This document shows positions 1 through 46,142 of a stretch of 46,142 nucleotides of DNA, one piece after another. How positions within the stretch are numbered: the stretch's first letter is position 1; each line of letters opens with the position of its first letter. Origin of the DNA: Escherichia phage ULINTec7; the sequence record MZ997841.1; one strand, 5' to 3'. The translations under genes were made by a program, and so were the position numbers. The notes beneath the pieces are model-generated. The model saw only the letters and a program-made list of their open reading frames with translations, was not told the DNA's origin and did no database searches.

Positions 1-634
1 CCATATGGGGTCGGTCGGCGGTTGACCTAGGAATTGGGCGGGGCGGGTCCGTCTTCAACCTGCTGCCGCAGGAAGCTCGACGGGTGGGCGAGGGCTTGCC
101 TTGTACTCGCTTAGTGGTACACAAGGAGAACGCCTAGGAAGCGCTAGGGCACGCCTTAGTATTGGACAAGGTGATTGCCTTAGTTCAACCGCTTAGGGCT
201 TACACGGGCCGTTTTAGGGCCATTCCTGAGCGTTTGACAGGGTGTGAGGGCGTGGGCTATCTGTTCGTTTCGTTCACTCCGCTTGCGCTACGTTCACTCG
301 CTCACGTGTACCTTAGGTTATTCCTTGATGGATAGCTTAGATTAGCCTTAGTGGATTACCTTAGTTAAAGCCTTAGTGCTTCACTTAGTATCAGCTTAGT
401 AGTGTACCTTAGTAAGTCTTAGTGTCTTCTCTTAGTGATTGCACATGCAAGCATGTAAGATGCCATTAGGTCGCGGTCGGTAGACCGCTAAAAGAAGGAG
501 AATAGTAATAAGATGCAGTAGGAGGAACACCAGAAGCCTAGCCAACCTAGCCTATCCTAGCTCTGTATCTATTGCTTTTCCTTAGTCTAACACGTTAGAC
601 AACCTATCTTATTCTTAGTGATGGTAACTTAGTG

Positions 635-663
635 TTGACAAGATAATCTTAGTGTAATACTAT
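635..663 (+). promoter_or_regulatory. Candidate host sigma70-type early promoter
   Basis: TTGACA at 635-640, 17-nt spacer, TACTAT at 658-663, upstream of the first early ORFs. Analogous to the T7 A-promoters. Confidence 0.45.
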
Positions 664-735
664 GCATCACGTAGGCGGTGCTGAGGCACCTAGTAGCCAG
701 CTAGTAAGGCATATGAAGAGACTAGCGCTTACATT

Positions 736-760
736 GCTCTTTAACAATTTGCTTAGTGTA
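736..760 (+). promoter_or_regulatory. Early-region conserved element, copy 1 (GCTCTTTAACAAT core, partial)
   Basis: Core GCTCTTTAACAAT at 736-748, lying 17 nt upstream of the ATG at 765. Confidence 0.4.
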
Positions 761-764
761 ACCT

Positions 765-989
765 ATGTATGCCGTGGTTAACTACTTATTGAATGAGGTA
801 TTAACTATGACATTAAACAACCGTGAACTGTCCGTTATCTTCACTCTGTTATGCTACATGATTCGTAACAACGAATTGCTTACAGATGATGAGTTGGCAC
901 TATATCACCGCTTTCTTAACGAAGGTTGGACAGATACAGTTAACCATAAACGTGACTTGATGAAGGAGTTAAGCAATGTATCAGCATGA
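765..989 (+). CDS. Hypothetical early protein
   Basis: ORF in early region. The ATG at 765 has no obvious SD; an internal ATG at 807 with GAGG 8 nt upstream is an alternative start giving 60 aa. Confidence 0.4.
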   Translation: MYAVVNYLLNEVLTMTLNNRELSVIFTLLCYMIRNNELLTDDELALYHRFLNEGWTDTVNHKRDLMKELSNVSA

Positions 990-1200
990 GGTTTTCTTTG
1001 AATCAGCTAAAGAAGCTATTCGATTGCATGATGATATGAAGTTAGCAGATATGAAGGTTGGCTTGACCAGCTTCCTGCTGGATTACAACATGGAATATCA
1101 CCGAGTTACCTTAGTATCTGAGTATGACAACCAAGTCATTACTGAGTATCTAGGTAGTGAAGATTATGATTACGATGAAGTAATCACGACAAATCTCTAA
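976..1200 (+). CDS. Hypothetical early protein, acidic C-terminus
   Basis: 74-aa ORF with AGGAG 7 nt upstream of the ATG. Confidence 0.5.
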   Translation: MYQHEVFFESAKEAIRLHDDMKLADMKVGLTSFLLDYNMEYHRVTLVSEYDNQVITEYLGSEDYDYDEVITTNL

Positions 1201-1208
1201 ATTAACTA

Positions 1209-1237
1209 TTGACAACCACGGCATACAAGGTTACATT
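1209..1237 (+). promoter_or_regulatory. Candidate host sigma70-type early promoter
   Basis: TTGACA at 1209-1214, 17-nt spacer, TACATT at 1232-1237. Confidence 0.4.
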
Positions 1238-1270
1238 AAGCATCAAGACGGCGACGTCTTTAAACATCCC

Positions 1271-1308
1271 GCTCTTTAACAATCTGGCTAGTGCCTTGGT
1301 AGGCTAAC
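1271..1308 (+). promoter_or_regulatory. Early-region conserved element, copy 2
   Basis: Core GCTCTTTAACAAT at 1271-1283 followed by CTTGGTAGGCT, 44 nt upstream of the ATG at 1327. Confidence 0.4.
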
Positions 1309-1326
1309 TACTTACTAAGGTGAAAT

Positions 1327-1539
1327 ATGAACTACTGCGACATCGCTCACGAATTACGCATGGAACGTGAGAAACAAGAAAGGCGGATTATCAAGAAGAT
1401 GGCTGTACTGCTTGCACACTATAAGGCAGACAAACAGCCAACACATGATGAGTTCGTGGACTTCTGTAACATGTATCTTAATGTGAGTAAGGCCACTGGT
1501 TACAGATGGCTTAAAGCACTGAATGATGGAGAATTGTAG
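1327..1539 (+). CDS. Hypothetical early protein
   Basis: 70-aa ORF with AAGGTGA SD, downstream of conserved element copy 2. Confidence 0.5.
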   Translation: MNYCDIAHELRMEREKQERRIIKKMAVLLAHYKADKQPTHDEFVDFCNMYLNVSKATGYRWLKALNDGEL

Positions 1540-1561
1540 CAATAAGCCAGCTTAATAGCTG

Positions 1562-1616
1562 GCCTATCAAGGCACTAACCTAGCTCTTTAACAATCTGGT
1601 TTGTGTCTTGATAGGC
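1562..1616 (+). promoter_or_regulatory. Early-region conserved element, copy 3, with flanking inverted repeat (candidate RNase III-type stem-loop)
   Basis: GCCTATCAAGG at 1562-1572, core at 1583-1595, CTTGATAGGC at 1607-1616. The two arms are reverse complements, giving a ~10-bp stem around the core. Confidence 0.45.
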
Positions 1617-1638
1617 TTACTAACAAAGGTGAACTATC

Positions 1639-1803
1639 ATGACTAACGCACAACGTAAACGCTATGATGCATTGCAAGAGAAACTTGCTGTTGCTTATGC
1701 CGCTTGGCAAGCTAACACAGATAAGAGCAAACACGATAAACTTTATAGTAAAGTGGTTGCAATTAATGCTAAAATAGATAAACTTGTGAATAGTATCTTA
1801 TGA
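1639..1803 (+). CDS. Hypothetical small early protein (54 aa)
   Basis: Hand-translated ORF below the 60-aa track cutoff, with SD AAAGGTGA and placed like its neighbours after conserved element copy 3. Confidence 0.4.
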   Translation: MTNAQRKRYDALQEKLAVAYAAWQANTDKSKHDKLYSKVVAINAKIDKLVNSIL

Positions 1804-1824
1804 GATAGTTGCTGGCACTAGCCA

Positions 1825-1888
1825 GCCTATCAAGGCACAAGCCACGCTCTTTAACAATATGGGTAGTCGCTTCTTAGTCTGGATAGGT
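1825..1888 (+). promoter_or_regulatory. Early-region conserved element, copy 4, with flanking imperfect inverted repeat
   Basis: GCCTATCAAGG at 1825-1835, core at 1846-1858, CTGGATAGGT at 1879-1888. Confidence 0.4.
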
Positions 1889-1956
1889 TAAACCTAGGGT
1901 ATTCTTTTGAGTTCCCTATAATGTAACCTAACTAACTAACTAATGAGGATTAAATC

Positions 1957-2283
1957 ATGGAACGCAATGCTAACGCTTACTACAACCTTCTGGCTGCAAC
2001 TGTTGAAGCATTTAACGAGCGCATTCAGTACGGTGCAATTCGTGAAGGTGATGATTATTCTGATGCACTTCACGAGGTTGTAGATAGCAATGTTCCAGTT
2101 TATTACAGTGAAATCTTTACTGTGATGGCTGCTGATGGGATTGATATTGAATTTGAGGATGCTGGTTTGATTCCTGACACGAAGGATGTAACCAAGATTC
2201 TACAAGCTCGCATCTATGAGTCTCTTTATAATGATGTACCAAATGATAGTGATGTAGTTTGGTATGAAGACGAGGAAAAATAA
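1957..2283 (+). CDS. ocr: Ocr-like DNA-mimic anti-restriction protein (T7 gene 0.3 homolog)
   Basis: Translation [45 protein letters not shown] aligns closely by eye with recalled T7 Ocr ([45 protein letters not shown]). Highly acidic, 108 aa. Confidence 0.88.
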   Translation: [108 protein letters not shown]

Positions 2284-2284
2284 G

Positions 2285-2398
2285 ATGGAAAGGCAATATA
2301 ACTTCATCTTCTCAGACGGTGTAACCTTGAAATGCTCCTTACGATTTGCGCAGATTCGTGAGGAAGTGCTAGGTACTACATACAAGCTATTTAGTTGA
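2285..2398 (+). CDS. Hypothetical small protein (37 aa)
   Basis: Short ORF immediately after ocr with GAGGA upstream. Confidence 0.25.
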   Translation: MERQYNFIFSDGVTLKCSLRFAQIREEVLGTTYKLFS

Positions 2399-2412
2399 CA
2401 CTATAAGAGAAG
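2389..2412 (+). promoter_or_regulatory. Phage-RNAP promoter-like sequence (variant)
   Basis: ATTTAGTTGACACTATAAGAGA matches the window consensus at most positions and resembles the SP6 promoter ATTTAGGTGACACTATAGAAG. Confidence 0.45.
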
Positions 2413-2474
2413 GCTTAACAAGGCGTTGCTACGGTAGCGCCTGATTAAACTTTCACTTACTAGAGGTTAAGATT

Positions 2475-2600
2475 ATGAAACTATCGCCATCAACTAAAGG
2501 TCTTATTGCAGAACTTAAAGACTCTTTGAGGAATCCAATCATTTGGGCACTTATCTACATACCTTATGGTATCTACCTGTTTCACCTCATCACTGAGTAA
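2475..2600 (+). CDS. Hypothetical small membrane protein (41 aa)
   Basis: Hydrophobic stretch IWALIYIPYGIYLFHLI, SD-like AGAGG upstream. Confidence 0.3.
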   Translation: MKLSPSTKGLIAELKDSLRNPIIWALIYIPYGIYLFHLITE

Positions 2601-2633
2601 CTAGCCTATAGCCTGCCTGTGTGGGCTATGTGA

Positions 2634-2654
2634 TATTTACTTACACTATATAAG
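2634..2654 (+). promoter_or_regulatory. Weak phage-promoter-like sequence
   Basis: ATTTACTTACACTATATAAGG, a degenerate match to the consensus. Confidence 0.25.
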
Positions 2655-2663
2655 GTGACTATT

Positions 2664-3548
2664 ATGACTACTGAAAACACCCTTCTGTCTGTTCGTGAAG
2701 CTGCAACCGCTGAAATCAAGCAGCACTTAGACAATATCGGCACTTCTTACATCAAAGTTGGCGCTTGTCTGAATGAATTACGCGGTGATTTCGAAGGTCA
2801 AAAAGACTTTTTAGCTTATGTAGAATCAGAGTTCGGCATCAAGAAGGCACAATGCTACAAGCTGATGAGTGTAGCCCGTGTCTTTGAAGGAGACGAACGC
2901 TTTAAAGGTGTGGCTATGCGTGTAATGCTGGCGCTTGTTCCTTTCGCTGATGAAAATATAATCATGGAGAAGGCCGCAGAACTCGCCGCAGATGGCAAGC
3001 TGGACACTAACGCCGTAAACGCCCTGATTGATCCTAAGAAAGAGACAAAGGCCGAGACGGTACAATCTAAGGCTGAGACAGTAAAACCGCAGGAGAACGC
3101 TACTGAGGCCGCAGAATCACAGGAAATGCAAGCGCCGCAGGTAGTTCCACCCGCTAGCGAGCAGGATGCCGACGAATCAGCACCGTGGGATGAGGAAAGC
3201 AAGCCGGAAGCGCCAAAGGCAGCGCCGCTGGATAACACGGCTAATACCGAAAACGCCGCTATATCTGGCCTACTGGCACAAATTAAGGCACTGACTGAGC
3301 AATTACAGGCAGCTAATGACCGCATCGCCTCCTTAAGTAGTGCACGCGAAAGCAAGAAGGCAGCCGCGCCTATGCTGCCGCAATTCAAATCTTCCTGCTT
3401 CTATGCTCGCTTAGGTTTAAGCGCTGAGGAGGCAACGAAGAAAACAGCAGTTAACAAGGCACGCCGCGAACTGGTTAAGCTAGGCTACGGTGAAGGCCAT
3501 GAAGCATGGCCCTTAATCTCTGAGGCAGTAGAAGAGTTGACTAAGTAA
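2664..3548 (+). CDS. Early protein of unknown function, in the slot occupied by kinase 0.7 in T7
   Basis: 294 aa from the ATG at 2664 (TAAGG 8 nt upstream); the ORF-track start at 2655 is a GTG. No kinase motifs seen. Has a central Ala/Glu/Pro/Lys-rich low-complexity linker. Confidence 0.6.
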   Translation: MTTENTLLSVREAATAEIKQHLDNIGTSYIKVGACLNELRGDFEGQKDFLAYVESEFGIKKAQCYKLMSVARVFEGDERFKGVAMRVMLALVPFADENIIMEKAAELAADGKLDTNAVNALIDPKKETKAETVQSKAETVKPQENATEAAESQEMQAPQVVPPASEQDADESAPWDEESKPEAPKAAPLDNTANTENAAISGLLAQIKALTEQLQAANDRIASLSSARESKKAAAPMLPQFKSSCFYARLGLSAEEATKKTAVNKARRELVKLGYGEGHEAWPLISEAVEELTK

Positions 3549-3611
3549 CCTTATCGGTGGCATCTTCTTAGGTGTCACCTATTAAGGTTTCTTTCACTAG
3601 GAGTAAACAAG

Positions 3612-6239
3612 ATGCAAGACCTACACGCTATTCAACTTCAACTTGAAGAAGAAATGTTTAACGGCGGTATCCGTCGCTTTGAAGCGGACCAACAACGCCA
3701 GATTGCATCCGGTAATGAATCAGACACGGCATGGAATCGCCGCTTATTGTCCGAGTTAATCGCGCCAATGGCTGAAGGTATTCAGGCATACAAGGAAGAG
3801 TATGAAGGTAAAAGAGGCCGTGCACCACGTGCATTAGCTTTCATTAACTGCGTAGGGAATGAAGTAGCAGCATATATCACCATGAAAATCGTTATGGATA
3901 TGCTGAATACAGACGTTACCTTACAAGCCATCGCTATGAATGTAGCCGACCGAATCGAGGACCAAGTACGTTTTAGCAAGCTGGAAGGTCACGCAGCTAA
4001 GTACTTTGAGAAAGTGAAGAAGTCGCTTAAGGCTAGCAAGACTAAATCTTATCGTCATGCGCACAACGTAGCGGTAGTAGCTGAGAAGTCTGTTGCTGAC
4101 CGTGACGCGGATTTCTCCCGTTGGGAGGCATGGCCTAAAGACACCTTGTTGCAAATAGGCATGACCTTGCTAGAAATCTTGGAGAATAGCGTATTCTTCA
4201 ATGGTCAACCTGTCTTCCTTCGTACCTTGCGCACTAACGGCGGAAAGCATGGTGTTTACTATTTACAGACCAGTGAACATGTTGGCGAGTGGATAACTGC
4301 ATTTAAGGAACATGTAGCGCAGCTCAGCCCTGCCTATGCACCTTGCGTTATACCTCCCCGCCCTTGGGTATCACCTTTTAACGGCGGTTTCCACACTGAG
4401 AAAGTAGCAAGCCGTATTCGTCTGGTAAAAGGAAACCGCGAACACGTCCGCAAGCTGACCAAAAAGCAAATGCCAGCGGTTTACAAGGCTGTTAACGCTT
4501 TGCAGGCGACTAAGTGGCAGGTTAATAAAGAAGTTTTGCAGGTAGTAGAGGACGTTATCCGTCTCGACCTTGGTTATGGTGTACCTTCCTTTAAACCACT
4601 CATCGACCGCGAAAACAAACCAGCTAATCCGGTGCCGCTAGAATTTCAGCACCTGCGAGGCCGTGAACTGAAAGAGATGCTAACGCCGGAACAGTGGCAA
4701 TCCTTCATTAACTGGAAAGGTGAATGCACCAAGCTGTACACCGCAGAAACTAAGCGTGGCAGCAAGTCGGCGGCTACGGTCCGCATGGTTGGTCAGGCCC
4801 GTAAATATAGCCAGTTCGACGCAATCTACTTCGTGTATGCACTGGACAGCCGCAGCCGTGTATATGCGCAATCTAGCACGCTCTCACCGCAATCAAACGA
4901 CTTAGGCAAGGCACTCCTACGGTTTACCGAAGGGCAGCGCCTTGATAGCTCTGAGGCGCTTAAATGGTTTTTGGTGAACGGGGCTAATAACTGGGGTTGG
5001 GATAAGAAAACTTTCGACGTGCGCACCGCTAACGTGTTAGATGGTGAATTCCAAGACATGTGCCGCGACATTGCAGCGGATCCTCTGACCTTCACTCAAT
5101 GGGTAAATGCCGACTCCCCTTACGGCTTCCTTGCTTGGTGCTTTGAATATGCGCGTTATCTGGATGCACTGGATGAAGGCACGCAAGACCAATTCATGAC
5201 GCACCTCCCAGTCCATCAAGATGGTAGTTGTTCTGGTATCCAGCACTACAGTGCTATGCTACGCGATGCAGTAGGTGCGAAAGCGGTAAACCTTAAGCCC
5301 TCTGACTCCCCTCAAGATATTTATGGTGCCGTTGCGCAGGTAGTAATTCAGAAGAATTATGCATACATGAATGCAGAGGATGCGGAAACCTTCACTTCTG
5401 GCAGCGTGACTTTAACAGGTGCAGAACTTCGTAGCATGGCTAGTGCGTGGGATATGATAGGAATCACTCGCGGCCTGACCAAAAAGCCTGTAATGACACT
5501 ACCTTATGGCAGCACACGTCTAACCTGCCGTGAATCAGTGATTGATTATATCGTTGATTTGGAAGAAAAAGAGGCCCAACGGGCTATTGCGGAAGGGCGT
5601 ACCGCCAATCCTGTACATCCTTTTGATAATGACCGCAAAGACAGCCTGACACCTAGCGCAGCTTATAACTATATGACAGCTTTAATCTGGCCTTCTATTT
5701 CGGAAGTGGTTAAAGCTCCTATAGTGGCAATGAAAATGATTCGTCAGCTTGCACGTTTCGCAGCTAAAAGAAACGAAGGCTTAGAATATCCCTTACCAAC
5801 TGGCTTCATCTTGCAACAAAAGATAATGGCTACCGATATGCTCCGCGTATCCACTTGCTTGATGGGTGAAATCAAGATGAGTCTCCAGATTGAAACAGAT
5901 GTAGTTGATGAAACGGCAATGATGGGTGCGGCTGCTCCTAACTTCGTCCATGGTCACGATGCTAGCCACCTGATTCTGACTGTATGTGACCTAGTGGATA
6001 AAGGTATTACATCCATTGCAGTCATCCATGATTCTTTCGGTACTCATGCAGGACGTACCGCAGACCTGCGGGATAGCTTAAGGGAAGAAATGGTTAAGAT
6101 GTATCAAAACCATAATGCCCTGCAAAACCTGCTAGATGTGCACGAAGAGCGTTGGTTAGTAGACACCGGAATCCAAGTACCAGAGCAAGGAGAGTTTGAC
6201 CTTAACGAAATCTTAGTTTCAGACTATTGTTTCGCATAA
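3612..6239 (+). CDS. Single-subunit DNA-dependent RNA polymerase (T7/SP6 type)
   Basis: 875 aa with [16 protein letters not shown] and [13 protein letters not shown] motifs matching the T7 RNAP catalytic region. Confidence 0.97.
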
Positions 6240-6313
6240 TATTAATAGGCCATTCCTTAGGGAGTGGCCTTTTTCTTTACCTACTACCTGTAACATTTCA
6301 TTAACATAAAAGT

Positions 6314-6329
6314 GTCTCACATGTGAGAC
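6314..6329. promoter_or_regulatory. Conserved palindrome GTCTCACATGTGAGAC, copy 1
   Basis: Perfect 16-bp palindrome immediately 5' of the promoter at 6331. Confidence 0.6.
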
Positions 6330-6330
6330 T

Positions 6331-6352
6331 TATTTACCGGACACTATAGGAT
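6331..6352 (+). promoter_or_regulatory. Phage-RNAP promoter
   Basis: TATTTACCGGACACTATAGGATAG matches the consensus. Confidence 0.7.
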
Positions 6353-6500
6353 AGCCGTCGGAGACGGGAAAGAAAGGGAAGATAAAGGATATAAAGGAAG
6401 TAATAGGTATTAAAGGTTATATAGGTTATCTAGGAATACCTAGGAATACCTATTACCTTCTTCCTTCCTCTTATTACCACTTAGAGGAAGGGCAGACCTA
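6353..6500. promoter_or_regulatory. AT-rich dyad-symmetric region, candidate primary replication origin
   Basis: Purine-rich arm at 6366-6411 and complementary pyrimidine-rich arm at 6445-6478, with direct repeat TAGGAATACC x2 at 6431-6450. Lies between two promoter copies just downstream of the RNAP gene, the position of the T7 primary origin. Confidence 0.45.
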
Positions 6501-6503
6501 GGT

Positions 6504-6520
6504 TGTCTCACATGTGAGAC
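6504..6520. promoter_or_regulatory. Conserved palindrome TGTCTCACATGTGAGAC, copy 2
   Basis: Same palindrome as at 6314, followed by a promoter-like sequence. Confidence 0.6.
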
Positions 6521-6522
6521 TT

Positions 6523-6547
6523 CGTATTTACCGGACAGTATAGATAA
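6523..6547 (+). promoter_or_regulatory. Phage-promoter-like sequence (degenerate: ACAGTATAGATAAG)
   Basis: GTATTTACCGGACAGTATAGATAAG differs from the consensus in the conserved CACTATAGAAG core. Confidence 0.35.
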
Positions 6548-6573
6548 GACTAACTTACTTTGGAGATTTAACC

Positions 6574-6711
6574 ATGCGTAACGTAGAAAAGATTACCCGT
6601 AGAAGCCGTCATGAGTGCGATGTAGATATTAGCACCCTTAAGAATCGTGCCAAAAAGTGGGTACAACAACGCGGCGGTGTCAATCGTAATATGAAACGTA
6701 ATTGGAACTAA
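6574..6711 (+). CDS. Small basic protein (45 aa), T7 gp1.1-like
   Basis: Hand-translated MRNVEKITRRSRHECDVDISTLKNRAKKWVQQRGGVNRNMKRNWN resembles recalled T7 gp1.1 (MRNFEKMTKRSNRN...). Confidence 0.5.
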   Translation: MRNVEKITRRSRHECDVDISTLKNRAKKWVQQRGGVNRNMKRNWN

Positions 6712-6721
6712 AGGGCAGACC

Positions 6722-7875
6722 ATGGCTATTATTAATAACATCCCATGTCCTCAATGTCAGAAGAATGGACACGATAAATCAGGCAACCACCTTATGATAT
6801 TCGAGGATGGTGCTGGGTACTGTAACCGTGGTCACTTCCATGATAATGGCAGACCTTACTACCATAAGCCTGAAGGGGGCATCGAGATAACCGAGTTGCC
6901 TATTACTGGCAATATCAAATATACACCTTCCCAGTTTAAAGAGATGGAGAAGGAAGGGAAGATTAGCGACCCTAAGCTACGCGCCATCGCACTTGGTGGT
7001 ATGCGTATGAAAGACCGTTGGGAGGTTATGAATGAGCAAGAAAGGGCAGACCAAGAAACAGAGTGGAAACTTGATGTTGAATGGTTCCTCACGCTTAAGC
7101 GTAAGAATCTTGTTTCCCGACACATTCGCGGCGACATTTGCGCATTGTATGATGTACGGGTCGGACACGATGAAGAAGGTAGAGTCTCACGGCATTACTA
7201 TCCACGCTTCGAAAAATGTGAGCTAGTAGGCGCTAAGTGTCGCACATTACCTAAAGACTTTAAGTTTGGTCATTTAGGTAAACTATTTGGTATGCAAGAT
7301 CTTTTCGGTATGAATACTTTGTCTCACGTGTTAGACAAGGGAAGACGAAAGGATTGCTTGCTTATTGTCGGCGGCGAACTGGATGCACTAGCAGCACAGC
7401 AAATGCTCCTTGATTCTGCCAAGGGTACTAAGTGGGAAGGCCAGCCTTACCATGTATGGTCTGTCAATAAAGGTGAGTCTTGCCTTGAAGAGATAGTACA
7501 GAACCGTGAACACATCGCCCAATTTAAGAAGATTATATGGGGTTTTGATGGAGATGAGGTAGGGCAGAAGCAGAATCAGCAAGCGGCTCGCCTGTTTCCT
7601 GGCAAATCCTATATCCTTGAGTACCCTTCTGGTTGCAAAGATGCCAACAAGGCATTGATGGCTGGCAAGGCTAAAGAGTTTGTTGATGCATGGTTTAATG
7701 CCAAGTCATCTGATGAAGTCTTTGGTAGCCAGATTAAATCTATCGCATCTCAAAGGGATAAGCTCAAGGCTGCACGTCCAGAGCAAGGACTATCATGGCC
7801 TTGGCCTAAGCTGAACAAGGTAACGCTAGGTATTCGTAAGAACCAACTTATCATTGTAGGCGCAGGCTCTGGCGT
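6722..7875 (+). CDS. DNA primase-helicase, exon 1 (zinc ribbon, TOPRIM, start of helicase Walker A)
   Basis: CPQC...C..GHFH zinc ribbon and LLIVGGELDALAAQQ TOPRIM resemble T7 gp4. The ORF continues to ...LIIVGAGSGV and then runs into a stop at 7895-7897 within inserted sequence; the proposed exon ends at 7875. Confidence 0.7.
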
Positions 7876-8662
7876 TAACATTAGCGCCGCCATGTAGTAA
7901 TACATGGGCAATAATCGTGTGAACTCAGGGGAAGACTAGAACAGTTAATCCTGAGCCAAGCTAGGCACACCTCAAATTCAAAGGAGGTGTTATGCAATTT
8001 AAAGAAGTACCAGATCACAGTAATTATATTTGTTATGAGAATGGCACGGTTGTTAATCGTAAGACTGGAAAGGTCTTGAAAGAAGATACAACTAACCGAG
8101 GTTATAAGCGGATTACAGTAAGCAAGGGCAACAAGGTAACACGTTGGAGTGTGCACCGTTTAGTTGCTTTACTGTTTATCCCTAACCCTCATAATTATGA
8201 AACTGTTAATCACATATCGGGAGATAAGACGGATAACTCTGTTAGTAATCTTGAGTGGATGAGCCAAGAACAGAACCAAGCCCATGCTAAATATACAGGA
8301 CTGTGTCCTAAAGGTGAGGCTGTTGGCACTAATAAGTTCAAAGAGGCAACTATTCATCAAGTGTGCAAGCTAATAGAGAAAGGTTTATCTCGCGGTGAAA
8401 TTATGAAAGCAACGAGCATCTCTAAAGCAACCTTTGATGACATTCGTAGAAGGAAGACTTGGAAGCACGTATCTTGTTCATATAAATGGTGACAATCTGG
8501 TGTGCCTAGAAGGTGCAACGACTATCCCGAAAGGGAGTACAGCCAAGCGGCTGGAAGCGCACGACACCCATCGTGGGTGATGATATAGTCTGGTCTATAT
8601 GGGGACATATAGCAGTTCATAAGAGAACGGGCGTGGCTTAGCGAACCACGTCGAACATAACG
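7876..8662 (+). mobile_element. Putative group I intron carrying an HNH homing endonuclease ORF, inserted in the helicase Walker A codons
   Basis: The 5' exon ends in U (7875) and the insert ends in G (8662). Exon 3' end GGCGU can pair with intron GCGCC at 7884-7888 (P1 with a U.G wobble). The downstream frame opens right after a stop at 8658-8660 with GKTEF and no start codon. Joining gives the contiguous P-loop GAGSGVGKTEF. Confidence 0.6.
7992..8492 (+). CDS. HNH homing endonuclease (intron-encoded)
   Basis: 166 aa with HRLVALLFIPNP...VNHISGDKTDNSVSNLEW, a typical HNH/AP2-type motif; AGGAGG SD upstream; a paralog of the ORF at 10976. Confidence 0.85.
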   Translation: MQFKEVPDHSNYICYENGTVVNRKTGKVLKEDTTNRGYKRITVSKGNKVTRWSVHRLVALLFIPNPHNYETVNHISGDKTDNSVSNLEWMSQEQNQAHAKYTGLCPKGEAVGTNKFKEATIHQVCKLIEKGLSRGEIMKATSISKATFDDIRRRKTWKHVSCSYKW

Positions 8663-9497
8663 AGGTAAGACTGAGTTCCTTCGTGAAGTAGTTAAGCACC
8701 TCATTGAAGAACACGGTGAATCTGTAGGCATCATTTCTACAGAAGACCCGATGGTCAAGGTGTCCCGTGCTTTTATCGGCAAGTGGATTGATAAGCGTAT
8801 TGAGTTACCGCCAACCAACGACCCGAAAGAAGATGGATACCGTGAGGTGTTCGACTACACCGAGGAAGAAGCTAACGCCGCCATTGATTATGTAGCTGAT
8901 ACAGGTAAGCTGTTTGTGGCTGACCTAGAGGGTGACTATTCGATGGAAAAGGTAGAGCAAACTTGCCTAGAGTTTGAGGCTATGGGCATTTCTAATATCA
9001 TCATTGATAACTTAACGGGGATTAAATTAGATGAGCGTGCTTTTGGTGGGAAGGTTGGTGCACTTGATGAATGCGTCAAGCGGATTGGTACTATCAAAGA
9101 CCGACACCCGGTTACTATATTCCTTGTATCACACCTTACACGTCCTCCGGCAAACCGTACCCAACATGAAGAAGGTGGCGAAGTTATCCTTTCTGACTTC
9201 CGAGGCTCAGGCGCTATCGGATTCTGGGCATCTTACGCCTTGGGGATTGAGCGTAATACAAGAGCTGAAACGCTTGACGAAAGGACTACCACGTACATCT
9301 CATGTGTCAAAGACCGCGACCAAGGTATCTGGACTGGAACCAAGGTCATGCTTAAGGGTGACATTCAAACCGGACGTTTAATGGAACCACAAGCCCGTAC
9401 TAAGTCATTTGATACAGGTGAAGCAAGGCAACAAGAAGTGCCGGATTTACCGGACACTATAGAAGAGACAACCTTTGACGATGAACAGGAGTTTTAA
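8663..9497 (+). CDS. DNA primase-helicase, exon 2 (helicase RecA-like domain)
   Basis: Frame reads GKTEFLREVV... from 8663, through the ORF-track ATG at 8751, to DDEQEF. FLVSHLTRP and SDFRGSGAIGF...LGIERN resemble T7 gp4 helicase motifs. Exon 1 plus exon 2 is 1989 nt, a 662-aa product. Confidence 0.7.
9445..9467 (+). promoter_or_regulatory. Phage-RNAP promoter inside the helicase 3' coding region
   Basis: ATTTACCGGACACTATAGAAGAG matches the consensus. Confidence 0.65.
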
Positions 9498-9658
9498 TGG
9501 AAATTATTAAACCAGTATTGAATATCGGTATTGAGATCCTATTCATGCTTGTGATCGCAGATTATGCTGCACGATATGGATTCAAGAAAGCTGTGAAACT
9601 TATCGTTGCATCTGGTTTTCTTATGTCAATGTTCTTTATTGTAACACGCCTTATCTAG
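9497..9658 (+). CDS. Hypothetical small membrane protein (53 aa)
   Basis: ATG overlaps the helicase stop (TAATG); hydrophobic segments present. Confidence 0.35.
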   Translation: MEIIKPVLNIGIEILFMLVIADYAARYGFKKAVKLIVASGFLMSMFFIVTRLI

Positions 9659-9671
9659 TGTATTTATCAGG

Positions 9672-9695
9672 GCTTGTCTCACATGTGAGACAGGC
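9672..9695. promoter_or_regulatory. Conserved palindromic hairpin GCTTGTCTCACATGTGAGACAGGC, copy 3
   Basis: Extended 11-bp stem around the 16-bp core, located at a gene end. Confidence 0.6.
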
Positions 9696-9730
9696 TCTTA
9701 TTAAGTACATTAAATAACTGGAGATTGATT

Positions 9731-10453
9731 ATGTATAAATTAGTATTGAATGTAGGTGATTATGTTCGTAACATCAATGAAGCCTCACGTCGTTATCGTT
9801 GCCGTGGTGTAGTGGCTCGTGTAAGTGAGAACATGTATCATGTAGAATATGAGGATGGTATTAAGGCTTCTTACCACAAGAAAACAGCACATAAATATCT
9901 TGAAAAGATTGTAGAGATAAACAATCAATGTAAGTGCATACATGATGAGGTTTGCGATAAGTGTGCACGTCAGGCAGTTAAAGCCTTTACCTTTGCTCAA
10001 CGTTATGGTTCTATGTATGGCGCTGGTCACAAGACCCTTGCAGAAGCAGCTTGGAAGACATTACAGTTTGAGCGTTCAAATGGACGACGCACCACAATTA
10101 AGAAAGAGCGCCGCAATGTAATCACTGGTAAGACTCAAAGTGAAATGATTAAGCAATGTGGCACTGCACTAGGTGTTACGCAGTTTAACACTCGTGCTCT
10201 TGGTAAATCCACAGGACAAGCTATGGTAAAGATTGGCGAAGCCATGATGCATCCAAATGTACCTGTACGAATCAGGGATGTTGACCATGCAATCACAGAA
10301 CACGGTACGCAACGACGTGTAATTAATAAGCATTTTGCCGACACTATAGAAGGTATTATTCGTAAGCAAGGGTTGAAAGGTCTTCACATCTTGAATGATG
10401 AAGAGTTACTGTACCTCCCTATTGTTACTGAAGAAACCTACGTGAATATCTAA
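9731..10453 (+). CDS. Hypothetical protein (240 aa)
   Basis: ORF with GGAG 7 nt upstream of the ATG at 9731; several Cys pairs in the N-terminal part. Confidence 0.55.
   Translation: MYKLVLNVGDYVRNINEASRRYRCRGVVARVSENMYHVEYEDGIKASYHKKTAHKYLEKIVEINNQCKCIHDEVCDKCARQAVKAFTFAQRYGSMYGAGHKTLAEAAWKTLQFERSNGRRTTIKKERRNVITGKTQSEMIKQCGTALGVTQFNTRALGKSTGQAMVKIGEAMMHPNVPVRIRDVDHAITEHGTQRRVINKHFADTIEGIIRKQGLKGLHILNDEELLYLPIVTEETYVNI
10334..10354 (+). promoter_or_regulatory. Phage-promoter-like sequence inside the ORF
   Basis: TTTTGCCGACACTATAGAAGG. Confidence 0.4.
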
Positions 10454-10463
10454 GGAGTTAATC

Positions 10464-10682
10464 ATGACTAAAGTATTAATTTATATGCGTGGACCTCATA
10501 AATGCTATGCAGTTGTAGCACCAAATGGTGTTAAGCCCTATAGTACTTCAAAAGGATTGGCATTAATAGGTGCTAGTAGTAGTGCAAGTTTCCAAATGGA
10601 ACTTTTTGGTCATTGGAATGAAAGGCAATTCCGTGAGGATTTTAAAGTCATTGGCAGCTTCATGGTGAAACATGCAGAATAA
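10464..10682 (+). CDS. Hypothetical protein (72 aa)
   Basis: Strong SD TAAGGAG before the ATG. Confidence 0.55.
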   Translation: MTKVLIYMRGPHKCYAVVAPNGVKPYSTSKGLALIGASSSASFQMELFGHWNERQFREDFKVIGSFMVKHAE

Positions 10683-10848
10683 ACATAGTCTTAAAATGTT
10701 CGATGGTCATGAAGACCTGCAAGCCAAGATTACTAACCAAGCCTTCCTGTTTGCACAGTTAACTATGGCTGAAGCAAAGAAGAATAGCCTGACGCGTGAA
10801 CAGGTTATCAAGGAAAGTGAAGTGAAACGTAAGATTCGCAGTCGATAA
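10672..10848 (+). CDS. Hypothetical small protein (58 aa)
   Basis: Hand-translated ORF overlapping the end of the upstream gene. Confidence 0.3.
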   Translation: MQNKHSLKMFDGHEDLQAKITNQAFLFAQLTMAEAKKNSLTREQVIKESEVKRKIRSR

Positions 10849-10854
10849 GTCAAG

Positions 10855-10878
10855 GGTTGTCTCACACGTGAGACAGCC
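10855..10878. promoter_or_regulatory. Conserved palindromic hairpin, copy 4 (loop variant CACACGTG)
   Basis: GGTTGTCTCACACGTGAGACAGCC: the stem is conserved while the central dinucleotide differs. Confidence 0.55.
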
Positions 10879-10908
10879 TTTCATCATATTGATTGGAGGA
10901 TTAACTTT

Positions 10909-11016
10909 ATGAATAACTACGACTCTGATTGGGATTTCTACGATTCAATGCAATCTAAACCAGAAAGGAGGGAGGATGAGTTCGAAACAGATCAAATGTA
11001 CGAGGATTTTTACTAA
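10909..11016 (+). CDS. Hypothetical small acidic protein (35 aa)
   Basis: Short ORF that overlaps the start of the HNH gene; weak call. Confidence 0.2.
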   Translation: MNNYDSDWDFYDSMQSKPERREDEFETDQMYEDFY

Positions 11017-11455
11017 CTACATCCTCTACTCTGATGGTCGAGTTCTTAACGAGAAAACCGGACAATATCTAAGAGGTTACTTAGATAAAGATGGGTATCA
11101 TATTATGAATATTAAAGGGAAACACCTTAAAGTTCATCGATTAGTTGCTATCCATTTCATACCTAACCCTAATAATTTACCTGAAGTTAACCATAAAGAT
11201 CATGACCGTCTAAACAATAATGATTGGAATCTAGAGTGGTGTACTCATCAAGATAACAACAAGCATAGCTTACATTTAGTAATAGCTTCTTGTGCTAAAC
11301 GCTATGACTTTATATCACCACAAGGTGTCCATGTAGAAGTCTATAACTTACGTGAGTTTTGTAGGAATAACAACCTACAGCAATCTCATATGGTTAAGGT
11401 GGCTAAAGGTAAAGTAAGACATCATAAAGGTTGGACTAATTATGCTAGATGTTGA
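10976..11455 (+). CDS. HNH homing endonuclease (free-standing)
   Basis: 159 aa with HRLVAIHFIPNP...VNHKDHDRLNNNDWNLEW; AGGAGGGAGG SD; paralog of the intron ORF at 7992. Confidence 0.85.
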   Translation: MSSKQIKCTRIFTNYILYSDGRVLNEKTGQYLRGYLDKDGYHIMNIKGKHLKVHRLVAIHFIPNPNNLPEVNHKDHDRLNNNDWNLEWCTHQDNNKHSLHLVIASCAKRYDFISPQGVHVEVYNLREFCRNNNLQQSHMVKVAKGKVRHHKGWTNYARC

Positions 11456-13988
11456 TTGGAAAGAATTTGGAAAGAATCGCATACTTGTCATGGATGCTGA
11501 AAGTAAAGGTTTACTTGATGCTATCCGATATGGACACCGTGAAGATGTGCATATCATTTGCTGTATGGATTTGCTTACTACCGAGGAGTTTCTCTTCTTT
11601 GACCCGTATGAGATGCGTGACCCTGAAGCAAGAGAACGCCTGAAGGAATGGGAAGGTCATCAAGATGGAACCTTGGTTGACGGTGTTAACTTCCTGAAGC
11701 ACTGTGAGGCTATTGTGTCGCAGAACTTCCTAGGGTATGACGGTCTTCTCTTTGAGAAAGCATTCCCTGATATTTGGAAAGGCTTTAACTATACCGAGAA
11801 GCGCGGTAAGGGCAGACTCCGTGCTGACCTGTGTCCTATCCGTGTTGTAGATACGCTGGTGATGAGTCGTCTGCTAAACCCAGATAGACGCCTTCCTCCG
11901 CAAGCATATGCCAAAGGCATGGGTAACGTCGCCCCTCACTCAATTGAGGCGCACGGCATCCGTATAGGCCGCTATAAACCAGAGAATGAGGACTGGTCTA
12001 AACTAACTGACCACATGGTTCACCGTGTACGTGAAGACGTGGCAATTGGTCGTGACCTTTTCCTATGGCTTTACAACGGAGAGTGGACGGAGCACAAACG
12101 CCGTGGCGTGAATAAACGTACTGGCCTAGGTATTGAGACAGCCTTCCACATGGAGTCCATTGTGGCGCTGGAGATGAGCCGTCAGGCCGAGCGCGGGTTC
12201 CGTCTGGACATCGACAAGGCTTTGTCCCGATGCGAAGAATTGGACGCTAAGATTGACGAGACAGTCGCAGCGTTCCGCCCTCACATGCCTATGCGTATCA
12301 AGTCTAAACCTTTTAAACCGGAAGAAAAGAATGAAGTATGCCAACGCGCAAATGAGTATGGAGCTAGCAACAATATACCTACTGTCCTTGACCCCTCACA
12401 CTTTCTTCATGCCGAGAGACGAGGAGATCGCAAGACAGTATGGAGTGTCACTACTAAGTCTGGTGATTGGTCGGCTAGTGTCAAGAAAGACTTTCCTCAC
12501 CTTAGAGGAAACCGTAATGACACGCCAAGCATCAAGTGGATTGGCGCTTACTCGCCTGTTACTTTCGAAGAGATTCCCTTGGGTAACAGGGATACAGTTA
12601 AGCAAGTGCTCTATGATTATGGATGGAAAGGTGTTGAATTTAACGATACCGAGCAAGCGCATCTCGATGAGCACGGAGTGTTACCCAAACCTTGGAGTGG
12701 TAAGATAAATGAAAAGTCCCTTACTTTATGGCAAGAAAGAGCCGCACGTGAAGGTAAAACAGTCCCTGATTGGTGCTTGGGTATCGCTGCATGGTACATA
12801 CTCGTATCCCGTCGTGGTCAGATACTCAACCGTGGTGACGTTGAAGCCTTCAACGAGAAGGGAACGTGGCCCTCGCAGGCTGGTGTACGAAAGTGTCGCG
12901 GCCTTGTACCTGTAGCATTCAACAAGGAGCTAGGAATCAATGCGCAGCAATACTACGAGAGGTACGGATATTGGCCTACGTCTGACAAAGATGACGGAGA
13001 GTGGCGTGTTCCAGCTGTTGCTATTAGTATTGGCACTTCTACGTTCCGTATGCGTCATCGTAACGTGGTTAATATTCCTGCCCGTGGCTTGTATCCTTTA
13101 CGTGATTTATTCATAGCAGGGAAAGGCAAGCTAATCCTTGGTTGTGACGGTGCAGGTCTTGAACTGCGTGTCCTGTCTCACTTCATGAATGACCCTGAGT
13201 ACCAAGAGATTGTACTGCACGGTGATATTCATACGCATAACCAGATGAAGGCTGGTCTTCCTAAGCGTGATATGGCGAAGACGTTTATATACGCCTTCCT
13301 CTATGGCTCTGGTATAGCCAACCTTGCAGCAGTATGTGGTGTTACTGAGGAGGAAATGAAGGAAGTTGTGGCAAGATTCGAGATTGAACTGCCGTCTCTT
13401 GCACGTCTTCGTGAGAATGTTATCGCACAAGGTAACAAGTTTGGCTACCTGCAAGCACCTGATGGGCATTGGGGTCGCATCCGCATGTCTGGTGGTGAAC
13501 TTAAAGAGCACACTATGCTTAACGTATTACTCCAGATGACTGGCTCTTTGTGTATGAAATATGCATTAGTAAAGGCATTTGCAGTAATGCGCAAGGAAGG
13601 TGTAGCCTTGGATGCTATGGGAAGCCCTTGTGGTGTGGCTAACGTCCACGATGAAATCCAGATGGAAGTTCCTGAAGAAGAGGTCTTGTACCTTAACTAT
13701 GACCTACCTTTCACCTTAGAAGGGTTTGAAACAGAGAAGGCTGCTGTGAAAGCAGTGTTCGATGCAGAAGAGAAACGTGTTCATGTGGATTCTGAAGGAC
13801 GTATGTGGTCTGCTGCAAACCTCGTTAGTGTTGATGCTGATGCTGGTGTACTTCATTGTCAGCGCCGTTATCACCGTGCTGGGCATATCATTGCCGACGC
13901 CATGACTTGGGCTGGTCAGTATCTGAAGATGCGTTGCCCGATGGCAGGAGAATATAAGATTGGCACAAGTTGGAAGGAAACACACTGA
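11442..13988 (+). CDS. DNA polymerase (family A, T7 gp5-like)
   Basis: N-terminal exo motif ILVMDAESKG resembles T7 MIVSDIEAN; GCDGAGLELRVLSHF, GDIHTHNQ...AKTFIYAFLYG and HDEIQ polymerase motifs. Start is uncertain between 11442 and 11490. Confidence 0.93.
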   Translation: MLDVDWKEFGKNRILVMDAESKGLLDAIRYGHREDVHIICCMDLLTTEEFLFFDPYEMRDPEARERLKEWEGHQDGTLVDGVNFLKHCEAIVSQNFLGYDGLLFEKAFPDIWKGFNYTEKRGKGRLRADLCPIRVVDTLVMSRLLNPDRRLPPQAYAKGMGNVAPHSIEAHGIRIGRYKPENEDWSKLTDHMVHRVREDVAIGRDLFLWLYNGEWTEHKRRGVNKRTGLGIETAFHMESIVALEMSRQAERGFRLDIDKALSRCEELDAKIDETVAAFRPHMPMRIKSKPFKPEEKNEVCQRANEYGASNNIPTVLDPSHFLHAERRGDRKTVWSVTTKSGDWSASVKKDFPHLRGNRNDTPSIKWIGAYSPVTFEEIPLGNRDTVKQVLYDYGWKGVEFNDTEQAHLDEHGVLPKPWSGKINEKSLTLWQERAAREGKTVPDWCLGIAAWYILVSRRGQILNRGDVEAFNEKGTWPSQAGVRKCRGLVPVAFNKELGINAQQYYERYGYWPTSDKDDGEWRVPAVAISIGTSTFRMRHRNVVNIPARGLYPLRDLFIAGKGKLILGCDGAGLELRVLSHFMNDPEYQEIVLHGDIHTHNQMKAGLPKRDMAKTFIYAFLYGSGIANLAAVCGVTEEEMKEVVARFEIELPSLARLRENVIAQGNKFGYLQAPDGHWGRIRMSGGELKEHTMLNVLLQMTGSLCMKYALVKAFAVMRKEGVALDAMGSPCGVANVHDEIQMEVPEEEVLYLNYDLPFTLEGFETEKAAVKAVFDAEEKRVHVDSEGRMWSAANLVSVDADAGVLHCQRRYHRAGHIIADAMTWAGQYLKMRCPMAGEYKIGTSWKETH

Positions 13989-14104
13989 TGGATAGGCTTG
14001 ACATTGTTTGCCTGTTCTTCACTTTCTTTCTTACACTCCTTATGCTTGCTTGTTATGGGAGTGTGAGACTAGATATACCTGATGAAGAAGAGGGTTACGA
14101 CTAA
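13988..14104 (+). CDS. Hypothetical small hydrophobic protein (38 aa)
   Basis: ATG overlaps the polymerase stop; hand-translated. Confidence 0.25.
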   Translation: MDRLDIVCLFFTFFLTLLMLACYGSVRLDIPDEEEGYD

Positions 14105-14202
14105 TGCAAACTGCTTTTATTATTCTTGGTGTCGTATTATTTATGGTAGTACTCTGGGCCTTCTCTGGCATTGACCCGGATTGTGATGGTAACTACGACT
14201 GA
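14104..14202 (+). CDS. Hypothetical small membrane peptide (32 aa)
   Basis: TAATG overlap with the previous ORF; single hydrophobic segment. Confidence 0.25.
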   Translation: MQTAFIILGVVLFMVVLWAFSGIDPDCDGNYD

Positions 14203-14259
14203 GTTATACTCAAGGTCACTTACGAGTGGCCTTTATGAATAACTTAACTGGAGAGTATT

Positions 14260-14520
14260 ATGATTAAATCACAGAAGTATTTCTCAACTAAAGATCGTAA
14301 GGTAGGTTTTGAAATCAAAGTTTGGGAAGACGGACACATTACTATTATTTATGAAGGTAAAGGTTCTAATGGTATGATGCTACGCAGATGCCGTACATTC
14401 ACAAAGAAAGAATGTATGCATATGTCTGAATGCATGTTTCTTTACATCATTGCTGATGATATTAAAGGTATGAAGCTAATTGTATCTCTACCTTTAATAC
14501 CTAAATCTTTGTTAGGTTGA
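14260..14520 (+). CDS. Hypothetical protein (86 aa)
   Basis: ORF with GGAG SD. Confidence 0.5.
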   Translation: MIKSQKYFSTKDRKVGFEIKVWEDGHITIIYEGKGSNGMMLRRCRTFTKKECMHMSECMFLYIIADDIKGMKLIVSLPLIPKSLLG

Positions 14521-14543
14521 TTTACTGGACACTATAGAAGGAA
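14521..14543 (+). promoter_or_regulatory. Phage-RNAP promoter
   Basis: TTTACTGGACACTATAGAAGGAA. Confidence 0.75.
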
Positions 14544-14606
14544 AGCCTAGACAATCTAGGTTTATAAGGTAGTATAGGTAATTAAGTAAATATAGGAGAT
14601 ATAAAC

Positions 14607-14984
14607 ATGTCTATGGTAACTACTCTGGTATTTGTAGCTCAATACTTTCGTGGTCTGGCTAATAAGTTCAAGTCCAAGGCTATCAAAGCTATTGAGTCTC
14701 GCATCGAGGTAGTACAGGCAGAGCAAGTTAAAGTTGAAGAACATCGTAGTTCTCAAATGATTGACTGCCATAACCGCTACTATGCATCTCGTGATGACCT
14801 TAATGCACGCCAAGTCAAAGAGGTTGAAGATATGATGGCACGTCACCAGCAAGAGCGTGACAGCATGAAAGCTGAATTTGAAGAGAACAAGGCATCCATT
14901 GCTCTGGTACACCAATCTGCATCTGACAGTCTGAAGAAAGAGATTGTTATGCTTGAAATCGAACTGGACAACCTGACCAAATAA
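14607..14984 (+). CDS. Hypothetical protein (125 aa)
   Basis: ORF downstream of the promoter with AGGAG SD. Confidence 0.55.
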   Translation: MSMVTTLVFVAQYFRGLANKFKSKAIKAIESRIEVVQAEQVKVEEHRSSQMIDCHNRYYASRDDLNARQVKEVEDMMARHQQERDSMKAEFEENKASIALVHQSASDSLKKEIVMLEIELDNLTK

Positions 14985-14990
14985 GGAATT

Positions 14991-15290
14991 ATGATGGAAG
15001 AAGTAATTCAAGCTAAACATGTAGGTATCATTTTTCGTGATCTAGAGCAGCGTAAAGTTGCAGGTCACACTCGTCTGGCTAAAGAGGAAGACACCGCAAT
15101 CACTACGGTAGAACAAGCAGATGCCTATCGTGGGCCGGAGTTCACTCAAGGTGAAACTTGTCACCAATTGAGCCTATCACTTTGTGACACTATGGCTATT
15201 GTAAATGTGCAAGAAGCCGAAGAAGGTGAGTGTGTCAGTTACATCTACCCTTTAGATACTATTTCACGCATTAAGGTAATCCATAAGTAA
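14991..15290 (+). CDS. Hypothetical protein (99 aa)
   Basis: ORF with AGGAA SD. Confidence 0.5.
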   Translation: MMEEVIQAKHVGIIFRDLEQRKVAGHTRLAKEEDTAITTVEQADAYRGPEFTQGETCHQLSLSLCDTMAIVNVQEAEEGECVSYIYPLDTISRIKVIHK

Positions 15291-15312
15291 TTACTGGACA
15301 CTATAGAACAAT
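15291..15312 (+). promoter_or_regulatory. Phage-RNAP promoter
   Basis: TTACTGGACACTATAGAACAAT. Confidence 0.7.
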
Positions 15313-15459
15313 AGGTCGGCTTAGTTCGGCCTATGATTGTAAAGTGTTGTTGATGTTGAACCATTGTGCATCTTGCACAACCCGATACCGTATCGGGCTT
15401 TCTAGTGAGTACATGCTTGTGCTCAGTACAAAGCTAACTGACAATAGGAGACTAAATAA

Positions 15460-16266
15460 ATGGCACGTGGTGATTTTGATTTTGGTGCTTCCGTATCTAA
15501 AGCTGAAGGTAAAGTCTTTAAGAACCCAGAAGTAGGTGATCATGAAGCAGTAATCTCTGGCATCATTCATGTTGGTTCCTTCCAAGACATCTTTAAGAAA
15601 GGTAATACCACTGAAGTTAAGAAGCCAGCAAACTTTGTTCTAGTTAAGATTGTCCTGATGGGCGACGATGACAAGAACGAAGATGATTCTCGCATGGAAC
15701 AATGGATGGCTGTTCCTCTGAAGTCTGGTGATAAGGCAACACTGACTAAGTTCCTAAATGCAGTTGACCCAAAAGAATTGCTTGGTGGCTTCGATGATTT
15801 TATCGGGGAATGCCTGACTGCAACTATGGTTGGCTCTGGTGACAAGAATGACGATGGTTCATTCAAGTATGTTAACTGGAAAGGATTCGGTGGTATGCCT
15901 GACAAGCTTAAGAAACTTGTCATTGCTCAGGTTGAAGAAGAGGGTCTGTCTATGACAGGTCACATCACCTTCGACAAGCTGACCAAAGAAATCCTTGATG
16001 ACATTCCTGCTAACTTGGTACGCCAATACTTCCTGAATGAAACGCCTCGTGGTAAGAACCTGTCTGTTGCTGGCTCTCATGTAGAAGCAATCATTAAAGC
16101 TGCTCGTGAAGAAGACCCAGAGTGGAAGAAGGCCAAGAAGAAAGATGATGAGGATGCCACTCCAGCTAATCGTAAATCTCTGGACACTGGTGAGTCTGTT
16201 CCGCAGGAAGTACCTGAAGCAGAAGATACGCCTGCACCGGAGATGGATGAGGACGCAGAATATTAA
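15460..16266 (+). CDS. Putative ssDNA-binding protein (gp2.5-like by architecture)
   Basis: 268 aa with an acidic C-terminal tail ending in an aromatic residue (PEMDEDAEY), as in the T7 gp2.5 tail. The assignment is an inference from architecture only. Confidence 0.4.
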   Translation: MARGDFDFGASVSKAEGKVFKNPEVGDHEAVISGIIHVGSFQDIFKKGNTTEVKKPANFVLVKIVLMGDDDKNEDDSRMEQWMAVPLKSGDKATLTKFLNAVDPKELLGGFDDFIGECLTATMVGSGDKNDDGSFKYVNWKGFGGMPDKLKKLVIAQVEEEGLSMTGHITFDKLTKEILDDIPANLVRQYFLNETPRGKNLSVAGSHVEAIIKAAREEDPEWKKAKKKDDEDATPANRKSLDTGESVPQEVPEAEDTPAPEMDEDAEY

Positions 16267-16275
16267 GGAGAACTG

Positions 16276-16494
16276 ATGAAAGTACAAATCGTAACTCTGC
16301 ATTGCAAGAAAGGAATCACCACGCTTGGCGGCAATACTTTCCACTCCTTCTCCGAGGGGGAGGTTTATTCTGACCTGCACTACATCTGGCGCGATGGACA
16401 GCACGTGGTGAACTACAGCGACCCAGCTACGGGTAAACGCCACGGCGTATCGCTTCCGGCGCATGACATTGCTCAGGTGAACACAGTTTTATAA
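16276..16494 (+). CDS. Hypothetical protein (72 aa)
   Basis: ORF with AGGAG SD. Confidence 0.45.
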   Translation: MKVQIVTLHCKKGITTLGGNTFHSFSEGEVYSDLHYIWRDGQHVVNYSDPATGKRHGVSLPAHDIAQVNTVL

Positions 16495-16495
16495 A

Positions 16496-16511
16496 GTCTC
16501 ACATGTGAGAC
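16496..16511. promoter_or_regulatory. Conserved palindrome GTCTCACATGTGAGAC, copy 5
   Basis: Lies 15 nt upstream of the promoter at 16526. Confidence 0.6.
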
Positions 16512-16525
16512 AAATCGGTGTCCGG

Positions 16526-16549
16526 TATTTACTGGACACTATAGAAGAG
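16526..16549 (+). promoter_or_regulatory. Phage-RNAP promoter
   Basis: TATTTACTGGACACTATAGAAGAG. Confidence 0.8.
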
Positions 16550-16598
16550 AAGAATTTTAATCGGCGATAATGCCACAACTAACAAAGGAGAATTTAAT

Positions 16599-16976
16599 AT
16601 GTTCAAGATTGAAACTATCGTAAACCGTGTTGTTAAAGGTGCTGCTCTGGTATCCGTTGAGTCTTTCATTATCGTCGATGAAGCTGATCAACTGGTAGCT
16701 GGTACTAAGGCTTACGATACCCGTGAAGAAGCTCAGGCTAAGATTGACAGCATGGGTAACTTCGCTGCTGGTCTGGAGTTCGCTCGTGCTTGCTTCCCTG
16801 AGCAGGCTGACAAAGCTCAGATTGGTAAGGCTAATATCGTAGCTGAATATCTGGATTGGATTGCTGCTGGTAAGCCGGTGAAAGAAGTTAAGTCTGCTGA
16901 AGAAGCTGAAGCTCAGGCAGTAGAAGAAGTAGCTGCACCGGTAGATGCTCCGGTAAGCGAAGAAGAAGAGTTTTAA
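16599..16976 (+). CDS. Hypothetical acidic protein (125 aa) with C-terminal SEEEEF tail
   Basis: Bracketed by a consensus promoter upstream and a hairpin plus T-run downstream; AAGGAG SD. Confidence 0.65.
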   Translation: MFKIETIVNRVVKGAALVSVESFIIVDEADQLVAGTKAYDTREEAQAKIDSMGNFAAGLEFARACFPEQADKAQIGKANIVAEYLDWIAAGKPVKEVKSAEEAEAQAVEEVAAPVDAPVSEEEEF

Positions 16977-16982
16977 TTGATG

Positions 16983-17014
16983 CCCTGTCTGCCTTAGTGT
17001 AGGCAGGGTCTTTT
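16983..17014 (+). terminator. Putative intrinsic terminator
   Basis: Stem CTGCCT/AGGCAG with a 6-nt loop, followed by GGTCTTTTG. Confidence 0.45.
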
Positions 17015-17040
17015 GCGTAATAGTTATTGGAGAATGAATT

Positions 17041-17346
17041 ATGCCGACTATTAAATCTCGTTTAGTAGCAGACTATGTGTATGGTCGTGACTTAAAGTTA
17101 ATGCAAGATTACTTTAAAGTAATCATCCTGCTGGATGGAGAAGTGTTTCACACTAAAACATTCACCCTTCCTGAATTGTTTGATTTAGGTTATTGGGTTT
17201 ATACATATCAGGCCATAGCAGACAAGGTGCTACTCAGTGTATTAGAGGAGTGGCCTACATGCGACCAAACTTCGACTTCGGAGCTACAGTATCGGAAGAC
17301 AATAATCTCATCTTGTGGCCAACTGAAGGTAATAGAATCGCTTTAA
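17041..17346 (+). CDS. Hypothetical protein (101 aa)
   Basis: ORF with GGAG SD that overlaps the exonuclease start by about 88 nt. Confidence 0.3.
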   Translation: MPTIKSRLVADYVYGRDLKLMQDYFKVIILLDGEVFHTKTFTLPELFDLGYWVYTYQAIADKVLLSVLEEWPTCDQTSTSELQYRKTIISSCGQLKVIESL

Positions 17347-18287
17347 TAGATGCTGATATGCTACCCTACATCGTAGCTTATACAATCAGTGACATGACTT
17401 ATGTGCGAGCCACAACTCGTGTTAAGTCAGGACAAGTCCCATCAATCAAAGATACACCTGAGTGTAAGCAAGCGTGTGACCGTGTGAACTCCTTGCTCAA
17501 CTCTTGGGTGTATGCAGCAGAGTGTGATGCAGCTAAGTTATTCATGACGAAATCAGAAGCTAACTTCCGTGTTCGCCTAGCCTTCACCAAGCCTTATAAG
17601 GGTCAACGTAAGACCGAGAAGCCTCCGTTCTTCTATGAATTGCGAGAGCATCTCTTAGAGGTTCATGGTGCAATCTTGGCAGATGGAGAAGAGGCTGATG
17701 ACCTCATGAGCATTGCACAATGGGACAGCCACCGCCGCTTCCAGCAAGATACAGGTAACGAGTTCCCTATCGGTAGTCCAGAGCATAAAGCATTCTCTGA
17801 TACTTGCATCGTTTCCTTAGATAAGGATTTGATGATTGTTCCCGGTTGGCATCTTCAGCCGGGTCAAGAGAAGAAATGGGTAGAGCCTATGGGTTGGCTT
17901 GAGTTACGCCGTAAGGCTAATGGTCAGGTTAAAGACCTTAAAGGTGCTGGCCTCATGTTTCATTATGCACAGATGATTATCGGTGATGATATTGATAACT
18001 ATGCTGGCATACCTGGACGTGGTGCTAAATACGCCTATGATCTTCTCAAAGATTGTAAGACAGAGAAAGAGTTGTACATGGCAGTGCTTGGTGCTTACAA
18101 GGCTAAGTTCGGACATGGACAAGTTAAGATTAAGAATTACCGAGGTGGTTATCGTATCGGCAAGGCCTTTGACCTGATGCTCGAATGTGGTCGCCTAGCT
18201 CACATGGCAAGATTCAAAGGTGATATATGGCGAGCCGATAAGAACCCAATCTTGTGGGGAGATGATGCGGAATGGTTAGCAAATTAA
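17259..18287 (+). CDS. 5'-3' exonuclease (T7 gp6 / FEN-like)
   Basis: IALIDADMLPYIVAY, IVSLDKDLMIVPG and GDDIDNYAGIPGRG resemble T7 gp6 ILVMDGDWLV, IISCDKDFKTIP and GDITDGYSGIAGWG. Start at 17259 has AGAGGAG SD; an alternative ATG lies at 17193. Confidence 0.85.
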   Translation: MRPNFDFGATVSEDNNLILWPTEGNRIALIDADMLPYIVAYTISDMTYVRATTRVKSGQVPSIKDTPECKQACDRVNSLLNSWVYAAECDAAKLFMTKSEANFRVRLAFTKPYKGQRKTEKPPFFYELREHLLEVHGAILADGEEADDLMSIAQWDSHRRFQQDTGNEFPIGSPEHKAFSDTCIVSLDKDLMIVPGWHLQPGQEKKWVEPMGWLELRRKANGQVKDLKGAGLMFHYAQMIIGDDIDNYAGIPGRGAKYAYDLLKDCKTEKELYMAVLGAYKAKFGHGQVKIKNYRGGYRIGKAFDLMLECGRLAHMARFKGDIWRADKNPILWGDDAEWLAN

Positions 18288-18682
18288 AATCATCGGAGGT
18301 AGCAGCTTATAAGAGGGAATTGCTAGAGAAGCAAGGATGGAAGTGCCCACTATGTGGCGGCAGTCTCAAGGCTGTTACTCCTATAAACCGTGTACTTGAC
18401 CATGACCATGAGACAGGATTCTGCCGTGCTGTTGTATGCCGAGGCTGCAATGGTGCAGAAGGAAAGATTAAGGGTGTTATCTCTGGTTACGGTAAGGCTG
18501 GTAACAACCGTTACTTCCAGCTTCAATGGTTAGAGCGGCTATATGAATACTGGAAGTTACATAGTACGCCTCAGACAGATAAGTTATATCACAAACACCA
18601 AACGGAGGCAGAGAAGCGCGAGGCTAAGAACCGTAAGGCACGCCTTGCTTATGCAAGAAAGAAGGAGGTTAAAGTTGGGTAA
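18272..18682 (+). CDS. Endonuclease VII-type Holliday junction resolvase
   Basis: CPLCGG...LDHDHETG...CRGCNGAEGKIKG resembles T4 endo VII (CLICQ...LDHDHEL...CNLCNAAEGQMKH). Confidence 0.8.
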   Translation: MVSKLKSSEVAAYKRELLEKQGWKCPLCGGSLKAVTPINRVLDHDHETGFCRAVVCRGCNGAEGKIKGVISGYGKAGNNRYFQLQWLERLYEYWKLHSTPQTDKLYHKHQTEAEKREAKNRKARLAYARKKEVKVG

Positions 18683-19682
18683 GCTTCGCAGCTTGTACAA
18701 AGACTCCGAGGTACTTGATGCAATTGAGCAAGCTACCGACGAGAAAGGTAATGTTAATTACAATGAGATGGCACGTGTATTATCGTGTCACCCTGTGGGT
18801 AAGAAGATTACCCGCCAGTTGGCTCGATACTGGCATGGTCAATTCAAGAAGACCAAGAAGAATGGTGATTATTACCAGACCCTTCTGCAAGAAGATAAGC
18901 GTATCAAAGAAGAGCGTAAGCTCAGGACTCCTGACCGCTACGAGGATTTGGCTATTGTACCATTGCCTGACTCGCCTCATCGAAGTGTACTGGTAATCCC
19001 TGATACTCATGCACCTTATGAGCATCCAGATACCTTAGAGTTCCTTGCAGCAGTCGCGGCACGTTACCGTCCAGATACAGTGGTTCACTTAGGAGATGAG
19101 GCAGATAAACACGCCCTCTCCTTCCATGACTCTGACCCGAATCTGGATAGTGCTGGCATGGAGCTAGAGAAGGCTCGTGTCTTCATGCACAAGTTGCACA
19201 AGATGTTCCCTGTGATGCGCCTGTGTCATTCTAATCACGGCTCTATGCACTTCCGTAAGGCAAGCGCCAAGGGTATTCCAGTGCAATATCTTCGCACCTA
19301 CCGTGAAGTCTTCTTCCCAAATGGAGGTGGCGACCAGTGGGATTGGCAGCATACACATGTTCTTGAGTTGCCGAATGGCGAACAAGTGGCATTCAAGCAT
19401 CAACCTGCTGGCTCTGTCCTAGCAGATGCAGCGCATGAGCGTATGAACCTTGTGTGTGGTCACTTGCACGGTAAGATGTCTGTGGAGTACGCACGTAATA
19501 CACATGAACAGTATTGGGCTGTGCAAGGTGGCTGCTTAATTGATGAGTCGTCCCGTGCATTTGCCTATGGGCGTGAGTCTAAATACAAGCCAGCATTAGG
19601 TTGTGTGGTTATTCTGGAGGGTGTACCTCATATTGTCCCGATGCAAACCAATAGCGACAACCGTTGGATTGGCAAGATTTAG
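18675..19682 (+). CDS. Calcineurin-like metallophosphoesterase
   Basis: Motifs VIPDTHAPYEH, HLGDEAD, SNHG and CGHLHG. Proposed TTG start at 18675 with GAAGGAGG 6 nt upstream; the ORF track extends to 18543, overlapping the endo VII gene. Confidence 0.6.
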   Translation: MGKLRSLYKDSEVLDAIEQATDEKGNVNYNEMARVLSCHPVGKKITRQLARYWHGQFKKTKKNGDYYQTLLQEDKRIKEERKLRTPDRYEDLAIVPLPDSPHRSVLVIPDTHAPYEHPDTLEFLAAVAARYRPDTVVHLGDEADKHALSFHDSDPNLDSAGMELEKARVFMHKLHKMFPVMRLCHSNHGSMHFRKASAKGIPVQYLRTYREVFFPNGGGDQWDWQHTHVLELPNGEQVAFKHQPAGSVLADAAHERMNLVCGHLHGKMSVEYARNTHEQYWAVQGGCLIDESSRAFAYGRESKYKPALGCVVILEGVPHIVPMQTNSDNRWIGKI

Positions 19683-19700
19683 TTGACACTATAGAACAAA
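19677..19700 (+). promoter_or_regulatory. Phage-RNAP promoter (variant)
   Basis: ATTTAGTTGACACTATAGAACAAA. Confidence 0.6.
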
Positions 19701-19782
19701 GGGCTAGGTAAGACTTTATCGGCTGGCGTATTCAAATGATATTGCACTAGCCCTTGATTGTATAGTGAATGGAGGATTCAAT

Positions 19783-20286
19783 ATGTCACACTATGAATGT
19801 AAGAAGTGTCATAAGCGTTATGATTACTGTACTTGTGGTCAAGAGAAAACATCTTTTAAAGTTGGAGACAAGGTATTTCGTAATGAAAAAGATTCTATTC
19901 CTTGGAATCAATACTGCAAAGAAGCTGGTATTGACCCTGATAGCCCTGTAACCATAGATGATATTGATGGCATTAACTTGTGCTTTCGTGAGGTGAGGGG
20001 TACAGGTTGGGATTCCAAAAAATTCAAACTTGCATCTGATAAGTTAGACAACAATATGGTAACTCAGCCTAAGCACTACGAGTTCTTTGATGGCGTAGAA
20101 GCAATTACTATCATCGCCCGTAGTATGACCGAGAAGCAATTCGCGGGGTATTGCATGGGTAATGCTTTGAAGTATCGTCTGCGTGCAGGTAAGAAGTTCA
20201 ATACTGAAGAAGACCTGAAGAAAGCAGACTACTACAAAGAGTTATTCCAGAAGCACCGTCACGAATGTATTGATGAGGATATTTGA
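19783..20286 (+). CDS. Hypothetical protein, DUF3310-like
   Basis: PKHYEFFDGVEAITIIARSMT...GNALKYRLRAGKK resembles the DUF3310 family from memory. Start at 19783 with GGAGGA SD. Confidence 0.45.
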   Translation: MSHYECKKCHKRYDYCTCGQEKTSFKVGDKVFRNEKDSIPWNQYCKEAGIDPDSPVTIDDIDGINLCFREVRGTGWDSKKFKLASDKLDNNMVTQPKHYEFFDGVEAITIIARSMTEKQFAGYCMGNALKYRLRAGKKFNTEEDLKKADYYKELFQKHRHECIDEDI

Positions 20287-20287
20287 T

Positions 20288-21235
20288 ATGAATATCTTTG
20301 AGTTCCTAGGTCTTCCAGAAGACCACCGCAATCACCCATTCATGCTGGTGAAGCATCGCGGTGAAGTTCCTGAGAAGAAATTAACTTTTCCATGTTATGC
20401 ACAGGTGAAACGAGATGGTATCTTTTCTGCTGTTGTTGTTCGCACTGATGGTATCGTTGGCATTTTTGGTCGCACTGGTAAGAAATTGGCAAACACTGAA
20501 GGACTCGAACAAGCCTTTGCTACCTTTCCGGTTGGCATTTATCTTGGTGAGCTTCAGTCTATGGCCATTGATATCTACCTTGAGGCAATCTCTGGGGTTG
20601 TGAACCCCAATCGCACTGAGCCACTTGATTTCATAGGCCAGCAGATTAAAGACAACCTGTATATCGACTTCTTCGATATGTTAACTATTAAGGCATTCCA
20701 TGATGGATTCACTGATGTTTCTTATCTCAAACGTTACGATGCTTTACATCGTCGTATCGGCGCTCATCTTAGCGGGTGCAACGCTATCCTTCCTATCACT
20801 CCTTGCCATAATGAGCGAGAAGTTGAAGCGTTTGCGCAAGAGCAAATAGATGCAGGACGTGAGGGTGCTGTATTCAAACTAGACTGCGATTATGAAGCAG
20901 GACACAAAGGTTATCGTCAGACTAAAGAAGTCCGTAAGGTAACCTATGACCTTACTTGTATTGGCTTTGAAGAAGGTAAAGGCAAATACAAAGGTAAGGT
21001 AGCTAACCTCATTTTCAAATGGAAAGGAGGCAAGACAATCAAAGCTATGTTAGGTAAGGGGTGGACTCATGCAGATGCAGAACAGATGTTCCACGACATT
21101 AAACATGGTGGACGATTGAATGTCATTGGTAAAATCTTTGAAGTCAAAGGTCTTCAGGATTCAAGCAAGGGCAACATTCGTCTGCCCAAAGCGGGAGAAT
21201 TAAGACATGACAAAGATGAACCAGATTTCTTTTGA
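20288..21235 (+). CDS. ATP-dependent DNA ligase
   Basis: Candidate adenylation motif I K-x-D-G-I at QVKRDGIFS; size and position fit a phage ligase. Start at 20288 follows the upstream stop. Confidence 0.7.
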   Translation: MNIFEFLGLPEDHRNHPFMLVKHRGEVPEKKLTFPCYAQVKRDGIFSAVVVRTDGIVGIFGRTGKKLANTEGLEQAFATFPVGIYLGELQSMAIDIYLEAISGVVNPNRTEPLDFIGQQIKDNLYIDFFDMLTIKAFHDGFTDVSYLKRYDALHRRIGAHLSGCNAILPITPCHNEREVEAFAQEQIDAGREGAVFKLDCDYEAGHKGYRQTKEVRKVTYDLTCIGFEEGKGKYKGKVANLIFKWKGGKTIKAMLGKGWTHADAEQMFHDIKHGGRLNVIGKIFEVKGLQDSSKGNIRLPKAGELRHDKDEPDFF

Positions 21236-21422
21236 TAGCATGAAGGCAACTCGTGCAGTTGAGGTAGCAGAAGCTATCTTCGAAACTTTATCCTGTGGCA
21301 TGGAAGTGCCATATACTTTACTTGCTGATGCAGAAGAACTTGGTCTTTCTGTAGAAGCTATCCAAGAGAAGGTTGACGAATTATATGGTACAGACGAAGA
21401 AGAAACCGACGATTTCATTTGA
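21207..21422 (+). CDS. Hypothetical acidic protein (71 aa)
   Basis: ORF overlapping the ligase 3' end. Confidence 0.4.
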   Translation: MTKMNQISFDSMKATRAVEVAEAIFETLSCGMEVPYTLLADAEELGLSVEAIQEKVDELYGTDEEETDDFI

Positions 21423-21426
21423 AGGA

Positions 21427-21555
21427 ATGGAGATGCTTGAGATGATTCTCAAGCCTTCTTCTCCGAAGGTGACTAAGACTCATGAAGAGTTAATCGTTGA
21501 TGAAGTGAAGCGTTACATCATGGATTGTGTCAGAGCACAACTGGTGGTCCAATGA
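21427..21555 (+). CDS. Hypothetical small protein (42 aa)
   Basis: GAAGGA SD before the ATG at 21427; weak call. Confidence 0.25.
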   Translation: MEMLEMILKPSSPKVTKTHEELIVDEVKRYIMDCVRAQLVVQ

Positions 21556-22013
21556 TACGTCCAGCTTCCTTCCTAGATATTCCTGAGATTATAAACCTTG
21601 GGAATAAATATGTGGAAGAGGAAGTCAAGGTAGTGGCCCATCACTCAGCCTCATGGAATGCAGAACAAAGCGCACATAACCTTTGCGCATCTCTTAGTAG
21701 AGAAGATTTATTCCTATGGGTTGCTGTAGATGAAGGGCGGATTGTAGGGTTCCTGTGGGCTGGCTATCACGAGTTGGCCCCTTGGACACCTGTAAGGGTT
21801 GCCTCTGACATTCTCTTTTATATTATACCAGAGAAGCGAGGAACCCTACTTGGTATGCGTCTCATCAAAGCCCTAAAGCAATGGGCTAGTGATAATGAAT
21901 GCTCTGAGGTTCGCCTGTCTATCGCCTCTGGTATTAATGAAGAACGTGTCGGACGTATGTATAAGCGACTTGGCTTTGAACCGTTTGGCACTGTGTACAA
22001 CCTGAAGTTCTAA
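21552..22013 (+). CDS. GNAT-family N-acetyltransferase
   Basis: Fold-like pattern ...ILFYIIPEKRGTLLGMRLIKALKQWA...EVRLSI...ERVGRMYKRLGFEP. Confidence 0.55.
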   Translation: MIRPASFLDIPEIINLGNKYVEEEVKVVAHHSASWNAEQSAHNLCASLSREDLFLWVAVDEGRIVGFLWAGYHELAPWTPVRVASDILFYIIPEKRGTLLGMRLIKALKQWASDNECSEVRLSIASGINEERVGRMYKRLGFEPFGTVYNLKF

Positions 22014-22022
22014 GGAGATAAC

Positions 22023-22232
22023 ATGGGTGTTGTAAAGAAAGCATTTAAGGCTATCGGTCTTGCTCAAGATGCACCACGTATTGAAGCCAAAGTCCCAGCA
22101 CAGCAGCTTGAGCGTAAGCCTGAAACTGAAGCTGAAGATATTCAAATTGGTGCAGGTGGTGATGATGCGACTGCATCTGCAAAAGGTAAGCGCGGCCTTG
22201 TCCGTCCGGTAGCTTCTAGCTTGAAGGTGTAA
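22023..22232 (+). CDS. Hypothetical protein (69 aa), possibly a virion protein
   Basis: ORF with AGGAG SD immediately upstream of the portal gene. Confidence 0.45.
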   Translation: MGVVKKAFKAIGLAQDAPRIEAKVPAQQLERKPETEAEDIQIGAGGDDATASAKGKRGLVRPVASSLKV

Positions 22233-22233
22233 T

Positions 22234-23784
22234 ATGAAACAGAGCACAGATTTGGAGTATGGAGGTAAGCGGTCTAAGATACCTAAGCTATGGGAGAAGT
22301 TCTCCACTAAACGTAGCTCTTTCCTTGATAGGGCGAAGCATTACTCCAAATTAACCTTGCCCTATCTGATGAATGACAAAGGTGATAACGAGACTTCGCA
22401 GAATGGATGGCAAGGTGTAGGTGCTCAGGCAACTAATCATCTAGCCAACAAGCTAGCGCAAGTACTATTTCCTGCACAGCGTGCCTTCTTCCGTGTAGAC
22501 TTAACTGCACAAGGTGAGAAGGTTCTTAATCAGCGTGGCCTGAAGAAGACAGAGCTAGCTACCATCTTCGCTCAAGTGGAAACACGGGCAATGAAAGAGT
22601 TAGAGCAACGTCAATTCCGGCCTGCTGTAGTGGAAGCATTCAAGCATCTTATTGTTGCTGGTAGCTGTATGCTATACAAGCCGAGCAAAGGTGCAATCAG
22701 TGCTATCCCAATGCATCACTATGTAGTTAACCGTGATACCAATGGCGACCTGTTAGACATTATCTTACTGCAAGAGAAAGACTTACGCACCTTTGACCCA
22801 GCTACACGTGCTGTAGTAGAGGTTGGCCTGAAAGGTAAGAAGTGCAAGGAAGATGACAGCGTTAAGCTGTACACACATGCTAAGTATCTTGGTGATGGAT
22901 TTTGGGAACTCAAGCAATCTGCTGATGATATCCCTGTGGGTAAGGTGAGTAAAATCAAATCAGAAAAGCTACCCTTCATCCCATTAACTTGGAAGCGAAG
23001 CTATGGTGAGGATTGGGGTCGCCCTCTTGCAGAGGATTACTCCGGTGATTTATTCGTTATCCAATTCTTATCTGAAGCGGTTGCCCGTGGTGCTGCGCTG
23101 ATGGCAGATATCAAGTACCTGATTCGTCCGGGTGCTCAAACTGATGTTGACCACTTTGTTAACTCTGGCACTGGTGAGGTTGTCACTGGTGTAGAAGAAG
23201 ACATCCATATTGTACAGTTAGGTAAGTACGCAGACCTCACACCTATTAGCGCGGTTCTAGAGGTATACACTCGCCGTATCGGTGTTGTCTTCATGATGGA
23301 GACAATGACACGCCGTGACGCCGAACGTGTTACTGCTGTAGAAATCCAGCGAGATGCGTTAGAGATTGAGCAGAACATGGGTGGTGTATACTCCCTCTTT
23401 GCTACTACTATGCAATCGCCAGTAGCGATGTGGGGTCTGCTGGAGGCAGGGGAGTCCTTCACTAGTGACTTAGTGGACCCTGTGATTATCACAGGTATTG
23501 AAGCTTTAGGACGCATGGCTGAGTTGGATAAACTGGCTAACTTTGCTCAGTATATGTCACTGCCATTACAATGGCCTGAGCCTGTCCTAGCTGCTGTGAA
23601 ATGGCCTGACTATATGGATTGGGTGCGTGGTCAAATCTCTGCTGAACTGCCGTTCCTTAAATCGGCTGAAGAGATGGCACAAGAACAGGAAGCACAGATG
23701 CAAGCACAGCAAGCACAGATGCTTGAAGAAGGTGTGGCTAAGGCCGTGCCGGGTGTAATTCAACAAGAACTTAAGGAGGCGTAA
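22234..23784 (+). CDS. Portal (head-tail connector) protein
   Basis: 516 aa, placed before scaffold and capsid as T7 gp8 is; size consistent. Confidence 0.8.
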   Translation: MKQSTDLEYGGKRSKIPKLWEKFSTKRSSFLDRAKHYSKLTLPYLMNDKGDNETSQNGWQGVGAQATNHLANKLAQVLFPAQRAFFRVDLTAQGEKVLNQRGLKKTELATIFAQVETRAMKELEQRQFRPAVVEAFKHLIVAGSCMLYKPSKGAISAIPMHHYVVNRDTNGDLLDIILLQEKDLRTFDPATRAVVEVGLKGKKCKEDDSVKLYTHAKYLGDGFWELKQSADDIPVGKVSKIKSEKLPFIPLTWKRSYGEDWGRPLAEDYSGDLFVIQFLSEAVARGAALMADIKYLIRPGAQTDVDHFVNSGTGEVVTGVEEDIHIVQLGKYADLTPISAVLEVYTRRIGVVFMMETMTRRDAERVTAVEIQRDALEIEQNMGGVYSLFATTMQSPVAMWGLLEAGESFTSDLVDPVIITGIEALGRMAELDKLANFAQYMSLPLQWPEPVLAAVKWPDYMDWVRGQISAELPFLKSAEEMAQEQEAQMQAQQAQMLEEGVAKAVPGVIQQELKEA

Positions 23785-24704
23785 TGTCTTTCTCATTTAC
23801 TGAACCGTCAACCACTCACCCTACTGCTGAAGAGGGTCCGGTAGAAACCAAGGAGGTAACAACTGATGCTGCTACTACTGATGCTCCTGCTGACGCTGGC
23901 ACTGCTGTACAAGATGACAATGCTGGTGCACAACCTACTGAAGACACCGGAGGAGAAGCTTCTGGACAGCCTTCAGAAAAAGGAGACAATGGCGGAGAGA
24001 ATGGTGAACCTAAGCCAGATGATACCGCGACCGACACTGAGGAAGTGCAATACTTCTTCGGAGAACATGAAGTAACAGTAGACATCCCACAGGATGTAAC
24101 TGACAGCCTTAAAGAGAAAGGCATTGATGCCAAGCAGGTTGCCAAGGAACTCTATTCCAAAGGTGGCAAGTTTGAACTGTCAGATGCAACCAAGCAGAAA
24201 TTGTATGATGCTTTTGGCAAGTTTGCGGTAGATGCTTACCTGTCAGGTCTTAAGGCTCAAAATGAAGCCTTCTTCCTGAAAGAAGCCAACGTAGCTAAAG
24301 AGTTGGAAGCAGCTAACACCCAACGCTTCTCTGATGTTTCTAAGGAAATTGGTGGCGAAGAAGGTTGGTCCCGTCTTGAGGCATGGGCGCTTGAAGCGCT
24401 GTCCGATGATGAACTAACGGCATTCAATGCGGTGATGGAATCTGGCAATCAGTACCTCCAGCAGTACGCTGTGCGTGAACTGGAGAGCCGCCGTAAGGCT
24501 GCACAGGGTGATGACAAGCCAAACTTGATTGAACCATCTGCACCTGCTGCTGCATCTGAAGATAACGGCCCTCTCTCTCGTGAGCAATATCTGCGTGAGA
24601 TGATGACCCTTAGCTCTCGCTTCGGTACAGACAAGAAAGCTGCTGCTGAGTATCAGGCTAAGCTGGATGCTCGACGCCGTGCGGGTATGGCTCGCGGACT
24701 TTAA
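23784..24704 (+). CDS. Capsid assembly scaffolding protein
   Basis: 306 aa, acidic and low-complexity N-terminus, between portal and capsid. Confidence 0.7.
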   Translation: MSFSFTEPSTTHPTAEEGPVETKEVTTDAATTDAPADAGTAVQDDNAGAQPTEDTGGEASGQPSEKGDNGGENGEPKPDDTATDTEEVQYFFGEHEVTVDIPQDVTDSLKEKGIDAKQVAKELYSKGGKFELSDATKQKLYDAFGKFAVDAYLSGLKAQNEAFFLKEANVAKELEAANTQRFSDVSKEIGGEEGWSRLEAWALEALSDDELTAFNAVMESGNQYLQQYAVRELESRRKAAQGDDKPNLIEPSAPAAASEDNGPLSREQYLREMMTLSSRFGTDKKAAAEYQAKLDARRRAGMARGL

Positions 24705-24708
24705 TCAG

Positions 24709-24733
24709 TATTTACTGGACACTATAGAAGGGA
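24709..24733 (+). promoter_or_regulatory. Phage-RNAP promoter upstream of the capsid gene
   Basis: TATTTACTGGACACTATAGAAGGG. Confidence 0.8.
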
Positions 24734-24780
24734 GAAATGTCTCCCTAAGTTATCAATTTGATTTATAAGGAGGTTTATTA

Positions 24781-25986
24781 ATGTCTACACCGAATACTCT
24801 GACCAACGTTGCAGTCTCCGCTTCCGGTGAGGTAGACAGCTTGCTCATTGAGAAATTCAATGGTAAGGTGAATGAGCAGTACCTGAAAGGTGAGAACATC
24901 ATGTCCTACTTCGATGTTCAGACTGTTACTGGTACTAACACGGTAAGCAACAAATACTTGGGTGAAACAGAGTTGCAGGTTCTGGCACCGGGCCAGTCTC
25001 CGGCTGCAACCTCTACTCAGGCCGATAAAAACCAGCTGGTAATTGATGCCACTGTTATCGCTCGTAACACCGTTGCACACCTGCATGATGTACAGGGTGA
25101 CATTGATAGCCTGAAGCCGAAACTGGCAACCAACCAAGCTAAGCAACTGAAGCGTATGGAAGATGAAATGCTGATTCAGCAGATGCTGCTGGGCGGTATT
25201 GCTAACACTCAGGCTAAGCGTACCAATCCGCGTGTGAAAGGCCATGGCTTCTCTATCAACGTAGAGGTCAATGAAGGGGAAGCGCTGGTTAATCCGCAGT
25301 ATGTAATGGCTGCTGTAGAGTTCGCTCTGGAACAGCAGCTTGAGCAGGAAGTTGACATCTCCGATGTAGCCATCCTGATGCCGTGGCGCTATTTCAACGT
25401 ACTGCGTGATGCGGATCGTATCGTTGACAAGAGCTACACTATTAGCCAGTCTGGTGCAACCATTCAGGGCTTCGTACTGTCTTCCTACAACTGTCCAGTT
25501 ATCCCATCTAACCGATTCCCGAAATTTGCTCAAGGTCAGAAGCATCACCTGTTGTCTAACGAAGACAACGGCTACCGCTATGACCCTATTGCAGAGATGA
25601 ACGGCGCGATTGCTGTACTGTTCACTGCCGATGCACTGTTGGTGGGGCGCTCCATTGATGTTACTGGTGATATCTTCTATGAGAAGAAAGAGAAGACCTA
25701 CTACATCGACACCTTTATGTCTGAGGGTGCAATCCCTGATCGTTGGGAAGCAGTTTCTGTTGTGACCACTAAGCGTAATGTCACCACTGGTGCTGCTGAC
25801 AGTACCGCTGCTGCACAGCATACTCAGGTTCTTAACCGTGCACAGCGCAAAGCTGTATACGTCAAGAATGCTGCTCCGGCAGGTGATGCCGCTGCTGCTA
25901 CTCTTTCTGCTGAAGACTTGGTTGCTGCTGTTCGTGCTGTAATGGCAAATGACATTAAGCCGACTGCAATGAAACCTACTGAGTAA
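24781..25986 (+). CDS. Major capsid protein
   Basis: 401 aa with strong SD and codon usage that looks highly optimised; followed by a terminator. Confidence 0.85.
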   Translation: MSTPNTLTNVAVSASGEVDSLLIEKFNGKVNEQYLKGENIMSYFDVQTVTGTNTVSNKYLGETELQVLAPGQSPAATSTQADKNQLVIDATVIARNTVAHLHDVQGDIDSLKPKLATNQAKQLKRMEDEMLIQQMLLGGIANTQAKRTNPRVKGHGFSINVEVNEGEALVNPQYVMAAVEFALEQQLEQEVDISDVAILMPWRYFNVLRDADRIVDKSYTISQSGATIQGFVLSSYNCPVIPSNRFPKFAQGQKHHLLSNEDNGYRYDPIAEMNGAIAVLFTADALLVGRSIDVTGDIFYEKKEKTYYIDTFMSEGAIPDRWEAVSVVTTKRNVTTGAADSTAAAQHTQVLNRAQRKAVYVKNAAPAGDAAAATLSAEDLVAAVRAVMANDIKPTAMKPTE

Positions 25987-25994
25987 TACCTATG

Positions 25995-26028
25995 CCCTAT
26001 CTACCCTGCGTAGGTAGGGTTCTTTTTG
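25995..26028 (+). terminator. Intrinsic-type terminator after the capsid gene
   Basis: 10-bp stem (25995-26004 pairing with 26010-26019), 5-nt loop, then TTCTTTTTGTT. Confidence 0.7.
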
Positions 26029-26040
26029 TTAGGAGGGTTC

Positions 26041-26778
26041 ATGCCTGTAATTAGACAAACCAGTAAAGTAGGACATATGATGGAAGATGTGGCCTTCCAG
26101 ATTATTGATAGTAAGCTGGAAGCGGTAAACTTGTGCATGCGAGCTATTGGTCGTGAGGGTGTGGATTCTCTCGACTCAGGTGACTTGGACGCAGAAGACG
26201 CAAGCAAGATGATCGACATCGTATCTCAGAGGTTCCAGTACAACAAAGGAGGTGGCTGGTGGTTCAATCGTGAACCAAACTGGCAGATTGCACCTGATAC
26301 CAATGGTGAAGTCAACTTACCTAACAACTGCCTAGCAGTATTGCAATGTTACGCTTTGGGTGAGAAGAAAGTACCCATGACTATGCGAGCAGGTAAGCTC
26401 TACTCTACATGGAGTCATACCTTTGATATGCGTAAGCATGTGAATGCTAATGGTATGATTCGTCTTACCTTACTCACCTTACTTCCATATGAGCATCTAC
26501 CTACTAGTGTAATGCAGGCTATTGCCTATCAAGCTGCTGTAGAGTTTATTGTGTCTAAGGATGCAGATCAGACTAAGTTAGCCACTGCACAGCAGATTGC
26601 TACTCAGCTTCTTATGGATGTGCAATCAGAACAAATGTCACAAAAGCGATTGAATATGCTTGTGCATAATCCTACGCAGCGTCAGTTCGGTATTATGGCT
26701 GGTGGTTCTCAGAATGTACCTGCTTACTCTCATTCACCATATGATAGTTGGACTCTTCGTCCGTGGGAGGATCGGTAA
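26041..26778 (+). CDS. Tail tubular protein A (gp11-like)
   Basis: AGGAGGG SD and position after the capsid gene. Confidence 0.7.
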   Translation: MPVIRQTSKVGHMMEDVAFQIIDSKLEAVNLCMRAIGREGVDSLDSGDLDAEDASKMIDIVSQRFQYNKGGGWWFNREPNWQIAPDTNGEVNLPNNCLAVLQCYALGEKKVPMTMRAGKLYSTWSHTFDMRKHVNANGMIRLTLLTLLPYEHLPTSVMQAIAYQAAVEFIVSKDADQTKLATAQQIATQLLMDVQSEQMSQKRLNMLVHNPTQRQFGIMAGGSQNVPAYSHSPYDSWTLRPWEDR

Positions 26779-29180
26779 TGGAAGTACAAGGTTCATTAGG
26801 GAGGCAAATCCAAGGGATTAGCCAGCAACCTCCAGCAGTACGTCTTGATGGTCAATGCACGACTATGGTGAACATGGTCCCCGATGTAGTGAATGGGACT
26901 CAGTCCCGCATGGGTACAACTCACATTGCTAAGCTCTTGGATGAAGGTACAGATAATATGGCAACGCACCACTATCGCAGGGGCGAGGGGGATGAAGAGT
27001 ATTTCTTCACCTTAAAGAAAGGGCAAGTGCCAGAGATATTTGATAAGCATGGACGCAAGTGCAATGTCGTCTCTCAAGATGCACCTATGACCTACCTTTC
27101 TGAAGTTGTCAGCCCTAGGGAAGATGTGCAATTCATGACTATAGCTGATGTTACTTTTATGCTTAACCGTAGGAAAGTGGTTAAAGCTAGTAATAGGAGG
27201 TCACCTAAAGTCGGAGATAAAGCCATTGTGTTTTGTGCATATGGTCAATATGGTACATCTTATTCTATCATAATTGATGGAACTACAGCTGCTAGTTTTA
27301 AAACACCAGACGGTGGAAGTGCAGAACATGTTGAACAAATCCGAACAGAGCATATCACTTCTGAATTGTACTCCAAGTTACAGCAATGGAGTGGCGTAGA
27401 CGGCTATGAAATACAAAGAGATGGTACGAGTATATTTATAGAGAGACGCGATGGTACAAGTTTCACAGTAACAACTACCGATGGTGCAAAAGGTAAGGAT
27501 TTAGTGGCTATCAAGAATAAAGTTAGCTCTACTGACCTACTCCCTTCTCGTGCGCCTGCTGGCTATAAAGTGCAAGTGTGGCCTACTGGCAGCAAGCCTG
27601 AGTCTCGTTACTGGCTGCAAGCTGAGCCTAAAGAGGGAAACCTTGTGTCTTGGAAAGAAACAATAGCTGCTGATGTATTACTTGGGTTTGATAAAGACAC
27701 CATGCCTTACATTATTGAACGTACAGGTATTATTGACGGCATAGCTCAATTCACGATAAGACAAGGTGATTGGGAAGATCGTAAAGTAGGGGATGACTTG
27801 ACTAACCCTATGCCCTCTTTTATTGATGAGGAAGTGCCCCAGACAATAGGTGGAATGTTCATGGTGCAGAACCGCCTATGCTTTACAGCAGGCGAAGCGG
27901 TTATTGCTTCTCGTACATCATACTTCTTCGATTTCTTTCGTTATACGGTTATCTCTGCATTGGCAACTGACCCATTTGATATTTTCTCAGATGCGAGTGA
28001 AGTCTACCAGCTAAAACATGCAGTGACCTTAGATGGCGCTACCGTGTTGTTCTCTGATAAGTCACAATTCATTTTGCCAGGAGATAAACCGCTAGAGAAA
28101 TCCAACGCCCTACTCAAGCCTGTCACAACATTTGAAGTCAACAATAAAGTTAAACCAGTGGCTACTGGTGAGTCTGTAATGTTTGCTACGAATGACGGTG
28201 CTTACTCTGGTGTCCGAGAGTTCTATACAGACTCTTATAGTGACACTAAGAAGGCACAAGCAATCACAAGTCATGTGAATAAACTTATCGAAGGTAACAT
28301 TACCAACATGGCAGCAAGTACCAATGTCAACCGATTGCTTGTCACTACAGATAAATATCGTAACATAATTTACTGCTACGATTGGTTATGGCAAGGCACA
28401 GATCGTGTACAATCAGCATGGCATGTATGGGAGTGGCCTATGGGTACAAAGGTGCGAGGTATGTTTTACTCTGGTGAATTACTTTATCTACTCCTTGAGC
28501 GAGGCGGTGGCGTCTATCTGGAGAAGATGGACATGGGGGATGCACTAACCTATGGTTTGAAGGACCGCATCCGAATGGATAGGCAAGCAGAGTTGATCTT
28601 CAAGCATTTTAAAGCAGAAGATGAGTGGGTATCTGAACCACTTCCTTGGACTCCTACTAACCTAGAACTTTTGGATTGCATCTTAATAGAAGGGTGGGAT
28701 TCCTATATTGGAGGTTCTTTCCTATTCAAATATAACCCTAGTGATAATACCTTGTCTACAACCTTTGATATGTATGATGATAACCGCGTAAAAGCGAAGG
28801 TTATTGTTGGGCAGATTTACCCTCAAGAGTTTGAACCTACACCTGTAGTCATCAGAGACAGACAAGACCGTGTATCCTATATTGATGTACCTGTTGTGGG
28901 GTTAGTTCACCTTAATCTTGATATGTATCCTGATTTCTCCGTGGAGGTTAAGAATGTGAAGAGCGGTAAAGTACGCAAGGTGCTAGCGTCAAACCGCATA
29001 GGTGGTGCTCTCAACAATACAGTAGGTTATGTTGAACCAAGAGAGGGTGTCTTCAGATTCCCACTGAGGGCTAAGAGTACGGATGCTGTTTATCGTATTA
29101 TTGTAGAATCACCTCACACATTCCAGCTCCGCGATATTGAGTGGGAAGGGAGCTACAATCCAACCAAAAGGAGGGTCTAA
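26778..29180 (+). CDS. Tail tubular protein B (gp12-like)
   Basis: 800 aa; ATG overlaps the upstream stop (TAATG). Confidence 0.7.
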   Translation: MEVQGSLGRQIQGISQQPPAVRLDGQCTTMVNMVPDVVNGTQSRMGTTHIAKLLDEGTDNMATHHYRRGEGDEEYFFTLKKGQVPEIFDKHGRKCNVVSQDAPMTYLSEVVSPREDVQFMTIADVTFMLNRRKVVKASNRRSPKVGDKAIVFCAYGQYGTSYSIIIDGTTAASFKTPDGGSAEHVEQIRTEHITSELYSKLQQWSGVDGYEIQRDGTSIFIERRDGTSFTVTTTDGAKGKDLVAIKNKVSSTDLLPSRAPAGYKVQVWPTGSKPESRYWLQAEPKEGNLVSWKETIAADVLLGFDKDTMPYIIERTGIIDGIAQFTIRQGDWEDRKVGDDLTNPMPSFIDEEVPQTIGGMFMVQNRLCFTAGEAVIASRTSYFFDFFRYTVISALATDPFDIFSDASEVYQLKHAVTLDGATVLFSDKSQFILPGDKPLEKSNALLKPVTTFEVNNKVKPVATGESVMFATNDGAYSGVREFYTDSYSDTKKAQAITSHVNKLIEGNITNMAASTNVNRLLVTTDKYRNIIYCYDWLWQGTDRVQSAWHVWEWPMGTKVRGMFYSGELLYLLLERGGGVYLEKMDMGDALTYGLKDRIRMDRQAELIFKHFKAEDEWVSEPLPWTPTNLELLDCILIEGWDSYIGGSFLFKYNPSDNTLSTTFDMYDDNRVKAKVIVGQIYPQEFEPTPVVIRDRQDRVSYIDVPVVGLVHLNLDMYPDFSVEVKNVKSGKVRKVLASNRIGGALNNTVGYVEPREGVFRFPLRAKSTDAVYRIIVESPHTFQLRDIEWEGSYNPTKRRV

Positions 29181-29902
29181 TGGCTATAGGTTCAGCCGTT
29201 ATGTCTGGTATGTCTTCTATTGGTAGTATGTTTGCAGGCAGCGGTGCAGCAGCCGCTGCTGGAGGTACTGCCGCAGGTGGCGGAGGTTTGCTAGGTTCAC
29301 TAGGCGGATTCCTAAGTGGCTCCACTGCTGGCTTCTCTAATGCTGGCCTCCTTGGTGCTGGCCTTCAAGGGTTAGGCTTGATTGGTGATCTCTTTGGTGG
29401 AAGTGATGAAGCCAAGGCAATGAAGAAAGCACAAGAAGAGCAATGGCGGCAGCAGCTTATTGCTACACAAGAGGCATACAAGACAGTGGCAGACGCAGAG
29501 CGTTCTGCTGCTAAACAGTATCATGCAGATGCAATAAGCAATCAGGCTTCACTACTACAGCAGCGAGCACAGGTTGCATTACTAGCAGGTGCTACTGGTA
29601 CTGGTGGTAACTCTGTATCTTCTATGCTGAATGACTTAGCAGCAGAGGGTGGGAGGAACCAGAGTACAATTATTGATAACTATGAGAATCAGAAGATTAA
29701 CTTCACTAATCAGCTTAAGTCCATCCAGCGAGGTGGGCAGATGCAGATGCGTGAGTTTAAGAAACCTTCTGCTGTGAGCACCTTGGTTCAAGGTATCCCA
29801 AGTCTGGCTTCTGCTTATGTAACTGGTAGCAAGTCGGGTATGGCTTTAGGTAAAGCTCTAACGGATTCTCGTACATATTCATCTGGAACAAGAGGTATTT
29901 AA
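29180..29902 (+). CDS. Internal virion protein
   Basis: Gly/Ala-rich N-terminal region; AGGAGGG SD; position. Confidence 0.55.
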   Translation: MAIGSAVMSGMSSIGSMFAGSGAAAAAGGTAAGGGGLLGSLGGFLSGSTAGFSNAGLLGAGLQGLGLIGDLFGGSDEAKAMKKAQEEQWRQQLIATQEAYKTVADAERSAAKQYHADAISNQASLLQQRAQVALLAGATGTGGNSVSSMLNDLAAEGGRNQSTIIDNYENQKINFTNQLKSIQRGGQMQMREFKKPSAVSTLVQGIPSLASAYVTGSKSGMALGKALTDSRTYSSGTRGI

Positions 29903-32850
29903 TGGCAATTGAGCGACAAGCAGTACAAGGTCTGCCACAAGTGCAGGCCACTTCTCCTAATGTCATGACCTTTGCACCTCAGCAAGCTGGAGGTGTGGAG
30001 GCTGGCGTAGCTTCTACCTCCGGTAGTCGATTTATCGAAGACCTTATTCGAGCAGCCAGTAGTGTAGCTGATGTAACCACTGGTATCCTTAATCAAAAGA
30101 TTGAGGAAGATAAGGTTGTTCAAATGGAACGGGCATATAATGGACTGATGCCTTCTGAGGATGCAACTCGTGGTGGCGCTCGTGCTAACATGCTTGTCAA
30201 AGCTCAACTGCTAGCTAATGATGAAGCAGCACGAATGAAAGACATGGCTACTCGTTTCCAAGGAACAGATGACGAGTGGACACAACTCATGGTTGACTCT
30301 CGTAATGAGATGCAGAATAAGCTGTTCCAGCAATACCCTGAGTTGCAAGGTGACAAAGATACTATGCGTATGGTCACTAATGTCTTCCAAGAACAGCAGC
30401 CTCAAATTTGGGCTACACGAACCCAGCATAAACTTGACCGTGAACAAGCAGACCGTGAGGACACCTTTGACGGGCGAGTGGCTTCTACTTGGGATTCTAG
30501 TATTGACCCAGAGGCTTCTGGTTATGCCCTACAGGAGCGAATCCGCGAGGGGTTTACTCAAGGGCTATTACCTGAGCAGATGCATAAGAAGCTGGTAGAG
30601 CGAGCTATTTCACTTGCTCAGGGTGGTGATATTAGCATGGCTGAAGCCTTGAAGTACGTGAAGGACGACAAGGGTGTTTCTGTCTATGCTAAGAATCCGC
30701 AGCTTATCACAGCTATCACTAGTGGTAATGCAGTTTGGGCTAGGAATAATGTTGCTGATGTGACTCGCATGTCTTTTGAAGTCAAAGAATCCTATCTTGC
30801 AGGTGACTTGACGGATGAAGAATTACTGGAGCGAGCACAGCACATTAATAGCCTGACAGGAAACTCTGTCTTCTCTAATCCAGAACTAGAAGCACTGATG
30901 CGTCAACGAGCTAAGCAGAATGCAGAGCTAGGTGCAATGCAGGATATGCGACGTGAACTTTACTCTGACCGCATGACTGGCTTCCAAGGTAAGACAGATA
31001 AAGAGAAGAAAGCCTACATTGATGTTATCAAACAGGATAGCCAACTATATGCAGACCAGCAAATCAAGCAGCGCGGATTGGACCCTTACAGCCAAGAGGC
31101 TGAAGCTATCCGTGGTGCAGTAGAAGTGCAGCGCCTGCAATTCATGAACTCCAAAGGCTTAGTGGATGATACCTTTGAGTCTCGTATCAAAGCCATGGAG
31201 TCTATGCTATCACCTGAGCACTTCGCTAAAGGCGAACCACAGGAGTTAATGACTATTCGTCAGTTGTGGGAACAGTTACCAGAAGAAAGCCGAGGTGTCT
31301 TTGGTGATACGGTGAATGGCTATATGGATAACTACAACACTGCATTACAAATGGGGGAGACGCCTTTGCAGGCTGCAAGGTTTGCCCGTGAAGCACAGCA
31401 GAAATTCTCTCGTACTGAGAAAGAAACCAAGAAGTTCAACTCAGCTATTGGAGATGCACTGGATGAGGTATCGGGTGCTGGCTGGTTTGATGGTAAAACC
31501 GAAGTGTCTGACTTAGGTAAAGCTATTGCAGAAGAAGAGTTACGAGCTAAGGCCAATATGCTGTGGTCTAGCGGTATGCGTAACATGGATTCCATCAAGA
31601 AGGCTTTAATTACTTGGGGCAATAAACGCTACACTCAATCAGAGGATGCAAAGACTTCCGGTGGTTATTTCATTAAAGGTGATTACACTTCTGCATCTGA
31701 CATGCTTATGTCTGTTGGGAAAGGTGTAAACCCTACCGATGTACCTCTGGCTCTTGGTAGGTATGTAGAAACACAAATGCCAGAATTGAAGAAGGAACTT
31801 CAAGAGTGGGAAACTAAGGATGATGTATACATTGATTACAATGAACAGAAAGGTACTTTCGTGATTCGTGCTGGTGCAGCAGGTCGCCCTCTTTCTGGAG
31901 TAATCCCTGTCACCTCTTTAGATACCACTTCACTGCTAGACTCTGCCTATCAGAAGAAAGTAGAAGAACGAGATAAAGGTGAATATGTTCACCCATATCG
32001 TACAGATATCGGTGCACAAGAACCCATGCCAGCTAAGCCAACTGCCAAGGATATTGGTAAATTTGGACTAGCTAATTTCCTCATGTCTTCTGCCTTTGCT
32101 TCTGGTGAGAACCTACCTTCTAACTTCGAGATTAACTATAGAGGCAATATGCAACAATTCTATGACAAGCTAGCTATGGATGAGAATGGCGATAAGCTGG
32201 GCTTCAACAAAGCCACAGGAACCTTCACACCGTACAAAGATGCACATGGCGAGTCGGTAGGCTATGGTCACTTCCTTACGGAAGAAGAAAAGAGAAATGG
32301 GTACATTAAGATTGGCGACGAACTAGTCCCGTATCGCGGCTCTATGTCTCAGCTCACTGAGAGTAAGGCCCGTGCTCTTATGGAACAAGATGCCAAGAAG
32401 CATGTACCTCCAACTCGTGATTGGAAAATCCCATTCGACCAGATGCATCCGGCACAGCAGCGCGGTTTAATGGATTTAACCTATAACTTAGGTAAAGGTG
32501 GAATCCAGAATGCACCGCGTGCTCTTGCTGCATTCAAGGCAGGTAAGCTTACAGAAGGCTTTATCGAAATGTTGGGTACTGCATCAAGTGAAGGTAAGCG
32601 TATTCCTGGTTTACTGAAGCGACGCGCTGAGGCTTACAATATGGCAGCTGCCGGTGGTGTACCTAAGATTACCGAAGTAGAGACTCGTGAAGATGGGTCT
32701 ATGTGGGTTAAGTTCGGTGGACCTATGCCAGCAGGTTCTGTATCTGCATGGACTCATAAACGTATTGGCGCTGATGGCTGGTATCAGGTTTATGAGGCTG
32801 CACCTACCAAGTTAGCTAAAGGCTCTAAGGTGGGTAAAGTTAAGTTGTAG
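29902..32850 (+). CDS. Internal virion protein with C-terminal lysozyme-like domain
   Basis: 982 aa; C-terminal YKDAHGESVGYGHFLT...LTYNLGKGGI resembles the T4 lysozyme segment YKDTEGYYTIGIGHLLT...MVFQMGETGV. Confidence 0.65.
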   Translation: MAIERQAVQGLPQVQATSPNVMTFAPQQAGGVEAGVASTSGSRFIEDLIRAASSVADVTTGILNQKIEEDKVVQMERAYNGLMPSEDATRGGARANMLVKAQLLANDEAARMKDMATRFQGTDDEWTQLMVDSRNEMQNKLFQQYPELQGDKDTMRMVTNVFQEQQPQIWATRTQHKLDREQADREDTFDGRVASTWDSSIDPEASGYALQERIREGFTQGLLPEQMHKKLVERAISLAQGGDISMAEALKYVKDDKGVSVYAKNPQLITAITSGNAVWARNNVADVTRMSFEVKESYLAGDLTDEELLERAQHINSLTGNSVFSNPELEALMRQRAKQNAELGAMQDMRRELYSDRMTGFQGKTDKEKKAYIDVIKQDSQLYADQQIKQRGLDPYSQEAEAIRGAVEVQRLQFMNSKGLVDDTFESRIKAMESMLSPEHFAKGEPQELMTIRQLWEQLPEESRGVFGDTVNGYMDNYNTALQMGETPLQAARFAREAQQKFSRTEKETKKFNSAIGDALDEVSGAGWFDGKTEVSDLGKAIAEEELRAKANMLWSSGMRNMDSIKKALITWGNKRYTQSEDAKTSGGYFIKGDYTSASDMLMSVGKGVNPTDVPLALGRYVETQMPELKKELQEWETKDDVYIDYNEQKGTFVIRAGAAGRPLSGVIPVTSLDTTSLLDSAYQKKVEERDKGEYVHPYRTDIGAQEPMPAKPTAKDIGKFGLANFLMSSAFASGENLPSNFEINYRGNMQQFYDKLAMDENGDKLGFNKATGTFTPYKDAHGESVGYGHFLTEEEKRNGYIKIGDELVPYRGSMSQLTESKARALMEQDAKKHVPPTRDWKIPFDQMHPAQQRGLMDLTYNLGKGGIQNAPRALAAFKAGKLTEGFIEMLGTASSEGKRIPGLLKRRAEAYNMAAAGGVPKITEVETREDGSMWVKFGGPMPAGSVSAWTHKRIGADGWYQVYEAAPTKLAKGSKVGKVKL

Positions 32851-32862
32851 TACCTAACTCAA

Positions 32863-32888
32863 GGCTTGTCTCACATGTGAGACAGGTC
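32863..32888. promoter_or_regulatory. Conserved palindromic hairpin, copy 6
   Basis: GGCTTGTCTCACATGTGAGACAGGTC, between the internal virion protein genes. Confidence 0.6.
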
Positions 32889-32914
32889 TTTATGATAGGC
32901 ACTATGGAGGAACT

Positions 32915-35900
32915 ATGGAACAAGATATTAATACTAATTGGGCTGGTTATGTCCAGTCTACTCCTGAGCCGTTTTCTATTGAGGCGGCTCCGGTATCGGC
33001 TCCTACGATACGCCAGCGTAATGAGCTACAAGAGCAAGTCCTTGAAGCTAAAGCAGACGCGGATATCATAGGTGCTGTAGGTGCTGCCTTCCAGAATGAG
33101 TGGTTGGCATTCGGAGGTAAGAGATGGTATGACCGTGCCACTGCTGACTTCACACCTCAACCTGATTTTGAAATCCAACCAGAGCAACGTGAAGCTCTTC
33201 GCTTCAAATACGGAACGGATATGATGCAGACAATCACTGAGGGTGTTCGTTCTGAGGATGAATTAAACTTCCGTATTCAGAATGCTGATGAAGATCTTGA
33301 GCGCAATAAGCGCATTGCTCAGGCTGGCTGGGCTGGTTCTGTGGCAACTATTGGCGCTGCTGTGCTTGACCCTGTAGGCTGGGTTGCCTCTATACCAACT
33401 GGCGGTGCAGCTAAAGTTGGCCTTGTAGGCCGTGCTGTGCGTGGCGCTATTGCCGCTGGCGTGAGTAACGCCGCTATTGAATCCGTGTTAGTCCAAGGTG
33501 ACATGACCCGTGATTTAGATGACATTATGGTAGCACTAGGCTCAGGTATGGCTATGGGTGGTGTTATCGGCGCTGTGGCGCGTGGCAGGGCCGCCAAACT
33601 CAGCGACCAAGGGGATGACAGGGCTGCGAGCGTTGTGCGAAGTGCAGACGCAGGTGATCGGTATATCCGTGCTGTTGCGGATGACAGTATAGGTGCGATG
33701 CGCGTTAAGGGCGAGGAGGTGCTTACTGAGGGCGCATTTGATATATCTAGTAAAGGCGAAGACTTGCTGAAAACATTGCAGAGGGAAGGAAACTCTATTG
33801 ATATGGCCCCTCGCCGCTGGGCCGGAACTCTGTCTGCCCTTGGTACTGTCGTACATTCCTCTCAGGATGCAAGTGTACGCGGTCTTGGTGCTCGTCTGTT
33901 TGAGTCCCCGCAAGGCTTAGGTGCACAGAAGGCATCGGCTAGTCTCATGCAGAATACTAACTTGAACCGTCTGAAATCTGCTGATATGAATCGTTTCAAC
34001 GATGGGTTCGATTTATGGCTCAAAGAGAATAATATCAATCCGGTTGCAGGTCATACTAACTCTCACTATGTGCAGCAATATAATGAGAAGGTATGGGAGG
34101 CTGTACGCATCGGTATGAATGAGTCTACGCCTAAGTCTATCCGTATGGCAGCAGAGGGGCAGCAAGCTATGTATCGTGAAGCCTTAGCATTACGTCAACG
34201 CTCTGGTGAAGCTGGGTTTGAAAAGGTTAAAGCAGATGATAAGTACATGCCTGATATTTTTGACAGTATGAAGGCTCGTCGTCAATTCGGTATGCACGAT
34301 AAAGAGGACATCATTGAGCTATTCTCTCGTGCATACCAGAATGGTTCTCGTAAGGTTCCAAAGGAAGTGGCTGATGATATTGCACGTGCACAAGTAAACC
34401 GTGTTGTGGATGCCACCCTGACAGGACGTATGAGTTTCGAAAAAGCTATGTCTGGTCAGACTAAGGCAGAATATGAAGCAATAATGCGCAAGGCAGGCTT
34501 CAGTGATGAAGAAATTGAAAAGATGGTAGAAGCTCTGGATAATAAAGAAACCAGAGATAATATCTCTAACCGAGCTAAGATGAGTTTAGGCTTAGATGTT
34601 ACTCAAGAATACAATGGCATTCGTATGCGTGACTTTATGAATACTAACGTGGAAGAGTTAACAGATAACTACATGAAGGAAGCGGCAGGTGGTGCTGCCT
34701 TGGCTCGTCAAGGTTTCTCTACCTATCAGGCTGCACTTAATGCAATTGACCTTGTAGAGCGAAATGCACGAAATGCAACTAAAGATACAAAAGCACACGC
34801 ACAATTTGAAGCGGAGTCTGCTAATATTCGTCAATCAGAACCTGATTACAAGAAGGCACAAGAGAAGATTGAAGAGTTAAAGAAGAGACTTAAATTGAAA
34901 GAGAAAGATGAAGCAGCAGGTCTGGCTATTGATGAAGAAATCCGTCAAATGCGAGAAGGTCTTCGCCTAATTATGGGTAAATCTATTGATGCGGACCCAC
35001 AGGCTTTGTCTACTAAAATGCTGCGTCGTGGTCGTGACATTACAGGTGTACTTCGCTTAGGTCAGATGGGCTTCGCACAGCTAGGTGAACTTGCTAACTT
35101 CATGGGTGAGTTTGGTATTGCTGCAACCACTATAGCTTTAGGTAAGCAATTCCGCTTTACATCTAAAGCTTTGCGGAGCGGGGATGGCTTCTTCCGAGAT
35201 AAGAACTTGGCAGAAGTAGAGAGGATGGTAGGTTACATTGGTGAGGATAACTGGATAACAACCAAGGGTGCACGTCCAGATGAGTTTGGTGATGTAACCA
35301 CAGTAAGAGGGATGATGGCTCACTTTGACCAATCCATGAACTCAATACGTCGTGCTCAGACCAACCTATCGCTCTTCCGCATGGCACAGGGTTCTCTGGA
35401 GCGAATGACTAATAGGCAAATAGCCTTGTCTTTCATTGACCACCTTGAAGGCAAGAAGATTATTCCTCAGAAGAAACTGGAGGAACTTGGTCTTACTCAG
35501 GGGTTCATGACTAACCTACAGAAGCACTATGATGCTAACTCTAAGGGTTCTGGCTTGCTTGGATTTGATACAATGCCTTATGCCATGGGTGAAACTTTAG
35601 CTAATGCTATTCGTCGTAAGTCAGGTCTAATTATCCAACGTAACTTCATTGGTGATGAAGGGATCTGGATGAACAAAGCGCTTGGTAAAACTTTTGCACA
35701 GCTTAAGTCTTTCTCTTTGGTATCTGGTGAGAAGCAATTTGGTCGAGGTATTCGCCACGATAAGATTGGTCTTGCTAAGAAGACAGCCTATGGGTTTGCT
35801 TTAGGTTCCATAGTATATGCAGCGAAAGCTTATGTGAACTCTATTGGACGAGAAGACCAAGATGAATATCTGGAAGAGAAACTATCCCCTAAAGGGTTGG

Positions 35901-36223
35901 CTTTTGGCGCTATGGGTATGATGAGTACAACTGCTGTGTTCAGCTTAGGTGGAGACTTCTTAGGCGGCCTAGGTGTTCTCCCTTCTGAGTTAGTACAATC
36001 CCGTTATGAGGCTGGCTTTCAGACTAAGGGTTTGATAGACCAAATACCACTAGTAGGTGTTGGTCAAGATGCATATCGTTTAGCAGATTCTATAACTAAA
36101 TATGCAGAGGGTGATACAGAAGGTGTAGATGTGGCACGTAGGGCTTTACGCTTAGTGCCTCTAACTAATGTAATAGGAATCCAGAACGCATTGCGTTATG
36201 GCTTAGATGAACTGGAGGATTGA
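32915..36223 (+). CDS. Large internal virion protein (gp16-like)
   Basis: 1102 aa, called by position and size. Confidence 0.65.
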   Translation: MEQDINTNWAGYVQSTPEPFSIEAAPVSAPTIRQRNELQEQVLEAKADADIIGAVGAAFQNEWLAFGGKRWYDRATADFTPQPDFEIQPEQREALRFKYGTDMMQTITEGVRSEDELNFRIQNADEDLERNKRIAQAGWAGSVATIGAAVLDPVGWVASIPTGGAAKVGLVGRAVRGAIAAGVSNAAIESVLVQGDMTRDLDDIMVALGSGMAMGGVIGAVARGRAAKLSDQGDDRAASVVRSADAGDRYIRAVADDSIGAMRVKGEEVLTEGAFDISSKGEDLLKTLQREGNSIDMAPRRWAGTLSALGTVVHSSQDASVRGLGARLFESPQGLGAQKASASLMQNTNLNRLKSADMNRFNDGFDLWLKENNINPVAGHTNSHYVQQYNEKVWEAVRIGMNESTPKSIRMAAEGQQAMYREALALRQRSGEAGFEKVKADDKYMPDIFDSMKARRQFGMHDKEDIIELFSRAYQNGSRKVPKEVADDIARAQVNRVVDATLTGRMSFEKAMSGQTKAEYEAIMRKAGFSDEEIEKMVEALDNKETRDNISNRAKMSLGLDVTQEYNGIRMRDFMNTNVEELTDNYMKEAAGGAALARQGFSTYQAALNAIDLVERNARNATKDTKAHAQFEAESANIRQSEPDYKKAQEKIEELKKRLKLKEKDEAAGLAIDEEIRQMREGLRLIMGKSIDADPQALSTKMLRRGRDITGVLRLGQMGFAQLGELANFMGEFGIAATTIALGKQFRFTSKALRSGDGFFRDKNLAEVERMVGYIGEDNWITTKGARPDEFGDVTTVRGMMAHFDQSMNSIRRAQTNLSLFRMAQGSLERMTNRQIALSFIDHLEGKKIIPQKKLEELGLTQGFMTNLQKHYDANSKGSGLLGFDTMPYAMGETLANAIRRKSGLIIQRNFIGDEGIWMNKALGKTFAQLKSFSLVSGEKQFGRGIRHDKIGLAKKTAYGFALGSIVYAAKAYVNSIGREDQDEYLEEKLSPKGLAFGAMGMMSTTAVFSLGGDFLGGLGVLPSELVQSRYEAGFQTKGLIDQIPLVGVGQDAYRLADSITKYAEGDTEGVDVARRALRLVPLTNVIGIQNALRYGLDELED

Positions 36224-37185
36224 TGAGTTATACTTTCACAGAACATATAGCCAACGGTACGCAAGTAACCTATCCCTTTAGCTTTGCTGGTAGGGATAAA
36301 GGTTATCTTCGTGCCTCAGATGTGATAGTGGAATCTCTTCAAGGTAACACTTGGATTGAGGTTACATCTGGCTGGCAACTAACTGGCACGCACCAGATTA
36401 CTTTTGATGTAGCACCAGTTGCAGGTTTGAAGTTCCGTATTCGAAGGGAAGTACAAAAGGAATATCCATACGCTGAGTTTGACCGTGGTGTTACCTTGGA
36501 TATGAAGTCTTTAAATGGTTCTTTCATTCATATACTGGAGATTACACAGGAGTTACTTGACGGGTTTTATCCAGAAGGGTACTTCATTAAACAGAATGTA
36601 AGCTGGGGCGGCAATAAGATTACTGATTTGGCTGATGGCACAAATCCGGGAGATGCAGTAAATAAAGGGCAGCTTGATGCCGTTGACAAGAAGCATACAG
36701 ATTGGAACACCAAACAGGATATTGAGATTGCTGGCCTTAAAGCAGGTATGACTTCTGGTATTGCGCACAGAACTATCCCTTGGTACACGATCGCCCAAGG
36801 AGGTGAGGTTTCCGTAAAACCTCCTTATGAATTTCAAGATGCACTAGTTTTCCTTAATGGGGTCTTGCAACACCAAATCGTAGGCGCATACTCTATAAGC
36901 AGCAACACTATCACTTTCGCAGAGCCACTTGTGGCTGGCACAGAGGTGTATGTGCTGGTTGGTAGTCGTGTGGCTACATCTGAACCTAATATTCAGTTAG
37001 AGTTGAACTTTGACTTAGTAGAAGACCAACAAGTAGTACAGATTGGCTCTGCATTTAAGTACATTGAGGTCTACCTTGATGGATTATTACAACCTAAACT
37101 TGCTTATCAGGTAGACGGTGACATTGTTACTTTCTCAGAAAGAGTACCAGAATGCCGGATGACTGCTAAGATTATCACAGCATAA
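36223..37185 (+). CDS. Tail fibre N-terminal-domain protein (tailspike adaptor)
   Basis: N-terminus TQVTYPFSFAGRDKGYLRASDV resembles the T7 gp17 N-terminal tail-attachment domain. The ORF-track start at 36220 is a TTG. Confidence 0.6.
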   Translation: MSYTFTEHIANGTQVTYPFSFAGRDKGYLRASDVIVESLQGNTWIEVTSGWQLTGTHQITFDVAPVAGLKFRIRREVQKEYPYAEFDRGVTLDMKSLNGSFIHILEITQELLDGFYPEGYFIKQNVSWGGNKITDLADGTNPGDAVNKGQLDAVDKKHTDWNTKQDIEIAGLKAGMTSGIAHRTIPWYTIAQGGEVSVKPPYEFQDALVFLNGVLQHQIVGAYSISSNTITFAEPLVAGTEVYVLVGSRVATSEPNIQLELNFDLVEDQQVVQIGSAFKYIEVYLDGLLQPKLAYQVDGDIVTFSERVPECRMTAKIITA

Positions 37186-37194
37186 GGAGGTGGG

Positions 37195-37389
37195 ATGATT
37201 AACTCCGAACTGGTAGATAGTGGTGTGAAGCTTGCGCCACCTGCACTCGTATCAGGTGGGTACTTCCTCGGTATCAGTTGGGATAATTGGGTGTTAATAG
37301 CAACATTCATTTATACCGTGTTGCAAATTGGGGACTGGTTTTATAATAAGTTCAAGATTTGGAGGGAGAAGCGTGAGCGTACACAATAA
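37195..37389 (+). CDS. Holin (T7 gp17.5-like)
   Basis: 64 aa; IATFIYTVLQIGDWFYNKFKIWREKRE resembles T7 gp17.5 VAAIAYTVVQIGAKVVDKMIDWKKANKE; one transmembrane segment and a charged C-terminus. Confidence 0.75.
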   Translation: MINSELVDSGVKLAPPALVSGGYFLGISWDNWVLIATFIYTVLQIGDWFYNKFKIWREKRERTQ

Positions 37390-37672
37390 ACATGCAGCTA
37401 CAGAGGACGAGGTTGGCATTCTGCATGGTGCTATTACCAAAATCTTTAATAAGAAAGCACAGGCAATACTGGACACTATAGAAGAAGACCCAGATGCAGC
37501 ATTGCATTTAGTGTCTGGTAAAGACATTGGAGCTATGTGTAAGTGGGTTCTTGATAATGGTATTACCGCTACACCTGCTGCACAGCAGGAAGAGTCCAAG
37601 TTATCTAAGCGCCTCAAGGCTATCCGAGAGGCATCCAGTGGTAAGATAATTCAATTCACTAAGGAGGATTGA
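37373..37672 (+). CDS. Terminase small subunit (putative)
   Basis: GTG start at 37373 with GGAGGGA SD; sits immediately before the large terminase. Confidence 0.5.
   Translation: MSVHNKHAATEDEVGILHGAITKIFNKKAQAILDTIEEDPDAALHLVSGKDIGAMCKWVLDNGITATPAAQQEESKLSKRLKAIREASSGKIIQFTKED
37466..37488 (+). promoter_or_regulatory. Phage-RNAP promoter inside the small terminase gene
   Basis: AATACTGGACACTATAGAAGAAG. Confidence 0.6.
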
Positions 37673-39570
37673 TGGCTAAGGCAAGAGAATCACAAGCGGA
37701 GGCTCTTGCCAGATGGGAGATGCTACAGGAGTTACAGCAGACCTTTCCCTATACAGCGGAAGGTTTGCTTCTCTTTGCAGATACAGTTATCCATAACTTG
37801 ATTGCAGGCAACCCTCATCTGATTCGTATGCAGGCTGATATCTTGAAGTTCCTATTCTACGGACATAAGTATCGCCTCATCGAAGCGCCTCGTGGTATCG
37901 CTAAGACAACACTATCAGCAATCTATACGGTATTCCGTATTATCCACGAACCGCATAAGCGTATCATGGTTGTATCCCAAAACGCTAAGCGAGCAGAGGA
38001 AATCGCTGGTTGGGTGGTGAAAATCTTCCGTGGCCTAGACTTCCTTGAGTTTATGCTGCCGGATATCTACGCAGGGGACCGTGCATCCGTTAAAGCATTT
38101 GAGATTCATTACACCCTACGTGGTAGTGATAAGTCTCCCTCTGTATCCTGTTACTCAATCGAAGCAGGTATGCAGGGTGCTCGTGCTGATATTATTCTAG
38201 CGGATGACGTAGAGTCGATGCAGAATGCTCGTACGGCAGCGGGCCGTGCCTTGCTTGAGGAACTGACTAAGGAGTTTGAATCTATCAACCAGTTTGGGGA
38301 TATCATTTACCTTGGTACGCCTCAGAACGTAAACTCTATCTACAACAACCTACCTGCTCGTGGCTACTCTGTTCGTATCTGGACTGCACGTTACCCCTCA
38401 GTGGAGCAGGAGCAATGCTATGGTGACTTCCTTGCACCTATGATTGTGCAGGATATGAAGGACAACCCCGCACTTCGCTCTGGTTATGGGTTGGATGGTA
38501 ATAGTGGTGCACCTTGTGCCCCTGAAATGTATGATGATGAAGTCCTGATTGAGAAGGAAATCTCTCAGGGTGCAGCTAAGTTCCAGCTTCAGTTCATGCT
38601 TAACACTCGCATGATGGATGCAGACCGCTACCCACTACGCCTGAACAACCTCATCTTCACCTCATTTGGTACAGAGGAAGTCCCTGTGATGCCTACGTGG
38701 AGCAATGACTCCATCAACATCATCGGTGATGCACCGAAGTATGGCAATAAGCCTACAGACTTCATGTATAGACCTGTGGCTCGCCCGTATGAATGGGGTG
38801 CTGTTACACGCAAGATTATGTATATTGACCCTGCTGGTGGTGGTAAGAATGGTGACGAAACAGGCGTGGCTATAGTCTTTCTGCACGGCACATTCATTTA
38901 CGTGTATCAGTGCTTCGGTGTGCCAGGCGGATACCGTGAATCGTCCCTGAATCGCATTGTGCAGGCCGCAAAGCAGGCGGGTGTTAAAGAGGTATTCATT
39001 GAGAAGAACTTTGGTCATGGCGCGTTTGAGGCCGTTATAAAGCCATACTTTGAACGAGAGTGGCCTGTAACTCTGGAAGAGGATTACGCCACAGGACAGA
39101 AAGAGTTGCGTATCATTGAGACGCTGGAGCCACTCATGGCGGCGCACAGGCTCATCTTCAATGCCGAGATGGTCAAGTCTGACCTTGAGTCAGTACAGCA
39201 CTATCCACTTGAACTACGCATGTCCTACAGCCTTTTCAATCAAATGTCGAACATCACGATTGAGAAGAACAGCCTCCGGCACGATGACCGCTTAGACGCT
39301 CTGTATGGCGCTATACGGCAATTAACTTCTCAGATAGACTATGACGAGGTTACACGGATTAATCGCCTCAGAGCGCAGGAGATGCGCGATTACATCCATG
39401 CTATGAACACACCTCACCTCCGTAGGGCGATGCTCTATGGAGATTATGGCACTGAGCGAAGAGTAACCAACACTTCCGTGGCTATGCAGCAAAGAGTGTA
39501 CGGTCAGAATTACAGGAGTAAATCGGCCAACCGAAATACACTTTCTGCAAGGATTTCAAGGACTTATTAA
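37669..39570 (+). CDS. Terminase large subunit
   Basis: 633 aa; ATPase and nuclease region with IILADDVES; position and size match T7 gp19. Confidence 0.85.
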   Translation: MMAKARESQAEALARWEMLQELQQTFPYTAEGLLLFADTVIHNLIAGNPHLIRMQADILKFLFYGHKYRLIEAPRGIAKTTLSAIYTVFRIIHEPHKRIMVVSQNAKRAEEIAGWVVKIFRGLDFLEFMLPDIYAGDRASVKAFEIHYTLRGSDKSPSVSCYSIEAGMQGARADIILADDVESMQNARTAAGRALLEELTKEFESINQFGDIIYLGTPQNVNSIYNNLPARGYSVRIWTARYPSVEQEQCYGDFLAPMIVQDMKDNPALRSGYGLDGNSGAPCAPEMYDDEVLIEKEISQGAAKFQLQFMLNTRMMDADRYPLRLNNLIFTSFGTEEVPVMPTWSNDSINIIGDAPKYGNKPTDFMYRPVARPYEWGAVTRKIMYIDPAGGGKNGDETGVAIVFLHGTFIYVYQCFGVPGGYRESSLNRIVQAAKQAGVKEVFIEKNFGHGAFEAVIKPYFEREWPVTLEEDYATGQKELRIIETLEPLMAAHRLIFNAEMVKSDLESVQHYPLELRMSYSLFNQMSNITIEKNSLRHDDRLDALYGAIRQLTSQIDYDEVTRINRLRAQEMRDYIHAMNTPHLRRAMLYGDYGTERRVTNTSVAMQQRVYGQNYRSKSANRNTLSARISRTY

Positions 39571-39590
39571 TTACTGGACACTATAGAAGG
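39567..39590 (+). promoter_or_regulatory. Phage-RNAP promoter
   Basis: TTAATTACTGGACACTATAGAAGG. Confidence 0.8.
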
Positions 39591-39690
39591 AAGGCCCAGA
39601 TAATAAGAGAAATAACAAGGATAATATAGGTTAACCTAGGTTATATAGGTATGCCTTAGTATGGGTGTACTCCTGTACACCCTATTCCTT
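39591..39690. promoter_or_regulatory. AT-rich repeat region related to the 6353-6500 origin-like element
   Basis: Shares the 12-mer GGTTATATAGGT (39639-39650 and 6415-6426) plus ATAGGTTA and CCTAGG motifs; palindrome GGGTGTAC-TCCT-GTACACCC at 39663-39682. Confidence 0.4.
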
Positions 39691-39728
39691 ACTTCCTTAC
39701 TATACTCACATAATAGGAGAGAGAGAGA

Positions 39729-40007
39729 ATGTCTAATAGTTATAGCACACAACCCCTTACAGGTAAGTCTGCTCGTAAGCAGATACAACCTGTGAGTGAA
39801 GCCCTGATGCTTCCTGTAGTTTACGAGGACACTGTTGAGAAGAAAGGTGATGTTATTAATGATGCCACCAAATCAGGTAAGCAGAAAGGAGCCATGGTGT
39901 GTCTTGATACACATGATACACTGGTTATTGCTATCGCAGTTGATGGCAAAGAAGATTCCAATTGGCTGACCACGTTATTAGCGGTCACGACTATTACCCC
40001 AGCTTAA
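39729..40007 (+). CDS. Hypothetical protein, paralog A of a tandem pair
   Basis: 92 aa; shares MSN..., LKKK.D.IN, SGKQKG.MV, IAIA and TP.A with the next ORF. Confidence 0.55.
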   Translation: MSNSYSTQPLTGKSARKQIQPVSEALMLPVVYEDTVEKKGDVINDATKSGKQKGAMVCLDTHDTLVIAIAVDGKEDSNWLTTLLAVTTITPA

Positions 40008-40019
40008 GAGGAGAATTAC

Positions 40020-40307
40020 ATGTCTAATTATGGAAACGCAGGTACTGTTACTGGTCAAGCTTTTCGAGTAAAAACTGTACAAACCACTGCAACGGCAATC
40101 CCTTTGCCTATTGTTGCTGAAGCAGACCTTAAGAAGAAAGATCACCCTATCAACATTAAACACCTATCTGGCAAACAGAAAGGCTCCATGGTTGCTGTAG
40201 AGAAAGCAGACAACTCCTTGTACATCGCTATTGCACGTGGTAGTGAACCAACTGACCCTTGGGATGCAACCACTATGGAGACGGAACCTGTAACACCTGT
40301 AGCTTAA
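40020..40307 (+). CDS. Hypothetical protein, paralog B of a tandem pair
   Basis: 95 aa; see paralog A. Confidence 0.55.
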   Translation: MSNYGNAGTVTGQAFRVKTVQTTATAIPLPIVAEADLKKKDHPINIKHLSGKQKGSMVAVEKADNSLYIAIARGSEPTDPWDATTMETEPVTPVA

Positions 40308-40328
40308 TTGTAACAGATGAGGTCAATA

Positions 40329-40673
40329 ATGCTTAACAAATATTTCAAGCGACGCGAGTTCGCTTGCCGTTGTGGGTGCGGTACATCCACTGTTGATGCT
40401 GAGGTTGATGCTGAGTTATTACATGTGCGTGAGCACTTTGGTGCTCCTGTAGTTATTACTTCTGGACACCGCTGTGCTAAGCACAATGCCAATGTAGGTG
40501 GCGCTAAGAACTCCATGCATCTTACTGGTAAGGCTGCTGACATTAAAGTGTCTGGCATATTACCTTCTGAAGTGCATAAGTATCTTACTAGCAAATACCA
40601 AGGCAAGTATGGTATCGGTAAGTATAACTCCTTCACTCACATCGATGTACGGGATGGTTGTGCACGATGGTAA
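40329..40673 (+). CDS. Endolysin, peptidase M15 (zinc D-Ala-D-Ala carboxypeptidase / L-Ala-D-Glu peptidase type)
   Basis: ITSGHRCAKHN...MHLTGKAADI...FTHIDVRD matches the His/Asp/His zinc-ligand pattern of the family. Confidence 0.7.
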   Translation: MLNKYFKRREFACRCGCGTSTVDAEVDAELLHVREHFGAPVVITSGHRCAKHNANVGGAKNSMHLTGKAADIKVSGILPSEVHKYLTSKYQGKYGIGKYNSFTHIDVRDGCARW

Positions 40674-40798
40674 GATGTGTTGAATGGTGTGAGCGTATGG
40701 TTGCCCAAGCTGCCGAGGATGGCAACTATGATGACTGGAAGAACTACTCTGACTTGTTAGCTCAATGGAAAGGGAGATGCAATGAAAAAGCTGTTTAA
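40667..40798 (+). CDS. Hypothetical small Cys-rich protein (43 aa)
   Basis: Hand-translated ORF overlapping the endolysin stop. Confidence 0.25.
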   Translation: MVRCVEWCERMVAQAAEDGNYDDWKNYSDLLAQWKGRCNEKAV

Positions 40799-40931
40799 GT
40801 CTAAGAAGGTTGTAGGTGCACTGGTTGCACTTGTTATTGCTCTTGTTTCTGTAGGTCTTGGTGTAGACCTTGGCTCTGGCACGGAATCCTCTGTGACAGA
40901 TGTGGTCTGCCAAGTGATTACCTGTGAATAA
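40782..40931 (+). CDS. Small membrane protein (49 aa), lysis-associated candidate
   Basis: N-terminal basic stretch then transmembrane segment VVGALVALVIALVSVGLGV; GGGAG SD. Confidence 0.35.
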   Translation: MKKLFKSKKVVGALVALVIALVSVGLGVDLGSGTESSVTDVVCQVITCE

Positions 40932-41145
40932 GTTTCTAGAAGTGCTGGCAGGTCTTATTGGCCTGCTTGTCTCTGCTAAGAAGAAACAAGAAGAGAAGGA
41001 GGCACAAAGTGAAGCGAATCATGTTAGTGACAATCCTGCTGATTGGTTCGCTGACCACTTCCGGGTGTCAGCAGGCGTTACCAGAGAAAGCAATGGTGAA
41101 ACCTCTGAGGCCGACGCTGACGGAAGTTTACGAGGTAGACGATAA
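40924..41145 (+). CDS. Candidate i-spanin-like membrane protein
   Basis: GTG start; N-terminal transmembrane segment FLEVLAGLIGLLVSA then a charged region; contains an out-of-frame embedded ORF. Confidence 0.3.
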   Translation: MNKFLEVLAGLIGLLVSAKKKQEEKEAQSEANHVSDNPADWFADHFRVSAGVTRESNGETSEADADGSLRGRR

Positions 41146-41218
41146 GGTCTGCTTTAGTAAGCCTGACGCTACAAAATTAGGTTTGTATATTCTTTCGCTA
41201 GAACGCGGATATAATTAA
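40958..41218 (+). CDS. Candidate o-spanin-like lipoprotein overlapping the previous ORF
   Basis: Signal-like region ending in lipobox-like LTTSGC. Start uncertain between 40958 and the internal ATG at 41021. Confidence 0.35.
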   Translation: MACLSLLRRNKKRRRHKVKRIMLVTILLIGSLTTSGCQQALPEKAMVKPLRPTLTEVYEVDDKVCFSKPDATKLGLYILSLERGYN

Positions 41219-41247
41219 TACATAGCTTTATGTATCAGTGTCTTACG

Positions 41248-41270
41248 ATTTACTGGACACTATAGAAGAG
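41248..41270 (+). promoter_or_regulatory. Phage-RNAP promoter upstream of the tailspike genes
   Basis: GATTTACTGGACACTATAGAAGAG. Confidence 0.8.
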
Positions 41271-41349
41271 GTAAGATAGCGCCGTTCTTTTGAGCGGCCT
41301 ATTACTAGCCAATCTTCATAGGGAGGGTTGGAAAGTAATAGGAGATAGC

Positions 41350-43248
41350 ATGGCTAAATTAACCAAACCTAATACTGAAGGAATCTTGCATAAAGGACAA
41401 TCTTTGTATGAGTACCTTGATGCGAGAGTTTTAACATCAAAGCCATTTGGTGCTGCAGGTGACGCCACTACTGATGATACGGAGGTTATAGCTGCTTCAT
41501 TAAACTCTCAGAAAGCTGTCACAGTCTCAGATGGTGTATTCTCTAGCTCTGGTATTAATAGTAATTACTGTAACTTAGACGGTAGGGGTAGTGGCGTGCT
41601 AAGTCACCGTTCCAGTACAGGTAATTACTTAGTATTTAACAATCTACGTGCAGGTCGCTTAAGTAATATTACGGTAGAAAGTAATAAGGAGACTGATACA
41701 ACTCAGGGGCAGCAGGTATCTCTTGCTGGTGGAAGTGATGTTACTGTAAGTGACGTTAACTTCTCAAACGTTAAAGGTACTGGTTTCAGTTTAATCGCAT
41801 ACCCTAATGATGCGCCACCTGATGGACTTATGATTAAAGGCATTCGAGGTAGCTATTCCGGCTATGCTACTAATAAGGCAGCAGGATGCGTACTTGCTGA
41901 CTCCTCAGTTAACTCACTCATAGATAACGTCATTGCTAAGAACTACCCTCAGTTCGGAGCAGTAGAGTTGAAAGGTACAGCCAGTTACAACATAGTCAGT
42001 AATGTTATAGGGGCAGATTGCCAGCATGTAACTTACAACGGCACTGAAGGGCCAATAGCCCCTTCTAATAACCTTATCAAGGGGGTGATGGCTAATAACC
42101 CTAAGTATGCAGCGGTTGTTGCAGGCAAAGGAAGTACGAACTTAATCTCAGACGTGCTAGTAGATTACTCAACTTCTGATGCTAGGCAGGCTCATGGTGT
42201 TACCGTAGAAGGGTCTGATAACGTCATAAATAATGTGCTTATGTCAGGATGTGATGGTACTAACTCTTTAGGACAAGGGCAGACTGCTACAATTGCACGC
42301 TTTATAGGTACAGCTAATAACAACTATGCGTCTGTATTTCCTAGCTACAGTGCTACAGGTGTTATTACTTTCGAATCCGGCTCTACCCGTAACTTCGTAG
42401 AGGTAAAGCACCCTGGCAGGAGAAACGACCTTCTCAGTTCTGCTAGTACTATTGACGGTGCAGCTACTATTGACGGCACTAGTAATAGTAACGTAGTGCA
42501 CGCACCTGCCTTAGGGCAGTACATAGGTAGTATGTCAGGCAGGTTCGAATGGCGGATTAAGTCCATGTCACTCCCTTCAGGAGTTCTTACTTCTGCTGAT
42601 AAGTACAGAATGCTTGGAGATGGTGCTGTGTCATTAGCTGTAGGTGGGGGCACTTCTTCTCAAGTTCGCCTATTTACTTCTGATGGTACTTCTCGGACAG
42701 TGGCCTTCACCAACGGTAACGTGCGTCTTTCTACCAGTAGCACAGGCTATTTGCAGTTAGGTGCTGATGCAATGACCCCAGATAGTACTGGTACATACGC
42801 ATTAGGTTCCGCCAGTCGAGCATGGTCTGGCGGTTTTACTCAAGCAGCATTCACTGTTACCTCAGATGCTCGGTGTAAAACAGAACCTCTTACTATCTCA
42901 GATGCCTTACTGGATGCTTGGTCTGAAGTTGACTTTGTGCAGTTTCAGTATTTGGATCGGGTTGAGGAGAAGGGTGCAGACTCAGCTAGATGGCACTTTG
43001 GTGTCATCGCTCAGCGAGCTAAGGAAGCTTTCGAACGTCACGGCATAGATGCACACCGCTATGGCTTCTTGTGCTTCGACAGTTGGGATGCTGTATACGA
43101 GGAAGATGCCAATGGCTCTCGTAAGCTGATTACACCAGCAGGTTCCCGCTACGGTATTCGTTACGAGGAAGTACTGATATTAGAGGCTGCATTGATGCGG
43201 CGGACTATTAAGCGTATGCAGGAAGCACTAGCTGCCCTTCATAAGTAA
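41350..43248 (+). CDS. Tailspike 1: beta-helix polysaccharide depolymerase-like protein with C-terminal intramolecular chaperone domain
   Basis: 632 aa from the ATG at 41350 (AGGAG SD). Repetitive Gly/Ser/Thr/Asn/Val-rich beta-helix-like sequence. C-terminus SDARCK...GIRYEEVLILEAA is homologous to the endosialidase C-terminus. Confidence 0.7.
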   Translation: MAKLTKPNTEGILHKGQSLYEYLDARVLTSKPFGAAGDATTDDTEVIAASLNSQKAVTVSDGVFSSSGINSNYCNLDGRGSGVLSHRSSTGNYLVFNNLRAGRLSNITVESNKETDTTQGQQVSLAGGSDVTVSDVNFSNVKGTGFSLIAYPNDAPPDGLMIKGIRGSYSGYATNKAAGCVLADSSVNSLIDNVIAKNYPQFGAVELKGTASYNIVSNVIGADCQHVTYNGTEGPIAPSNNLIKGVMANNPKYAAVVAGKGSTNLISDVLVDYSTSDARQAHGVTVEGSDNVINNVLMSGCDGTNSLGQGQTATIARFIGTANNNYASVFPSYSATGVITFESGSTRNFVEVKHPGRRNDLLSSASTIDGAATIDGTSNSNVVHAPALGQYIGSMSGRFEWRIKSMSLPSGVLTSADKYRMLGDGAVSLAVGGGTSSQVRLFTSDGTSRTVAFTNGNVRLSTSSTGYLQLGADAMTPDSTGTYALGSASRAWSGGFTQAAFTVTSDARCKTEPLTISDALLDAWSEVDFVQFQYLDRVEEKGADSARWHFGVIAQRAKEAFERHGIDAHRYGFLCFDSWDAVYEEDANGSRKLITPAGSRYGIRYEEVLILEAALMRRTIKRMQEALAALHK

Positions 43249-43255
43249 GCAACAG

Positions 43256-43285
43256 GCAGTGCGCAAGCACTGCTTTTCGCGCAAC
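43256..43285 (+). terminator. Putative intrinsic terminator between the tailspike genes
   Basis: Stem GCAGTGC / GCACTGC with loop GCAA, followed by TTTTCGCGCAACTTTTC. Confidence 0.5.
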
Positions 43286-43333
43286 TTTTCTTAAAGGTTA
43301 TCATGATGGTAGCCTTTCAGAAAAGGAGGTTAC

Positions 43334-45769
43334 ATGATTCAAAGACTAGGTTCTTCATTAGTTAAATTCAAGAGTAAGATAGCGGGTGCAATCTGGCGCA
43401 ACTTGGATGACAAGCTCACCGAGGTTGTATCTCTTAAGGACTTTGGGGCCAAAGGTGATGGTAAGACTAACGACCAAGATGCAGTAAATGCAGCGATGGC
43501 TTCAGGTAAGAGAATTGACGGTGCTGGTGCTACTTACAAAGTATCATCTTTACCTGATATGGAGCGGTTCTATAATACACGCTTCGTATGGGAACGTTTA
43601 GCGGGTCAACCTCTTTACTATGTGAGTAAAGGTTTTATCAATGGTGAACTCTATAAAATCACGGATAATCCTTATTACAATGCTTGGCCTCAAGACAAAG
43701 CGTTTGTATATGAGAATGTGATATATGCACCTTACATGGGTAGCGACCGTCACGGTGTTAGTCGTCTGCATGTATCATGGGTTAAGTCTGGTGACGATGG
43801 TCAAACATGGTCTACTCCAGAGTGGTTAACTGCCCTGCATCCAGATTACCCTACAGTGAACTATCATTGTATGAGTATGGGTGTATGTCGCAACCGTCTG
43901 TTTGCCATGATTGAAACACGTACTTTAGCCAAGAACGCACTAACCAATTGTGCATTGTGGGACCGCCCCATGTCTCGTAGTCTGCATCTCACTGGTGGTA
44001 TCACTAAAGCTGCAAATCAGCGATATGCAACAATACATGTACCAGATCACGGACTATTCGTGGGTGATTTTGTTAACTTCTCTAACTCTGCGGTAACAGG
44101 TGTATCAGGTGATATGGCTGTTGCAACTGTAATAGATAAGGACAACTTCACGGTTCTTACACCTAACCAGCAGACTTCAGATTTGAATAACGCTGGAAAA
44201 AGTTGGCACATGGGTACTTCTTTCCATAAGTCTCCATGGCGTAAGACAGATCTTGGTCTAATCCCTCGTGTCACAGAGGTGCATAGCTTTGCTACTATTG
44301 ATAATAATGGCTTTGTTATGGGCTATCATCAAGGTGATGTAGCTCCACGAGAAGTTGGGCTTTTCTACTTCCCTGATGCTTTCAATAGCCCATCTAATTA
44401 TGTTCGTCGTCAGATACCATCTGAGTATGAACCAGATGCGTCAGAACCATGCATCAAGTACTATGACGGTGTATTATACCTTATCACTCGTGGCACTCGT
44501 GGTGACAGACTTGGAAGCTCTTTGCATCGTAGTAGAGATATAGGTCAGACTTGGGAGTCACTAAGATTTCCACATAATGTGCATCATACTACTTTACCGT
44601 TTGCTAAGGTAGGAGATGACCTTATTATGTTTGGTTCAGAACGTGCAGAAAACGAATGGGAAGCAGGTGCACCAGATGATCGTTACAAGGCATCTTATCC
44701 TCGTACCTTCTATGCACGATTGAATGTAAACAAATGGAATGCAGATGATATTGAATGGGTTAACATCACAGACCAAATCTATCAGGGTGACATTGTGAAC
44801 TCTAGTGTAGGTGTAGGTTCTGTTGTAGTTAAAGACAGCTACATTTACTATATCTTTGGTGGTGAAAACCATTTCAACCCAATGACTTATGGTGACAACA
44901 AAGATAAAGATCCATTTAAAGGCCACGGACACCCTACTGATATATACTGCTATAAGATGCAGATTGCAAATGACAATCGTGTATCTCGTAAGTTTACATA
45001 TGGTGCAACTCCTGGTCAAGCTATACCTACTTTCATGGGTACTGATGGTGTTCGTATTATCCCTGCTCCACTTCACTTAGCAGGAGAGGTGGTTGCAGCA
45101 GATATTACTGTCGAACATCTTACCCTGAAGGCAAGTACAAGTGCTGATATTCGCTCAGAGATGCTGATGGAAGGTGAGTATGGGTTTATTGGTAAAACTA
45201 TACCAACGGATAACCCGACAGCCCAACGTGTTATCATATCTGGTGGAGATGGTACAGCAGCAGATAAAGGTGCGCAAATTACCTTACACGGAGCAGGTTC
45301 TAGTACCTCTAGACGCGCAGTATATAATGCCAATGAGCACTTGTTCCAAAGTGGGGCCATTATGCCATACAATGATAACGTGTACCCTGCTGGCGGTCCT
45401 CGTAATAGATTCACTACTATCCACCTTACAAGTGACCCTATTATTACGTCTGATGCCACTCATAAGTACGGCTCACAAGGTATTGATGAGCAAGTACTAA
45501 AGGCATGGGGTAAGGTTTACTTCAAGCAGTACAAGTTGATTGGCGAGATGTCTCGTGGTGTACATCACACTCACTTTGGTGTATTGGCACAAGATATTGT
45601 AGCTGCTTTTGCATCCGAAGGGTTAGATGCAATCGACTTCGGCATTGTCTCCTTCGAAGAAGGTCAGTTTGGTGTTAGATATAGTGAAATCTTAATCTTG
45701 GAAGCTGCCTATACTCGCTATCGTCTTGATAAATTAGAGGAGATGTATGCCGCTAATAAAATCAGTTAA
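43334..45769 (+). CDS. Tailspike 2: endosialidase-like (endo-N-acetylneuraminidase) with C-terminal intramolecular chaperone domain
   Basis: 811 aa. Two Asp-box motifs, SGDDGQTW and SRDIGQTW. N-terminal DFGAKGDGKTNDQDAVNAA. C-terminal TSDATHK...GVRYSEILILEAA chaperone-like region. AAGGAGG SD. Confidence 0.8.
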   Translation: MIQRLGSSLVKFKSKIAGAIWRNLDDKLTEVVSLKDFGAKGDGKTNDQDAVNAAMASGKRIDGAGATYKVSSLPDMERFYNTRFVWERLAGQPLYYVSKGFINGELYKITDNPYYNAWPQDKAFVYENVIYAPYMGSDRHGVSRLHVSWVKSGDDGQTWSTPEWLTALHPDYPTVNYHCMSMGVCRNRLFAMIETRTLAKNALTNCALWDRPMSRSLHLTGGITKAANQRYATIHVPDHGLFVGDFVNFSNSAVTGVSGDMAVATVIDKDNFTVLTPNQQTSDLNNAGKSWHMGTSFHKSPWRKTDLGLIPRVTEVHSFATIDNNGFVMGYHQGDVAPREVGLFYFPDAFNSPSNYVRRQIPSEYEPDASEPCIKYYDGVLYLITRGTRGDRLGSSLHRSRDIGQTWESLRFPHNVHHTTLPFAKVGDDLIMFGSERAENEWEAGAPDDRYKASYPRTFYARLNVNKWNADDIEWVNITDQIYQGDIVNSSVGVGSVVVKDSYIYYIFGGENHFNPMTYGDNKDKDPFKGHGHPTDIYCYKMQIANDNRVSRKFTYGATPGQAIPTFMGTDGVRIIPAPLHLAGEVVAADITVEHLTLKASTSADIRSEMLMEGEYGFIGKTIPTDNPTAQRVIISGGDGTAADKGAQITLHGAGSSTSRRAVYNANEHLFQSGAIMPYNDNVYPAGGPRNRFTTIHLTSDPIITSDATHKYGSQGIDEQVLKAWGKVYFKQYKLIGEMSRGVHHTHFGVLAQDIVAAFASEGLDAIDFGIVSFEEGQFGVRYSEILILEAAYTRYRLDKLEEMYAANKIS

Positions 45770-45896
45770 GCAATCTGCTGTACGCCAGAACACAGAAGAA
45801 CCCATTCAATCAGGACGTGACCCTAAGCAGGCTCATGCCATTGCAAAGGATGTACAACGTCGTGCCTTGAATAAACCTTCTGCATCTTCTGCTTAA
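45747..45896 (+). CDS. Hypothetical small protein (49 aa)
   Basis: Hand-translated ORF overlapping the endosialidase stop; weak call. Confidence 0.2.
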   Translation: MPLIKSVKQSAVRQNTEEPIQSGRDPKQAHAIAKDVQRRALNKPSASSA

Positions 45897-45904
45897 GCAG
45901 GTTA

Positions 45905-46030
45905 ATATCTTAGTGTACACAAGGGCAGACTTAGGTTTGCTCTTAGTGTCCTCAAAGGAGGTTGTAGGTATGTTATCGTTGTTGTGTATACTAAGTGATG
46001 TCCTAGGTCGTAAGAGGTACATTCTTAGTG
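45905..46030. repeat. Right-end copies of the CTTAGTG short repeat
   Basis: TCTTAGTG at 45908-45915, 45941-45948 and 46023-46030; ACTTAGG at 45929-45935; an inverted copy CTAAGTG near 45991. Confidence 0.6.
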
Positions 46031-46142
46031 AAGACCAAATAAGGGACGAGAAGATACGGAGGTCGCTCACAAAGTAACCAAAGTCAAAATTTTGATACAG
46101 GCGTGTGTGAGGTGTCTCGCCCTCGCCCTCGCCGGGTTGTCC

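What the first reader, a model, noticed from the sequence alone, without database searches (positions are those of the whole stretch)
7876..8662. Primase-helicase gene interrupted inside its Walker A P-loop by a putative HNH-encoding group I intron
The primase ORF reads ...LIIVGAGSGV and then runs into a stop. About 790 nt downstream, the helicase frame opens directly after a stop codon with GKTEFLREVV and has no start codon before the P-loop lysine. Joining 7875 to 8663 restores a canonical contiguous P-loop GAGSGVGKTEF (T7 gp4 has SGSGMGKSTF) and a 662-aa primase-helicase. The junction obeys group I rules: the exon ends in U, the insert ends in G, and exon GGCGU can pair with intronic GCGCC at 7884-7888 as a P1 helix. 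The insert carries an HNH endonuclease ORF with its own SD. Insertion in the most conserved codons of an essential gene is the hallmark of intron homing.
Basis: partly seen in the sequence, partly recalled or inferred. Interest (0 to 1): 0.85.

Follow-up and report, generated by a model that had tools for sequence, protein, structure and literature searches.

The report
Mobile self-splicing intron splitting primase-helicase gene
The phage's essential primase-helicase gene is interrupted, inside the codons of its ATP-binding loop, by a 787-base Twort-type group I intron that carries its own HNH homing endonuclease; this is a real but ordinary kind of phage mobile element, at an insertion site I could not find described in the literature.

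Summary
Window 7876-8662 (787 nt) is an insertion that about 120 related Vectrevirus (K1-5/K1E-like) genomes lack. Removing it gives a 662-aa primase-helicase that is 98% identical to K1-5 gp9, without gaps, with an intact Walker A motif GAGSGVGKT.

The insert is a group I intron of subgroup IA2, the Twort/T4-td type.
- P1 has the U·G wobble at the 5' splice site, and the intron ends in G.
- In an alignment of 9 homologous introns, 96% of the proposed base-pair cells are paired and 28 of 58 pairs show compensatory changes.
- The P7 strands are identical to those of the Twort orf142 intron, which its GenBank record annotates as a group I intron.
- The Rfam score (37 bits, E = 1e-7) is below the family threshold of 50. 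This fits the 501-nt endonuclease ORF (HNH_3 domain, I-HmuI homologue) sitting in the P6a loop.

The same intron sits at the same site in phage ULINTec6, in Klebsiella phage vB_Kp_Z1 and in two metagenomic contigs. Sister introns interrupt other conserved motifs of primase-helicase, DNA polymerase and RNA polymerase genes.

A recombination breakpoint within 18 nt of the intron suggests natural mobility.

Splicing and cleavage were not tested.

Verdict: a new member of a known kind, of modest interest.

The parts
6722..7875 (+). Exon 1 of the primase-helicase gene (zinc finger, Toprim primase, linker, first half of Walker A ...GAGSGV, ending in the first two bases GT of the Val codon)
   Evidence: ORF list and Pfam Toprim_2. 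Collinear with K1-5 gp9 residues 1-385.
7876..8662 (+). Group I intron, subgroup IA2 (Twort type), 787 nt
   Evidence: Exact indel against K1-5 and about 120 relatives. RF00028 hit with E = 1.4e-7. Covariation analysis. Fold of the ORF-less version has z = -6.2.
7871..7888 (+). P1: exon GGCGU (7871-7875) paired with the internal guide GCGCC (7884-7888). U7875·G7884 is the wobble at the 5' splice site. The loop is UAACAUUA.
   Evidence: Read directly from the sequence. In 8 homologues the guide sequence changes with the exon and always keeps U·G.
7890..7907 (+). P2 hairpin CCAUGUA-GUAA-UACAUGG. It contains the in-frame stop UAG (7895-7897) that ends translation coming from exon 1.
   Evidence: P2 is replaced by different hairpins in KpZ1 and L021 and is absent in VL73, JSF38 and PPWS1.
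7915..7957 (+). 5' half of the core: P3 5' strand (7915-7921), P4 (7924-7930 / 7949-7955), P5 (7934-7937 / 7943-7946), P6 5' strand (7956-7957)
7961..7971 (+). P6a 5' strand CUAGGCACACC. It pairs with 8499-8509 across the ORF.
   Evidence: Perfect 11-bp complement. Equivalent but different long-range pairs occur in every homologue.
7967..7990 (+). Local hairpin ACACCUC / GAGGUGU that sequesters the Shine-Dalgarno sequence of the endonuclease ORF. It overlaps the P6a 5' strand by 5 nt.
   Evidence: Minimum-energy fold, -13.8 kcal/mol. A similar hairpin is predicted in KpZ1, VL73, JSF38 and Roth32; by eye the same pairing also fits L021 (sequence), not folded.
7992..8492 (+). Intron-encoded HNH homing endonuclease, 166 aa (HNH_3 nuclease domain plus C-terminal helix-turn-helix)
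   Evidence: Pfam HNH_3 33.8 bits (cut-off 24.8) and HTH_7. I-HmuI, PDB 1U3E, E = 8.6e-12. 60% identical to the endonuclease of the same-site KpZ1 intron.
8499..8513 (+). P6a 3' strand GGUGUGCCUAG (8499-8509) and P6 3' strand GG (8512-8513)
8520..8590 (+). 3' half of the catalytic core: P7 5' strand GACUAU (8520-8525), P7.1 (8526-8535), P7.2 (8540-8553), P3 3' strand (8558-8564), P8 (8565-8579), J8/7, P7 3' strand AUAGUC (8585-8590)
   Evidence: The best part of the Rfam alignment. Covariation in P3, P7.1, P7.2 and P8; P7 is invariant and identical to Twort.
8595..8662 (+). Peripheral 3' domain: P9 (8595-8612), P9.1 (8615-8628), P9.2 (8630-8652), 3' tail ...AACAUAACG with the terminal G8662
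   Evidence: Six of the 7 P9.2 pairs show compensatory changes.
8663..9497 (+). Exon 2: the third base of the Val codon, then GKTEF... and the rest of the DnaB-like helicase domain
   Evidence: Pfam DnaB_C starts at residue 1 of this fragment. Collinear with K1-5 gp9 and T7 gp4.

Best explanation
Window 7876-8662 is a mobile, self-splicing group I intron of subgroup IA2, the same family as the Staphylococcus phage Twort orf142 introns. It sits in the single-copy primase-helicase gene of a Vectrevirus (K1-5/K1E-like podovirus).

Proposed mechanism:
1. The gene is transcribed as one pre-mRNA. No phage promoter lies inside the intron (shown).
2. The RNA folds into P1-P9.2 (supported by covariation).
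3. An external guanosine bound in P7 attacks after U7875, which is held in P1 by the guide GCGCC. The terminal G8662 then takes the G site, and the exons are ligated (inferred from family membership).
4. Ligation recreates the codon GU|A, the Walker A loop GAGSGVGKT and a 662-aa enzyme (shown conceptually).
5. Ribosomes coming from exon 1 stop at UAG 7895-7897 inside P2, before the catalytic core (shown). Unspliced RNA can give only a 391-aa primase fragment, and no helicase with a P-loop.
6. The P6a loop carries an I-HmuI-like HNH endonuclease. Its Shine-Dalgarno sequence is predicted to be hidden in a hairpin (predicted).
7. In mixed infections the enzyme would nick intronless alleles near GGTGT|AGGTAAG. 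Repair from the intron-bearing genome would then copy in the intron and adjacent exon sequence, which is homing (inferred).
For: Precise insertion:
- The boundaries are exact to the base and the spliced protein is 98% identical to K1-5 gp9 with no gap.
- The spliced protein aligns through the P-loop of T7 gp4 structures.

RNA structure:
- RF00028 hit with E = 1.4e-7 locally and 5e-6 over the whole window. It is the only RNA family hit in 46 kb.
- The ORF-less intron folds into P1, P2, P3, P4, P5, P6a, P7.1, P7.2, P8, P9, P9.1 and P9.2 at -112.4 kcal/mol, z = -6.2.
- In the alignment of 9 homologous introns, 96.4% of cells are paired, against 31-43% when the partners are slid.
- In that alignment 28 of 58 pairs change on both sides, and 0 of 500 shuffles reach any of the five measures.
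- P1 keeps U·G and covaries with five different exon contexts. All homologues end in G.
- The 3' core matches 677 phage records, including Twort. Twort's three orf142 introns score 64-101 bits on RF00028.

Endonuclease:
- HNH_3 domain above the Pfam cut-off and an I-HmuI homologue.
- Intron HNH enzymes of this type nick their targets and promote homing (PMC2988022).

No alternative way to express the helicase:
- The first in-frame start in exon 2 is 29 codons after the P-loop lysine.

Viability and spread:
- ULINTec6, an isolate propagated on E. coli APEC 45, carries the same insert at 99.9% identity.
- The intron is at the identical site in a different genus (Gajwadongvirus vB_Kp_Z1, 69% identical) and in IMG/VR contigs L017 and L021.

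Mobility footprint:
- The window is 99.9% identical to ULINTec6 from 6309 to 8680, then 4-5% divergent from 8681.
- Its exon 2 equals that of intronless T147P1 (1 difference in 835).
Against: - No RNA data exist. Splicing, the ligated junction and endonuclease activity are all untested.
- The Rfam score is 37.2 bits, below the gathering score of 50. I could not score an ORF-deleted version with Rfam to confirm that the ORF is the cause.
- P10 is weak: at best 3 pairs (GGU/AUU) after a mismatch. This was read from the sequence only.
- The recombination breakpoint next to the intron could come from ordinary mosaic recombination among Vectrevirus genomes rather than homing.
- The 9-sequence alignment was made after I removed the ORF loops by hand. 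The structure tested was derived from the window sequence, which favours it over the slid controls.
Confidence: 0.92

Rival explanations
1. A free-standing HNH homing-endonuclease cassette has split the gene into two separately translated genes (a 'fractured gene'). The primase and helicase halves would work as two polypeptides without RNA splicing. This is how the ULINTec6, vB_Kp_Z1 and VL73 GenBank records are annotated.
For: Database records annotate two 'primase/helicase' CDS flanking an HNH gene. Free-standing HNH genes do occur in this same window, for example 10976-11455.
Against: - The downstream frame has no start codon before 8751, so any separate product lacks the Walker A GKT.
- The 286 nt around the ORF form a covarying group I core that a simple cassette would not need.
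- The boundaries obey the U·G and terminal-G rules and restore the reading frame exactly.
Confidence: 0.04
2. A decayed intron or inactivated gene. The insertion is real and of intron origin but no longer splices, and the phage gets by with a damaged gene or with a host helicase.
For: The Rfam score is below the gathering threshold. P10 is weak.
Against: - All core helices are intact, and P7 and J8/7 are identical to the Twort intron, a group I intron scoring 97 bits on Rfam.
- The HNH ORF is intact.
- The window and ULINTec6 keep both exons open and under conservation.
- ULINTec6 is a propagated lytic isolate.
- T7-type primase-helicase is essential for this kind of phage (general knowledge).
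Confidence: 0.03
3. An assembly artefact, chimera or intein.
For: None found.
Against: - The same insert occurs at the same base in an independent GenBank genome and, more diverged, in another genus and in metagenomes.
- In-frame stop codons (7895-7897 and 8658-8660) and the lack of any continuous ORF exclude an intein.
Confidence: 0.01

Closest known systems
Staphylococcus phage Twort orf142 group I introns (subgroup IA2; GenBank AF132670)
   Same: - Same core architecture, including the P7.1/P7.2 insertion.
- Identical P7 strands GACUAU/AUAGUC and an identical J8/7 segment GAUAUAGUCU.
- The same type of P9 and the same ...AACAUAA..G 3' tail.
- 77% nucleotide identity over the 3' core.
   Different: - Different host gene (Twort: a structural gene annotated 'similar to Orf8 of Listeria phage A511') and different phage family (Herelleviridae).
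- The Twort I2 intron used here has no ORF, whereas the window intron has a 166-aa HNH ORF in P6a.
- P4-P5 of Twort I2 aligns poorly with the window.
[quoted passage not shown]
   Same: - Same host group (Autographiviridae).
- Same logic of insertion in a highly conserved motif of an essential replication gene.
- The PPWS1 and Roth32 introns belong to the same RNA family as the window intron and carry an ORF in P6a; Pfam was not run on those ORFs.
   Different: - Target gene and site: DNA polymerase ...SSSNP|NLQN... rather than the primase-helicase Walker A.
- The endonucleases are only distantly related.
- P2 is absent in PPWS1 and Roth32.
Klebsiella phage vB_Kp_Z1 (Gajwadongvirus) split primase/helicase, and Escherichia phage ULINTec6
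   Same: - Identical insertion point: GGCGT|AGGTAAGACTGAG, protein G-x-G-x-G-V|G-K-T.
- Same architecture, including P2.
- HNH proteins of 166 aa, 60% identical for KpZ1.
- The ULINTec6 intron is 99.9% identical.
   Different: - The KpZ1 intron is only 69% identical, with many compensatory helix changes.
- Both records annotate two CDS rather than a spliced gene.
- ULINTec6 has a different exon 2 haplotype and an extra HNH gene after the helicase.
I-HmuI (Bacillus phage SPO1 DNA polymerase intron; PDB 1U3E)
   Same: HNH nuclease domain with the N-terminal beta-sheet DNA-binding region, aligned over residues 1-105 with E = 8.6e-12. It is encoded in a phage group I intron. This family nicks one strand (PMC2988022).
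   Different: The C-terminal DNA-binding part differs: the window protein matches HTH_7. The target sequence differs. Cleavage chemistry and position are untested here.
Inteins in the P-loop of DnaB and MCM replicative helicases
   Same: A selfish element sits in the Walker A/P-loop of a replicative SF4 helicase and is removed after transcription to restore the motif (PMC4760082).
   Different: Inteins are removed at the protein level and are in frame. This element is removed at the RNA level, has in-frame stops and no intein motifs.

Membership tests
Group I intron (Rfam RF00028) | Covariance-model score at or above the curated gathering score (50 bits) | tested here: not met
   - 37.2 bits, E = 1.4e-7; no hit at gathering threshold.
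- Relatives that carry an ORF also fall short: KZY1 42.4 and KpZ1 31.7 bits.
- The three Twort introns score 63.6-100.9 bits.
- The shortfall is attributed to the roughly 530-nt ORF loop in P6a. An ORF-deleted construct could not be submitted to the Rfam tool.
Group I intron | Conserved core helices P3, P4, P5, P6, P7 and P8, including the P3/P7 pseudoknot | tested here: met
   All were located at stated coordinates. 96.4% of cells are paired across 9 homologues and 28 of 58 pairs have double changes. Slid controls give 31-43%. P7 is invariant, so it is uninformative for covariation, but it is identical to Twort.
Group I intron | P1 with a U·G wobble at the 5' splice site, formed by the exon end and an internal guide sequence | tested here: met
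   GGCGU (7871-7875) pairs with GCGCC (7884-7888). In 8 homologues with 5 different exon contexts the guide changes to match the exon, and U·G is kept.
Group I intron | Terminal guanosine at the 3' end of the intron | tested here: met
   G8662. All 9 homologues end in G at the boundary required by the reading frame.
Group I intron | P10 pairing between the 3' exon and the guide sequence | tested here: inconclusive
   At most 3 pairs (exon GGU 8664-8666 with AUU 7880-7882) after one mismatch, and the pairing is not conserved in KpZ1. This was read from the sequence only.
Group I intron | Guanosine-dependent self-splicing that yields ligated exons | not testable with these tools
   Needs RT-PCR or RNA-seq, or in vitro splicing.
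Subgroup IA2 | Extra helices P7.1 and P7.2 between P7 and the 3' strand of P3 | tested here: met
   P7.1 is 8526-8535 and P7.2 is 8540-8553. Both covary: all 3 P7.1 pairs and 3 of the 5 P7.2 pairs have double changes. The subgroup definition itself is from my own knowledge.
HNH homing endonuclease (I-HmuI-like) | HNH nuclease domain above the Pfam threshold and homology to a characterised intron endonuclease | tested here: met
   HNH_3 33.8 bits against a cut-off of 24.8. I-HmuI 1U3E E = 8.6e-12 over residues 1-105.
HNH homing endonuclease (I-HmuI-like) | Site-specific nicking or cleavage of the intronless allele and homing in mixed infection | not testable with these tools
   There is only indirect support.
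- A recombination breakpoint lies within 18 nt of the insertion site.
- The insertion site is shared across three phage lineages.
Intein | Continuous in-frame ORF through the insert with splicing blocks | tested here: not met
   In-frame stops at 7895-7897 and 8658-8660.

The most novel reading that the evidence does not exclude
The window intron may be one snapshot of a single Twort-type intron lineage that has spread through T7/SP6-like phages by exchanging its endonuclease and guide sequence.

The lineage now occupies at least five conserved-motif sites in all three core nucleic-acid enzymes:
- the primase-helicase P-loop at GV|GK;
- the same P-loop 4 nt downstream, at MG|KS, in a Zobellviridae phage;
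- the primase-helicase linker at FVDA|WW;
- DNA polymerase at SNP|NLQN;
- RNA polymerase at PV|MT.

Within this lineage, a conserved hairpin hides the endonuclease's Shine-Dalgarno sequence and competes with the long-range P6a helix. It might act as a switch that couples completion of intron folding and splicing to endonuclease translation.

The breakpoint 18 nt from the intron would then be a natural homing scar with one-sided co-conversion.
Probability: 0.3. Interest if true: 0.45.

Novelty: new member of a known kind. Interest (0 to 1): 0.33.

Why it matters
Practical use:
- Annotation pipelines and GenBank records (ULINTec6, vB_Kp_Z1, VL73, JSF38, KZY1) report two 'primase/helicase' genes, or hypothetical proteins, where there is one spliced gene. 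This distorts gene counts, pangenomes and phylogenies of therapeutic K1 phages.
- The exact splice coordinates given here allow the annotation to be corrected.

Biological interest:
- The finding adds the Walker A loop of a phage SF4 primase-helicase to the list of homing sites. This parallels the known preference of inteins for helicase P-loops.
- The window and ULINTec6 form a natural pair: the intron and exon 1 are 99.9% identical while exon 2 is divergent. This looks like a recent transfer event.

None of this changes the understanding of group I introns.

Tried and rejected
- **Rfam at gathering threshold over the whole window:** no hit. At E-value threshold only the one group I hit appears, so there is no second intron, for example next to the HNH gene at 10976.
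- **Second Rfam hit at 7867-8229** (17.9 bits, E = 0.087): it aligns the true P1-P6 part but forces the rest into the ORF. I used it only as a pointer.
- **Literature:** four full-text searches for an intron in a primase-helicase gene, in Vectrevirus or in Autographiviridae found nothing on this site.
- **ULINTec6 paper:** a search for the name found the isolation paper, but it does not mention introns, HNH or primase.
- **Bonocora & Shub 2004:** not held in the library.
- **IMG/VR scan with the 5' junction pattern:** 8 loci returned, of which only L017 and L021 are real homologues; six are chance matches.
- **Promoters inside the intron:** none of SP6 type. Sigma-70-like matches are at or below chance.
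- **Formal pair count:** P1, P2 and P6a were left out because MAFFT did not align these length-variable helices in register. They were checked sequence by sequence instead.
- **Twort I2:** it is misaligned in P4/P5 and P9.1/P9.2 of alignment A2, which slightly lowers the paired percentage.
- **Script sandbox:** several fetched loci did not reach it, so some comparisons were made through DNA alignment instead.
Full report
**Context**

The window is a Vectrevirus genome (Autographiviridae, Molineuxvirinae; K1-5/K1E/SP6-like). It encodes an 875-aa single-subunit RNA polymerase at 3612-6239 and carries SP6-type promoters. Its first 25 kb are about 95% identical to ULINTec6, ULINTec4, T147P1 and other Vectrevirus genomes, and no deposited record is identical to it.

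**The observation**

- ORF 6722-7897 ends ...LIIVGAGSGVNISAAM*.
- The helicase frame opens after the TAA at 8658-8660 with (R)GKTEFLREVV. It has no ATG, GTG or TTG before 8751.
- Joining 7875 to 8663 gives a 662-aa protein. It aligns with K1-5 gp9 at 649/662 identities and no gap.
- The spliced protein aligns with T7 gp4 crystal and cryo-EM chains straight through the P-loop.
- A three-way DNA alignment fixes the boundaries to the base: K1-5 ...TCTGGTGT|AGGTAAGACT, window ...TCTGGCGT|TAACA...ATAACG|AGGTAAGACT.
- Of 122 phage records matching the gene, all but one match in two pieces whose span is exactly 787 nt shorter. Only ULINTec6 holds the insert, at 99.9% identity.

**What the insert is**

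The RNA has a complete group I architecture, which I located by hand and then tested.

| Element | Sequence | Coordinates |
|---|---|---|
| P1 | GGCGU / GCGCC, U·G at the splice site | 7871-7875 / 7884-7888 |
| P2 | CCAUGUA-GUAA-UACAUGG | 7890-7907 |
| P3 | UCGUGUG / CGCACGA | 7915-7921 / 8558-8564 |
| P4 | CUCAGGG / UCCUGAG | 7924-7930 / 7949-7955 |
| P5 | GACU / AGUU | 7934-7937 / 7943-7946 |
| P6 | CC / GG | 7956-7957 / 8512-8513 |
| P6a | CUAGGCACACC / GGUGUGCCUAG, encloses the ORF | 7961-7971 / 8499-8509 |
| P7 | GACUAU / AUAGUC | 8520-8525 / 8585-8590 |
| P7.1 | CCC-GAAA-GGG | 8526-8535 |
| P7.2 | CAGCC-AAGC-GGCUG | 8540-8553 |
| P8 | CACCCA-UCG-UGGGUG | 8565-8579 |
| P9 | CUAUAUG-GGGA-CAUAUAG | 8595-8612 |
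| P9.1 | GUUC / GAAC | 8615-8618 / 8625-8628 |
| P9.2 | GGCGUGG / CCACGUC | 8630-8636 / 8646-8652 |
| Terminal G | G | 8662 |

With the ORF loop cut out, the minimum-energy fold reproduces every nested helix at -112.4 kcal/mol. Shuffled sequences average -80.4, giving z = -6.2.

Rfam's group I model hits 8329-8612 with 37.2 bits and E = 1.4e-7. The best-aligned parts are the classical R and S elements (GUGCAACGACUAU and GAUAUAGUCU). This is the only RNA-family hit in the whole window, but it is below the curated threshold of 50.

**Homologues and covariation**

The last 155 nt of the intron match 677 phage records. I fetched eight of these homologues and worked out their splice sites from P1 pairing and reading frames.

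| Phage (locus) | Interrupted gene | Insertion site |
|---|---|---|
| vB_Kp_Z1 (L003) | primase-helicase | identical P-loop site |
| KZY1 (L005, Zobellviridae) | primase-helicase | P-loop, 4 nt further downstream (MG\|KSE) |
| Erwinia VL73 (L004) | primase-helicase | about 60 codons upstream (FVDA\|WW) |
| Vibrio JSF38 (L006) | primase-helicase | about 60 codons upstream (FVDA\|WW) |
| Pectobacterium PPWS1 (L007) | DNA polymerase | SSSNP\|NLQNLP |
| Klebsiella Roth32 (L009) | DNA polymerase | site not placed in a named motif |
| Acinetobacter 4AB-P (L008) | T7-like RNA polymerase | KNPV\|MTYVYG |
| Staphylococcus Twort (L010) | orf142 | intron I2 |

In each homologue the internal guide matches its own exon and keeps the U·G pair, and each intron ends in G.

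On an alignment of nine ORF-less introns (A2) I counted the proposed core structure, without P1, P2 and P6a, which MAFFT did not align in register.
- 96.4% of 506 cells form standard pairs.
- 28 of 58 pairs show changes on both sides.
- The covariation score is 0.448, against 0.160 for shuffles (0 of 500 reach it).
- Sliding the 3' partners by 1-3 columns drops pairing to 31-43%.
- P3, P7.1, P7.2, P8, P9 and P9.2 carry the covariation. P7 is invariant.

P6a differs in sequence in every intron but is always complementary across the ORF. Examples are CUAGGCACACC/GGUGUGCCUAG here, AGAAGACAC/GUGUCUUCU in KpZ1 and ACUGAACAUC/GAUGUUCAGU in VL73.

The three Twort introns score 63.6-100.9 bits on RF00028. 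ORF-carrying relatives score 31.7-42.4, like the window. The sub-threshold score therefore fits the large P6a insertion rather than a defective core. I could not submit an ORF-deleted sequence to Rfam to prove this.

The P7.1/P7.2 pair places the intron in subgroup IA2 (the subgroup definition is from my own knowledge).

**The ORF**

ORF 7992-8492 (166 aa) has an AAGGAGG Shine-Dalgarno sequence.
- It matches Pfam HNH_3 (33.8 bits, cut-off 24.8) and a C-terminal HTH_7.
- It matches I-HmuI, the intron endonuclease of Bacillus phage SPO1 (PDB 1U3E, E = 8.6e-12).
- It is 60% identical to the endonuclease of the same-site KpZ1 intron.
- It is only 31% identical to that of VL73, whose intron sits at another site, and 30% to the window's own free-standing HNH at 10976-11455.

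According to the T4 mobile-element review, HNH intron enzymes such as I-HmuI nick one strand and still drive high-frequency inheritance. The same review reports that intron endonucleases are commonly held down by RNA structures that sequester the ribosome-binding site (PMC2988022).

Here 7967-7973 (ACACCUC) pairs with 7984-7990 (GAGGUGU), covering the Shine-Dalgarno sequence.
- The hairpin is the minimum-energy fold at -13.8 kcal/mol.
- Equivalent hairpins are predicted in KpZ1, VL73, JSF38 and Roth32; by eye the same pairing also fits L021 (sequence), which I did not fold.
- In four of those five folded sequences (all but Roth32) the hairpin overlaps the P6a 5' strand, so the two pairings would compete. 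A regulatory role is inference only.

**How it most likely works**

No SP6-type promoter lies inside the intron; the nearest are at 2389 and 9445. The gene, intron and endonuclease ORF are therefore on one transcript.

Translation from exon 1 runs 7 codons into the intron and stops at UAG 7895-7897, inside P2 and before the catalytic core. Splicing then follows the standard two-step guanosine-initiated pathway (inferred from family membership). It joins U7875 to A8663 and restores GU|A (Val) and GAGSGVGKT.

Unspliced RNA can yield a 391-aa primase fragment but no helicase with a P-loop. A functional primase-helicase therefore needs splicing, which is consistent with ULINTec6 being a propagated lytic isolate.

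**Evidence of mobility**

The intron occupies the identical site in three lineages:
- Vectrevirus (the window and ULINTec6);
- Gajwadongvirus (KpZ1, plus IMG/VR contig L017);
- a more distant SP6-like contig, L021.

Within Vectrevirus, the window and ULINTec6 differ at 2 of 2372 positions from 6309 to 8680. That tract covers exon 1, the intron and the first 18 nt of exon 2. From 8681 onwards they diverge by 4-5%.

The window's exon 2 is the haplotype of intronless T147P1 (1 difference in 835). Its exon 1 differs from T147P1 at 77 of 1154 positions. So a recombination junction lies within 18 nt downstream of the insertion site. Homing with one-sided co-conversion would produce this, but ordinary mosaic recombination cannot be excluded.

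Near the junction, the only base that separates intron-bearing from all five intronless alleles examined is C7873 (GGC against GGT). It turns a U·G into a G-C pair in P1, and KpZ1 shares it.

**Rivals**

- *Split gene with two polypeptides*, as the database records are annotated. This is contradicted by the missing start codon, the split Walker A and the covarying ribozyme core.
- *Dead intron or pseudogene.* This is unlikely given the intact core, the intact ORF, the conserved exons and a viable isolate.
- *Intein or assembly artefact.* Both are excluded by in-frame stops and by independent occurrences.

**Comparison with what is known, and novelty**

Group I introns with HNH or GIY-YIG endonucleases in conserved motifs of essential phage genes are well established.
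- T7-like PhiI/W31 DNA polymerase (Bonocora & Shub 2004; I saw only the citation).
- A putative intron in K1F DNA polymerase (PMC4925675).
- LUZ24, with splicing confirmed by cDNA (PMC10914365).
- The Twort introns.

The ULINTec6 record already notes 'HNH homing endonuclease # Phage intron', although its isolation paper does not mention it.

I found no paper describing an intron in a primase-helicase gene or in Vectrevirus. The held library is incomplete, so this is weak evidence of absence.

Inteins are known to favour the P-loop of DnaB and MCM helicases (PMC4760082). The intron here is an RNA-level parallel.

I rate the finding as a new member of a known kind: correct, well supported, useful for annotation and of modest scientific surprise.

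Noticed in passing
window 6309-8680 against 8681-9497: The window and ULINTec6 are 99.9% identical across gp8, exon 1, the intron and the first 18 nt of exon 2, then 4-5% divergent. The window's exon 2 equals that of intronless T147P1 (1 difference in 835). A recombination breakpoint therefore sits right at the intron's 3' edge.
   Followed up: yes
window 7967-7990: A hairpin ACACCUC/GAGGUGU hides the Shine-Dalgarno sequence of the HNH ORF and overlaps the P6a 5' strand. Equivalent hairpins are predicted in four related introns; by eye the pairing also fits L021. It could couple intron folding to endonuclease translation.
   Followed up: partly
window 10976-11455: A second, free-standing HNH endonuclease gene (HNH_3, 159 aa, 30% identical to the intron's enzyme) abuts and overlaps the start of the DNA polymerase gene (11442). 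Only 5 phage records hold it at full length, and K1-5 lacks it. No group I RNA signal is nearby.
   Followed up: partly
L001 4245-4736 (ULINTec6), corresponding to window about 9466-9700: ULINTec6 carries an additional putative HNH homing endonuclease directly after the primase-helicase gene, and its helicase C-terminus is replaced. The window has instead the short ORF 9497-9658, like K1E, ULINTec4 and EEc4.
   Followed up: no
L004 2478-3202, L006 1981-2706, L005 about 2476-3029, L008 about 1969-2729: Sister introns of the same RNA family interrupt other conserved sites.
- Primase-helicase at FVDA|WW (VL73, JSF38).
- The P-loop 4 nt downstream, at MG|KSE (KZY1, Zobellviridae).
- A T7-like RNA polymerase at KNPV|MTYVYG (Acinetobacter 4AB-P).

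All are annotated in GenBank as separate or hypothetical genes.
   Followed up: partly
window 6314-6329, 6505-6520 and about 9677-9692: The perfect palindrome GTCTCACATGTGAGAC recurs in intergenic regions flanking the primase-helicase gene. It is reported as terminator-like by the scan. It may be a processing or termination hairpin. Its function was not examined.
   Followed up: no
window 7217: A window-specific G-to-T change gives Cys instead of Gly (EKCELVG against EKGELVG) in the primase domain. All six compared relatives have G at this position.
   Followed up: no
window 7873: C (GGC) in the intron-bearing alleles (window, ULINTec6, KpZ1, L021) against T (GGT) in all five intronless Vectrevirus alleles examined. 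It strengthens P1 and might also affect endonuclease recognition.
   Followed up: partly

Follow-up and report, generated by a model that had tools for sequence, protein, structure and literature searches.

Three sequences inside protein-coding genes of Escherichia phage ULINTec7 (MZ997841.1; the window is the whole stretch of 46,142 nucleotides analysed here) are probably promoters recognised by the single-subunit RNA polymerase (RNAP) that the phage itself encodes, one each in the genes for the primase/helicase, a gp10-like protein and the small terminase. These promoters appear to be written into coding sequence because the genome has almost no intergenic space. By megablast, the window is a near-complete Vectrevirus genome of the K1E/K1-5 type (SP6 supergroup, Autographiviridae, Molineuxvirinae) with 94-99.9% identity to many published genomes, and its long open reading frames (ORFs) all lie on the plus strand; a BLAST comparison of the two window ends found no terminal repeats between them. 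The genome encodes its own RNAP, which would act on these promoters.

3612 to 6239, plus strand: single-subunit phage RNA polymerase gene (Pfam RNA_pol, 6.8e-89; RPOL_N, 3.6e-31), aligning with the K1E gp7 region
9445 to 9467 (-17 to +6), plus strand: predicted promoter in the primase/helicase gene, +1 G at 9462, ATTTACCGGACACTATAGAAGAG, 38.3 bits, fifth best in the genome
10332 to 10354, plus strand: weaker promoter-like site in the gp10-like ORF, +1 at 10349, ATTTTGCCGACACTATAGAAGGT, 17.0 bits
37464 to 37486, plus strand: predicted promoter in the small-terminase gene, +1 at 37481, CAATACTGGACACTATAGAAGAA, 25.2 bits

The consensus of the phage-RNAP promoters is ATTTACTGGACACTATAGAAG, found on the plus strand only, and the block from -8 to -12 has been reported to set specificity in this phage group (PMC4099482). 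The 13-mer GACACTATAGAAG is present in the window as eight exact copies, all on the plus strand, and with up to two mismatches it is matched 14 times against 1.44 expected, a count reached in none of 100 shuffles. A weight matrix built from nine intergenic promoters only, listed below, was scanned over both strands.

+1 at 6349, 6543, 14537, 15306, 16544, 19694, 24727, 39586 and 41265, plus strand: the nine reference intergenic promoters
24710 to 24732, plus strand: a consensus intergenic promoter upstream of the capsid gene, +1 at 24727

All sites scoring 17 bits or more lie on the plus strand, co-directional with the genes, and the highest non-promoter position on either strand reaches 5.2 bits. 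That a short AT-rich motif should have turned up at the three sites by chance in 46 kb of sequence has next to no probability, and this reading was rejected on the shuffle counts, on scores of 17-38 bits over that two-strand background, and on the presence of the same three sites in K1E and K1-5. The first-pass annotation had described promoter matches inside coding sequences, and all three were found no more than 2 nt from where it had put them, with chance excluded. Its term 'near-perfect' suits 9462, which has a single mismatch; 37481 has three and 10349 four. It had rightly singled out the copy placed at 10334 as the weaker one, which has the lowest score of the three and a true -17 position at 10332, and its estimate that the terminase copy lies about 200 nt before the large-terminase start agrees with the 191 nt between the +1 at 37481 and the ATG at 37672, the true -17 being 37464 rather than 37466. 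Host sigma-70 promoters were considered for 9445-9467, 10332-10354 and 37464-37486 and rejected, as the scans gave no such site at these positions and the genome totals are at or below shuffle expectation.

The immediate setting of the site in the helicase tail comprises the following features.

6722 to 7875, plus strand: primase/helicase exon 1, contiguous with the sequence from 8663 onward in K1E, K1-5 and SP6
8663 to 9497, plus strand: primase/helicase exon 2, whose variable acidic tail contains the promoter
9497 to 9658, plus strand: gp9.5-like hydrophobic ORF of 53 aa, the first gene downstream of 9462

Site 9462 falls within the last 12 codons of the helicase frame, which ends at 9497, and its +1 stands 35 nt before the ATG of the next ORF (9497), a leader that includes the ribosome-binding site of that ORF. 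The sole mismatch, a C at -11, is common to the intergenic promoters at 6349 and 6543. The bases of the site encode D-L-P-D-T-I-E-E of the C-terminal linker (residues about 646-653), beyond the DnaB_C domain that ends, by Pfam, at residue 604 of 662 and thus about 58 residues from the C-terminus. Alignment shows this promoter-encoded linker to be variable between genera in both length and sequence, and to be followed by a conserved acidic ...EF end; a single-sequence structure model of the helicase was poor throughout (mean pLDDT 39). Comparison with the genomes of K1-5, K1E, SP6, PP1, PM85, Erwinia S2 and Klebsiella H01 and with 28 IMG/VR loci delineated eight promoter-specificity classes (TGGACAC, GTGACAC, GGCGGAC, AGACCAC, GGGCTAC, TGGCGAG, CACCCAG and GTTGCAC), and in all eight a helicase-tail promoter sits 23-47 nt before the helicase stop. 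The lineages that have it are Vectrevirus, SP6-type, PP1, PM85-type, L072, Klebsiella, Erwinia and L080. From -12 to -5, these sites match the consensus of their own phage at 7-8 of 8 positions and the consensus of other classes at 0-5, and the linker residues track the promoter (LPDTIE, LGDTIE, LGRTIE, LETTIE, IGATIE, IVAGIE, LPPNID and MCCTIE), while the flanking V-P and I-E remain unchanged in the alignment.

These observations bear directly on an alternative to RNAP promoters, namely that protein-level constraint on a D-T-I-E peptide, or common ancestry, preserves the matches as cryptic sites that the RNAP ignores in vivo. This alternative is unlikely over the three sites taken together, and in the helicase it is opposed by a peptide that is not conserved but shifts to what the phage's own promoter requires. 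As the peptide follows the consensus of its own phage, selection on the promoter explains the pattern and protein constraint cannot. The conservation and co-variation of site 9462 are strong evidence for function, and real promoter activity at this position is highly probable. A broader proposal, held with somewhat more belief than doubt, sees in the helicase-tail promoter an ancestral overlapping element of the whole subfamily, whose bases were rewritten at each change of RNAP specificity, forcing replacements in the linker (PD, GD, GR, ET, GA, VA, PP and CC). No description of this co-variation between promoter specificity and helicase linker was found in the literature searched, which did not extend to the key genome papers, where it may already be noted.

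The helicase-tail site is not indispensable, given that it is degraded in Erwinia and was lost once in Salmonella. One Erwinia copy carries five mismatches and another has CATAG for TATAG; in a BP12B-like Salmonella phage (L069, the IMG/VR copy of BP12B, 8650-9210) the helicase-tail promoter has been lost, and an HNH endonuclease gene lies directly 3' of the helicase. The same phage has a gp11-internal site that matches the SP6-type consensus from -17 to +2 (CGT to GGT relative to SP6), which may compensate for the lost helicase-tail promoter.

How the three sites are read as protein is relevant both to the preferred reading and to its main competitor. All three occupy one frame, in which a Glu codon opens with the +1 G and GAC ACT ATA GAA specifies Asp-Thr-Ile-Glu, and this identity of peptide and frame is what would be expected if a D-T-I-E peptide were being preserved. 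A second frame is impossible, as TATAG would create a TAG stop, and no embedded site in the annotated genes of eight genomes uses the third frame (TAT-AGA), with a possible exception at KpH01 13079 in an unannotated 78-aa ORF. Embedded sites in the annotated genes of these eight genomes always read ATA GAA or ATA GGT (Ile-Glu or Ile-Gly). ATA accounts for 16% of Ile codons in the ULINTec7 genome, and, for a given peptide, the codons observed have a probability of the order of 1e-4 (1.4e-4 to 4.3e-4 over the three sites, with 1.4e-4 for the terminase), which argues against peptide constraint. The match, moreover, reaches synonymous positions and, further upstream, codons whose residues differ from one of the three genes to the next, again contrary to what peptide constraint would yield. 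Within Vectrevirus, a Fisher test on third positions gave p values of 0.58 (helicase), 0.30 (small terminase) and 0.046 (gp10), and third-position diversity in sliding windows ranked 89/244, 16/95 and 15/236, respectively, so that gp10 alone gave a suggestive result. The non-significant results for helicase and small terminase are compatible with cryptic sites, but these within-genus tests are weak because only 6-7 codons are informative, and the case for promoters was rested instead on cross-genus co-variation and codon choice.

The second predicted promoter of the set is found near the distal end of the late region, where the relevant features are:

25994 to 26030, plus strand: hairpin and U-run terminator just after the major capsid gene
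37373 to 37672, plus strand: small-terminase gene with a GTG start, 99 aa (Pfam DNA_Packaging_2, 3e-16)
37672 to 39570, plus strand: large-terminase gene, the first complete gene downstream of 37481 (Pfam Terminase-T7_RNaseH-like, 1.6e-35)

Site 37481 is exact from -14 to +5, with its three mismatches all at -17 to -15, and encodes A-I-L-D-T-I-E-E with the rare ATA codon used twice. All Vectrevirus small-terminase genes inspected keep it with no more than one core substitution, namely those of the window, K1-5, K1E, 12 IMG/VR loci and three GenBank phages that have diverged to 88-91% identity in this gene, the Vectrevirus sequence being GC[A/T] ATA CTG GAC ACT ATA GAA. Sister clades specify a near-identical peptide, AILD[AS]IE, by way of ATC CTN GAT GCN ATC GAG, which is no promoter; on these alignments the terminase site is a gain of Vectrevirus alone. 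The ancestral small-terminase peptide was already A-I-L-x-x-I-E-E, which favours the cryptic-site alternative, but sister clades that write nearly the same peptide with wholly different codons speak against that alternative and for a promoter. With the site present in a single genus, the divergence behind this evidence is shallow. The matrix scan found no other promoter between 24727 and 37481, making 37481 the only one in the 13 kb past the capsid terminator, and with that terminator upstream and no other promoter before it, the site stands in a good position to restart transcription into the large terminase. It probably boosts large-terminase transcription, and genuine promoter activity here is likely, with less assurance than in the helicase tail. 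Folding of the leader RNA downstream of 37481 (z -2.8) gave nothing compelling.

Coding-embedded sites occur elsewhere in the late region of related phages, at 29410 in gp36 of SP6 and at 33740 in gp39 of Klebsiella H01, both internal-virion-protein genes, which suggests that these two sites and 37481 are independent solutions to the same need. Homing-endonuclease genes were also encountered around the terminases. In mutPK1A2 (L092), one lies between the small and large terminase genes (2604-2936), where a terminase-internal promoter would also drive it, and in K1E another lies inside the large terminase gene (38777-39310).

The third site is the least secure of the three. It resides in the following gene.

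9731 to 10453, plus strand: gp10-like ORF of 240 aa with no Pfam family, host of site 10349

The +1 at 10349 precedes the end of this ORF by 104 nt and the gp10.5-like start at 10464 by 115 nt. The site is exact from -9 to +4 and has TGCC in place of ACTG at -13 to -10; of the five specificity positions, three (-12 to -10) thus depart from the consensus, with a GCC combination that is present in no intergenic promoter. Its score is 13 bits under that of the weakest intergenic promoter and far above background. The site is kept in all Vectrevirus loci although identity of the gp10 protein drops to 68%, it is invariant from -9 to +4 across 10 distinct Vectrevirus sequences, and third-position diversity within it is 0.059, compared with a mean of 0.187 for the gene, the basis of the rank of 15 among 236 windows given above. 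Conservation of the gp10 site is limited to Vectrevirus, with a shifted and weak counterpart in SP6. The cryptic-site alternative is most plausible here, owing to the deviation at -13 to -10 and to the example of L080, a phage with its own specificity (GTTGCAC) that retains an SP6-type CGT GAC ACT ATA GAG in its gp10 homologue, so promoter-like strings can persist without being cognate. Site 10349 may be weak or inactive, and whether it has real promoter activity is nearly an even question, tilted slightly towards the negative. The leader RNA fold downstream of it (z 0.0) was likewise uncompelling.

Taking the three sites as RNAP promoters, a mechanism can be proposed by analogy with T7 and SP6, in which the polymerase would bind a 23-bp duplex and read the AT-rich part from -17 to -13 and the specificity part from -12 to -8 as duplex. 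The TATA at -4 to -1 would melt, and RNA would begin with the G of GAAG and run co-directionally with all genes. The transcript from 9462 would carry gp9.5, gp10 and onward to the DNA polymerase, with the gp9.5 Shine-Dalgarno sequence in its leader, and 10349, if active, would supply extra transcripts for gp10.5 through DNA polymerase. The mRNA from 37481 would carry the large-terminase gene without a complete small-terminase gene, plausibly topping up the far end of a late region of about 13 kb that would otherwise depend on read-through of the capsid terminator. The host protein segments would tolerate the residues imposed on them, which in the helicase belong to a variable linker before the acidic ...EF tail. 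The start of RNA at these sites, their relative strengths and their benefit to the phage are what we infer from the DNA. The idea put forward in the first-pass annotation, that internal promoters would raise expression of downstream genes, is favoured by the comparative evidence of co-variation, rare ATA codons and retention across Vectrevirus, as a presumed activity. Its description of the sites as internal holds in the literal sense, but 9462 is merely in the last 12 codons and would be, functionally, the promoter of the next transcription unit. The 5'-truncated transcripts that it foresaw would follow as a trivial consequence, with no evident protein product.

The sites could instead be real RNAP sites whose main role is other than expression, be it replication priming or activation, transcription-driven genome entry, or DNA maturation and packaging. 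For some T7 promoters, roles in replication or packaging have been proposed (φ1.1A/B at the origin, φOL and φOR). A φOR-like packaging role has also been invoked in a related vibriophage (PMC4099482), site 37481 is inside the packaging gene cluster, and a strong hairpin follows within about 40 nt of the K1-5 promoter at 8337. Each of the three sites nevertheless has the placement of an ordinary gene promoter, co-directional with the genes and 35-191 nt ahead of a start codon that has a ribosome-binding site; the tandem pair at 6349 and 6543 after the RNAP gene is a better counterpart of the T7 origin promoters, and none of the three sites was seen to adjoin AT-rich or origin-like sequence. A main role other than expression is accordingly very improbable, more so than cryptic sites, and promoters that serve downstream genes remain the preferred reading.

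Long late regions with internal points of re-initiation are familiar from T7, in which the class III promoters φ13 and φ17 lie past the capsid-gene terminator and restore transcription of distal late genes. Site 37481 resembles them as a re-initiation point, but φ13 and φ17 are intergenic, whereas 37481 is within the small-terminase ORF and its transcript would lack a complete small-terminase gene. T7 also has a promoter for its own RNAP, φ4c at 12671, inside gene 4 (11565-13265), much as 9462 is inside the primase/helicase ORF, and φ4c, φ4.3 and 9462 would all feed genes leading to DNA polymerase. However, 594 nt separate φ4c from the end of gene 4, as against 35 nt for 9462, whose position in the tail has no counterpart there, and the better positional counterpart of 9462 is φ4.3 (13341), which is right after gene 4 and outside the helicase ORF. 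T7 and ULINTec7 belong to different subfamilies with promoter specificity regions unrelated in sequence, and what they share is a layout, by analogy and not by orthology.

The closer relatives K1E and K1-5 share the three sites at orthologous positions, differing from ULINTec7 at 0-1 positions between -17 and +5; ULINTec7 is a different isolate, 94-96% identical over most of its length, with an intron-like insertion in the helicase. SP6 has the same 23-bp promoter family, including the helicase-tail site and a weak gp11-internal site. It is said to have 12 promoter copies (PMC11880802), presumably including the coding-embedded copies, without which the promoter scan falls short of that total. 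The GenBank records of K1-5, SP6, K1E, PP1, PM85, Erwinia S2 and Klebsiella H01 annotate no promoters, and neither 5'-end mapping for Vectrevirus or SP6 nor promoter tables were found in the literature searched, from which the primary genome papers were absent. Promoters embedded in genes are an already known kind of feature, here in a close relative of published genomes, and are in that sense ordinary.

The region around the helicase contains additional elements that shape the context of site 9462.

7876 to 8662, plus strand: 787-nt insertion in the helicase (BLAST breakpoints), with an HNH homing-endonuclease ORF at 7992-8492 (Pfam HNH_3, HTH_7)
9649 to 9721, plus strand: long interrupted hairpin between gp9.5 and gp10, core GTCTCACATGTGAGAC, dG -31.7 kcal/mol, z -5.4

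The insertion splits the Walker A motif of the helicase (GAGSGV|GKT), and joining 7875 to 8663 yields an intact 662-aa helicase with no stops. It matches Rfam RF00028 with 37.2 bits (E 1.2e-7), short of the gathering score, which is 50, and is a probable group I intron. The gp9.5-like ORF is an indel, present in K1E and not in K1-5, and the distance from 9462 to the hairpin and gp10 consequently differs by 162 nt between close relatives. The palindromic core GTCTCACATGTGAGAC occurs in six copies (6314, 6505, 9676, 10860, 16496 and 32868), all intergenic and one with a single mismatch, of which three are directly upstream of promoters. The hairpin after gp9.5 is labelled a terminator in record R4596, a label that is doubted because the hairpin has no U-run, and the structure looks more like an RNase III-type processing or stability element. 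The T7-type class II terminator motif ATCTGTTT has no copies on the plus strand.

Embedded promoters of this kind leave the understanding of these phages unchanged. In phages of the K1E/SP6 type, searches for promoters should cover coding sequence as well as intergenic space. In the helicase tail, nature offers a clean case of one set of bases serving both a DNA signal and a protein, with the signal winning, and the site could mark RNAP specificity classes in new genomes. If it is indeed an ancestral element, promoter specificity would be readable from helicase sequences alone, and a regulatory signal would be dictating protein sequence. The sites further reveal the synonymous changes that would silence each promoter with the protein unaltered, of use in phage engineering and in expression systems based on K1E RNAP.

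An additional promoter-like element was noted in the early region at about 2389-2411 (+1 near 2406), upstream of a gp6-like gene and the RNAP gene. This variant has the usual specificity region, with TATAAGAG or TATAAGAT replacing TATAGAAG. K1E is stated to have no phage promoter upstream of its RNAP gene (PMC4099482). Counterparts of the variant are found at K1-5 2031, K1E 2796, SP6 2121, PP1 2710, Erwinia S2 1645 and Klebsiella H01 2553, so that it is conserved and co-varying in seven of seven genomes, and by means of it the phage RNAP might feed its own gene.

Follow-up and report, generated by a model that had tools for sequence, protein, structure and literature searches.

A recurrent 16-bp palindrome caps three predicted T7-type RNase III processing hairpins in the genome of Escherichia phage ULINTec7

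The palindrome and its three extended hairpins

The window analyzed here, a stretch of 46,142 nucleotides from Escherichia phage ULINTec7 (MZ997841.1), is 90 to 98% identical at the DNA level to Vectrevirus phages (K1E/K1-5 group, Molineuxvirinae, SP6 branch of the T7 supergroup). All of its long open reading frames (ORFs) lie on the + strand, among them a single-subunit RNA polymerase (RNAP) gene at 3612-6239, and it contains 11 phage promoters of the type ATTTACCGGACACTATAG. The primase/helicase gene, which in K1-5 is a single unbroken gene of 662 aa, is interrupted in the window (parts 6722-7897 and 8751-9497), and the insert that splits it carries an HNH endonuclease ORF (7992-8492; HNH_3 plus HTH_7). 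An Rfam search of the window at gathering thresholds retrieved no match. The relatives used for comparison were K1-5, SP6, Klebsiella phage KPN7, RCIP0089, Njord, and about 50 viral-contig loci.

A palindromic core, GTCTCACNNGTGAGAC (GTCTCAC-NN-GTGAGAC, with up to two mismatches), occurs eight times in the window, against 0.10 occurrences expected, and none of 100 shuffles reached eight (Table 1). The initial annotation had recognized this repeat but counted six copies, which is too few. The lone half-site GTCTCAC is found three times, close to the expected count, and is thus neither enriched nor avoided. Three of the copies, referred to below as sites E, F, and H, had been described as extended hairpins at gene ends, and each of them indeed directly follows a stop codon. 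Their sequences are exactly as first reported (9672-9695, GCTTGTCTCACATGTGAGACAGGC; 10855-10878, GGTTGTCTCACACGTGAGACAGCC; 32863-32888, GGCTTGTCTCACATGTGAGACAGGTC), including the replacement of CATG by CACG in the copy at 10855. Immediately 3' of site F is a second HNH endonuclease ORF (10976-11455), missing in many relatives, which extends into the beginning of the DNA polymerase gene (11442-13988).

Table 1. Palindrome copies and related hairpins in the window, with their setting, folding on the + strand, and score under covariance model R1 (built from T7 RNase III sites)
Feature	Coordinates	Strand	Core start	Parts or sequence	Setting	R1 score	Fold	Basis
Core-only variant	585..600		585	GTCTAACACGTTAGAC	Left end; 34 nt 5' of sigma-70-like -35 box (635)			
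Two-tier hairpin	3543-3598	+			Between gp6-like ORF and RNAP gene	16.1 bits, E 0.036	z -6.4	
Core-only palindrome	6314..6329		6314		2 nt 5' of phage promoter 6332-6351; 44 nt 3' of canonical terminator 6247-6270		z -1.0	
Core-only palindrome	6505..6520		6505		5 nt 5' of phage promoter 6526-6545		z -0.2	
In-gene copy	7321..7336		7321	GTCTCACGTGTTAGAC; frame G TCT CAC GTG TTA GAC = S H V L D	Primase/helicase ORF			
Site E, two-tier hairpin	9656..9717	+	9676	Lower stem 9660-9666/9702-9708; internal loop 9667-9668/9699-9701; upper stem 9669-9681/9686-9698; loop 9682-9685	3' of small ORF ending 9658; 30 nt 5' of ATG 9731	Rank 3; 19.6 bits, E 0.0032 (rough calibration)	-25.3 kcal/mol, z -8.0	Folding, models R1 and R2, covariation
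Site F, two-tier hairpin	10839..10900	+	10859	Lower stem 10839-10847/10887-10895; upper stem 10852-10864/10869-10881; loop 10865-10868 (CACG)	3' of TAA 10846-10848; 5' of ATG 10910	Rank 4; 19.1 bits, E 0.0044 (rough calibration)	-19.8 kcal/mol, z -4.8	Folding, models R1 and R2, covariation
T7-like RNase III hairpin (canonical), without palindrome	14199..14250	+		ACUCAAGGUCACU-UAC-GAGUGGCCUUUAUGA	Between DNA polymerase gene and next ORF	Rank 1; 43.6 bits, E 1.5e-10		Best R1 match, fold
Core-only palindrome	16496..16511		16496		15 nt 5' of phage promoter 16527-16546			
Site H, two-tier hairpin	32848..32909	+	32868	Lower stem 32848-32856/32896-32904; upper stem 32861-32873/32878-32890; loop 32874-32877		Rank 2; 36.0 bits, E 3e-8	-21.1 kcal/mol, z -4.4	Folding, T7 consensus, model R1, covariation
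Two-tier hairpin	43287-43335	+			Between two tailspike genes	17.1 bits	z -4.5	

RNA folding of the extended sites gives a two-tier structure, with a 13-bp upper stem closed by a CAUG or CACG tetraloop, several G.U pairs, an internal loop, and a lower stem of 4 to 9 bp. The 11-bp stem originally proposed would leave an impossible loop of 2 nt, and the fold has a 4-nt loop instead. The opposite strand of the three sites folds far worse (-12.7 to -15.2 kcal/mol). The internal loop of site E is UC/UAU (2/3), with flanks UUAUC...CUCUUAUUAAG, whereas site F is flanked by AGUCAAGG...CCUUUCAUCA and site H by ACUCAAGG...GUCUUUAU|GAU, also given as ACUCAAGG-stem-GUCUUUAUGAU. When all eight copies were folded, the three extended sites folded strongly, whereas the five core-only copies did no better than shuffles and no extended stem or larger RNA structure was supported around them. 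The description of the palindrome as a hairpin holds for the three extended sites; at the other five it behaves as a half-site sequence element rather than a structure.

Covariation was examined in alignments of 17 to 25 distinct relatives per site, with counts taken over distinct sequences. At site H, 99.7% of the cells are paired and eight pairs are compensated, which none of 500 shuffles reached; the corresponding values are 98.6% and eight for site F (reached by 1 of 500 shuffles) and 95.2% and five for site E (31 of 500), where the lower stem is weaker, with 87.9% of cells paired. In slid-partner controls, pairing falls to 20 to 47% of cells. The lower stem of site H occurs as CCUA/UAGG, GUCAU/AUGAC, and UGAUAA/UUGUCA, and that of site F as UCGAUA/UAUUGA in the window, UUAAUA/UAUUAA in SP6, and GUAAACA/UGUUUAU in locus L144, all of which pair. 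The core itself pairs at these sites in each of 46 distinct relative sequences, in 41 by Watson-Crick pairs alone and in the other 5 with the help of a + strand G.U. Reading of the individual sequences suggests that the register of the palindrome in relatives shifts by about 1 bp at the extended sites.

Both stems thus covary at all three sites, in the comparison across relatives that the initial annotation had proposed. Given the compensatory stem changes, together with G.U pairs that can form on the + strand alone, selection at sites E, F, and H acts on the + strand RNA structure, and this structure is considerably larger than the palindrome. The earlier suggestion of selection on a folded RNA is borne out by these changes, which affect both the extension of the stem and its lower tier, but not by the single loop change from which it had been argued, which is weak ground.

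Resemblance to the RNase III sites of phage T7

Escherichia coli RNase III substrates typically comprise two helical turns, with internal loops that confine cutting to one strand (PMC1540722; PMC3867540). At least 11 bp are needed between the cut and the loop, and extra pairs between the distal box and the loop leave the cut position alone (PMC1540722; PMC3867540); in one case, 4 bp added there did not move the cut site, and cleavage of a single strand leaves protective 3' hairpins (PMC1540722). The polycistronic transcripts of T7 contain ten RNase III sites (PMC6938266). At sites E, F, and H the helix between the predicted cut and the loop amounts to 13 bp plus the loop bases, above the 11-bp requirement (PMC1540722). 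The proximal pairs are A-U, A-U, and G-C, as in T7, and the equivalent of the distal box is G-C plus U-A versus U.G plus U-A, in a register that varies by about 1 bp.

The T7 sites R0.3, R0.5, R1.1, and R18.5 read ACUCAAGG, a stem-loop of 9 to 10 bp, and CCUUUAU|GAU inside the lower stem, and in the T7-site consensus a 4/5 internal loop (ACUC/UAUGA) separates a lower stem of 9 bp from an upper stem of 10 bp. Site H matches this consensus, with ACUCAAGG, the upper stem, and CUUUAU|GAU, and has the 4/5 internal loop. Site F conforms to the basal consensus in part, and site E departs from it. The T7 sites were placed by the coordinates of Dunn and Studier (1983). These coordinates agree with the genes for which the sites are named, with the hairpins themselves, and, for R1.1, with the GCAA loop and UA/UG distal box known from the literature. 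That tetraloop and distal box, described for the R1.1 hairpin by Pertzev and Nicholson (PMC1540722), are both present in the R1.1 hairpin that went into the model described below.

Model R1, a covariance model trained on five RNase III sites of T7 and nothing else, was used to scan both strands of the entire window with filtering disabled. Its best match is a canonical T7-like hairpin without the palindrome, and sites H, E, and F follow in second to fourth place (Table 1), with the middle 10 nt of the palindrome handled as an insertion at the loop. R1 also recovers T7 sites outside its training set, R6.5 at 47 bits and R1.3 at 19.7 bits, and since R1.3 was not trained on, scores of about 19 bits lie within the range of true sites. 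In SP6, K1-5, and KPN7 it finds site H at 36 to 49 bits, and sites E, F, and H are probably orthologous across the SP6 group. The reverse search used model R2, built from SP6-group orthologues of site H only. On the T7 genome R2 gives exactly six matches at E<1, and all six fall on known RNase III sites (R18.5, R1.1, R0.5, R0.3, R6.5, and R4.7). Within the window R2 scores site E at 61.4 bits and site F at 49.5 bits, and it matches the core-only palindromes over their 16 nt only. The structure, its strand specificity, the covariation, and this reciprocal similarity to T7 sites are all shown by these analyses.

The hairpin at 14199-14250 has orthologues in K1-5 (12509-12561) and SP6 (12223-12274). 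Since this site lacks the palindrome, and five palindromes lack an RNase III context, the processing signal and the palindrome are separable. Two further two-tier hairpins, at 3543-3598 and 43287-43335, are matched by R1 at lower scores. The former resembles site E in its UUAUC, upper stem, and UAUUAAG arrangement, its 2-nt/3-nt internal loop, its 7-bp lower stem, and its position before a gene start, but its upper stem is an ordinary one of 10 bp that lacks the palindrome, and it scores weakly under the T7 model.

The extended hairpins might instead be terminators or attenuators, acting on the host RNAP (intrinsic) or on the phage RNAP (T7 class I type), with release or pausing setting the ratio of upstream to downstream message. 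Each consists of a stable hairpin with a U-rich stretch on its 3' side (UCUUAUU, UUUCAUCAU, or UCUUUAUGA), and in MK373771 a hairpin identical to that of site E (L001:8643-8666) is annotated as a rho-independent "putative transcriptional terminator, ARNOLD, -11.7." That U-rich stretch is itself part of the structure, however; it forms the 3' side of the internal loop plus the lower stem, and it covaries with the 5' side. The initial annotation was correct in noting the lack of a clean U-run: a simple stem-plus-T-run scan (U in at least 5 of 8 positions) passes none of the three sites, whereas the genuine terminators of this genome, at 6247-6270 and 16982-17009, pass. T7 RNAP also responds to a class II pause/termination signal, ATCTGTT on the non-template strand, and this signal is absent from the sequences read at the three sites. 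PMC11347151 (2024) gives the number of SP6 RNAP terminators as seven, with citation of the SP6 genome papers; SP6 has seven intergenic copies of the palindrome, which may be the same set. Against the terminator reading, all three hairpins match in sequence the RNase III sites of T7, whose role is not termination. Termination as the role of these hairpins is accordingly judged very unlikely, and the evidence points to the label in MK373771 as a mis-annotation of an RNase III signal.

Processing by RNase III is preferred over termination because the T7-trained model ranks sites E, F, and H second to fourth and the reverse model finds the T7 RNase III sites. We therefore propose, with a probability of about 0.8, that the three sites are T7-type RNase III processing signals in polycistronic + strand transcripts. 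RNase III processing had been one of the readings offered initially, and for these predicted sites it is strongly supported by the reciprocal searches against T7; the other, pausing or termination of the phage RNAP, gained no support. Such signals are a known kind of element and are ordinary for a phage of the T7 supergroup. Several points count against this reading: sites E and F score only about 19 bits under R1 and have internal loops unlike the 4/5 loop of T7, the lower stem of site E is less completely paired, the upper stem exceeds that of T7 by 3 bp, and the distal-box equivalent has G-C in place of U.G. It also leaves the shared 16-mer, in which the top of the stem equals the promoter-proximal and in-gene copies, unaccounted for. 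A search of the literature for transcript-end data on this phage found none.

By analogy with T7, the hairpins, lying a few bases 3' of a stop codon and 20 to 40 nt 5' of the next ribosome-binding site, would be bound by host RNase III over about two helical turns of duplex. The internal loop would distort the helix such that a single cut is made on the 3' side of the loop. At site H the cut is predicted after U32893 in CUUUAU|GAU, 21 nt before ATG 32915; at site E it would fall in the 3' loop, around 9699-9701, and at site F at about 10886. A stable hairpin tail would thereby protect the upstream message against 3' exonucleases, and the downstream message would begin with a new, short 5' leader that retains the ribosome-binding site. 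The 16-nt palindrome would cap the upper stem, bringing its length to 13 bp from about 10. That cleavage takes place in vivo, exactly where the cut falls, and how mRNA stability is affected are what we infer from this analogy.

If so, RNase III-based processing of messages would be common to the branches of T7 and SP6, the ACUCAAGG...CUUUAUGA motif included, and the label of RNase III processing signal would be merited by sites E, F, and H and by their orthologues in about a hundred public genomes of the SP6 group. Such relabeling would alter models of operon structure and mRNA stability for phages used in therapy against K1-capsule strains and for those that serve as sources of RNA polymerase. 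T7 is able to grow without RNase III (PMC6938266), and for this reason the selection on RNase III sites is not fully understood.

The palindrome at promoters and within genes

The palindrome is kept at the same places across genera, with a sequence that depends on the lineage: GTCTCAC..GTGAGAC in Vectrevirus and Era103-like phages, GTC(T/C)AAC..GTTGGAC in SP6 and KPN7 types, GTCTAGT..ACTAGAC in RCIP0089, and GTCTACA..TGTAGAC, in 11 copies, in locus L153. The last (IMGVR_UViG_3300027711_000003) is a distant relative with 55% helicase identity, in which the 11 copies of GTCTACA-NN-TGTAGAC lie within 22 kb and have an unconstrained center; its palindrome at L153:16478 is flanked by a GCUGAU...AUCAGC lower stem, followed by the promoter-like CCACTATAAGAGA. 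The copy at the left end of the window (585) has syntenic counterparts in K1-5, SP6, and others.

Pairing within the palindrome differs between the two classes of site. At sites E, F, and H, neither C.A nor true mismatches occur among the 46 distinct sequences, whereas the 111 core-only sequences comprise 63 with Watson-Crick pairs only, 16 with a + strand G.U, 16 with C.A, and 16 with a true mismatch (Fisher p = 5e-6; distinct sequences are not phylogenetically independent). The true mismatches are combinations of two valid half-sites, as in GTCTCAC..GTTAGAC. Half-sites retained near promoters where pairing is lost, the pattern expected of an operator, are found at the five core-only copies; sites E, F, and H are always paired and have no adjacent promoter. 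This suggests that the core-only copies keep half-site sequence rather than pairing, as would a DNA element for a candidate binder. An RNA role for all copies had been considered from the T.G asymmetry of the SP6 core (GTCTAAC..GTTGGAC); it was set aside when the wider sample showed C.A at core-only sites, and it holds only for E, F, and H. Recognition by primase (5'-GTC), considered for the invariant GTC...GAC ends, stays a speculation, and it leaves the conservation of the inner half-site unexplained.

The copy at 7321 lies within coding sequence, and a perfect palindrome there would need a TGA stop. Among 25 distinct relatives its codons AAC/CAC, GTG, and GAC are invariant, while the neighboring Val, Asp, and Gly codons vary freely. 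The left arm changes from Asn to His, matching the half-site of the lineage, and the right arm cannot follow, as this would make the TGA stop. Because the synonymous sites of this copy are frozen, selection at the nucleotide level is required. In relatives, in-gene palindromes encoding S-(N/H)-V-L-D in the same frame, with frozen synonymous positions, occur in the primase/helicase gene and in the RNAP gene of Zindervirus-like genomes (for the latter, e.g., L138:4964, L139:8364, and L144:5622). The window's own RNAP-gene copy has decayed to CGCTAACGTGTTAGAT, with Ser changed to Ala, near codon 489.

A palindrome without a function of its own was also considered, namely a short patch spread or homogenized among intergenic hairpins by recombination between related phages. 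In near-identical Vectrevirus genomes the other core, GTCCAAC..GTTGGAC, is found at a single site with unchanged flanks, a four-base swap that looks like patch recombination and in which the core type moves as a unit. Swapped cores are present at site F of K1-5 (L002:9570), at site H in three genomes (L165:4167, L156:4072, and L167:4167), and at site E in one (L130:3222). Hybrid half-site copies, found at the left-end site, likewise resemble crossovers at the center of the palindrome. The maintenance of copies at syntenic places across genera and the frozen synonymous sites within a coding region both argue against mere spreading, which we regard as improbable.

Alternatively, the palindrome could be a double-stranded DNA site for a dimeric phage or host protein (an operator, insulator, or origin element) with the half-site GTCYMAC and a 2-bp R-Y center. 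Five of the eight copies are core-only, and of these three end shortly 5' of phage promoters and one lies 5' of a sigma-70-like promoter (Table 1); the chance of three in five falling so close to promoters is about 5e-7 by our own estimate from the promoter count. The half-sites remain valid where pairing is lost through C.A or a true mismatch (32 of 111 distinct core-only sequences against 0 of 46 at E, F, and H, in counts that are not phylogenetically independent). The in-gene copy combines frozen synonymous positions with a left arm that follows the half-site of the lineage, the center of the palindrome is always R-Y, and the distant relatives RCIP0089 and locus L153 carry their own palindrome outside RNase III-like hairpins. 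On the other hand, searches of the early and middle ORFs against Pfam, PHROG, and PDB identified no binding protein: among 20 such ORFs, no DNA-binding family was found besides the HNH endonucleases, which are absent from many relatives, and PDB sequence searches gave no match for a palindrome binder, novel folds being invisible to searches of this kind. A binder would also have to tolerate two core types in one genome (site F of K1-5), and a DNA site leaves the covarying extension and lower stem at E, F, and H unaccounted for. A protein-binding site is quite possible, if short of probable, and the same can be said of its corollary, that the three extended copies sit harmlessly in the tips of RNase III hairpins, the 16-mer and the hairpin differing in function.

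From these sequence patterns we tentatively suggest that the 16-bp palindrome (GTCYMAC, R-Y center) may be a DNA-level element for a putative sequence-specific binder in SP6-group phages. It would be placed 5' of early host-type promoters and of some phage promoters, would bracket an origin-like region after the RNAP gene, would be kept in the primase gene (and in some genera the RNAP gene) against synonymous drift, and would be lodged in the tips of three RNase III hairpins. If this is true, the palindrome marks an unstudied layer of control at promoters and at the probable replication origin, and a regulatory or replication system without a T7 counterpart, of which related lineages have their own versions (GTCTAGT.. 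and GTCTACA..).

The promoter-proximal palindromes are arranged alike in SP6-, KPN7-, and Era103-type relatives. Between the two promoters that follow the RNAP gene, and flanked by two palindromes, lies a purine- and AT-rich stretch with inverted repeats (6352-6504), which occupies the same position as the primary replication origin of T7. The equivalent region of RCIP0089 contains three palindromes and a tandem repeat of ten CTATAGTAAG units (L005:14630-14730).

Comparison with known systems

Like the intrinsic terminators predicted by ARNOLD, as annotated in MK373771, sites E, F, and H present a stable hairpin and a U-rich stretch, but they lack an uninterrupted U-run, and their U-rich stretch pairs and covaries with upstream sequence. 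T4-type phages carry promoter-stem-loop cassettes (PeSLs). These may resemble the copies at 6314, 6505, and 16496 in being short conserved hairpins beside a phage promoter, repeated through the genome and located at module boundaries. They differ in belonging to another phage group, with another polymerase and another order of elements; in the window the palindrome stands 5' of the promoter.

A further comparison is with the RNase III sites of T7. The hairpin at 3543-3598 shares with T7 R1 its position before the RNAP gene. Sites E, F, and H share with R0.3, R0.5, R1.1, R4.7, R18.5, and R6.5 a two-tier hairpin with an internal loop, in an intergenic position on the transcribed strand shortly 5' of a ribosome-binding site, and site H has in addition the basal ACUCAAGG...CCUUUAU|GAU. 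They differ from the T7 sites in an upper stem of 13 bp rather than 9 to 10 bp, in a CRYG loop in place of the GCAA-like loop of T7, and in the diverged internal loops of E and F. The top of their stem, unlike that of T7 sites, is a perfect 16-nt palindrome that is common to all three and also occurs elsewhere in the genome.

Follow-up and report, generated by a model that had tools for sequence, protein, structure and literature searches.

The open reading frame (ORF) at 10976-11455 in Escherichia phage ULINTec7 probably encodes a working I-HmuI-type homing endonuclease, free-standing, that would home into the 5′ region of the DNA polymerase gene in phages that lack it. We infer both activity and target from sequence comparison. 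The window, by which we mean the whole 46,142-nucleotide stretch that was analysed (MZ997841.1), is the complete-length, mosaic genome of a Vectrevirus (a K1E/SP6-like coliphage; Autographiviridae, Molineuxvirinae) and shares about 95% identity with the best matches in the databases. The features on which the argument rests are the following.

10852-10881, + strand: conserved 13-bp hairpin (from folding) that separates the small ORF from the gene before it; context, outside the cassette
10900-11519, + strand: exchanged cassette of 620 nt (from comparison with T147P1), comprising a 108-nt diverged left flank, a 442-nt insertion (11008-11449) and a 70-nt diverged right flank
10909-11016, + strand: small ORF of 35 aa (K1E gp11.5; C-terminal part of SP6 gp13 and K1-5 gp12), HNH-linked allele (ORF tables, PHROG)
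10964-10975, + strand: strong Shine-Dalgarno sequence of the HNH gene (AAAGGAGGGAGG), within the upstream small ORF (duplex with the 16S 3′ end)
10976-11455, + strand: HNH homing endonuclease gene, I-HmuI-like, 159 aa (ORF, Pfam, PHROG, PDB sequence and fold matches)
10996-11008, + strand: relic of the ancestral junction between the gp11.5 end and the polymerase start (ATGTACGAGGATT) (comparison with empty sites)
11189-11257, + strand: HNH catalytic core, N72-H73...N94, equivalent to I-HmuI D74-H75...N96 (alignment to 1U3E)
11442-11455, + strand: 14-nt overlap of the upstream ORF stop and the polymerase start (ATGCTAGATGTTGA) (comparison with relatives)
11442-13988, + strand: DNA polymerase gene, family A, 848 aa, start at 11442 retained (ORF, T7 match, conserved N-terminus, Shine-Dalgarno)
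11460-11477, + strand: polymerase codons 7-12 (KEFGKN), candidate immunity polymorphisms and, in HNH-less phages, candidate target (codon comparison)

The HNH gene runs from an ATG to a TGA and is intact; it ends 14 nt inside the polymerase ORF, as an earlier sequence-only reading of this DNA had noted. That reading also called the product a free-standing, homing-type HNH endonuclease, and Pfam, PHROG and structural comparison all agree. The protein matches Pfam HNH_3 (E 1.3e-5, 25.1 bits with a cut-off of 24.8), is assigned together with the other HNH protein of the window to PHROG 59 'HNH endonuclease', and has a C-terminal match to the I-HmuI_NUMOD-like domain that is sub-threshold (16.1 bits vs 27). 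When the whole PDB was searched by sequence, I-HmuI (1U3E) was the sole real match (E 3.5e-16), with about 31% identity across an alignment that spans residues 14-154 of our protein and 12-167 of the 174-residue enzyme. In this alignment H73 pairs with I-HmuI H75, the general base, and N94 pairs with N96. An AlphaFold2 model built from an alignment of 43 homologues had a mean pLDDT of 93.6, and with this model Foldseek returned 1U3E as the only significant PDB match (E 1.1e-11, prob 1.00, 174 aligned columns). The global TM-score between the two is only about 0.5, which we attribute to I-HmuI being an extended, multi-domain protein that was crystallised wrapped around DNA. The modelled layout, with beta strands at residues 8-52, a core at 70-106 and C-terminal strands and helices at 125-143, matches the three-domain architecture of I-HmuI-like enzymes, in which a beta DNA-binding domain at the N-terminus is followed by the HNH (beta-beta-alpha-metal) core and then by a helix-turn-helix at the C-terminus.

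One active-site position differs from I-HmuI, since Asn72 stands where that enzyme has the metal-ligand position Asp74; the T205P4 and ZK1 alleles have Asp. The Asn would fit a gene that is an inactive or decaying remnant, one that persists merely because the polymerase depends on its 3′ end for a start codon and a ribosome-binding region, which would bar a clean deletion, and so would three further observations: the polymerase Shine-Dalgarno sequence (AAAGGTTGGA) falls in the conserved HHKGW codons of the nuclease, one metagenomic allele stops six codons early, and only about 12 of some 137 related records carry the cassette. However, Asn72 appears to be the subfamily norm and not a lesion because it is at least 90% conserved among the 43 homologues, and H73, D75 and N94 are invariant in the same alignment. 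The ORF is full-length in eight of nine same-site HNH alleles, the eight intact ones ranging from 47 to 99% identity, and pairwise dN/dS among the same-site alleles is 0.09-0.42, although with dS near or beyond saturation. A very strong Shine-Dalgarno sequence (-12.1 kcal/mol with the 16S 3′ end) and a near-identical cassette across diverged backbones, which indicates recent spread, likewise argue against a remnant, and we consider this explanation unlikely. The truncated allele (locus L094 1201-1659; ENA ERZ27275858 contig k141_11547) has TGG changed to TAG in the HHKGW motif (KG*TKY), with loss of the last six codons, and looks like a decaying copy; the polymerase downstream of it still begins at the homologous ATG.

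The window holds one other HNH gene of this kind, ORF 7992-8492, and tblastn with either protein returned just these two loci in the window, with no third such gene. BLASTP aligned the two proteins at 30% identity over 158 columns (E 7e-22), and the signature that had been read from both ORFs was confirmed at a level far beyond chance: the alignment takes in TNYILYSDGRVLNEKTG / SNYICYENGTVVNRKTG and VHRLVA..FIPNP....VNH...D..N...NLEW. The similarity exceeds the HNH motif, as the N-terminal DNA-binding domain (the NYI.Y..G.V.N.KTG region) aligns too. The two genes had also been described as paralogous. Homology stands; duplication within the genome is not supported, because each nuclease is closer to proteins of other phages than to its counterpart and the C-terminal DNA-binding domains differ (in Pfam, I-HmuI NUMOD-like in the 10976 protein vs HTH_7 in the 7992 protein). 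Relatives of the 10976 protein at 40-67% identity occur in Vibrio, Erwinia, Klebsiella and Pseudomonas phages and in metagenomes. The 7992 protein, which matches HNH_3 at 2.6e-8, is found at 99.4% in ULINTec6 alone within the phage collection, followed by Klebsiella Kp_Z1 (60%) and others at 36-46%. The two nucleases are therefore best read as family members acquired independently, with different targets, and not as recent paralogues. Alike as they are in family (PHROG 59, HNH_3) and across the N-terminal domain and catalytic core, the 7992 ORF sits in the intervening sequence of a split gene, whereas the 10976 ORF does not. The split gene is the primase/helicase (6722-7897 and 8751-9497), with about 850 nt between its parts (about 7898-8750). 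Rfam gave sub-threshold group I intron signals near ORF 7992, at 8329-8612 (37.2 bits, gathering threshold 50, E 1.3e-7) and 7867-8229 (17.9 bits).

Annotated relatives and a six-way alignment revealed three states at the junction upstream of the polymerase gene: empty, occupied by a 72-aa gp12 gene, or occupied by an HNH gene. About 137 phage records share the site region and are the denominator for occupancy. In ACG-C91 and T147P1 nothing occupies the site; 35 records (K1E and 34 more) have the full-length 72-aa gene, and about 12 records have an HNH gene, with alleles at 47-100% identity. The latter are at 99-100% in the window, LL11, T147P9 and LI10P5, 61% in ULINTec4 and Sem1-4, 52% in T205P4 and 47% in Klebsiella phage ZK1. 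Three further same-site alleles came from metagenome assemblies (67%, 62% and 48%; order small ORF, HNH, DNA_pol_A), and IMG/VR contributed only two more loci at this site, one being LL11 itself and the other a T205P4-like contig. In SP6 and K1-5 the small ORF is longer and there is no insert, again with a 14-nt overlap. Comparison with SP6-like genomes had been suggested as a check on whether the ORF is inserted, and it is indeed an insertion relative to T147P1, whose flanks are near-identical. A presence/absence polymorphism at one precise site among close relatives is a hallmark of homing genes, and the alignments place this gene in that pattern.

Members of the HNH subfamily are also found elsewhere. 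In Pseudomonas phage MR4, which belongs to another genus, a 44% relative lies directly upstream of the polymerase gene and overlaps it. P0014, a 55% relative, was considered as a same-site allele and rejected, as it sits after the RNA polymerase gene in another phage. Two Logan contigs of other podophages (L096 and L097) have a 55% HNH relative immediately after the RNA polymerase gene, a placement which implies that the subfamily has settled at further gene borders, too, within the early and replication region. The gp12 product (K1E locus L003 1995-2213) is cysteine-rich (CxC...CxxC) and belongs to PHROG 12821, and its N-terminal 43 aa have relatives upstream of primase genes in Klebsiella phages.

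The junctions retain a record of how the site was rebuilt. Empty-site phages have ATGTATGAAGATT on one side of the junction and GTTGATTGG on the other, with the polymerase ATG where the window has ACG (11000-11002). The small ORF of ACG-C91 and T147P1 ends in ATG TAT GAA GAT TGT TGA with the polymerase ATG inside it (ATGAAGATTGTTGATTGG), giving the 14-nt overlap. Carriers have CAAATGTACGAGGATT followed across the left junction by TTTACTAAC, and the old polymerase start is retained as HNH codons 8-11 (C-T-R-I), the HNH gene being read here in the same frame as the ancestral polymerase start was. The window, LL11, ULINTec4 and locus L093 have ACG in place of the former polymerase ATG, and T205P4, ZK1 and locus L092 have kept the ATG (C-M-R-I). 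K1E gp12 takes the ancestral polymerase ATG as its start, and its end reaches 14 nt into a polymerase start that has been created anew. The original HNH insertion would have borrowed the initiation signals of the polymerase, as K1E gene 12 still does, and the MSSKQIKC extension together with the strong Shine-Dalgarno sequence was presumably a later refinement within the small-ORF allele that is specific to the cassette. The conserved HHKGW(T/S/R)xY C-terminus gives, at the right junction, a purine-rich stretch before a new ATG-x-x, which joins the polymerase at [GA]TTGATTGG. A programmed fusion of HNH and polymerase was considered and rejected, as the frames differ and the TGA at 11453-11455 closes the HNH frame.

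The small ORF, which overlaps the HNH start by 41 nt, belongs to PHROG 15473 (E 3e-15), and its DNA is 38% diverged from the T147P1 allele, although the genome is otherwise 99.7% identical. The Shine-Dalgarno stretch of the HNH gene is confined to this HNH-linked allele. The small ORF of T205P4 is a chimera that begins as the empty type and ends as the carrier type, which puts the obligatory left edge of the element close to the ribosome-binding site of the HNH gene.

Comparison with T147P1 delimits the exchanged segment. Outside 10900-11519 the two genomes differ at 12 positions in about 3,900 aligned nt (0.2-0.6% divergence), while within the cassette the flanks have 41 of 108 mismatches on the left and 23 of 70 on the right (33-38%). 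The same 620 nt are 99-100% identical in LL11, T147P9 and LI10P5, whose neighbouring DNA is 2-17% different. Over the 480 nt that follow the cassette, the window is 10.6% from T147P9, 4.6% from LI10P5, 8.3% from LL11 and 0.2% from T147P1. Since cassette and downstream identities disagree, the window is read as a T147P1-like backbone with an LL11/T147P9-type cassette and short converted flanks. On the evidence of these alignments, this is the classic footprint of homing with co-conversion, and the horizontal spread with flank co-conversion, in which the cassette appears to have a history unlike that of the backbone, is a further hallmark of homing genes. The pair of window and T147P1 by itself gives no direction, as T147P1 could have lost the cassette through recombination with an empty-site phage. 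Taken across genomes, the comparisons show a cassette, lodged exactly at the boundary of the small ORF and the polymerase gene, that recombines among Vectrevirus genomes independently of their backbones, brings its own ribosome-binding site and start inside a cassette-specific small-ORF allele, and supplies the polymerase with a replacement start codon and first codons. Other mosaic boundaries lie close by. Positions 11520-12000 are 0.2% from T147P1 and 8-11% from LL11 and T147P9, and the stretch 13000-14400 differs from T147P9 and ULINTec4 by 25-31%, with gaps. In ULINTec4 a shortened polymerase coding sequence is followed by a 'putative endonuclease' gene, which suggests that relatives have a further mobile element close to the 3′ end of the polymerase gene.

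A gene ancestral to the phage group and lost repeatedly would also be polymorphic, by deletion in place of insertion or homing. Diverged alleles (47-67%) occur at exactly the same site in Vectrevirus and Klebsiella phage ZK1 and, taken with the MR4 relative directly upstream of its polymerase, imply long residence. However, SP6 (Zindervirus), K1-5 and most Vectrevirus records do not have the gene, and the empty sites are seamless, with the same 14-nt gp11.5 overlap and no scar. The left flank of HNH carriers contains a mutated copy of the polymerase start, as insertion predicts, and the disagreement between cassette and backbone histories also speaks against simple loss. We regard repeated deletion as quite improbable.

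I-HmuI-type enzymes are known to favour the markers of their carrier in mixed infection, which could also be taken to support a housekeeping or defensive role (host DNA degradation, packaging help, or exclusion of competitors without homing) in place of a selfish mobile gene. Some phage HNH proteins assist terminases (PMC3592412, PMC5304195), but such a role is scarcely plausible for a gene that is located far away from those for packaging, whose product has sequence-reading domains in the I-HmuI architecture as opposed to the terminase-associated HNH type, and that is missing from closely related viable phages.

The whole polymerase matches T7 DNA polymerase in the PDB (E 5.5e-30) with an alignment that stops short of the N-terminus, and a PDB sequence search with its first 200 aa gave no match. 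The sequence-only reading had suggested, on account of the overlap, that the true polymerase start may be the downstream ATG at 11490; this did not hold up. The same 14-nt overlap is present in SP6 (gp13/pol), K1-5 (12/13), K1E (12/13), ACG-C91 and T147P1 (small ORF/pol), LL11, ULINTec4 and ZK1, and its pattern, ATGnnnnnn[GA]TTGA, is kept also where no insert exists. The overlap is evidently ancestral and independent of the HNH gene. The residues encoded between 11442 and 11490 are conserved in SP6, K1-5, K1E, ZK1 and the empty-site phages (M-x-x-[VI]-[DN]-W...GR[IL]LVMDAE), and 20 related sequences share the N-terminus M-x-x-[VIF]-[DN]-W-x-x-x-x-x-x-R-[IL]-L-V-M-D-x-E. Among HNH-less phages, polymerase codons 4-16 have 4, 1 and 5 variable sites at codon positions 1, 2 and 3. 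The ATG at 11442 has a Shine-Dalgarno pairing of -5.7 kcal/mol at a spacing of 6, and the polymerase starts of relatives have -5.6 to -9.3; at 11490 the pairing is just -0.9 kcal/mol, i.e. no ribosome-binding site. The internal Met cannot be a general start because the MR4 polymerase has Gly in its place (GRFLVGDLE). By these comparisons the polymerase start stays at 11442, as in relatives. RILVMDAE resembles the hydrophobic strand and DxE of the Exo I motif of family A polymerases (MIVSDIE in T7). With a start at M17 this presumed Exo I strand would be lost, a point that we offer as a lead only.

Eight matches to SP6-type promoters (consensus ATTTACTGGACACTATAGAAG-like; none expected by chance) lie at 2389, 9445, 10332, 14520, 16527, 19677, 24710 and 41248. 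None was found between 10352 and 14520, so the HNH gene would have no promoter of its own and would be read on the replication-gene transcript. Scanning 10300-11700 for terminators and sigma-70 promoters gave no terminator and one weak promoter-like site, below shuffle expectation. Rfam had no match at gathering thresholds anywhere in the window, and we therefore assign no RNA element to the site. Outside the cassette, the hairpin at 10852-10881 (GGGTTGTCTCACA/TGTGAGACAGCCT region) is perfect, lies just past the stop of ORF 10672-10848, and is near-invariant in six phages (-23.3 kcal/mol, z -4.1). As it is without a T-run it is not a classic intrinsic terminator, and it may be an RNase III site or a pause or termination site for the phage RNA polymerase. 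The strongest Shine-Dalgarno pairings among the starts that were checked belong to the two HNH genes (7972-7991, -12.9 kcal/mol; 10956-10975, -12.1 kcal/mol), with neighbours at -2.8 to -9.3. The strong sequences of both genes are unexpected, given that low expression is usually assumed for homing endonucleases.

The first polymerase codons suggest a target. In all HNH-less sequences examined, codons 7-12 read AAG AAG GAR GCA GAA GGN (KKEAEG; AKEAEG in SP6). All nine HNH carriers differ at codons 8 and 11, codon 8 never being AAG and codon 11 never GAA, an association that is partly by descent as the carrier alleles share ancestry. The carrier peptides are KEFGKN, KEYGKN, KEHSKN, KEAAKG, KKAGQG, KQEAKG and AKEAKG. 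A scan of IMG/VR for the HNH-less motif found nine loci, eight of them polymerase loci, and none of the eight had HNH upstream (gp12 in three, five empty); six of the HNH-less sequences were picked from IMG/VR by the motif itself, which leaves five as the unbiased HNH-less set.

We propose that in a mixed infection the enzyme would nick or cut the polymerase 5′ region of phages without the HNH gene, most likely at about polymerase codons 6-12 (...TGG AAG AAG GAR GCA GAA GG...). Recombinational repair would then transfer the nuclease gene to the cut genome along with short tracts on either side of it. The allele of the carrier would be protected by its substitutions in those codons, and the polymerase would be translated from the ATG at 11442 in carriers, as in all relatives. 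The earlier reading also suggested that the two nucleases could exclude related phages, a known behaviour of the I-HmuI-type enzyme family. Enzymes of this family are strand-specific nicking endonucleases that target phage DNA polymerase genes a few nt from the insertion site (PMC3428280), and a target 20-35 nt from the junction fits because they nick near that site. More generally, homing endonuclease genes cluster beside essential genes and at recombination boundaries (PMC10448857).

A broader interpretation, speculative and rather unlikely, is that the gp11.5/polymerase junction is a contested landing site for two unrelated selfish or accessory cassettes, HNH and the zinc-ribbon-like gp12, each of which hijacks the original polymerase start and ribosome-binding site, supplies a replacement start and couples polymerase translation to the insert. 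If so, the coupling would be a form of addiction that makes the insert hard to lose, and polymerase dosage would depend on the resident cassette. Since the predicted target motif is retained in gp12 carriers, gp12 should on this view give way to the HNH cassette when such phages are crossed.

For annotation, we recommend that the ORF be named a free-standing I-HmuI-like HNH homing endonuclease, neither an intron ORF nor a paralogue, and that 10900-11519 be treated as a recombining cassette in phylogenies and in Vectrevirus species definition. As the window phage and T147P1 are more than 99% identical around the site and the predicted target is only a few codons long, nature offers in them a clean pair for testing homing simply in a T7-like group of therapeutic phages, where homing endonucleases can shuffle markers between phages combined in cocktails. 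Our literature search returned general homing-endonuclease papers and a preprint that notes two extra HNH genes in Vectrevirus CROW5 relative to K1-5, with no study of this element.

The closest known forms of the gene are in sister phages. LL11 gp17 (YP_009812380.1, 'HNH endonuclease') is 99.4% identical with the same site and overlap, and ULINTec4 UCR91769.1 ('HNH homing endonuclease') is the 61% allele at the same site; both are the same element. An intron-encoded endonuclease, as the ULINTec4 note 'Phage intron' has it, was rejected, as neither the small ORF nor the polymerase gene is split and Rfam has no intron there at gathering score. The gene is thus already known, annotated in LL11 and as a diverged allele in ULINTec4, and is an ordinary selfish element; the junction anatomy, the three-state site and the candidate target add useful detail that is not surprising.

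Among characterised enzymes, I-HmuI (Bacillus phage SPO1; 1U3E), with I-HmuII, I-BasI and I-TslI, has the same three-part architecture and HNH core, and both I-HmuI and the 10976 gene are tied to a phage DNA polymerase gene. The I-HmuI gene, however, belongs to a group I intron that interrupts the polymerase gene midway, whereas the 10976 gene is free-standing, lies upstream of the polymerase start with a 14-nt overlap, and encodes Asn where I-HmuI has Asp74. The free-standing homing genes of T4-like phages (mobE, segG and others) are alike in their gene-boundary location by essential genes and their patchy distribution among close relatives, and for the T4-like genes co-conversion of flanking markers and protection by target polymorphisms are also described (PMC2790892, PMC2988022). 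For the 10976 element the likeness is one of sequence pattern. Unlike the T4-like genes, the 10976 cassette is in the Autographiviridae, Molineuxvirinae, rebuilds the start of an essential gene, and has its own start embedded in the upstream ORF.

Follow-up and report, generated by a model that had tools for sequence, protein, structure and literature searches.

A short F-D-F-G peptide common to the N-termini of an SSB-like protein and the exonuclease of K1-5-like phages: a candidate docking motif

The window analysed here, 46,142 nucleotides of Escherichia phage ULINTec7 (MZ997841.1), encodes two proteins of the replication module that begin with nearly the same short peptide. One is a 268-aa protein with an acidic tail, the other a 5′-3′ exonuclease. 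A first-pass annotation of the window noted the resemblance and listed a common interaction or localisation tag, a recombination footprint and chance as possible origins. The question raised by the locus is which of these applies, and what a peptide placed at the ends of two different replication proteins might do.

The locus and the two N-termini

A megablast search with positions 15300-18300 returned 95 phage records, each with at least 80% query coverage. The top matches are the Vectrevirus genomes K1-5, K1E and VEc3 (Autographiviridae, Molineuxvirinae), which are 93-99% identical, and SP6-like relatives are also among the matches, at lower identity. By sequence similarity the window is that of a Vectrevirus of the K1-5/K1E type. 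The local gene order is DNA polymerase, small open reading frames, gene 16, gene 17, gene 18, gene 19, exonuclease, endonuclease VII and metallophosphoesterase. The open reading frame at 15460-16266 is K1-5 gene 16, annotated as "hypothetical protein", and the exonuclease at 17259-18287 corresponds exactly to K1-5 gene 20, an annotated 1029-nt CDS. The features of the locus are as follows.

11442-13988: DNA polymerase gene
15298-15308, plus strand: SP6-type phage promoter core (ACACTATAGAA); the gene-16 ATG follows about 150 nt downstream
15460-16266, plus strand: gene 16, 268-aa SSB-like protein with an N-terminal tail, a Gly-containing linker, a predicted OB-like core and an acidic C-terminal tail
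15460-15513, plus strand: predicted flexible N-terminal tail of the SSB-like protein, residues 1-18 (pLDDT below 50)
15475-15495, plus strand: motif copy 1, F6-D-F-G-A-S-V12, in gene 16
16141-16263, plus strand: C-terminal acidic tail of the SSB-like protein, predicted to be disordered; last residues ...EMDEDAEY
16599-16976, plus strand: gp18-like 125-aa protein with an acidic tail ending EEEEF; phrog_4429, function not assigned; located between the two motif-bearing genes
17041-17346, plus strand: gene 19, 101 aa, phrog_10319 "DNA repair protein"; out of frame with the exonuclease gene, whose first 88 nt it covers with its 3′ end
17259-18287, plus strand: 5′-3′ exonuclease (FEN family), 342 aa; phrog_107 exonuclease, E 1e-73
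17259-17333, plus strand: N-terminal extension of the exonuclease, residues 1-25, before the first predicted FEN-core strand (E27-31)
17271-17291, plus strand: motif copy 2, F5-D-F-G-A-T-V11, in the exonuclease

SP6-type promoter cores (ACACTATAGAA, at most one mismatch) occur 12 times in the window, against 1.2 expected. A second core lies at 16536-16546 (plus strand), closely upstream of gene 18, and 10 other sites are found elsewhere. Upstream of gene 16, a 125-aa coiled-coil-like open reading frame at 14607-14984 (plus strand) has an ortholog that is called "polysaccharide chain length determinant protein" in the RefSeq records of K1-5 and VEc3, an odd label within a replication module.

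Both start codons are sound. A stop codon directly precedes the gene-16 ATG, and AGGAG lies 9 nt upstream of it. For the exonuclease, the start at 17259, from which the first-pass annotation had read the peptide, is backed by AGAGGAG 8 nt upstream, by the RefSeq records of K1-5 and VEc3, which annotate the exonuclease CDS (1029 nt) from the same start, and by relatives in which the frame opens just 0 to 3 codons ahead of the Met or Val initiator and is unconserved further upstream.

The gene-16 protein begins MARGDFDFGASVS (the translation of 15460-16266 opens with MARGDFDFGASVSKAEG) and the exonuclease begins MRPNFDFGATVS (the translation from the ATG at 17259 opens with MRPNFDFGATVSEDNN); the tail peptides are ARGDFDFGASVSKAEG and MRPNFDFGATVSEDNN, respectively. 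In the core, FDFGA[ST]VS, 7 of 8 positions are identical. The match had been put at 8 of 10 positions. The similarity is real, but the best ungapped 10-mer gives 7/10, and 8/10 is reached only with the shared R and a one-residue indel, a minor discrepancy. When the N-termini of 63 plus-strand open reading frames of the window were compared, the runner-up pair had only 5/10, and 7/10 was attained by shuffled N-termini in 3 of 300 trials. A six-frame search of the window with [FYW]D[FYW]G[AST][ST]V finds two sites only, those of gene 16 and the exonuclease. A minus-strand NFDFGYFVS near 46088, at the right end of the window, lies outside any plausible gene and was taken as chance.

The extent of the resemblance was assayed with profiles of the two families. 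In an hhalign comparison the N-terminal 33 columns align (P 5.9e-5), and with 91 x 159 sequences 28 columns align (P 1.5e-4). With the first 8 residues removed, no similarity is left between the gene-16 and exonuclease families (P 0.42). An extended N-terminal homology, suggested by an apparent FKNPEVG / LWPTEG resemblance, was rejected as not significant alone, and only the short motif is common to the two. The earlier statement that the two proteins are otherwise unrelated is thus upheld, with the similarity confined to the N-terminus and predicted folds of different kinds, OB-like and FEN. All frames of 110 loci were scanned for a third motif-bearing protein, and only sporadic, internal or truncated matches were found.

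Predicted structures of the two proteins and their neighbors

Gene 16 belongs to PHROG 862 (phrog_862), a family without an assigned function. Pfam has no family at E <= 1 for the gene-16 protein or for 13 diverse relatives, and a PDB sequence search with the protein gave no match. In hhalign, the 29-sequence gene-16 profile scores a probability of 0.1% (E 0.62) against T7 gp2.5. A sequence relationship to gp2.5 was therefore rejected, and likewise no Pfam, PDB-sequence or NCBIfam link stands above threshold. A sub-threshold NCBIfam match, NF046043 (18.9 bits, cut-off 75), covers residues 20-107 (window 15460-16263, plus strand). NF046043 is the "phage replication initiation protein, NGO0469 family", possibly a distant gene-16 relative under another label.

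The AlphaFold model of the gene-16 protein (mean pLDDT 78) has a beta-rich core at residues ~20-227, with a pLDDT of about 90. Residues 1-18, 228-258 and 266-268 have values below 50, and the block 251-260 averages 46. The modeled core is OB-like, an OB-type beta-barrel whose fold neighbors are PrgE, RPA, POT1 and LEF-3, and the nearest solved structure is PrgE (PDB 8s4s). The terminal E/D-[YF] of the acidic tail is retained in all relatives aligned.

An exhaustive profile search of 1.84 billion proteins recovered only 94 representatives (50% identity) of the gene-16 family. Among the 83 that are full length, 16 have tips of the E. coli SSB type (DDDIPF, DDEVPF, DDEIPF etc.), 23 terminate in acidic-x-F/Y, 57 carry an aromatic among the final three residues, and 48 have GG within the first 40 residues. 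The FD[FY]G tail is found in only 18 of the 83, and many distant members begin MSLNxN...GGG, not FDFG. The layout in common is an N-terminal peptide, a glycine linker, an OB-like core and an acidic tail, and what stands at the N-terminus seems to be specific to the lineage and swappable. Since SSB-type tips are present on distant members, the SSB reading of gene 16 gains support. It had rested on the acidic tail and the gene neighborhood; with the OB-like core and the DDDIPF-type tips the assignment is now stronger, although a sequence link to gp2.5 or to a Pfam SSB family does not accompany it. From the model, gene 16 is likely an OB-like protein that would bind single-stranded DNA.

The AF2 model of the exonuclease has a mean pLDDT of 93.8. 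It falls to 57 over residues 1-10 and to 78 over residues 11-20; the core, in which the first strand begins at residue 27, exceeds 95. Foldseek matches the model to E. coli ExoIX, T4 RNase H, T5 FEN and mycobacterial FEN, with E values from 1e-7 to 1e-5. The Pfam 5_3_exonuc match is sub-threshold (24 vs 40 bits). Ten acidic columns are invariant (D31, D33, D90, E145, D147, D148, D188, D190, D243 and D246), and as modeled the 342-aa protein is a FEN-fold exonuclease with conserved carboxylate clusters. Alignments with more distant homologs start only at residue ~26.

The gp18-like protein has orthologs (47 distinct sequences), with an acidic tail and a terminal F/Y, between the SSB-like and exonuclease genes in every related locus. 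The module thereby holds two proteins with gp2.5-style acidic aromatic tails, the SSB-like and the gp18-like. The overlap with gene 19 means that the motif codons are dual-coding in the Vectrevirus exonuclease; the motif is still present in distant relatives that do not have the overlapping gene 19.

Conservation, distribution and co-variation of the motif

Alignment of 29 gene-16 homologs with 33-86% identity shows M1, F6, G9 and A10 to be invariant. In the 13 most diverse sequences (28-60% identity) there are only 10 invariant columns, and these include M1, F6 and G9. Among 41 exonuclease homologs (45-84% identity), F5 and G8 are invariant, as are W20 and G24 further along the extension. The motif persists in homologs down to 33-36% identity, and the consensus for both families is F-[DN]-[FY]-G-[AG]-[ED]-V-[AST]. 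F-x-[aromatic]-G is found within the first 12 residues in 45/45 full-length gene-16 clusters (in one cluster at residue 18), and the motif is found in 113/117 exonuclease clusters, with three of the four exceptions being truncated gene calls. The relatives thus conserve the motif at both N-termini, and chance, one of the origins first listed, is excluded by this conservation and by the place of F and G among the few invariant columns. In some SSB-like lineages Ala stands for the second aromatic (FDAG, FNAG) while the partner exonuclease still has F/Y; the constraint on the two copies is thus not identical.

Important is the place of this conservation in the models. The motif region has a pLDDT below 50 in the SSB-like protein and a mean of 57 in the exonuclease, and the flanking positions are variable while F and G are invariant. 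A disordered stretch that is strongly conserved commonly marks a linear motif. Conserved residues in segments that monomer models leave unplaced are typical of peptides that bind in trans, and, to the extent that the models are correct, the motif is a short linear motif in its traits: it is disordered, more conserved than its flanks, and carried by otherwise unrelated proteins.

Both genes and the motif co-occur in 30 and 42 viral contigs and in 30 metagenome contigs, and also in the genomes of phages with hosts in Escherichia, Salmonella, Klebsiella, Proteus, Erwinia, Vibrio, Pseudomonas, Marinomonas and Aeromonas. In all four exonuclease-anchored contigs examined, the SSB-like gene is found just upstream; three of these genes begin with the motif and the fourth is cut by the contig end. 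In other groups the motif is missing from both proteins. It is absent from T7 gp6 and gp2.5. It is absent from both proteins of the LUZ24-like phage PaP4, where the SSB is gp2.5-like and the exonuclease begins directly at the first core strand. In a Zobellviridae Vibrio phage (1.253.O) the SSB-like protein (MGINASN...EDIPW) does not have the motif, and the exonuclease is tail-less and begins at the core strand. In phiKMV, ORF21 begins differently and has no acidic tail; the exonuclease is likewise without the motif. Across the phage groups compared, the motif is present or absent jointly in the two protein sequences. The possibility that exonucleases copy the SSB tail as a general rule was rejected on account of the Zobellviridae phage and phiKMV; the feature is clade-specific. 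Located between the genes for DNA polymerase and exonuclease, phiKMV ORF21 (349 aa, hypothetical; 5043-6092 of the locus examined) is a distant homolog of gene 16 at the same genome position, with a weak match of 16 bits to the HMM of the diverse family.

The two copies also change together. SSB-like and exonuclease copies are FDFGA and FDFGA in phages of the SP6, K1-5 and ECBP5 types; in Vibrio phi-A318, Pseudomonas Alpheus and Marinomonas CB5A they are FDYGG with FDYGG or FNYGG, and in metagenomic lineages FDYGV with FDYGV, FNYGT with FNYGC, and FDFGE with FDMGE. The residue after Gly is thus paired within genomes as A/A, G/G, V/V and E/E. For 28 representatives and 10-residue windows, the within-genome mean identity is 5.57 vs 4.50 in permuted pairings (p = 5e-5, a value that holds across sets of 19 to 28 representatives), and for 9 deep clades it is 5.67 vs 4.29 (p = 6e-4), in comparisons where permutation of the pairings removes phylogenetic effects only in part (lineage rate differences, for example, remain). 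By this measure the two motif copies co-vary within genomes, and the shared derived states do not come from slow evolution alone.

At the nucleotide level a corresponding resemblance is not seen. Among 279 positions at which the copies agree in amino acid, the codon is the same in 116, vs 123 expected from codon usage; in the window, F, D, F and G each have different codons in gene 16 and in the exonuclease, and the 30-nt windows of the two copies are 61% identical. With no excess of shared codons, selection acts on the peptide and not on the DNA, and the codon counts exclude the recombination footprint proposed earlier. What remains of the first list is a common interaction tag, which flexible tails, co-variation and joint presence or absence support indirectly.

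Possible role of the shared peptide

The reading we prefer, with a probability of roughly 0.4, is that the shared peptide is a docking motif for one pocket, which the phage would encode, which would co-evolve with the peptide and which is most likely part of the SSB-like core. The motif drifts by lineage across very different hosts, and a phage-encoded receptor is thus more likely than a conserved one of the host. F-[DN]-[FY]-G-[AG]-[ED]-V would then be a short linear docking motif on a flexible tail, both copies of which would be read by one pocket, for which the OB-like core of the SSB-like protein is the most probable site. On single-stranded DNA, each SSB-like monomer would dock with its tail on the next one and give a cooperative, beads-on-a-string coating. 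The exonuclease, with its own copy on a tail ahead of the FEN core, could dock on SSB-coated DNA or on the end of a filament, and such docking would couple 5′-3′ resection or primer removal to the coating of the exposed strand.

Because of precedents in PrgE, herpes simplex virus ICP8 and T4 gp32, the SSB-like core is, by analogy, the leading candidate for the receptor. PrgE, from the Enterococcus plasmid pCF10, strings along single-stranded DNA with its N-terminal tail docked on the neighboring monomer, and loses oligomerisation when 12 residues are removed (PMC11137577). It is the closest fold to gene 16, whose tail is conserved and predicted to be flexible. However, PrgE has 15% sequence identity and, at 144 aa, half the size, comes from a plasmid and not from a phage, and has neither the FDFG motif nor an acidic Y/F-ended tail, and no nuclease is known to carry its tail. 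In HSV-1 ICP8, an F-N/D-F motif in the disordered C-terminal tail docks in a hydrophobic pocket of the next monomer; this FNF docking drives cooperative filament formation, and ICP8 partners the 5′-3′ exonuclease UL12 (PMC12409425). As in gene 16, the motif is aromatic-Asn/Asp-aromatic and lies in a terminal tail that is disordered, here on a viral ssDNA-binding/annealing protein; but fold and size are unrelated, the motif is C-terminal, and no copy is reported on the exonuclease, so that the likeness is an analogy only. In T4 gp32, an N-terminal peptide gives the SSB its cooperativity and competes with the nuclease for the SSB core; once it is removed, gp32 binds RNase H, a nuclease of the FEN family, with high affinity (PMC3012046). 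In gp32 the peptide is basic (LAST motif) and the one described here is acidic-aromatic, T4 RNase H binds through its own C-terminal domain and not through a look-alike peptide, and a fold relation of the two SSBs is not demonstrated.

Points against docking on the SSB core are the unequal constraint on the second aromatic of the two copies and the exonuclease of related phages (PaP4, Vibrio 1.253.O), which manages without an N-terminal tail. A more specific form of the docking reading, which we hold to be slightly less probable than docking as such, is peptide mimicry in SP6/K1-5-like and Colwellvirinae-like podophages: the phrog_862 SSBs would polymerise through the F-D-F-G tail, the FEN exonuclease would have acquired a copy for the same pocket, and the two would make up a two-component resection-and-coating (exo/SSB) machine with a contact that co-evolves by lineage.

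The main rival, which we consider somewhat less probable, places the pocket on a third phage protein, a hub for both tails such as the DNA polymerase, the primase-helicase or the gp18-like protein, and makes the motif a means of recruitment to the replisome. Conservation, disorder, co-variation and co-occurrence fit a hub equally well, the acidic peptide could equally match a basic patch on the DNA polymerase or helicase-primase, and the gp18-like gene constantly adjoins both genes in every locus. Known systems work in this way: in T7 the different proteins gp2.5 and gp4 have similar tails and both bind gp5, and the PIP box recruits clamp partners. However, the SSB-like protein already has an acidic Y/F-ended C-terminal tail, which in T7 is the contact element for polymerase and helicase, and self-association by a tail has documented cases in the nearest fold and among further viral SSBs (PMC11137577, PMC12409425).

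Improbable is a set of independent, parallel roles, in which each tail folds on its own core or active site or touches DNA, and in which the similarity is convergent and no partner is common to the two. The intermediate confidence of exonuclease residues 11-20 and the invariance of W20 and G24 are consistent with this, and in FEN-family nucleases N-terminal residues can order upon substrate binding. However, co-variation within genomes and coupled presence or absence would be unexpected, the families share nothing after removal of the first 8 residues, the motif is not confidently packed in either monomer model, and both peptides are acidic (FDFGAEVSED...), so that a DNA contact is unlikely.

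Very improbable is a regulatory tag (a protease degron or localisation signal) for a host or phage factor with no replisome contact. N-terminal peptides are frequent recognition sites for proteases and targeting, and the motif is on two proteins only; yet to our knowledge it matches no known N-terminal degron pattern, and its lineage-specific drift, from Escherichia to Vibrio, Pseudomonas and Marinomonas hosts, is a poor fit to a conserved host receptor. Although the motif is short, with 7-8 residues in common, its conservation across two unrelated folds and over 150 sequence clusters, together with the shuffles and codon counts given above, leaves next to no probability for chance or for a recent exchange, by recombination or gene conversion, between the genes at their 5′ ends.

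The docking reading can also be set beside other replication modules. T7 gp2.5 and gp6 occupy the same genome position in an Autographiviridae replication module, and are likewise an SSB/annealing protein and a FEN-type 5′-3′ exonuclease; gp2.5 and the gene-16 protein both have an acidic C-terminal tail with an aromatic last residue. The E. coli SSB tip (DDDIPF) and PIP-box hub motifs follow the same logic, a conserved peptide on a flexible tail that is read by a pocket of a partner. Unlike these, the motif described here is N-terminal and is present on an SSB-like protein and on an enzyme of the client type, and its receptor is only a candidate.

In the literature, no paper was found on SP6/K1-5 gene 16 or on an N-terminal F-D-F-G motif; a 2026 preprint on a phage SSB-like trigger of DRT10 was set aside as not relevant, the phage protein being unrelated. 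Gene 16 is a "hypothetical protein" in nearly all of ~215 phage records, and one record mislabels such genes as structural proteins. With this label, and with the PHROG function missing, SP6-like phages are left without an annotated SSB. The principle that short tail peptides organise replication proteins is known, while the N-terminal motif, its sharing between an SSB-like protein and a nuclease, and the SSB-like family appear to be undescribed. The assignment offered is concrete: a probable OB-like SSB with a two-tail layout and a proposed 7-residue contact in common with the exonuclease.

If docking on the SSB-like core is correct, the two proteins would present a clear case of a client enzyme that copies the cooperativity peptide of the SSB itself. 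The N-terminal motif would then join a small set of replisome docking peptides, which includes the SSB C-terminal tip, the PIP box and the gp2.5/gp4 tails, and would provide a handle for dissecting or engineering replication and recombination in phages of the K1-5/SP6 type, which are used in therapy and biotechnology. The natural lineage variants GA, GG, GV, GT/GC and GE are ready material for specificity swaps.

Follow-up and report, generated by a model that had tools for sequence, protein, structure and literature searches.

The 125-aa protein encoded at 16599..16976 of Escherichia phage ULINTec7 (MZ997841.1) carries a tail whose acidic, aromatic-ended tip forms one co-evolving class with the tips of the phage's helicase and SSB-like protein. 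We consider it an even call that the ORF product serves the replication module as an abundant accessory protein, and that its tip docks on a receptor common to the helicase and SSB-like tails. Among model systems for coordinated DNA replication, the T7 replisome is the simplest, and its proteins are coupled mainly through acidic, Phe-ended tails. Docking tails with an acidic, aromatic-ended tip are already well known from phage replisomes; what appears to be new is a third tail carrier, of unassigned fold and conserved in more than 200 phages. The literature searched contains no description of such a carrier and no functional study of its family, PHROG 4429. The SP6/K1-5 genome papers (Dobbins 2004, and Scholl 2004 with C. 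C. Richardson among its authors) may comment on the tails.

Identity of the Phage and of the 125-aa ORF

The window is the whole 46,142-nucleotide stretch of DNA that was analyzed, and all features described here lie on its plus strand. Over positions 16200-17400, the identity is 99.7% with Vectrevirus T147P9 and 84% with Salmonella phage SP6. The window is therefore assigned by sequence to Vectrevirus, as a K1E/K1-5/SP6-like podophage (Autographiviridae, Molineuxvirinae). The 125-aa ORF is present as described by an earlier sequence-only reading, with the terminal residues PVSEEEEF, and is the counterpart of SP6 gene 20 and of K1E gp18. Over 79% of its length, the 125-aa protein is 95% identical to SP6_20. 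Membership in PHROG 4429 is confirmed by a full-length profile match (E 8.5e-57, residues 1-125 on profile positions 1-121 of 121), and the family is annotated as "hypothetical protein" in every annotated record inspected. Searches of Pfam, NCBIfam, and PDB sequences, run with single sequences and with the profile, gave no match. The range of the protein appears to comprise SP6-like phages (Molineuxvirinae, Colwellvirinae, and relatives).

An Expression Cassette around the 125-aa ORF

The sequence-only reading had assigned the ORF its own consensus promoter. A promoter is indeed present at 16527..16549 (ATTTACTGGACACTATAGAAGAG) and matches the promoter consensus of the window at 23 of 23 positions; its type is that of the phage (SP6) RNA polymerase and not sigma-70. 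The 16-mer core of this promoter occurs 13 times in the window versus 0.38 expected, and its +1 position, which we take from the SP6 promoter to be G16544, lies within the matched sequence. A scan for sigma-70 promoters was blank upstream of the ORF and showed no excess overall. The upstream palindrome that had also been proposed is found at 16496..16511 (GTCTCACATGTGAGAC), where a perfect 16-bp palindrome starts 2 nt past the stop codon of the preceding 72-aa ORF and lies 15 nt upstream of the promoter. It is one of eight matches in the window, five of them exact, versus 0.26 expected; the five exact copies and a copy with one mismatch at 10859 are all intergenic. Folded as RNA, it forms a 6-bp hairpin of -7.2 kcal/mol. 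A Shine-Dalgarno sequence, AAGGAG (16585..16590), is read 8 nt upstream of the ATG.

Downstream of the ORF, the hairpin and T-run seen earlier are borne out at 16982..17015, where an 11-bp stem with a 6-nt loop is followed by CTTTTG. The GC-rich stem (16982-17009) has a folding energy of -18.3 kcal/mol (z = -3.8), and a nearly identical hairpin follows the capsid gene (~25994-26020). The element thus has the stable GC-rich hairpin directly before a U-run by which intrinsic (class I, T-phi-like) terminators are recognized; an Rfam scan of the cassette gave no match. The nearest downstream phage promoter is at 19684, and the exonuclease and endonuclease genes would therefore rely on read-through, which implies partial termination. 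The hairpin probably stops the phage RNA polymerase only in part, a character deduced from this promoter spacing.

Codon usage is biased toward the highly expressed type, as had been suggested. When scored with the Ikemura list of E. coli optimal codons, the 125-aa ORF has an optimal-codon fraction of 0.76, which ranks first among 55 plus-strand ORFs; the value for the capsid gene is 0.70. Ala is encoded by GCT in 22 of 24 cases, Gly by GGT in 6 of 6, and Arg by CGT in 3 of 3. Pro is encoded by CCG in 3 of 4 cases versus 13% elsewhere, and Leu by CTG in 4 of 4 versus 17% in 22 other genes. The full-consensus promoter, the strong ribosome-binding site, the top-ranked codon bias, and the terminator are consistent with high expression of this ORF.

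The same arrangement was examined at 19 loci of Molineuxvirinae and Colwellvirinae from phages of Escherichia, Salmonella, Klebsiella, Erwinia, Vibrio, Marinomonas, Aeromonas, and Pseudomonas. At 17 of the 19 loci, the orthologous stop codon is directly followed by a GC-rich hairpin and a T-run, and the stems comprise at least 13 different sequences. In 11 of 12 lineages, a phage-promoter motif that is repeated and specific to the lineage is located 50-80 nt 5' of the orthologous start codon, and variants of the palindrome (GTCTCAC-N2-3-GTGAGAC) are found upstream of the ortholog in relatives from Vibrio, Aeromonas, and Pseudomonas. The positions of promoter and terminator are kept across lineages, which makes the predicted high expression a conserved trait of this gene. 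The abundant expression put forward in the sequence-only reading agrees with all of these features.

Architecture of the 125-aa Protein

Modeling and conservation divide the protein into three parts. A globular N-terminal domain spans codons 1-95 (16599..16883); a variable acidic linker rich in Ala, Glu, Pro, and Val, which is predicted to be disordered, spans codons 96-118 (16884..16952); and the acidic, aromatic-ended tip VSEEEEF occupies codons 119-125 and the stop codon (16953..16976). Residues 1-95 are modeled by AF2, from 23 diverse sequences, as an alpha/beta domain with pLDDT ~90, and residues 96-125 as disordered with pLDDT ~50. The modeled domain consists of a beta-hairpin (residues 3-13 and 16-26) followed by helices at 42-51, 53-65, and 71-89, and it contains the conserved motif GKANxVAxYLxW. 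A Foldseek search of BFVD returned a single significant match, an uncharacterised Pseudomonas phage protein that is 35% identical to the 125-aa protein, and no significant fold match of the N-domain to a characterised protein. When 1.84 billion cluster representatives were scanned exhaustively with HMMER, only 24 relatives were recovered, all of them single-domain proteins of 87-149 aa. A profile search with the N-domain alone gave 240 matches; each of the 120 that were listed measures ~120-128 aa and is free of domain fusions.

A relationship to DUF1508/UPF0339 (YegP-like) was also considered. BFVD contains a match to a DUF1508 protein at E 0.34, one NR record names a homologue of the 125-aa protein DUF1508, and the motif G-x-K-x-[YH]-x-[ST]-x-E-x-A looks similar; the domain would span only residues ~15-55. 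Comparison of Pfam DUF1508 with 23 family members remained below threshold, with a single match at E 0.16. DUF1508 has no known function, and such a link would therefore explain nothing.

The predicted abundance of the protein, its location in the replication module, and an acidic aromatic tail like that of T7 gp2.5 would suit a protein that is itself the ssDNA-coating SSB of the phage, or a second one. However, gp2.5 has an OB fold, whereas the model of the 125-aa protein, a beta-hairpin and three helices, has none, and its domain is acidic. The net charge of the N-domain ranges from -5 to +1 across the family, which speaks against nucleic-acid binding. In addition, comparison of the family profile with gp2.5 by hhalign gives a probability of 0.1%, and the adjoining 268-aa protein is the better SSB candidate. 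We regard an SSB function of the 125-aa protein as highly improbable.

The layout of domain, linker, and tip is the same as that of SSB-type hub proteins. The C-terminal tip of E. coli SSB, ..DDDIPF, is a hub motif, and the likeness to it lies in a folded domain, a flexible linker, and an acidic tip ending in Phe. In contrast to E. coli SSB, the 125-aa protein is most probably not an SSB, and its tip lacks Ile-Pro, varies between lineages, and is non-terminal in some phages.

Conservation of the Acidic Tip

The acidic tail peptide, AAPVDAPVSEEEEF, ends in Phe. All 120 of the 120 closest homologues end in EEEF, and ~19 of 22 distant representatives (29-58% identity) end in [DE]-x-F, the distant tips including EEETF, EEVDF, EGETF, DEAF, GEESF, DENF, and GEDF. 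A tip of the form [DE]-x-[FY] is retained from 98% to ~30% identity. The linker, in contrast, shows indels and substitutions even between homologues that are more than 90% identical, and across 23 alignment rows it varies in length from 9 to 32 residues and in net charge from +1 to -13. The aromatic residue is the very last one in most lineages; one or two residues follow it in all five Pseudomonas Uliginvirus loci (FEG, FE, FS). This pattern identifies the tail as a conserved sequence motif rather than a product of chance.

The tails might instead be generic acidic bristles that provide solubility, self-shielding, or charge balance, with no common partner and with the function of the protein residing in the N-domain. 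The N-domain is the best conserved part of the protein, and 3 of the 22 distant representatives lack an aromatic tip, as such a role would allow. However, bristles would not keep an invariant terminal aromatic residue at 30-98% identity while the linker drifts, and we consider this explanation quite unlikely. Two of the tip-less homologues are encoded on ~1-kb metagenome contigs, where the adjoining SSB-like protein keeps ..DEDEEF or ..DDSKDF.

Tail Carriers in the Replication Module

The gene order DNA polymerase, SSB-like protein, (small ORF), 125-aa protein, exonuclease, and endonuclease VII is conserved. The SSB-like 268-aa protein (15460..16266; SP6 gene 18 family, PHROG 862) is found in 215 phage records and the 125-aa protein in 212, essentially the same set; the counts agree in nine of ten listed organism-name groups, the exception being Pseudomonas, with 15 records of the 268-aa protein versus 12 of the 125-aa protein. 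In the 268-aa protein, a conserved and disordered FDFG/FDYGG peptide at the N-terminus precedes an OB core, and the acidic tail that follows ends in EMDEDAEY (16240-16263). It is thus a plausible SSB, in keeping with the sequence-only reading, which had called it SSB-like; T7 gp2.5 is absent from its 60 best structural matches. T4 gp32 is built from an N-terminal cooperativity peptide, an OB core, and an acidic C-terminal domain, and its tripartite likeness belongs to this neighbor and not to the 125-aa protein, with no sequence relationship. The third tail, FDDEQEF (9474..9497), closes the exon-2 ORF of the primase-helicase (8751..9497), which ends in TFDDEQEF. Both the helicase and the SSB-like tails are therefore as previously reported.

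A scan of 56 plus-strand ORF ends for an acidic segment with a terminal aromatic residue identified four, all in the replication module: those of the helicase, the 268-aa protein, the 125-aa protein, and DNA ligase. No early, structural, or lysis ORF ends in this way, an absence that generic bristles would not lead one to expect. The proposal of three acidic tails stands for those that are carried on linkers and co-vary, and the count itself is extended by the ligase end. This fourth end, ..RHDKDEPDFF, directly follows the OB domain, which stops at residue 312 of 321. With neither a linker nor co-variation, the ligase terminus was rejected as a member of the tail class.

Co-variation of the Three Tips

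C-termini of the helicase, SSB-like protein, 125-aa protein, and ligase were collected from ~45 loci. The commonest pattern for helicase, SSB-like protein, and 125-aa protein, in that order, is xEF, xEF, and xEF. Vibrio Vp670 has TQEF, EQEF, and DEEF, and Marinomonas CB5A has SQEF, ESEF, and EESF. The three tails of Aeromonas MJG shift together to GASY, EATY, and DAAY, and those of loci L043-45 to SEY, AEY (EEY in L045), and EEY. One or two residues extend past the aromatic in both the SSB-like and the 125-aa protein at all five Uliginvirus loci, where the paired ends are QEFGE and ESFEG, EVFE and EAFEG, and QTFD and ESFS; the helicase is extended at only two of the five (ETFD in L012 and KTFE in L017). 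Exceptions are also observed. The SP6 helicase ends in QEFNG while the other two SP6 tails are terminal, and in the SP6/K1E group the tip of the SSB-like protein is always EY and those of the helicase and the 125-aa protein are EF.

The likeness of tips was quantified by a permutation test in which BLOSUM62 similarity over the four C-terminal residues was compared within and between phages. Among 13 representatives with less than 80% identity in the SSB-like protein, a set in which relatedness inflates the significance, p = 0.0002 for helicase and SSB-like protein, 0.002 for helicase and 125-aa protein, and 0.0006 for SSB-like and 125-aa protein. Among seven representatives (less than 60% identity), the corresponding values are 0.018, 0.007, and 0.04. 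Pairings with the ligase terminus, which served as a negative control, give p = 0.1-0.9. The signal amounts to only ~3-5 independent lineage events. The tips of the helicase, SSB-like protein, and 125-aa protein nevertheless form one co-evolving tail class; co-variation with two further proteins, beside a ligase control without signal, would not be expected of generic bristles.

The likeness of tips within a phage, combined with the lack of signal in the ligase control, therefore supports a shared docking partner, as the sequence-only reading had suggested, although the support is indirect. Because the three tips belong to the same co-evolving class, they most likely dock on one shared receptor. 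A small acidic-to-neutral globular domain of unassigned fold, a flexible acidic linker, and a [DE]-x-[F/Y] tip would together constitute an accessory protein whose tail tethers the N-domain, and whatever the N-domain binds, to the replisome. Alternatively, the 125-aa protein, predicted to be very abundant, may compete with the helicase and the SSB for the site.

Candidate Receptors

In T7, the tails of gp2.5 and gp4 dock on a basic patch at the front of gp5 formed by K587, K589, R590, and R591, and the DTDF peptide of gp4 is seen at this patch of the polymerase in PDB 6P7E (PMC12339929). The tails, ..EDGDF in gp2.5 and ..NDTDF in gp4, are the only two of their kind among T7 proteins. The likeness between the systems is a disordered, acidic, aromatic-ended tail on several proteins of one replisome; T7 has two carriers, whereas the SP6-like group, as known here from sequence, has three. 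An HMMER alignment to T7 gp5 places H-W-G-R-I-R of the window's DNA polymerase (11442..13988) opposite K587-W-K589-R590-R591, which makes residues 675-681, GHWGRIR (13464..13484), a candidate docking site. The stretch is part of a family-wide polymerase motif, DG[HR]WGR[IV]R..GK, that contains the Trp and two to five basic residues, and a basic, Trp-containing site is therefore predicted to be retained. Such a site is no more than compatible with tail docking. By analogy with T7 gp2.5 and gp4, the shared receptor would be a basic site on the phage's DNA polymerase, which on this analogy is the leading candidate; other DNA-binding grooves within the replisome are alternative receptors.

The receptor is most likely encoded by the phage. 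Tips diverge between loci, even within one metagenome sample (3300045988), in which L023 and L028 end in EF versus EY in L044 and L045, and some tips are non-terminal, whereas host SSB tips (DDDIPF) are, to our knowledge, essentially invariant. A host-encoded receptor that differs by host genus would, however, yield identical co-variation.

This ambiguity bears on a different role, in which the 125-aa protein is a host-directed decoy or inhibitor. Its tail would mimic ssDNA or the tip of host SSB and titrate a host protein that is itself abundant, for example a nuclease, a member of the SSB interactome, RNA polymerase, or a nucleoid protein. Models for such a function are T7 gp5.5, gp5.9, and gp2, which come from a comparable polymerase-to-exonuclease interval or from the class II region. 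Stoichiometric titration would be well served by the very high predicted expression; the protein as a whole is acidic (pI 4.3), with an acidic-to-neutral N-domain; its position between polymerase and exonuclease parallels that of T7 genes 5.3-5.9; and a host receptor could in principle lie behind co-variation by host genus. However, the variability of the phage tips is unlike the constancy of host SSB tips, and the residues past the aromatic in the Pseudomonas phages fit poorly with pockets that need the carboxylate of a terminal Phe. The tip is, moreover, common to the phage's own helicase and SSB-like protein, which favors a partner in the replisome. The difference between EF and EY loci of the same metagenome sample may point in the same direction. 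The decoy models from T7 likewise find no echo in sequence: hhalign comparisons of the family profile with 27 T7 class II proteins all give less than 2% probability, and the 125-aa protein appears to have no T7 counterpart. These observations make a host-directed decoy unlikely.

The predicted excess of the 125-aa protein over helicase and SSB is a difficulty for a simple "helper" model of the accessory protein. A protein that bears the same tail and is commoner than the SSB and the helicase might be expected to inhibit rather than to help, and a regulatory or host-directed role is possible. We tentatively put forward, as a narrower proposal with some chance of being correct, that in SP6-like replisomes the docking site for acidic tails has the 125-aa protein as a third, dedicated client, whose role could be that of an adaptor, of a processivity or coupling factor of the polymerase, or of a stoichiometric regulator controlling how the helicase and the SSB reach the polymerase. 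It would then be a small, abundant subunit encoded by the phage, new in fold and without a counterpart in T7, and the four-protein replisome of T7 would not be a general model for Autographiviridae.

The large sister group to which SP6, K1E, and K1-5 belong, as do many phages of Klebsiella, Vibrio, Pseudomonas, and Erwinia that are used in therapy and biocontrol, appears to share the tail logic of T7 with a different SSB-like protein and an extra, probably very abundant protein of unassigned fold. Identification of the receptor would give a function to a core "hypothetical" gene of more than 200 sequenced phages and would test tail competition as a general regulatory principle at replisomes. 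The cassette itself resembles that of T7 gene 10 with its T-phi terminator; the likeness lies in a consensus phage promoter, a strong Shine-Dalgarno sequence, the highest codon adaptation, and a hairpin and U-run after the gene, whereas the gene enclosed here is non-structural, encodes 125 aa, and belongs to the replication module. Its promoter, ribosome-binding site, and terminator have the look of a naturally occurring unit for high expression by SP6-type RNA polymerase.

Acidic C-Termini and an N-Terminal Peptide

Acidic, aromatic-tipped C-termini are found on the primase-helicase, the 268-aa SSB-like protein and the target gene product (ORF 16599..16976, 125 aa), and a similar end is found on the DNA ligase (20270..21235), which terminates in the acidic and aromatic sequence ..RHDKDEPDFF. 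Ligases of related phages end in ..HDKxx[PGA]D[FY], and this terminus follows the OB domain directly, without a linker. When the same phages were compared, no co-variation of the ligase terminus with the helicase, SSB-like or target tails was found. The acidic-aromatic end of the ligase is probably a separate, ligase-specific feature. The next ORF (21207..21422) encodes a 71-aa acidic protein with a pI of 4.1 that ends in EEETDDFI, its aromatic residue being penultimate.

The SSB-like protein also carries a conserved, disordered peptide, FDFG/FDYGGxVAE, at its N-terminus (residues 1-18; 15460..15520). F6 and G9 of this peptide are almost invariant, and its pLDDT is about 35. With this peptide ahead of the OB core and the acidic tail at the opposite end, the protein recalls T4 gp32 in its layout.

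Recurrent Intergenic Elements

A 16-bp palindrome, GTCTCACATGTGAGAC, recurs between genes at 6314, 6505, 9676, 10859, 16496 and 32868, with five copies exact and one containing a single mismatch. The copies usually lie directly 3' of a stop codon and often shortly 5' of a phage promoter, which is of the SP6 type; the copy at 16496 is upstream of the target gene's promoter. The half-sites, GTCTCAC/GTGAGAC, are kept in Vibrio, Aeromonas and Pseudomonas relatives, and phage Alpheus has 10 copies. Retention of this sequence across subfamilies suggests that a conserved factor, probably encoded by the phage, recognizes the palindrome, or else that the palindrome constitutes a specific RNA 3'-end element. 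The major capsid gene is followed by a hairpin, GCCCTATCTACC..GGTAGGGTTCTTTTTG, at 25994-26025. The hairpin 3' of the target gene, GCCCTGTCTGCC..GGCAGGGTCTTTTG, is nearly identical to it in sequence, and the two look like paralogous terminators.

Another 125-aa ORF (14607..14984) has its own promoter, at about 14520-14542, and the third-highest codon bias (0.68). Its relatives are labeled 'polysaccharide chain length determinant protein' in GenBank; a Pfam search with the ORF gave no match, and the label looks doubtful.

Interruptions of Replication Genes

The primase-helicase gene, which is unbroken in relatives such as EcG9 and SP6, is split in the window by an insert at 7898-8750. ORF 6722..7897 matches residues 1-385 of the SP6 helicase, and ORF 8751..9497 matches residues 415-659. 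Within the insert are a homing-endonuclease ORF with HNH_3 and HTH domains (7992..8492) and a match to RF00028, a group-I-intron-like RNA, at 37 bits (E 1e-7), under the gathering score of 50. The helicase coding sequence also contains a near-consensus phage promoter, ATTTACCGGACACTATAGAAGAG (9445-9467; 22/23 positions), which, when read as helicase codons, gives ..PDLPDTIEET.., a stretch shortly before the acidic tail.

Another ORF for an HNH_3 endonuclease (10976..11455) directly precedes the DNA polymerase gene, the start of which (11442) falls within this ORF. In Erwinia phage phiEa1H, the polymerase gene itself is divided in two (A and B), and part B is directly followed by an HNH DNase-like gene.
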